The position numbers were made by a program, and so were the translations under genes. DNA of 20,637 bases from Candidatus Altarchaeum sp. (lineage in GTDB: Archaea > Altiarchaeota > Altiarchaeia > Altiarchaeales > Altiarchaeaceae). Position 1 is the first letter of the stretch; each line of letters starts with the position of its first letter. The notes beneath the pieces were generated by a model that was given only the letters and a program-made list of their open reading frames with translations, searched no databases and was not told where the DNA came from. Below are positions 1 through 20,637 of the stretch, piece after piece. The DNA is taken from the NCBI GenBank assembly GCA_018260615.1, contig JAGWDQ010000136.1, forward strand, positions 1 to 20,637. The letters are read 5' to 3'.

Positions 1-182
1 TGTGGAATTATCATGTAATAAGTTCTTAATCTCTTATTATAAATTGGTAAATTAGAATAAATAAAAACTGACGATTTATGAGTTTAAGTTATTTCGCAAC
101 AGGTCTATTATAAATTTAATTTTAAACACCATATTTATAAAAATATTGGCAAAAAAACAAATATATAATTATCCCAATTTTA

Positions 183-953
183 GTGGGTCAGCACCTAACA
201 CTAACCAACGGAATTGTCTCCATAGTAGCCGAATACAAAATAGAAGGAAACGGAACATGTAATTGCAGTAGTTGCATGGATTGCACGGCTGCATTAACTG
301 ATAATTTAAATTGTTACGGTAAAGTAAAACTCACCGCAAACATTACTAATCAATCAGGGACATGCCTTAATAACCCGGAAAATTTCAATAACAAAATTTT
401 TGACTGCAAAGGAAATATAATTAACGGCACTGGATGGAATTATGGAGTTTATTTAGAGAATAAAAAAAATAACACAATCAGGAACTGCACAATTACCTGC
501 TTTGAGTACGGAATATATTTAAAGAATTCTTCAAACAACACAATAGAAAGAAATGCAATTTCAAACCGCAACATCGGAATTTACTCCGAAAATTCAACTT
601 CAGTTATAAATTCAAACATGGTCATTAATAACACTGCATACGATTTATATTCTTCAGATTGGCTTTCAAGTTCCGGAAGTAATAACACTTGTGACAAAGC
701 AGAGAAATGGGACGACACTGATGTGACGAGTGGCGGATGTAGGAATAAATATCAATCTCAATCTACAGAAAAAGCAACCGACATTTTTGATGCTGTTGAA
801 ATGCTTGAATATTTAAGCGGAGAGAAAAATTTAACGCAGTTAAGCAATCATAATAAACCGGGATATTATAAATTTGTTGGAAACGAAAATAATGCAGATA
901 TAAATTTACTTGATGTCTTTGCTTTAATTCATAAGATTGGTATGGAAGGATAA
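183..953 (+). CDS. Right-handed parallel beta-helix (NosD/CASH-like) putative surface protein with C-terminal dockerin-like domain
   Basis: Asn-rich beta-helix repeats (YGVYLENKKNNTIRNCTI, YGIYLKNSSNNTIERNAI), Cys-rich N-terminal module (CNCSSCMDC), and a C-terminal DIFDAVEMLEYL...DINLLDVFALI duplicated-helix motif. The GTG start is uncertain and no clear signal peptide is visible. Confidence 0.7.
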   Translation: MGQHLTLTNGIVSIVAEYKIEGNGTCNCSSCMDCTAALTDNLNCYGKVKLTANITNQSGTCLNNPENFNNKIFDCKGNIINGTGWNYGVYLENKKNNTIRNCTITCFEYGIYLKNSSNNTIERNAISNRNIGIYSENSTSVINSNMVINNTAYDLYSSDWLSSSGSNNTCDKAEKWDDTDVTSGGCRNKYQSQSTEKATDIFDAVEMLEYLSGEKNLTQLSNHNKPGYYKFVGNENNADINLLDVFALIHKIGMEG

Positions 954-986
954 TTTTAACAGAAAGAAATAAAAACAAAAGATAAA

Positions 987-2087
987 ATGAATACAACCAA
1001 AAAATTTGAATACGACATTGAATTTTTTAACAGAGAAAAGGAAAAACAGGAAATCCTGAATGTTTTAAGAGCAAAGCCGCAACTGATAAATTTTATTTAC
1101 GGCCCGATAAACTCCGGAAAGACAACTTTGATTACAAGCTTAATTGAAGAATTGCCCGAGACATACGTGGTTTTTTATGTGAATTTAAGGAGAAAATCAA
1201 TCACAAAATATGAGGACTTTATCAGGGTTCTGTTTTCTGTGGAAAAGAACAAAGATATTAAAGACATAATAAAAGGACTAATAGCAAAAGTAGAAAAGGC
1301 GATATATACTTCACAGGGCATTCCAATAAATGACAGTTTGCTTGATGGGTTTTTGAAAAAGGACAGCAGGGAAGATCCATTAGAATTTTTAGAAAATTAT
1401 TTCAAAGAAATAAGCAAAACAAAGATTCCAATATTAATAATTGATGAATTACAGATGATCGGAGATCTGGAAATTAATGGAAAACTGATTCAGCGGTTGT
1501 TTAATTTCTTCATTGGCTTAACAAAGGAATTGCATATCTGCCATGTCTTTGCTTTATCGTCTGATTCATTATTTATTGAAAAGGTCTATGCTGAAGCAAT
1601 ACTTAAAGACAGATGCAGATATTTGCTAATAGATAATTTTGATGAAGAAACAACAAAGAAATTCCTGAAAAAGCATAATTTTAGCGGGAAGGAGCAGGAA
1701 AATATCTGTAAAGACATAGGAGGGAAACCTGCACACCTGATTAGGATAATTGATGTCCAGAATAGAGGCGGGGACGTTATAACTGAAATAGGAGCAATGT
1801 CGGAAAATAGAAAGAAAGAAATAAAAGATACACTGAGGAAGCTCAGGAGATTCGGAAGTGAAGTCGTTTTTGATAATATTCATTATAAGATTGATTATAA
1901 TGATGTGCTTTCAACACTTAAAATGTTTAATGAAAGAGATAAAATTTCTGCAGGTGAGATTGATGAAGTAATAAAAATGTATCTTGTTAAGAACAATATT
2001 TTATTTGCCGAATGTGCTAATGAGACAATAAAACCACAGTCAAAACTTGATTTGCTCGCAATAAGGGAAATTTTAAAGGAAATTTAA
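987..2087 (+). CDS. Archaeal AAA+/P-loop ATPase (ATPase_2-like family)
   Basis: N-terminal FFNREKE, Walker A GPINSGKT, Walker B ILIIDE, and a GGKP motif typical of the archaeal ATPase family. Confidence 0.85.
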   Translation: MNTTKKFEYDIEFFNREKEKQEILNVLRAKPQLINFIYGPINSGKTTLITSLIEELPETYVVFYVNLRRKSITKYEDFIRVLFSVEKNKDIKDIIKGLIAKVEKAIYTSQGIPINDSLLDGFLKKDSREDPLEFLENYFKEISKTKIPILIIDELQMIGDLEINGKLIQRLFNFFIGLTKELHICHVFALSSDSLFIEKVYAEAILKDRCRYLLIDNFDEETTKKFLKKHNFSGKEQENICKDIGGKPAHLIRIIDVQNRGGDVITEIGAMSENRKKEIKDTLRKLRRFGSEVVFDNIHYKIDYNDVLSTLKMFNERDKISAGEIDEVIKMYLVKNNILFAECANETIKPQSKLDLLAIREILKEI

Positions 2088-2096
2088 GATGTCTGA

Positions 2097-2285
2097 ACAA
2101 CCGAAAGCAAAACCGACATCTTTGATGCAGTTGAAATGCTTGAATATTTAAGCGGACAGAAAAATTTAACGCAGTTAAGCAATTCCGGTAAATCATGTTA
2201 TTATAATTTCATTGGAAGCAATTGTAATGATGTAAATTTACTTGATGTCTTTGCTTTACTTGCTCAAATTGTTACAGGACAATAA
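2097..2285 (+). pseudogene. Orphan dockerin-like C-terminal domain remnant, paralogous to the 3' end of 183..953
   Basis: Frame after TGA 2094-2096 reads TTESKTDIFDAVEMLEYLSGQKNLTQLSNSGKSCYYNFIGSNCNDVNLLDVFALLAQIVTGQ*. The DNA from 2112 closely matches the DNA from 777. No start codon precedes the domain. Confidence 0.75.
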
Positions 2286-2315
2286 TTTTAGTAATAATCC
2301 TAATTAAACTAAAAG

Positions 2316-2522
2316 ATGGAGACAATCGTATTTGAACAACAGGTTATAACACAACTAAAGACTCTGAATGACATGCTCTATGAGATGAGAGTGGATATGG
2401 CTATGATGAAAAATAAATTTGAGGACTATTTCCTGTCGGATGATGACAAAGAAGCAATAGATGCTGCATTGCTGGAGGAAAAGAAGAGAAAATTAGCAAG
2501 TAAATCGGATGTGTTTGGTTAA
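2316..2522 (+). CDS. Small acidic/helical protein resembling archaeal antitoxins that precede RelE/ParE toxins
   Basis: 68-aa ORF with ATG start. The C-terminal LSDDDKEAIDAALLEEKKRKL pattern resembles that family from recall; not verified by search. Confidence 0.5.
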   Translation: METIVFEQQVITQLKTLNDMLYEMRVDMAMMKNKFEDYFLSDDDKEAIDAALLEEKKRKLASKSDVFG

Positions 2523-2552
2523 AAATTTCAATCCCATTAGCGAATAAAATTT

Positions 2553-2765
2553 ATGAAATTTTTTAAAATGTTTACCGGAGAAAGCACATATCAGGAGGTT
2601 ATATCAAAGGAAGGAACACTCAAAATTTTGGCAAAACACGGCGTTCCCTGTGTATCCTGCCCGATGGCAAAATATGAAATGGCAAAATTAAAATTAGGGG
2701 ATATTTCAGAAATGTACGGAATTGATTTAAAAGCACTGCTTGATGACTTGAACAAACTCAAATAG
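2553..2765 (+). CDS. DUF1858-like small CxxC (redox-disulfide) protein
   Basis: 70 aa with ILAKHGVPCVSCPMA and YGIDLKALLDDLN, the typical DUF1858 pattern. Confidence 0.75.
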   Translation: MKFFKMFTGESTYQEVISKEGTLKILAKHGVPCVSCPMAKYEMAKLKLGDISEMYGIDLKALLDDLNKLK

Positions 2766-2774
2766 AAAATTTAA

Positions 2775-3284
2775 ATGGAAGATACAGAAATAAAAAAACT
2801 TATTGAAGGTGCATTATTCATTTCGGGCAGAAATTTAACTCTTGAAGACCTGGCAAGAATATGCGGACTGGGAAATTTGGGAAAGGTGAGACAAATTGCA
2901 GATGAGCTGAAGAAGGAATACGAAGTCAGGAACTGTGCAATAAAAATCTCCGCCAGTGAAAATACATATCTTATGGACATTGAGGAAAATTTAAAGTCAT
3001 TGGTCTCAAATTTTTCGCTTCATCCGGAAATAACAAAAGGAGACCTTAAAATACTCGGATTTATTGCATATCACCAGCCGATAAAACAGGCAGAGGTCTT
3101 TGAAAATCTGGGCTATGTTTATGAACACATAAAAAAACTTGAGGAATTAAAATTTATTGAATCATACAGGGACAAAAATTATAAAATTTTAAAAACAACG
3201 AAGAAATTTGAGGATTATTTTTCCCTGAAGGTTTCTGATTTAAAAAAAGCAAAAAATGAGGGTTCTATTTTCAACTACAAATAA
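2775..3284 (+). CDS. scpB: Segregation and condensation protein B
   Basis: LIEGALFISG N-terminus, LGFIAYHQPI winged-helix motif and TTKKFEDYF C-terminal motif. The stop overlaps the rdgB start region. Confidence 0.9.
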   Translation: MEDTEIKKLIEGALFISGRNLTLEDLARICGLGNLGKVRQIADELKKEYEVRNCAIKISASENTYLMDIEENLKSLVSNFSLHPEITKGDLKILGFIAYHQPIKQAEVFENLGYVYEHIKKLEELKFIESYRDKNYKILKTTKKFEDYFSLKVSDLKKAKNEGSIFNYK

Positions 3285-4005
3285 ACACAAAATCAGGGAA
3301 GCAAACGAAATCGGAAAATTTTTTCTACGGTTTACTTTTTTCTTTTTCCTGAATGCTTTTTTCAAAACCGCAAAGGTTTTGAAAATACACGAACGAAGTG
3401 AACGTATTTCTTTTCCTAAAAGAAAAAGGTTCAAATCGAGGGTTCTATTTTCAACTACAAATAAACACAAAATCAGGGAAGCAAACGAAACCGGCAAAAT
3501 TTACGGAATTGAATTTGAACAGGTAATTATTAATTATCCGGAAATAAGGAACGATAAATTTGAGAATATAGCAAGTGATGGTGTCAAATATGTTTATGAA
3601 AAAATAAATAGGCAGGTAATTGTTGAGGATTCTGGCATAATTATTGACGCCTTGAATGGTTTTCCCGGAACATTTTCCGCTTATGTTGAAAAAAAGCTCG
3701 GAAATAAAGGAATTCTAAATTTAATGCGGGATGTTGAAGAGCAAAACAGGACTGCAAGATACATTTCTGTGGTTGCGTTTTTTGACGGGAAAATATTGAA
3801 AACATTTGTCGGAACGGTTGATGGAAAAATTTCAACCGAAGAGCGAGGAAGCGGCGGGTTTGGATACGACCCCGTATTTATTCCCGACGGATACAAAGAG
3901 ACATTCGGAGAAAATCCCGAACCAAAGAAGGAAATTTCCCACAGGAGAAAGTCAGTTGAGGAGTTTTGTAAATTTTATGCGAAATATAATAGCAGGGAAA
4001 TTTAA
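3256..4005 (+). CDS. rdgB: Non-canonical purine NTP pyrophosphatase (RdgB/HAM1) with a 60-aa in-frame N-terminal duplication/insertion
   Basis: STTNKHK, VEDSG, GFPG, GFGYDPVF and SHR motifs. RVLFSTTNKHKIREANE occurs twice, 60 aa apart. Confidence 0.92.
   Translation: MRVLFSTTNKHKIREANEIGKFFLRFTFFFFLNAFFKTAKVLKIHERSERISFPKRKRFKSRVLFSTTNKHKIREANETGKIYGIEFEQVIINYPEIRNDKFENIASDGVKYVYEKINRQVIVEDSGIIIDALNGFPGTFSAYVEKKLGNKGILNLMRDVEEQNRTARYISVVAFFDGKILKTFVGTVDGKISTEERGSGGFGYDPVFIPDGYKETFGENPEPKKEISHRRKSVEEFCKFYAKYNSREI
3258..3490 (+). repeat. 53-bp perfect direct repeat (3258-3310 and 3438-3490) enclosing a hairpin module
   Basis: GAGGGTTCTATTTTCAACTACAAATAAACACAAAATCAGGGAAGCAAACGAAA occurs twice at offset 180. 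The interior has an 11-bp stem with GCAAA loop (3359-3385) followed by TACACGAACGAAGTG. Confidence 0.95.
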
Positions 4006-4098
4006 AAATAAATAAAAATAAAAATTTAATATATCTATTTTTAAACAAATACCTAATTATTTATAAGTTTATTATAAAATTTACATAAATTTAACAAA

Positions 4099-4530
4099 AT
4101 GGGTAATGGATTATTTGCGGGAAAGAAATGTTTGGGTAAAAGAAAAGAATACAGGTGGAGTGATCCGAGGTATATAAGAAGAACCTTACATTCAAAAGAG
4201 AAGACAGATCCTTTGAGCGGCGCTCCGCAGGGAAAAGGTATTGTACTTGAAAAAGTTGAACTTGAAGCGAGACAGCCGAATTCGGCAATGCGAAAGTGCG
4301 TAAAGATTCAACTTGTCAAAAACGGAAAAAAAGTTACTGCGTTTGCTCCGAAAAACAGGGCAATTACATTTATAGACGAACACGATGAAGTTGAGGTTGA
4401 AGGAATTAACGGTAGAAAAGGAGGAAGTTACGGTGACCTTCCGGGAGTAAGATTTAGAGTACTTAAAGTTAATAACCTGTCATTAAACGAGCTCGTTCAT
4501 CACAGGAAAGAAAAACCACAGAGAAAGTAA
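4099..4530 (+). CDS. rps12: 30S ribosomal protein S12 (uS12, archaeal type)
   Basis: [19 protein letters not shown] and GDLPGVRF motifs; 143 aa. Confidence 0.98.
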
Positions 4531-4576
4531 ATATAAATATCCAACTTTTTGCAGATCATCTTGCTATACGTTTACA

Positions 4577-4815
4577 GTCGTTCGTGTATTTTCAGCACAT
4601 TCCGTGTTGAAAATCGTTCGGATGTTTAAAATTTACATGGTTTTCAAATTACTGGCTTTTTGTTATTTTAAATTTATTTAAAATATCCGAATGAAATGAG
4701 GTTATTTTAAATTCGCAAAGAATTTAAAATATCCGAATGAAATGAGGTTATAAATTTTACATCGCTAACGATTGCTAACGAAGGGGCGTTTTCGGGAACA
4801 TTCTGTTTTCGAAAA
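4577..4815. repeat. Cluster of REP-like hairpin modules
   Basis: Stems at 4589-4613, 4665-4684, 4705-4729 (10-bp stem, GCAAA loop) and about 4789-4814. AAAATATCCGAATGAAATGAGGTTA is present twice. TCGTTCGTGTATTTTC (4578-4593) is the reverse complement of the motif at 3381. Confidence 0.8.
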
Positions 4816-4929
4816 TCACCATCTATCGTTTAGAAATTTACTCTTTTCGCTCATTGACTGGAAAAATAATTAAAAATATAAAAATTTGGTCGGATGTGTG
4901 CAATGTGGAAAATATAATAAATTTTTCAA

Positions 4930-5750
4930 TTTTTATTTAATATTTATATCTCTTTAACTAATTTATAAACCCTAAAATTAATAAAATTAATGAGGTTCAA
5001 CAAATAAATTTAACAACCTGGAGAACTATCGCTTTGAATTAAAATTTTGACATTGAGCGAGGTACTATGAAAAAGTTGTTAAAGGTCTTGATACCAAAAT
5101 TTTATTTAATATTTATATCTCTTTAACTAATTTATAAACCCTAAAATTAATGAGGTTTAACAAATAAGTTTAACAAATTGGAGAAATATCGCTTTGAACT
5201 AAAATTTTGACATTGAGCGAGGTACTATGAAAAAGTTGTTAAAGGTCTTGACCCCCAAATTTTATTTAATATTTATATACCTTTAACTAATTTATAAACC
5301 CCAAAATTAATAAAATTAATGAGGGTTCAACAAATAAATTTAACAACTTGGAGAACTATCACTTTGAACTAAATTTTTGATGTTGAGCGAGGTACTATGA
5401 AAAAGTTGTTAAAGGTCTTGATACCCAAATTTTATTTAATATTTATATACCTTTAACTAATTTATATACCCTAAAATTAATAAAATTAATGAGGGTTCAA
5501 CAAATAAATTTAACAACTTGGAGAACTATCACTTTGAACTAAATTTTTGATGTTGAGCGAGGTACTATGAAAAAGTTGTTAAAGGTCTTGATACCCAAAT
5601 TTTATTTAATATTTATATACCTTTAACTAATTTATATACCCTAAAATTAATAAAATTAATGAGGGTTCAACAAATAAATTTAACAACTTGGAGAACTATC
5701 ACTTTGAACTAAAATTTTGATGTTGAGCGATGTACTATGAAAAAGTTGTT
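4930..5750 (+). repeat. Five tandem ~170-bp repeats upstream of the rRNA operon
   Basis: The anchor TTATTTAATATTT recurs at 4933, 5102, 5262, 5432 and 5602 (periods 169, 160, 170, 170). Units 3-5 are near-identical. Confidence 0.97.
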
Positions 5751-5881
5751 GCACAGTTATTAAGTTTTAGACATATAGAAAAAACAAAAAAGCAATTCAG
5801 TTAAGCCAAAAAAATAATCATCGCGATAGATGTGTAATGTTGTATGTAAGAATATTAGAAATTTAATGTGATGGTTTATTA

Positions 5882-7436
5882 TTGAAGGCAAAACAAGCAT
5901 AGAAGTGTATTGCTTTGCGACTATAAATCCAGTCGATCCTGCTGGAGAGTATTGCTATTGGAGTTCGACTAAGCCATGCAAGTCAGATGCTACGCAAGTA
6001 GTATCGGCGACCAGCTCAGTAAAACATAGATAACCTGCCCACAAATACAGAATAACATTGGGAAACTGATGATAATGCTGTATAAATGCGGAGTTCTGGA
6101 ATGACCCACATTGAAAGCGCAAGCGTTTGTGGATGGATCTATGGCGGATTAGGCAGATGGCGGTGTAACAGACCACCATACCTATGATCCGTACCCGCCA
6201 TGGGAGTGGAAGCGGGGAGATGGATACTGAGACAAGGATCCAGGCCCCACGGGGCGCAGCAGGCGCGAAACCTTCCCAATGCGCGAAAGCGTGAGGGGGG
6301 AACTCCAAGTTCCTCCATTAGGAGGATTTTGTAGTGTGTAAGAAGCACTGCGAATAAGGGCCGGGCAATGCCAGTGCCAGCCGCCGCGGTAATACTGGAG
6401 GCCCGAGTGATACTCACTATTATTGGGCTTAAAGCGTTCGTAGCCGGTTTTTTAAGTCTTTTGTGAAATCCTGCTGCTTAACAGTAGGCCGGGCAAGAGA
6501 TACTGAAAGACTAGAGGATGGGAGAGGTTGGAGGTATTTCCGGGGTAGGGGCGAAATCCTATAATCCTAGAAGGACCATCGGGGCGAAGGCGTCCAACTA
6601 GAACATGCCTGACGGTGAGGAACGAAAGCTAGGGGAGCAAACCAGATTAGATACCTGGGTAGTCCTAGCCGTAAACTATGTGGACTGTGTACTGCGGGTG
6701 CTTAGGGCTCCCGCAGTGCTGAAGGAAAACCGTTAAGTCCACCGTCTGGGGAGTACGGTCGCAAGGCTGAAACTTAAAGGAATTGGCGGAGGAGCACCAC
6801 AAGGGGTGGAGTCTGCGGTTTAATTGGATACAACGCCAGACAACTCACCAGGGGCGACGGCAGAATGACAGTCAGATTTAAGATCTTGCTTGACAAGCCG
6901 AGAGGTAGTGCATGGCCACCGTCAGCTCGTACCGTAAGGCGTACCCTTAAGTGGGTTAACGAGCGAGACCCATACTTTCATTTGCCACCGTTCATCTTTG
7001 AACGAGCACTATGAAGGGACCGCTGACGACGAGTCAGAGGAAGGAATGGGCGATGATAGGTCAGTATGCTCCGAATCCCTTGGGCTACACGTGGACTACA
7101 ATGACATGAACAATGGGATGCAACTCCGAGAGGAGGAGCCAATCCCCCAAATCATGCCTCAGTTCGGATTGAGGGTTGTAACTCACCCTCATGAAGATGA
7201 AATCCCTAGTAACCGTAAGTCAACATCTTGCGGTGAATATGTCCCCGCTCCTTGCACACACCGCCCGTCAAGCCAAGCGAGTGGGCGTGATGTGAGGCGC
7301 TATCGTTTGGTAGTGTCGAACATCATGTTCGCAAGAAGGGCTAAGTCGTAACAAGGTAGCCGTAGGGGAATCTGCGGCTGAATCACCTCCACATCATAAA
7401 TACAGGTATGCATTTATGTGCTTGTGCTATTTTTAA
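5882..7436 (+). other. 16S pre-rRNA processing stem with bulge-helix-bulge motif (arms 5882-5898 and 7420-7436)
   Basis: TTGAA-GGCA-aaa-CAAGC pairs with GCTTG-TGCT-att-TTTAA, giving a 4-bp central helix and two 3-nt bulges. The stem extends via GTTTATTAT/ATAATAAAC. Confidence 0.85.
5926..7390 (+). rRNA. rrs: 16S rRNA, archaeal (Altiarchaeota-like)
   Basis: 5' AATCCAGTCGATCCTGCTGGA, GTGCCAGCCGCCGCGGTAA, AAACTTAAAGGAATTGGCGG, AAGTCGTAACAAGG and 3' anti-SD ATCACCTCC. About 1465 nt with no intron visible. Ends are approximate. Confidence 0.98.
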
Positions 7437-7499
7437 TAATAAACTTTCATAAAACAGCATTCATAAAATAAAATACAGGATACATTTTATCTTGCCATC

Positions 7500-7571
7500 G
7501 GGCTCGTAGCTCAGTGGTAGAGTGCCCGACTTGCACTCGGGAGGCCCCGAGTCCGAATCTCGGCGAGTCCA
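7500..7571 (+). tRNA. tRNA-Ala(TGC) in the 16S-23S spacer; CCA not encoded
   Basis: Acceptor GGGCTCG/CGAGTCC with G3:U70, anticodon arm CCCGA-CTTGCAC-TCGGG, T arm CCGAG-TCCGAAT-CTCGG, discriminator A. Confidence 0.97.
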
Positions 7572-7732
7572 TCGTGATTTTATAATTTGTGACTTTTATA
7601 TTTTTGGATAATTTTATATGTTGTAACTTACTAACTTTTATATTTAATTTTTTTATGTTCACATTTTTACATTTACGTGCAATCCTCAAAATTATTATAT
7701 GTTTGAGGATGAAGGGTTGATAATAATATGAG

Positions 7733-10659
<2,927 letters not shown>

Positions 10660-11045
10660 TTGTAATTATGGTTTGTATTTAAGCCATGATTGTATAAAAG
10701 TTATATAAGATTATGTTTGTTGTTATATAAATTTACATGTTGTTGTAATAATAATTTGTAGTTTTCGTTTTATATGTTAGAAATCATTGAATCGTTGATT
10801 TTAGATATTTTTAATGTGAACCTATAAAATACTGATTTATTACCTGAAACTGCAAAATTATGGTTTATCTAATCCTCTTGTATAAATTTATATAATTTTT
10901 AAGATACAAAGTCACACAATGGAATCTGTCATACAAATTAAACTCTAAAAACAGTCAATTTCAAAAATTTCATTTTATCAATCACGAGCAATTTCAGTTT
11001 GTTGTTTTTTAGTAACTATCCAGCCACCCAAAAAATTAAGGGTAA

Positions 11046-11374
11046 TTTTCAAATCGCAAAGATTTGAAAATATCCGAACGATAGTGAGGTTATTTAAAAA
11101 TGCTTCAGCATTTTTAAAGATTGAAAATCTCATTTAAAAATATTTCAAATATTTTTAAAGATTGAAAATTTATTTAAAAATTTTCAGTATTTATAAATAC
11201 GAAGTATTTTTAAAGATTGAAAATCTTATAGATTTTCAGTATAAATTTTCAGTATTTTTGTACCTTCCGAATAGTTGCGTTTTTTATTAATCACAACTTT
11301 CTCACTCACCCGTAAAAGTTTAGGTGTAATTTTAAATTTATAATTTAAAATACACGAACGAAGTGGGCGTATTT
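11046..11374. repeat. Cluster of REP-like hairpin modules, including the left arm of a 67-bp inverted repeat (11110-11176)
   Basis: TTTTCAAATC-GCAAA-GATTTGAAAA then TATCCGAACGATAGTGAGG. TTTTTAAAGATTGAAAAT occurs three times. Hairpin 11329-11351 is followed by ACACGAACGAAGTGGGCGTATTT. Confidence 0.85.
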
Positions 11375-11480
11375 TTGTTTTTACGACTAATTAAATTTTT
11401 AAAATTGCCACGAATTTTTTAAGGGTTGGAAATATAGAATTAATTTTAAATTTTATGTCCTCTTCTGTATTTAAAAACCT

Positions 11481-14400
11481 TCAGAACAATTTCATCTGCT
11501 TTTCCATCCCTTTTAATTCATCTTTACTATAATTCATTGCCTCCATAATCCTCATAACCGCTGGCAAAATCTGATTGTCAATATAGTAGTTTACATCATA
11601 ATTTCCTTCTTCAACAAGTTCTACAACCATTGTTTTTTCATTTATCTCTCTTCCGTTCTTTGTTACGATATATGTAATAATATCCCCTTCTTCAAAATTT
11701 ATACCTTTATTCATTGCTCTTTTAACTGCGGCAACATGCGGCTCTTTCTTCTGGATGTATGAATCCACACTTCTTGTTAATTTTGTGTTTATTGCCAGAT
11801 CTTCTTTCCTGACCTTGCCTTCCTTTATCTCATTTATTTTTTTTCTGACCAGATCAACAGCCTTCCTGACATTTTTTTCCTTTAAAATAAGCATCAATAC
11901 CTCTTTTTGTGTCTCTTTTGCAATATTTGCCCAGTCCCTTCTCTTTGTTTCTAATCCCTTTACAATTAGTCGGCCATCTTCTTCCATTAAAGCATATCTT
12001 TTCTTTGTTATAAATATTCCTGTCTGATAGAAACCCTGAAGGTCAAGTTCCATCATTCCCGGCAGAGATTCGTTTATATGTTTTAAAAATTTATTTGCGT
12101 CGCTTAAAATTTCATCCCTGCTTTCACCTGGTTTTGTCATAAAGATGCTATCTGTGTTATGAACAAGAATCATTCCCTCAGCATCAACAAAATTATGTAT
12201 ATTACTAACTTCTAGATCATAAACATATTTTTCATTTGGCATTTCTTCTATTGAAGTTATTTCTGCCAGGCAAAAATCGCCTTTTGAACCCTTTGCTGAT
12301 TGCAGACGAAGCTTTTGAATTTTTGGTTTGTCTTTTCTATAGTGCCAGGCAACATGTTTTATCTCTTTTCCAAAATAATTTTTACCATATTTTAATGTCT
12401 TAAAAAGGAAGCCCAAACCTATTGCCAAGTCCTTACTTTTTGTGGAGAACTCTATAAAATGAGTAACATATCTTTCGCCTTTTTTAAAATTTCCGTCCCC
12501 ATCAAGGTACCCTTCTGTAAATACCTTTCTTAACGGTTCTTCAGCAGCGAATATAAACCAGGGAATCTTTTTGAATTCGCTGCCCTTCCCGACACCAAAT
12601 CCATACTGAAATAGTGCAACTATGGGCACACTTGAAATCCTGTAATAAAACATCTTTTTATTAAGTCCTTTGTCATAATCTTCAATAATTTTTGTAAAAG
12701 TTCCCGTTTTTGTATCCAATATTGATTTTACCTTTTTGAGGATCTCTTTATTTTGGCTGCCAAAAGACAAAATACATTTTCTTCCCGACTTAGTTAAAAC
12801 ATCAGATACTGAACCTTCGGCGCAATAGAAACCCAAAAGCCATGCAAGGTCTTTATCGAGCGTCCAGTATCTTGGAATTTTTCGGGTTTTTGCATTTTTT
12901 CCTCCAACCCAGGCAAATGATGATTCTTTCTTATATGCTTGTCGTCTTTCAGGATGTTTTAAATATACATGGGACGAAAGATGTACATTTTGTTTACAAT
13001 ATGGGCATTCTCCATGTTTTGACGGGAATGAAAGATTATCGGAATAAAGGCTCAGTTCTTTAGAATATTCGCCCATGTCCATTTCCACAACATCAAAGAT
13101 GTACTCTCCCATGTACTTTGCAGTTATTTCCGGATTTGTTAATGATATAAGGGGGTCTCCTTTTTTAAGTTCCTTTGCATCAACAAGACAAATTTTATTA
13201 GTTTTATGATTAAAAGAGTATACCGCATGTTGGGGGGTTACGATCGTTGAGCCGTATTTTGTAATTATTTTTAGTAATTTGCCATTATAATTGTGGCGAA
13301 TAACCCTTATTATGGGTTTAAAGGTAATTTTTTTGTTTTTATCCATCGCAAGGGTAAAAATTCCATTTATATTTGTATCCGTATCTTTATATTTATCATA
13401 AAGTTCGCCTATCTTTACCGGCATGATATCTCCATTATTAAATTTAATAAAAATATATCTGTCATAAGGTAAACTATCTCCATATATAACATTAAAATTT
13501 ACCTTTCTCGCTTCATCCATAACCTGCTGAATGTATTTTCTTCCGTAAGCCGTAACCGATTCCGCACATTCCTTTGAATACCATCTTGCCCGCGCAAATC
13601 CCATATATCCGTAAGCAGAATTTACTAAAATCTTCAGGGCCTGCTGCTGGACATCTAAAATTTTCCTTTTTTCTGAATTTCCCTCCGTTTTCATCAGATT
13701 TTTCAGTTCAATCCTTCGCTCAACTAATGATTTTAGCACTTCGGGAATAAAACCAGTATTCTTTTTACAGAACCGGAATGTTGAATTATTAATAGAAATT
13801 TTGTTATCTTCATCGTTTTTGCAGCACTCACAATTTATTGTAAGCGGGTCAATATTATGGGAAATTATAATGCTCGGATACAAACTTCTAAAGTCAAAAA
13901 CAATAATATTGTCGTGTAAACCCTTTTCCGGTTCCAAAACAAAACCACCTGCATAACTTTCTTCTTCTCCATTATGCGAAATACTCCTTTTATTCGGAAT
14001 TAATAAATTTTTTTTGTAACTCTTACTCATCAGCAAATGCTCTACTCTCATTCCGCTCCCCATACGTGTTGTTTTCTGTAAAGGCATCCCTGTGATGTGG
14101 GATAATTCAATATATAAAGGCAGTAAAGAAAGTGCGATTTCAAGCGTTATTTCCGAGTCCTTTAATGAATACTTAAAAAATTTATTTAAATTTTGTTCGC
14201 ACATTTCACTTTTTTCGGCATCATCCCAAATTTCATAAATTTTTGACTTATCCAGGTCTTCTTTGCCTTTTTTGCCGAAAATTTCATAATATACATTATT
14301 TAAGTCGTATTTTGGCAAACTAAAAAGCTGCCTCGCAACAGGAAATAAATCAATATGCGGCAATCCGTCAATGTATGCGGCAACAGAAATTCCGCTTTTC

Positions 14401-15236
14401 TCAAATTTTAATTTTTTTTCAACGCCATCAAATTTTCCGAAGTTAAGAGGCGTTTTAAATTTCAAAATTTTTGCCCTTTCCTGCAAATATTTAAAATCAT
14501 AATTGTCTCCGTTATAAGAAACCAGAATATCAATATCTCTTTCGCTTATTGTCTGTAAAAATTTATTGAGCATATCTGCCTCACTTTCACAGGTTTCAAC
14601 AAAGTCCTGTGCTGATTTTTTCCATGTGAAGACCTTTTTATATGTGGTGTTATTAGTGTTGTTGTTATTATTAATGTCATTATTATTAATGTCATTATTA
14701 TTAATGTCGTTACTCCTCCCTAACCTTCCTTCCGCATAACTTATTGCCAAAATCGGGTCAATACCTGGTCGTGACATTATCTTCGGATTATATGTTTCTA
14801 TATCAAAAGCACCGGTTATTAAATTTTTGTCGCTCTCAATAAATGTTGTGCCCGTATCTATGGTATATCTTTCTGTAAAGGGGATATTGTCTTCGTAGGT
14901 CTCCTTGCAGGCAGGCAAATTTCTGATAACTTCTCTTATTTCTCTTATGTCATAAGGTAAATTCGTATAAATTTTTAAGACCGCGACTTCATTGTTCCGG
15001 TAAAATTTTTTTACTCTTTCGGTTCTTATTATTACTGCTAAATTTTGTTGTTTTATTTCATATTCAAGTGTTTCAATATCCTCTTTTGGAACGGCATAAA
15101 AATAAGGCGTAAAGTTCCGAACGCAGGCAACTTTCTTATCCGCTTCATTTTTTTCAGGGGCAGTGATTTTGTAAAACAGGCGAATTACAGGGGCATTATT
15201 TTCAATTATGTAGTCAATGTCGAGCAGGGTTTTCAT
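11481..15236 (-). CDS. polB: Family B DNA polymerase (PolB3-like) containing one intein
   Basis: ExoI DIET, region II DFRSLYPS, region III KILVNSAYGY, region I YGD/TDS split by the intein, C-terminal PIP-like KQMKLF. The start is taken at MKTLLDIDY (15236) because the longer ORF start (15290) overlaps the upstream gene. Confidence 0.96.
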   Translation of the reverse strand: MKTLLDIDYIIENNAPVIRLFYKITAPEKNEADKKVACVRNFTPYFYAVPKEDIETLEYEIKQQNLAVIIRTERVKKFYRNNEVAVLKIYTNLPYDIREIREVIRNLPACKETYEDNIPFTERYTIDTGTTFIESDKNLITGAFDIETYNPKIMSRPGIDPILAISYAEGRLGRSNDINNNDINNNDINNNNNTNNTTYKKVFTWKKSAQDFVETCESEADMLNKFLQTISERDIDILVSYNGDNYDFKYLQERAKILKFKTPLNFGKFDGVEKKLKFEKSGISVAAYIDGLPHIDLFPVARQLFSLPKYDLNNVYYEIFGKKGKEDLDKSKIYEIWDDAEKSEMCEQNLNKFFKYSLKDSEITLEIALSLLPLYIELSHITGMPLQKTTRMGSGMRVEHLLMSKSYKKNLLIPNKRSISHNGEEESYAGGFVLEPEKGLHDNIIVFDFRSLYPSIIISHNIDPLTINCECCKNDEDNKISINNSTFRFCKKNTGFIPEVLKSLVERRIELKNLMKTEGNSEKRKILDVQQQALKILVNSAYGYMGFARARWYSKECAESVTAYGRKYIQQVMDEARKVNFNVIYGDSLPYDRYIFIKFNNGDIMPVKIGELYDKYKDTDTNINGIFTLAMDKNKKITFKPIIRVIRHNYNGKLLKIITKYGSTIVTPQHAVYSFNHKTNKICLVDAKELKKGDPLISLTNPEITAKYMGEYIFDVVEMDMGEYSKELSLYSDNLSFPSKHGECPYCKQNVHLSSHVYLKHPERRQAYKKESSFAWVGGKNAKTRKIPRYWTLDKDLAWLLGFYCAEGSVSDVLTKSGRKCILSFGSQNKEILKKVKSILDTKTGTFTKIIEDYDKGLNKKMFYYRISSVPIVALFQYGFGVGKGSEFKKIPWFIFAAEEPLRKVFTEGYLDGDGNFKKGERYVTHFIEFSTKSKDLAIGLGFLFKTLKYGKNYFGKEIKHVAWHYRKDKPKIQKLRLQSAKGSKGDFCLAEITSIEEMPNEKYVYDLEVSNIHNFVDAEGMILVHNTDSIFMTKPGESRDEILSDANKFLKHINESLPGMMELDLQGFYQTGIFITKKRYALMEEDGRLIVKGLETKRRDWANIAKETQKEVLMLILKEKNVRKAVDLVRKKINEIKEGKVRKEDLAINTKLTRSVDSYIQKKEPHVAAVKRAMNKGINFEEGDIITYIVTKNGREINEKTMVVELVEEGNYDVNYYIDNQILPAVMRIMEAMNYSKDELKGMEKQMKLF
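12156..13475 (-). mobile_element. 440-aa intein with LAGLIDADG homing endonuclease at the pol-c site (YGD|TDS)
   Basis: Starts with Ser (SLPYDRYIF) and ends His-Asn (ILVHN) before Thr+1. LAGLIDADG-like blocks LAWLLGFYCAEGS and FTEGYLDGDG; block B-like TPQH; block F-like YVYDLEV. Confidence 0.95.
14665..14709. repeat. 3 x 15-bp in-frame tandem repeat encoding (DINNN)n in the PolB exonuclease region
   Basis: TTATTATTAATGTCA x2 plus TTATTATTAATGTCG; protein SNDINNNDINNNDINNNNNTNNTT. Confidence 0.95.
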
Positions 15237-15270
15237 GTAAAATTTATGTTTATTTAAATTTCGTTTTATC

Positions 15271-15876
15271 TTAATGTTGCACAAAATCAAAAAGCAAATG
15301 ATAAATTTTTATGCCTCTATTTAAATTTCTTTTATGTGTGGAAAAAAAAGAATTATCAACACCAATATTTTCTTTCATTTTCATGTAAGCACATTTATTA
15401 ACTTCTTCAATTATATTTTTTTGAACCTCAGAAATGCGACCCTCCTGAATATATGCAATCATACCTCCGTAATCTTCTTTTGCTGAATAATATCCTGATA
15501 AAAAGCGACCTAAACCGCTCTCACCACAATAATCAGATACTGTGCCATTTTCATATATCCGTTTTGCTTCAATCCAAAAAGCACAGATATGGGAAATGAA
15601 GAACTTTATATCTGGTTCATTGGGTGTGTTTTCATCAGAATCTTCTTTAGGCCGACAAGAAACATCAATGATATGTTGTTTATATATCTTTTTAGAAATA
15701 GATGACTTATGTTTAACATTATATGCGAGCATCCATGTTATTTTATTTTCGCGAGTATTAGAGTATATATCTTTTTTTATAATTCCATATGTTTCAATTA
15801 AAGGAGTTAAAATCCACTCTTCTATAGCTTCTTCCTTACTTTTTAATATGCTTGTAAACGGATATAACATTTCCAT
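15271..15876 (-). CDS. Putative PD-(D/E)xK-fold nuclease, translationally coupled to the methyltransferase
   Basis: PD-x13-EAK (EPDIKFFISHICAFWIEAKRI). Its ATG directly abuts the methyltransferase stop (TAGATG). Confidence 0.6.
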   Translation of the reverse strand: MEMLYPFTSILKSKEEAIEEWILTPLIETYGIIKKDIYSNTRENKITWMLAYNVKHKSSISKKIYKQHIIDVSCRPKEDSDENTPNEPDIKFFISHICAFWIEAKRIYENGTVSDYCGESGLGRFLSGYYSAKEDYGGMIAYIQEGRISEVQKNIIEEVNKCAYMKMKENIGVDNSFFSTHKRNLNRGIKIYHLLFDFVQH

Positions 15877-18837
15877 CTAAATTTTTTTATCTGGCAGGTT
15901 TTTATAAATTATTCCGACTTCTTTTTTTACATCATCTAAAGCTTTGGTCATTGTCCAGTCCTTTAACATGTTGCTTTTATAAAGATAAAGTGCTTTATCA
16001 TCATGGATTCTTATTTCATATTCTTTCAATATGTTTTTTTTCAAGTTAATATCATTAATTTTTTCATATTGGATTATTCTTAAAAGTTTCTTTAAGTCGG
16101 AAGATATTGATTTAACTTTCTCTTCGTTTGCGGATAAACGAGATTGTATAGGAAATACACTAATGGGGTGAGCGTGTTTAACTTTCTCTTCGTTTGCGGA
16201 TAAACTAAATTTTACTGCTGCACCGAGGAAATTACAGATAAAACAGTCGGCTTTTAAAGAATTTCCCTCTTGGATAAAAAAACTAAATGCATTAATAAAT
16301 TCATTAGCATATTCTTTTATATCTTCTGTATTAACTAAATTTTTTCGCTTTCTTTTCTGTATTTTATAATAATCTTTTATCTGTTGTCGTTCGTAGTAAT
16401 CCAAATCATATAACTTAAAAATTAAATTATCAATTTGATCCTGATATTTTTCTATATCTCCCTCTTGTTTGATATTTAAAACATTATTTATAATCTCCCT
16501 TATAATATTTTCATCCTTTAAATTAGGAATTGGGAATTTTTTAAGATGCTCTAAATCAATCTTGGAATAGTTTCCTTCAGGTCTTTGGAGATACTTGGCG
16601 GCTAAATAAAAATATGCCAATTTTGAGTTTAAAATTGCTTCGAATAAGAGTAAATAATCCGGTTTAAATTTGATTATATTAAAATTTTCTGCAAGTATTA
16701 TTGTATCCGAAAGTGAAAATGCTCTAACAGGCCAATATCTAGTCACGACCAATTTATATCCTTTGAATACATCAATCGTCCTTCCTCTGTCTAAATGAGG
16801 GCCGTATTTAAGATATTTTTCTGGTCCCAGCCACATATAAGGTTTAACGCCTTCGAGAGAACGTCTCATAGGGAAATAATTATTATCCTTTTTCCTATAA
16901 CTTTCATATAACTGTCGTTTATCTTTAGCACATTGTTTTGCATCACTAGCATATAATCTTGCACATGATTGACAATCTTCAGAATGTTTCTCAAGAGGCG
17001 TGCTTTCTTTTTCTATTCGTTCAATTAGTTCCCTATATTTATTCATACCAAAGACACATAAATGCCAGAAATTATCTGCATCTAATTTTTTAAATTCATA
17101 TTGTGAAACTTTTGTTATGCCCTCTTCATTTATAACTATTACATTCGTCAAGTTTGAAAATTGTGTCATATCCGGTGTTATAAATTCAATCTCATTTTTA
17201 TTAGCGCCTTGATTTTTATTGAAAATCAAAACGCATGATGGTTCGCTTCCATTTCCAAATGTTATCTTTTTAATATTAATCAAATTCAAGAATATGTTTA
17301 AAGAATATTTCTCAAGAAACGATTTTCTAAATTTCACTGCTTTTTCATTTATAAAATTAGAAAGGTTAACAACCATTCCAACAAGACCATCTTCGGTCAT
17401 CCAATTTTCTATCTTGAAAAGAAAACATTGAGAACTTTGATAATCCGAAACATCAGGCCATTTTTTCCTAATTTTTCTTTTTTCATCTTCTGAAAACTTT
17501 TTATAACTCCATGGCGGGTTTCCTAAAATCAGATCAAATTTTTTATCCTTGAATATCTCATTATCGAACAAAGAATTTCTACAAAACAGATTCCTGTCTT
17601 TTAGTCCGGGAAACATAAAATGTTCCTTTTTTTCTTCGCATTTTTCAAAAACTTTTTTAAGTATTTCCGGGTTTATGCCATCAAATATCTTTAAGTAAAG
17701 ACTAAAAGCAGCAATCCTTAAAGCGTTTGGGTCAGTATCTATCCCATGAATGGAATTCGTTAACAAATCAGATTTTTGGTATATGTCAAGACTTTTACCT
17801 TTGTCTAACTCACTTTCTCTTTCTTTTACCAATCGTTCAAAAAATTTCACAAGAAAAATTCCTGAACCGCAGGAGGGGTCAAGAACTGTAATGTTGCCTT
17901 CTTTAGATTTATTTTTGATTGATTCTGATTCAAAAACTTTTTCTATTGTATACTCTGCAACATTCTCAGGAGTAAAAACAATACCTTCGCCACGTCTTCT
18001 TCCAGGATTCAAAAACTGTTCGTAGATATGACTTATCAAAAAGATCGGAATCTTATCAAACTGATATGGAACCAACGTAAACTGTCCGCCAGTATATCTA
18101 TAGTTTTCCCCAAAAATCTTATTAAGGTCATCCAGAATATTAACTTCTATGTCTGATGGAATATCCCCGCTCTCAAATAAATCTCCGTTTAAGCAATCAT
18201 TATACTTATCAAATAAACTTAATAATCCATTAACGTCCCTCTTATTCAATAGGTCTTTTAAGTCATTTCGATTAATTCTGTCCTCTAAGAATCGAATGAA
18301 AAGACACCTGTCAATTAATTTTTGAGCGATTTCATCTTTATTGTCGAATCTTTTAAGATAGTTTAAAATTTTTTCTTTCGTATCCGTTAAGTTCTTTAAA
18401 AGGTCAACATCAATTGGTTTACGTTTTTTATCCTTTATTCTCTGTCTTATAAAACCATAAATTTTTTCCCAGAAATACCCGCTATCTATACTCTCTTTTT
18501 TCAGAAGTTCTAAATAATAATTTTCTTTATCCGTATTCTCACCATATTTAAACGAATCTATTTTAGCGGTTTCTATAGGGCATAACTTATCTGGTTTCGT
18601 TTTTGAATCGCAAATCAATACTTCTTCATCGTTAATAGTTGTGATAAACACCTCGGATATATTTTCGTTCCATATTTCTCTGTGTGAATTGTAGAAATTT
18701 TTACCTATATCCTCATCAGTACCTTTTAATTCAACAAAGTTGACGATGCCTAAATTAGAATTGTATTTAAAAATATGTTCTCCTTCGAAATCATCCTTTG
18801 TGAATTTTAACGCCTCTAATATTTTTGATAAAGCCAT
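15877..18837 (-). CDS. Large N6-adenine DNA methyltransferase with target-recognition domain (Type IIG/Eco57I-like architecture)
   Basis: Motif I VLDPSCGSGIFL precedes motif IV ILGNPPW; YEQFL...GIVFTPENVAEY; TaqI_C-like C-terminal region (AILNSKL, LKKFPIP, IDNLIFKLYDL). Confidence 0.9.
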   Translation of the reverse strand: MALSKILEALKFTKDDFEGEHIFKYNSNLGIVNFVELKGTDEDIGKNFYNSHREIWNENISEVFITTINDEEVLICDSKTKPDKLCPIETAKIDSFKYGENTDKENYYLELLKKESIDSGYFWEKIYGFIRQRIKDKKRKPIDVDLLKNLTDTKEKILNYLKRFDNKDEIAQKLIDRCLFIRFLEDRINRNDLKDLLNKRDVNGLLSLFDKYNDCLNGDLFESGDIPSDIEVNILDDLNKIFGENYRYTGGQFTLVPYQFDKIPIFLISHIYEQFLNPGRRRGEGIVFTPENVAEYTIEKVFESESIKNKSKEGNITVLDPSCGSGIFLVKFFERLVKERESELDKGKSLDIYQKSDLLTNSIHGIDTDPNALRIAAFSLYLKIFDGINPEILKKVFEKCEEKKEHFMFPGLKDRNLFCRNSLFDNEIFKDKKFDLILGNPPWSYKKFSEDEKRKIRKKWPDVSDYQSSQCFLFKIENWMTEDGLVGMVVNLSNFINEKAVKFRKSFLEKYSLNIFLNLINIKKITFGNGSEPSCVLIFNKNQGANKNEIEFITPDMTQFSNLTNVIVINEEGITKVSQYEFKKLDADNFWHLCVFGMNKYRELIERIEKESTPLEKHSEDCQSCARLYASDAKQCAKDKRQLYESYRKKDNNYFPMRRSLEGVKPYMWLGPEKYLKYGPHLDRGRTIDVFKGYKLVVTRYWPVRAFSLSDTIILAENFNIIKFKPDYLLLFEAILNSKLAYFYLAAKYLQRPEGNYSKIDLEHLKKFPIPNLKDENIIREIINNVLNIKQEGDIEKYQDQIDNLIFKLYDLDYYERQQIKDYYKIQKRKRKNLVNTEDIKEYANEFINAFSFFIQEGNSLKADCFICNFLGAAVKFSLSANEEKVKHAHPISVFPIQSRLSANEEKVKSISSDLKKLLRIIQYEKINDINLKKNILKEYEIRIHDDKALYLYKSNMLKDWTMTKALDDVKKEVGIIYKNLPDKKI
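16111..16205. repeat. 29-bp perfect direct repeat enclosing a 37-bp insert, in frame in the methyltransferase
   Basis: TTTAACTTTCTCTTCGTTTGCGGATAAAC at 16111-16139 and 16177-16205 (offset 66). Protein LSANEEKVK occurs twice. Confidence 0.95.
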
Positions 18838-19031
18838 TATTATTTTTATTTTTACATATCATTTCACATTGCTTCGCTCCGTGTTGAAAAATTTATTACA
18901 AAATTGAAATATTCTTTGAATAATACCTTAATAATATATAATAAATAATTTGTATTTTATTGATAAAAATTAATAAAATAATATCTGTTTTTTTCAAAAT
19001 ATTCAAAGGGTACAAAATTACTGAAAATCTA

Positions 19032-19525
19032 TAAATAAATTTTCAATCTTTAAAAATATTTGAAATATTTTTAAATGAGATTTTCAATCTTTAAAAATCT
19101 GCAAGATTTTTAAATACTGAAACCTTCGGTTTCAATCTTTAAAAATGCAATGCATTTTTAAATTACCTGTGAAAATTTCAAAAAATACAACTTCAAAGAT
19201 GTAAAATCTTTGAAATACACAAACGAAGTCCATTCAATGTCGTTCGTGGATTTTTCAAAAACTTCGTTTTTGAAAAATGAGCGTAAAAATCAAAATTTTA
19301 CATATAATTTTTTAGGTGGCGGAATAGTTACATTAAATAAAATGGAAATAAAATGGTAAAAAAATAAAATAATATTTAGGGAAAATTTAAATTATTAAAT
19401 GTGGAAACGAATAAAGATAAATAAAGGTATTTTCAAAAGCGAAGCTTTTGAAAATCTCCAGGCGTAAGCGGTTTAAATCGCACTATTTTCAAAATGAAAT
19501 TTTGAAAATCTCCAAGCGTTAGCGA
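19032..19525. repeat. Dense array of REP-like hairpins, including the right arm of the 67-bp inverted repeat (19032-19098)
   Basis: Stems at 19090-19114 (GCA loop), 19118-19134, 19138-19162, 19191-19213, 19250-19278, 19429-19455 (GC-GAA-GC) and 19485-19509. Confidence 0.85.
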
Positions 19526-19530
19526 GGTGA
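19524..19530 (+). promoter_or_regulatory. Shine-Dalgarno-like site GAGGTGA
   Basis: Complementary to TCACCTC at the 16S 3' end in this window (7383-7389); 6 nt upstream of ATG 19537. Confidence 0.55.
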
Positions 19531-19559
19531 TGTAGTATGGAAACAAAACACAATACAAA

Positions 19560-20615
19560 ATGATGACAAAAGAAAAAATTCAGGGCTATCTCACAGGTAA
19601 ATTTAAGTCGGCAGAGGTCCTGGAAATTAAGGAATTAGGTTCGGGAGTGCACGGGACGGGATATCTGATAAAATTTATTGCCGATGAAAATGGCAAAAAT
19701 GTGGAAAAACGACTTGTAATGAAGGGACTGGAAGGGCTAAATTTCGGACATGATTATGCATCCGACAGGGCACAGGTTTTGCTGCTCGCAAACTCGTGTT
19801 ACAACAAACTGTCAAATCATGTTAAAGCTACTGATGTTGTCGGGGAGAGTAAAGATGCGTTAATTTCAATCGGGAATGCGTATGAATTCTATTTATTAAT
19901 GGAAGAGGCAAAGGGAGAAAGTTATTTTGAGGACTTAAACAAAATTTTTCAAAAAGGAATTGACGATAAGGACAGGGAAAAGGCGAAATTTCTGGCGGGA
20001 TATCTGGCAGGCATCCACAAAAAAGCAAATTTTAGCGAAGCCGTCTCAAAATCGCTGTACCGAAGGAAAATAAGGGACACAATCGGACACGGAGAATGCC
20101 TGATGGGTATAATTGACATATATGACAATGAAAATTTTTTGGGAATAAATTTAACAGATATAGCATCTAAAAGTGTTGAAAGGTGGGGGAAAATTAAGGA
20201 TAAATTTAAGCGACTGGCGGTTATTCACGGTGATTTTCATCCGGGGAATATATGGTTTGACGGAGATGATTTGACCGTGCTGGATAGAAGCAGAGGAGAG
20301 TATGGAGAGCCAGCCGATGATATATCCTCTTTTATTATGAATTACATCCATTACAGCATAAGAAAGTATGGAAAACTTGACGGCGAATTCATGGAACTGA
20401 CAAAAATTTTTATGGACGAATATCTTAGACATACGAATGATTACGAAATTTTTGAAGTAATGTCGGTATTTTTTGCATTCAGGTCGGTTGTTGTTGCAAA
20501 TCCGTTATTTTATAAAGACAGCGATGAAGTGAAGATAAAACTTTTGAAATTCGGGAGAAATGTGCTAAATTATGATAAATTTGAAATAGAGAAGGTCAAT
20601 GAGATGATTATATAA
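19560..20615 (+). CDS. Aminoglycoside phosphotransferase (APH)/choline kinase-like protein
   Basis: Gly-rich LGSGVHGTG loop, Brenner motif HGDFHPGNI and VLD...GEPADD. Substrate unknown. Confidence 0.85.
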   Translation: MMTKEKIQGYLTGKFKSAEVLEIKELGSGVHGTGYLIKFIADENGKNVEKRLVMKGLEGLNFGHDYASDRAQVLLLANSCYNKLSNHVKATDVVGESKDALISIGNAYEFYLLMEEAKGESYFEDLNKIFQKGIDDKDREKAKFLAGYLAGIHKKANFSEAVSKSLYRRKIRDTIGHGECLMGIIDIYDNENFLGINLTDIASKSVERWGKIKDKFKRLAVIHGDFHPGNIWFDGDDLTVLDRSRGEYGEPADDISSFIMNYIHYSIRKYGKLDGEFMELTKIFMDEYLRHTNDYEIFEVMSVFFAFRSVVVANPLFYKDSDEVKIKLLKFGRNVLNYDKFEIEKVNEMII

Positions 20616-20637
20616 ATTTGCCATTATATTTTATTAT

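What the first reader, a model, noticed from the sequence alone, without database searches (positions are those of the whole stretch)
3258..3506. Hairpin module inserted in frame into rdgB between 53-bp direct duplications
Seen: 3258-3310 is repeated exactly 180 bp later, with decayed similarity continuing to about 3330/3506. The interior holds an 11-bp GCAAA-loop hairpin plus AAATACAC-GAACGAA-GTGAACGTATTT, the same module found in the intergenic regions. The second copy has lost its ATG (ATG to TCG), so the enzyme can apparently only start from the first copy, reading 60 extra residues. The scpB stop lies inside the first copy, so both genes survive. Established: Rickettsia palindromic elements and Methanocaldococcus jannaschii palindromic repeats are known to sit in frame inside genes. 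Inference: a tiny mobile element that creates unusually long target duplications.
Basis: partly seen in the sequence, partly recalled or inferred. Interest (0 to 1): 0.8.

Follow-up and report, generated by a model that had tools for sequence, protein, structure and literature searches.

The report
Mini element with long target duplication
A 127-base non-coding mobile element has landed exactly at the overlap of two housekeeping genes (scpB and rdgB) of an Altiarchaeales archaeon and copied 53-61 bases of the target on both sides, so both genes stay readable; it belongs to a multi-copy family whose insertions have unusually long duplications at gene starts, which no transposon family that I checked explains.

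Summary
Observation confirmed. Bases 3258-3310 and 3438-3490 are identical, 180 bp apart and in frame. The Ham1 (RdgB) domain starts at the second copy, and scpB ends in the first.

The insertion is real. Congeners and CCXY01 metagenome contigs have the empty site. Both junctions occur in independent unitigs at full chromosomal depth.

The GCAAA hairpin plus AAATACAC module is a 48-nt passenger from a REP/BIME-like family of about 350 copies, which shows no long duplications. It is nested in an outer element of about 80 nt with three co-varying tracts (triplex-type). That element has 32 copies in this genome, and at least 21 have exact flanking repeats of 20-113 bp, against 2% of random sites. 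The repeats usually begin 0-8 nt upstream of a start codon or at a tRNA 5' end.

A sister species carries a different triplex-type element at the same scpB/rdgB junction, in the opposite orientation.

The lost second ATG (ATG to ATCG) looks like a junction scar. RdgB must now start at ATG 3256 (60 extra residues) or TTG 3379 (19 extra).

The enzyme and mechanism are unknown. An IS1634-family transposase is present but its ends do not match.

This scan had already noted the same family on other contigs of this genome.

The parts
2775..3284 (+). scpB (169 aa). Its last 27 nt and its stop lie in duplication copy 1.
   Evidence: Pfam SMC_ScpB, E 2.9e-27; ORF list.
3256..4005 (+). Fused rdgB/Ham1 reading frame (249 aa): an 18-residue duplicate of the N-terminus, 42 element-encoded residues, then the normal 188-residue enzyme body.
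   Evidence: Ham1p_like E 5.4e-48, residues 63-239. The 11 relatives in the alignment start 1-3 residues before the first strand and are 180-189 aa.
3258..3310 (.). Target duplication, copy 1 (exact 53 bp). The imperfect extension is about 3254-3318.
3438..3490 (.). Target duplication, copy 2 (exact 53 bp). The imperfect extension is about 3433-3498. This is the functional 5' end of rdgB, but its ATG now reads ATCG.
3311..3437 (+). The whole 127-nt insert (outer element plus nested module). It is absent from the same site in congeners.
   Evidence: Empty sites in L003, L004, L083-L086. Covariance model R1 hits 3309-3434 at 43.8 bits.
3313..3356 (+). Outer element, 5' part: A/T-rich left arm (3313-3328), GGTTTAC (3329-3335), pyrimidine third-strand tract CTTTTTTCTTTTTCC (3335-3349) and linker TGAATGC (3350-3356).
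   Evidence: Alignment of 12 copies; arm analysis.
3359..3406 (+). Nested 48-nt passenger module (two hairpins) of the REP/BIME-like family.
   Evidence: An element copy at another locus lacks exactly these 48 nt (joint 3358>3407; compare C44:15948). 351 genome hits.
3407..3432 (+). Outer element, 3' part: pyrimidine Watson-Crick tract TTTCTTTT (3407-3414), loop CCT, purine tract AAAAGAAAAAGG (3418-3429) and end TTC.
3433..3437 (+). Junction nucleotides AAATC: probably target-derived AAAT plus one extra C, which destroys the second ATG.
   Evidence: The last 8 nt before copy 2 resemble the 8 nt before copy 1 across the family (permutation p 0.00045, n 14; the window ranks first). Removing the C gives TGA overlapping ATG.
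3379..3381 (+). In-frame TTG, an alternative start that would give a 19-residue extension.
   Evidence: Sequence; public gene call P0004 starts here.

Best explanation
SHOWN. A composite non-coding element was inserted at the scpB/rdgB overlap of an Altiarchaeales genome. The insertion duplicated 53 bp of the target exactly, or about 57-61 bp if the imperfect junction-proximal bases are counted.

The element has two parts. The first is an outer unit of about 80 nt: A/T-rich left arm, GGTTTAC, pyrimidine tract, linker, pyrimidine tract, short loop, purine tract, GTTC. Its three tracts co-vary, and the first tract matches the purine tract in the parallel register, as a Py.Pu.Py intrastrand triplex would need. 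The second part is a 48-nt two-hairpin module from a separate abundant repeat family, sitting in the linker of the outer unit.

Copy 1 of the duplication completes scpB. Copy 2 carries the true 5' coding end of rdgB.

The outer unit belongs to a family with 32 copies here and more in congeners. Its insertions are typically flanked by exact target repeats of 20-113 bp. One edge of the repeat usually lies 0-8 nt upstream of a start codon, or 0-3 nt upstream of a tRNA 5' end.

INFERRED. The target was opened at two places about 60 nt apart: just upstream of the rdgB ATG, and after codon 18-20. The element was joined between them and the gaps were filled, which gave the duplication. Joining was imprecise near the junctions, and one extra C turned the second ATG into ATCG. 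RdgB can therefore now be made only as a fusion from ATG 3256 (60 extra residues, including a Phe-rich predicted helix encoded by the T-runs) or from TTG 3379 (19 extra residues).

The agent of insertion is unknown. I put about 40% on a replication or repair route (template switching or microhomology-assisted joining at a structure-forming element). I put about 30% on a dedicated trans-acting enzyme that makes widely and variably staggered cuts. The rest I leave open.
For: - Repeat and frame.
- Empty site, single copy with ATG overlapping the scpB stop: G003 and G002 and four metagenome contigs. A 189-aa allele is identical to residues 62-249 but starts with M (P0005).
- Both junctions sit in Logan unitigs of two runs at depth 4046/4221, against flanks at 4180/4241. 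In the second run the figures are 2618/2734 against 2858/2800.
- Family association: 14 of the first 17 copies have flanking exact repeats of 20 bp or more, against 2.2% of 1996 random sites. In the wider set, 21 copies have repeats of 20-113 bp that abut the right end. A second empty site was verified for C110 in three congeners.
- Three tracts: the parallel register is better than the antiparallel in 12 of 16 distinct copies and never worse.
- Target bias: a START lies within the repeat +/-12 nt in 38%, against 5.8% of random intervals. The repeat lies in a gene interior in 19%, against 78%. The tRNA 5' ends are seen.
- Independent hit on the same junction by a different triplex-type element in G001, with an 80-bp repeat.
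- Junction scar: (p 0.00045).
Against: - No enzyme has been identified, and no element copy carries a gene of its own. The only long cargo is a nested IS with its own 6-bp duplication.
- k=31 unitigs cannot span a 53-bp repeat. By k-mers alone, a 180-bp circle plus an empty site would give the same graph. Only the equal depths and the original assembly argue for integration.
- X1 and X2 are probably the reads the assembly came from.
- Triplex formation is inferred from sequence symmetry only. The tracts are nearly mirror-symmetric, so the parallel register usually wins by a single position.
- Whether the fused RdgB is made or active is unknown. The T-runs of the element could terminate archaeal transcription before rdgB.
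- Selection alone (only insertions that spare both genes survive) could explain part of the gene-boundary bias.
Confidence: 0.78

Rival explanations
1. The outer element is a MITE moved in trans by an IS1634-family transposase. This is the one IS family reported to make long target duplications of variable length.
For: De Palmenaer et al. 2008 (PMC2266710) report that IS1549 and IS1634 give direct repeats of 8-514 bp with no mechanistic model, and that the family is preferentially found in Euryarchaeota. This genome has one intact IS1634-family transposase frame (C19, 233.9 bits, 544-aa open frame). It also has one broken copy nested inside an element copy on C115. The element has 13-nt inverted arms.
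Against: The IS termini (CCCATATTTCCGAC...) show no similarity to the element ends (GGTTTAC... / ...AAAAGTTC). The nested IS copy itself has an ordinary 6-bp duplication, GTACAG. The element's left end varies in length and its junctions are imprecise, unlike transposase chemistry. Related elements with long repeats occur in other families of the class, where I did not check for the IS.
Confidence: 0.15
2. Assembly artefact, or strain mixture collapsed into a false tandem duplication.
For: The genome is a metagenome bin of 148 contigs. The repeat (53 bp) is close to common assembler k-mer sizes. Closely related alleles without the insert exist (P0005).
Against: Both junction unitigs exist in two runs, built by a different assembler, at the same depth as the unique flanks. 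The exact 249-aa product is on record from 3 contigs, and a further contig gives the TTG-start call that includes element-encoded residues. The same architecture recurs at 20 or more other loci and in other genomes.
Confidence: 0.03
3. Site-specific or Cas1-type integration: the repeats are att sites of a decayed integrated element, or the duplicated 'repeat' of an ectopic CRISPR spacer insertion.
For: Some family repeats are tRNA 3' or 5' parts of 40-50 bp, the classic att target.
Against: The same element sits between repeats of entirely different sequence and length (20-113 bp) at each locus, so there is no shared att core and no ruler. The insert is 127 nt, far longer than a spacer. No integrase or cas gene is in or beside the insert.
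Confidence: 0.04

Closest known systems
Insertion with long target duplication (Nobusato et al. 2000, as cited in Furuta, Abe and Kobayashi 2010, PMC2853133)
   Same: DNA absent from a related genome is flanked by a direct duplication of more than 30 bp of a sequence that is single-copy in the empty-site genome. Lengths vary from case to case. The insert holds no transposase or integrase. Targets often overlap gene ends or tRNA genes. The mechanism is unknown.
   Different: Those cases are kilobase restriction-modification gene cassettes in bacteria, each a one-off, and no archaeal case survived their screen. Here the insert is a 70-130-nt non-coding, multi-copy repeat with a conserved three-tract core, in archaea.
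IS1634 / IS1549 (IS1634 family)
   Same: Long target duplications of variable length (8-514 bp). A family member is encoded in this genome.
   Different: Those are 1.5-2 kb autonomous IS elements. The element here has no gene, its ends are unlike the local IS, and the local IS copy shows a 6-bp duplication.
Intrastrand triplex-motif repeats of bacteria (PIT / TMECO; Holder et al. 2015, PMC4666352)
   Same: Short dispersed repeats built from three tracts able to form hairpin plus third strand. They are linked to local genome rearrangement.
   Different: The well-studied TMECO motif is G/C-rich and bacterial (abstract). I found no mention of long target duplications there, but I read only the abstract. 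Here the tracts are A/T-rich (T/C over A/G) and archaeal.
Rickettsia palindromic elements (Ogata et al. 2000; from my own knowledge, not read here)
   Same: A small repeat read through in frame inside a protein-coding gene, adding residues without breaking the protein.
   Different: The family here shows no in-frame bias (7 of 21). Most copies lie at gene boundaries, not inside coding sequence. As far as I recall (not checked here), RPEs do not have long target duplications.
REP/BIME mosaics of enterobacteria (for the nested 48-nt module only; from my own knowledge)
   Same: Abundant short extragenic palindromes with compensatory stem changes, clustered in mosaic arrays between genes.
   Different: No sequence relation was shown, and no RAYT-type gene was looked for. 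Here the module also lodges repeatedly at one spot inside the outer element.

Membership tests
Insertion with long target duplication (phenomenon) | The insert is absent, and the target single-copy, at the same site in a related genome. | tested here: met
   G003, G002; L083-L086; C110 locus in three congeners.
Insertion with long target duplication (phenomenon) | Flanking direct repeat longer than 30 bp, unique in the genome. | tested here: met
   53 bp exact, present only at these two places in 2.23 Mb.
Insertion with long target duplication (phenomenon) | The insert is a restriction-modification gene complex. | tested here: not met
   127 nt. The only open frame through it is the rdgB read-through.
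MITE | Small, non-coding, multi-copy. | tested here: met
   32 matches to model R1 in this genome.
MITE | Short target-site duplication of fixed length. | tested here: not met
   Exact repeats of 20-113 bp, different at each locus.
MITE | Terminal inverted repeats shared with an autonomous IS in the genome. | tested here: not met
   The only IS examined (IS1634 family, C115/C19) has unrelated termini. Other IS families were not surveyed.
IS1634-family-mobilised element | Long target duplications of variable length. | tested here: met
   property of the family per PMC2266710.
IS1634-family-mobilised element | A transposase of the family is present in the genome. | tested here: met
   NF033559: 233.9 bits on C19; 125 + 105 bits (split) on C115.
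Intrastrand triplex motif | Three tracts: two form a Watson-Crick hairpin, and the third matches the purine tract in the parallel (Hoogsteen) register. | tested here: met
   Parallel better than antiparallel in 12 of 16 copies, worse in 0. Full-length matches across 6 tract variants.
Intrastrand triplex motif | The triplex forms physically. | not testable with these tools
   Needs CD/UV melting or chemical probing.
Rickettsia palindromic element-like coding insert | Family members are preferentially in frame inside protein genes. | tested here: not met
   Period divisible by 3 in 7 of 21 copies. Gene-interior sites are depleted (19% against 78%).
Ectopic CRISPR spacer unit | Duplication of repeat length and an insert of spacer length. 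| tested here: not met
   53-bp duplication, 127-nt insert.
Integrase att duplication | The same core sequence flanks every copy. | tested here: not met
   All repeats differ in sequence.

The most novel reading that the evidence does not exclude
These triplex-cored elements are inserted by a route that no transposon family explains. The route is aimed at the 5' ends of transcription or translation units, with one break 0-8 nt upstream of the start codon or tRNA +1 and the other 20-110 nt inside. In the usual orientation the element acts as a portable terminator-plus-promoter cassette: the old promoter makes a short dead-end transcript, and the A/T-rich left arm of the element drives the intact gene. 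The rdgB copy would then be a rare 'wrong-way' insertion that survived only because the frame stayed open.
Probability: 0.25. Interest if true: 0.85.

Novelty: new variant of a known kind. Interest (0 to 1): 0.7.

Why it matters
Long target duplications are a rare and mechanistically unexplained mode of DNA insertion. Until now they were documented for bulky restriction-modification cassettes and two IS elements.

Here the same outcome is produced again and again by a tiny, gene-less, structure-forming repeat in uncultivated archaea. There are dozens of natural replicates and matching empty sites. That makes the rules of the process readable from sequence: where the breaks fall, how imprecise the joints are, and which orientation survives.

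The rdgB case also shows concretely how such an insertion can rewrite the start of a housekeeping enzyme. It lost its own ATG, gained 19-60 residues including a Phe-rich helix, and was not destroyed.

Tried and rejected
- Rfam scan of the whole window at E<=1: nothing on 3258-3506. The only matches reaching their family's gathering score were rRNA and tRNA elsewhere in the window; three weak sub-threshold matches also lay elsewhere.
- Strict IUPAC pattern for the element across 61 genomes of the class: it matched only one copy even in the own genome, so it was too narrow and says nothing about distribution. It was replaced by covariance model R1.
Mean rank was 6.5 of 15, and the window ranked 11 of 15. 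Only C100, C42, C110 and C111 show it.
- Do the hairpin modules themselves carry long flanking repeats? No.
- Pfam on the two ORFs of the 2.4-kb cargo in C115 gave nothing useful. NCBIfam identified them as a split IS1634-family transposase.
- AlphaFold2 of the 249-aa fusion: the Ham1 body is confident. The extension has only moderate to low confidence (helix 10-42 at pLDDT 61-76; 40-54 below 50), so no structural claim is made for it.
- Run X20 (same study) laid no contigs, and run X6 has no cover over the element. Neither is used as evidence of absence.
There is therefore no expression evidence.
Full report
1. THE OBSERVATION

The window is a whole 20,637-bp contig (C136) of a 148-contig, 2.23-Mb, 33% G+C genome bin. 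Bases 3258-3310 and 3438-3490 are identical over 53 bp, and this 53-mer occurs nowhere else in the assembly. The copies are 180 bp apart.

scpB (2775-3284; Pfam SMC_ScpB, E 2.9e-27) ends with TAA inside copy 1. One open frame runs from ATG 3256 to 4005 (249 aa). Pfam Ham1p_like (E 5.4e-48) starts only at residue 63, so the enzyme proper begins at copy 2. In copy 2 the ATG reads TCG.

2. IS IT A REAL INSERTION?

Yes. Four lines of evidence agree.

This is the empty site. Four metagenome contigs (L083-L086) show the same.
- All 11 aligned relatives start their Ham1 protein 1-3 residues before the first strand and are 180-189 aa long.
- A protein on record (P0005, 189 aa) is identical to residues 62-249 of the window's ORF but begins with M. 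Very close relatives therefore carry either the empty site or an intact second ATG.
- Logan unitigs from two runs of one study contain the left junction (3281-3358) and the right junction (3332-3467). Their depths are 4046 and 4221, against 4180 and 4241 for the unique flanks. In the second run the figures are 2618 and 2734 against 2858 and 2800.

An assembler chimera is therefore very unlikely. There is one caveat. A 53-bp repeat exceeds k=31, so k-mers alone cannot tell an integrated copy from a 180-bp circle plus an empty site. The equal depths and the original assembly argue for integration.

3. WHAT THE INSERT IS

A BLAST of the 127-nt insert against the genome showed it is composite.

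The flanks of the insert (3313-3356 and 3407-3432) form an outer element that exists on its own elsewhere. Its core is 56 nt, or about 80 nt with its A/T-rich left arm.

The middle 48 nt (3359-3406) are a separate module. An otherwise near-identical outer-element copy lacks exactly these 48 nt (C44:15948; joint 3358>3407 from that other locus).

It belongs to a very abundant family: 351 hits in 260 clusters on 85 contigs. These form mosaic arrays in intergenic regions, with stems that change in a compensatory way. Modules of this family sit at the same spot of the outer element's linker (after GTGTTTT or GCTTTTT) in at least five copies, of two tract variants.

4. WHICH PART GOES WITH THE LONG DUPLICATIONS?

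The outer element does.

- Of the first 17 copies found by their two ends, 14 have an exact direct repeat of 20 bp or more in their flanks (20-89 bp). Only 2.2% of 1996 random sites do.
- A profile search raised this to 21 copies with repeats of 20-113 bp that abut the right end of the element within 0-12 nt.
- The hairpin modules outside outer elements show no such association. The median longest shared block is 9 bp, as at random sites, and 13 of 226 clusters reach 20 bp. Some of those few sit in other, more divergent triplex-type elements (C31 and C13).
- A second empty site was verified. At the C110 locus, the two flanks of the element overlap by 36-100 bp on a single-copy sequence in all three congeners.

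5. ANATOMY OF THE OUTER ELEMENT

In order, the element reads: left arm (consensus roughly AAATTTTTAAATTTTTCTAA), GGTTTAC, pyrimidine tract 1, a G-rich linker (CGGAGTG or TGAATGC), pyrimidine tract 2, a 3-nt loop, a purine tract, GTTC.

Tract 2 and the purine tract form a hairpin. All three tracts change together across at least six variants, for example CTT/GAA, CTC/GAG and CTTTC/GAAAG.

Tract 1 matches the purine tract read in the same 5'-to-3' direction (T for A, C for G), mostly over its full length. This parallel match is better than the antiparallel Watson-Crick match in 12 of 16 distinct copies and never worse. That is the geometry of a folded-back Py.Pu.Py intrastrand triplex. In the window's copy the match is 12 of 12 (TTTTCTTTTTCC against AAAAGAAAAAGG).

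Because the tracts are nearly mirror-symmetric, the margin is usually one position. Physical triplex formation is not shown.

6. WHERE THE FAMILY LANDS

I rebuilt each empty site and mapped ORFs of 100 aa or more.

- A start codon lies within the repeat (+/-12 nt) in 38% of cases, against 5.8% of random intervals.
- The repeat lies in a gene interior in 19%, against 78%. On inspection, the 'interior' cases mostly have a CAT (an ATG on the other strand) at the repeat edge.
- In 12-13 loci, a gene or tRNA 5' end sits at the repeat edge next to the left arm of the element, 0-8 nt upstream of the ATG or 2-3 nt upstream of tRNA position +1.
- The window is the only copy found in the opposite orientation.
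- Other repeats are tRNA 3' ends (C139, hit twice in tandem) or gene 3' ends.

Model R1 finds 32 copies here, 7 each in G001 and G002, 1 in G003 and 2 in a neighbouring family. The six weak matches from other families of the class that I examined are built the same way. Three of the matches outside the genus sit at tRNA 5' ends with 23-31-bp repeats starting 0-3 nt before +1 (L050, L056, L059).

In G001, a different triplex-type element of about 56 nt has hit the same scpB/rdgB junction independently. It is in the usual orientation, with an 80-bp repeat that starts 4 nt before the ATG. Its nearest metagenome relatives have the empty site.

7. CONSEQUENCES FOR rdgB

Only one of the three frames through the insert is open, and it is the one in use. 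Given a 180-bp period, the chance expectation is about 1 in 9.

Family-wide, the period is a multiple of three in 7 of 21 copies, which is chance. In-frame reading is a property of this survivor, not of the family.

No ATG, GTG or TTG lies in frame in the stretch read downstream of 3438 (about 55 codons, to roughly 3600). The conserved N-terminal motif of the Ham1 family (F65, T67, N69 and K72 are invariant in the alignment) can therefore be included only by starting at one of two places:
- ATG 3256, giving 60 extra residues;
- TTG 3379, giving 19 extra basic residues. One public gene call uses this start.

AlphaFold2 folds residues 61-249 with high confidence (block means 84-98). It gives the extension a long Phe-rich helix (residues 10-42, pLDDT 61-76) and a disordered linker. 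I make no functional claim from that.

The T-runs at 3336-3362 are of the kind at which archaeal RNA polymerase terminates (established knowledge, not tested here). Expression of rdgB may therefore be reduced. I have no expression data.

8. THE LOST ATG

Across 14 loci, the last 8 nt of the insert before copy 2 resemble the 8 nt that precede copy 1 more than they resemble those of other loci (own mean 1.57 against 0.59; permutation p 0.00045). The window ranks first. The duplication therefore tends to run a few bases further, with errors next to the joint.

Here AAAT-G in copy 1 corresponds to AAAT-C-G in copy 2. Without that C, the period is 179 bp and the upstream 59-codon frame ends in TGA overlapping the second ATG (ATGA), a normal coupled arrangement.

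I read the C as a junction scar or a very early mutation. It both removed the second start and fused the frames. I give this reading about 50-60%. The alternative is that the break fell inside the ATG.

9. MECHANISM

Shown: insertion, long and variable target duplication, imprecise joints, a left arm of variable length, strong bias to gene 5' ends, repeat hits on the same targets, and tandem amplification of repeat-plus-element units (C70 three times, C53 twice, C139).

Not shown: the agent.

- A dedicated transposase is possible. The IS1634 family is the one family known for 8-514-bp duplications (PMC2266710). This genome encodes an intact member (C19) and a broken one nested in an element copy. 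However, its termini are unrelated to the element ends, and that nested copy made a 6-bp duplication.
- Integrase att sites and Cas1-type ruler mechanisms do not fit, because repeat sequence and length differ at every locus.
- The imprecise joints and the missing partner gene make me lean to a replication or repair route at a structure-forming sequence (about 40%). Triplex motifs are linked to genome instability in bacteria (PMC4666352). I put a trans-acting enzyme with widely staggered cuts at about 30%.

10. COMPARISON AND NOVELTY

The closest described phenomenon is 'insertion with long target duplication' of restriction-modification cassettes (PMC2853133). The outcome is the same and the mechanism equally unknown. 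But those are kilobase gene cassettes, one-off events in bacteria, and the authors found no archaeal case.

A survey of prokaryotic MITEs ranks Candidatus Altiarchaeum hamiconexum highest among archaea in MITE density (PMC11602168). In the one passage of that paper that I read, I saw no mention of this family or of long duplications.

My three literature searches found no description of a small triplex-cored repeat with long target duplications. That is not proof that none exists.

This scan had already noted the same family on other contigs of this genome (e1-5531782, e1-5695338, e1-5531839) and in other archaea (e1-943111). Those are unverified AI notes. I reproduced the core claims independently here. 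New in this report:
- the two-layer structure of this insert;
- the empty-site alleles for this locus;
- the independent second hit on the same junction;
- the orientation bias;
- the junction-scar statistics;
- the IS1634 lead.

Noticed in passing
G000 contig C115:24782-27218 (locus L013): An outer-element copy carries 2.4 kb of cargo. The cargo is hairpin modules plus an IS1634-family IS with a split transposase (319 + 289 aa), 14-bp inverted ends (CCCATATTTCCGAC) and a 6-bp duplication GTACAG. The whole unit is flanked by a repeat of about 65 bp that is mostly, but not perfectly, identical (by eye). An intact copy of the IS makes up contig C19.
   Followed up: partly
locus L002 (G001:C61), about 1365-1500: A sister species has a different triplex-type element of about 56 nt at the same scpB/rdgB junction. 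It has an 80-bp duplication and both ATGs are intact. The first copy ends in a stop inside the element.
   Followed up: partly
window 4927-5750: Five tandem units of about 170 bp directly upstream of the 16S rRNA gene (5926-7391), each with TATA-like boxes. They look like multiplied rRNA promoters.
   Followed up: no
window 16111-16214: A 29-38-bp direct repeat with 66-bp spacing inside the large ORF 15877-18837. It encloses a 37-nt piece that resembles the second hairpin of the module family. I did not test that.
   Followed up: no
window 765-958 and 2100-2290: A stretch of about 190 bp is repeated at 81% identity, 1.33 kb apart: the end of ORF 183-953 and a non-coding stretch after ORF 987-2087. 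It brackets the archaeal ATPase gene.
   Followed up: no
window 4560-4760 and 11041-11380: Mosaic arrays of the hairpin-module family in both orientations, after the S12 gene and after the 23S rRNA gene. A second module type (AAAGATTGAAAA...TTTTCAGTAT) is repeated three times at 11110-11235.
   Followed up: partly
G000 contigs C70:22198-22533, C53:64039-64261, C139:6047-6534: Repeat-plus-element units occur as tandem arrays (3, 2 and 2 units). This fits either amplification by recombination between the long duplications or repeated insertion at one site. In C139 the unit is the 3' end of a tRNA gene.
   Followed up: partly
G000 contigs C31:2900-3250 and C13:12500-12880: Other, more divergent three-tract elements (CTTTTTTT.../AAAAAAAG... 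and CCGCCTTTTTC.../GGGCGAAAAAG) also carry a nested hairpin module. They too are flanked by long duplications of coding sequence (46 and 34 bp exact).
   Followed up: no
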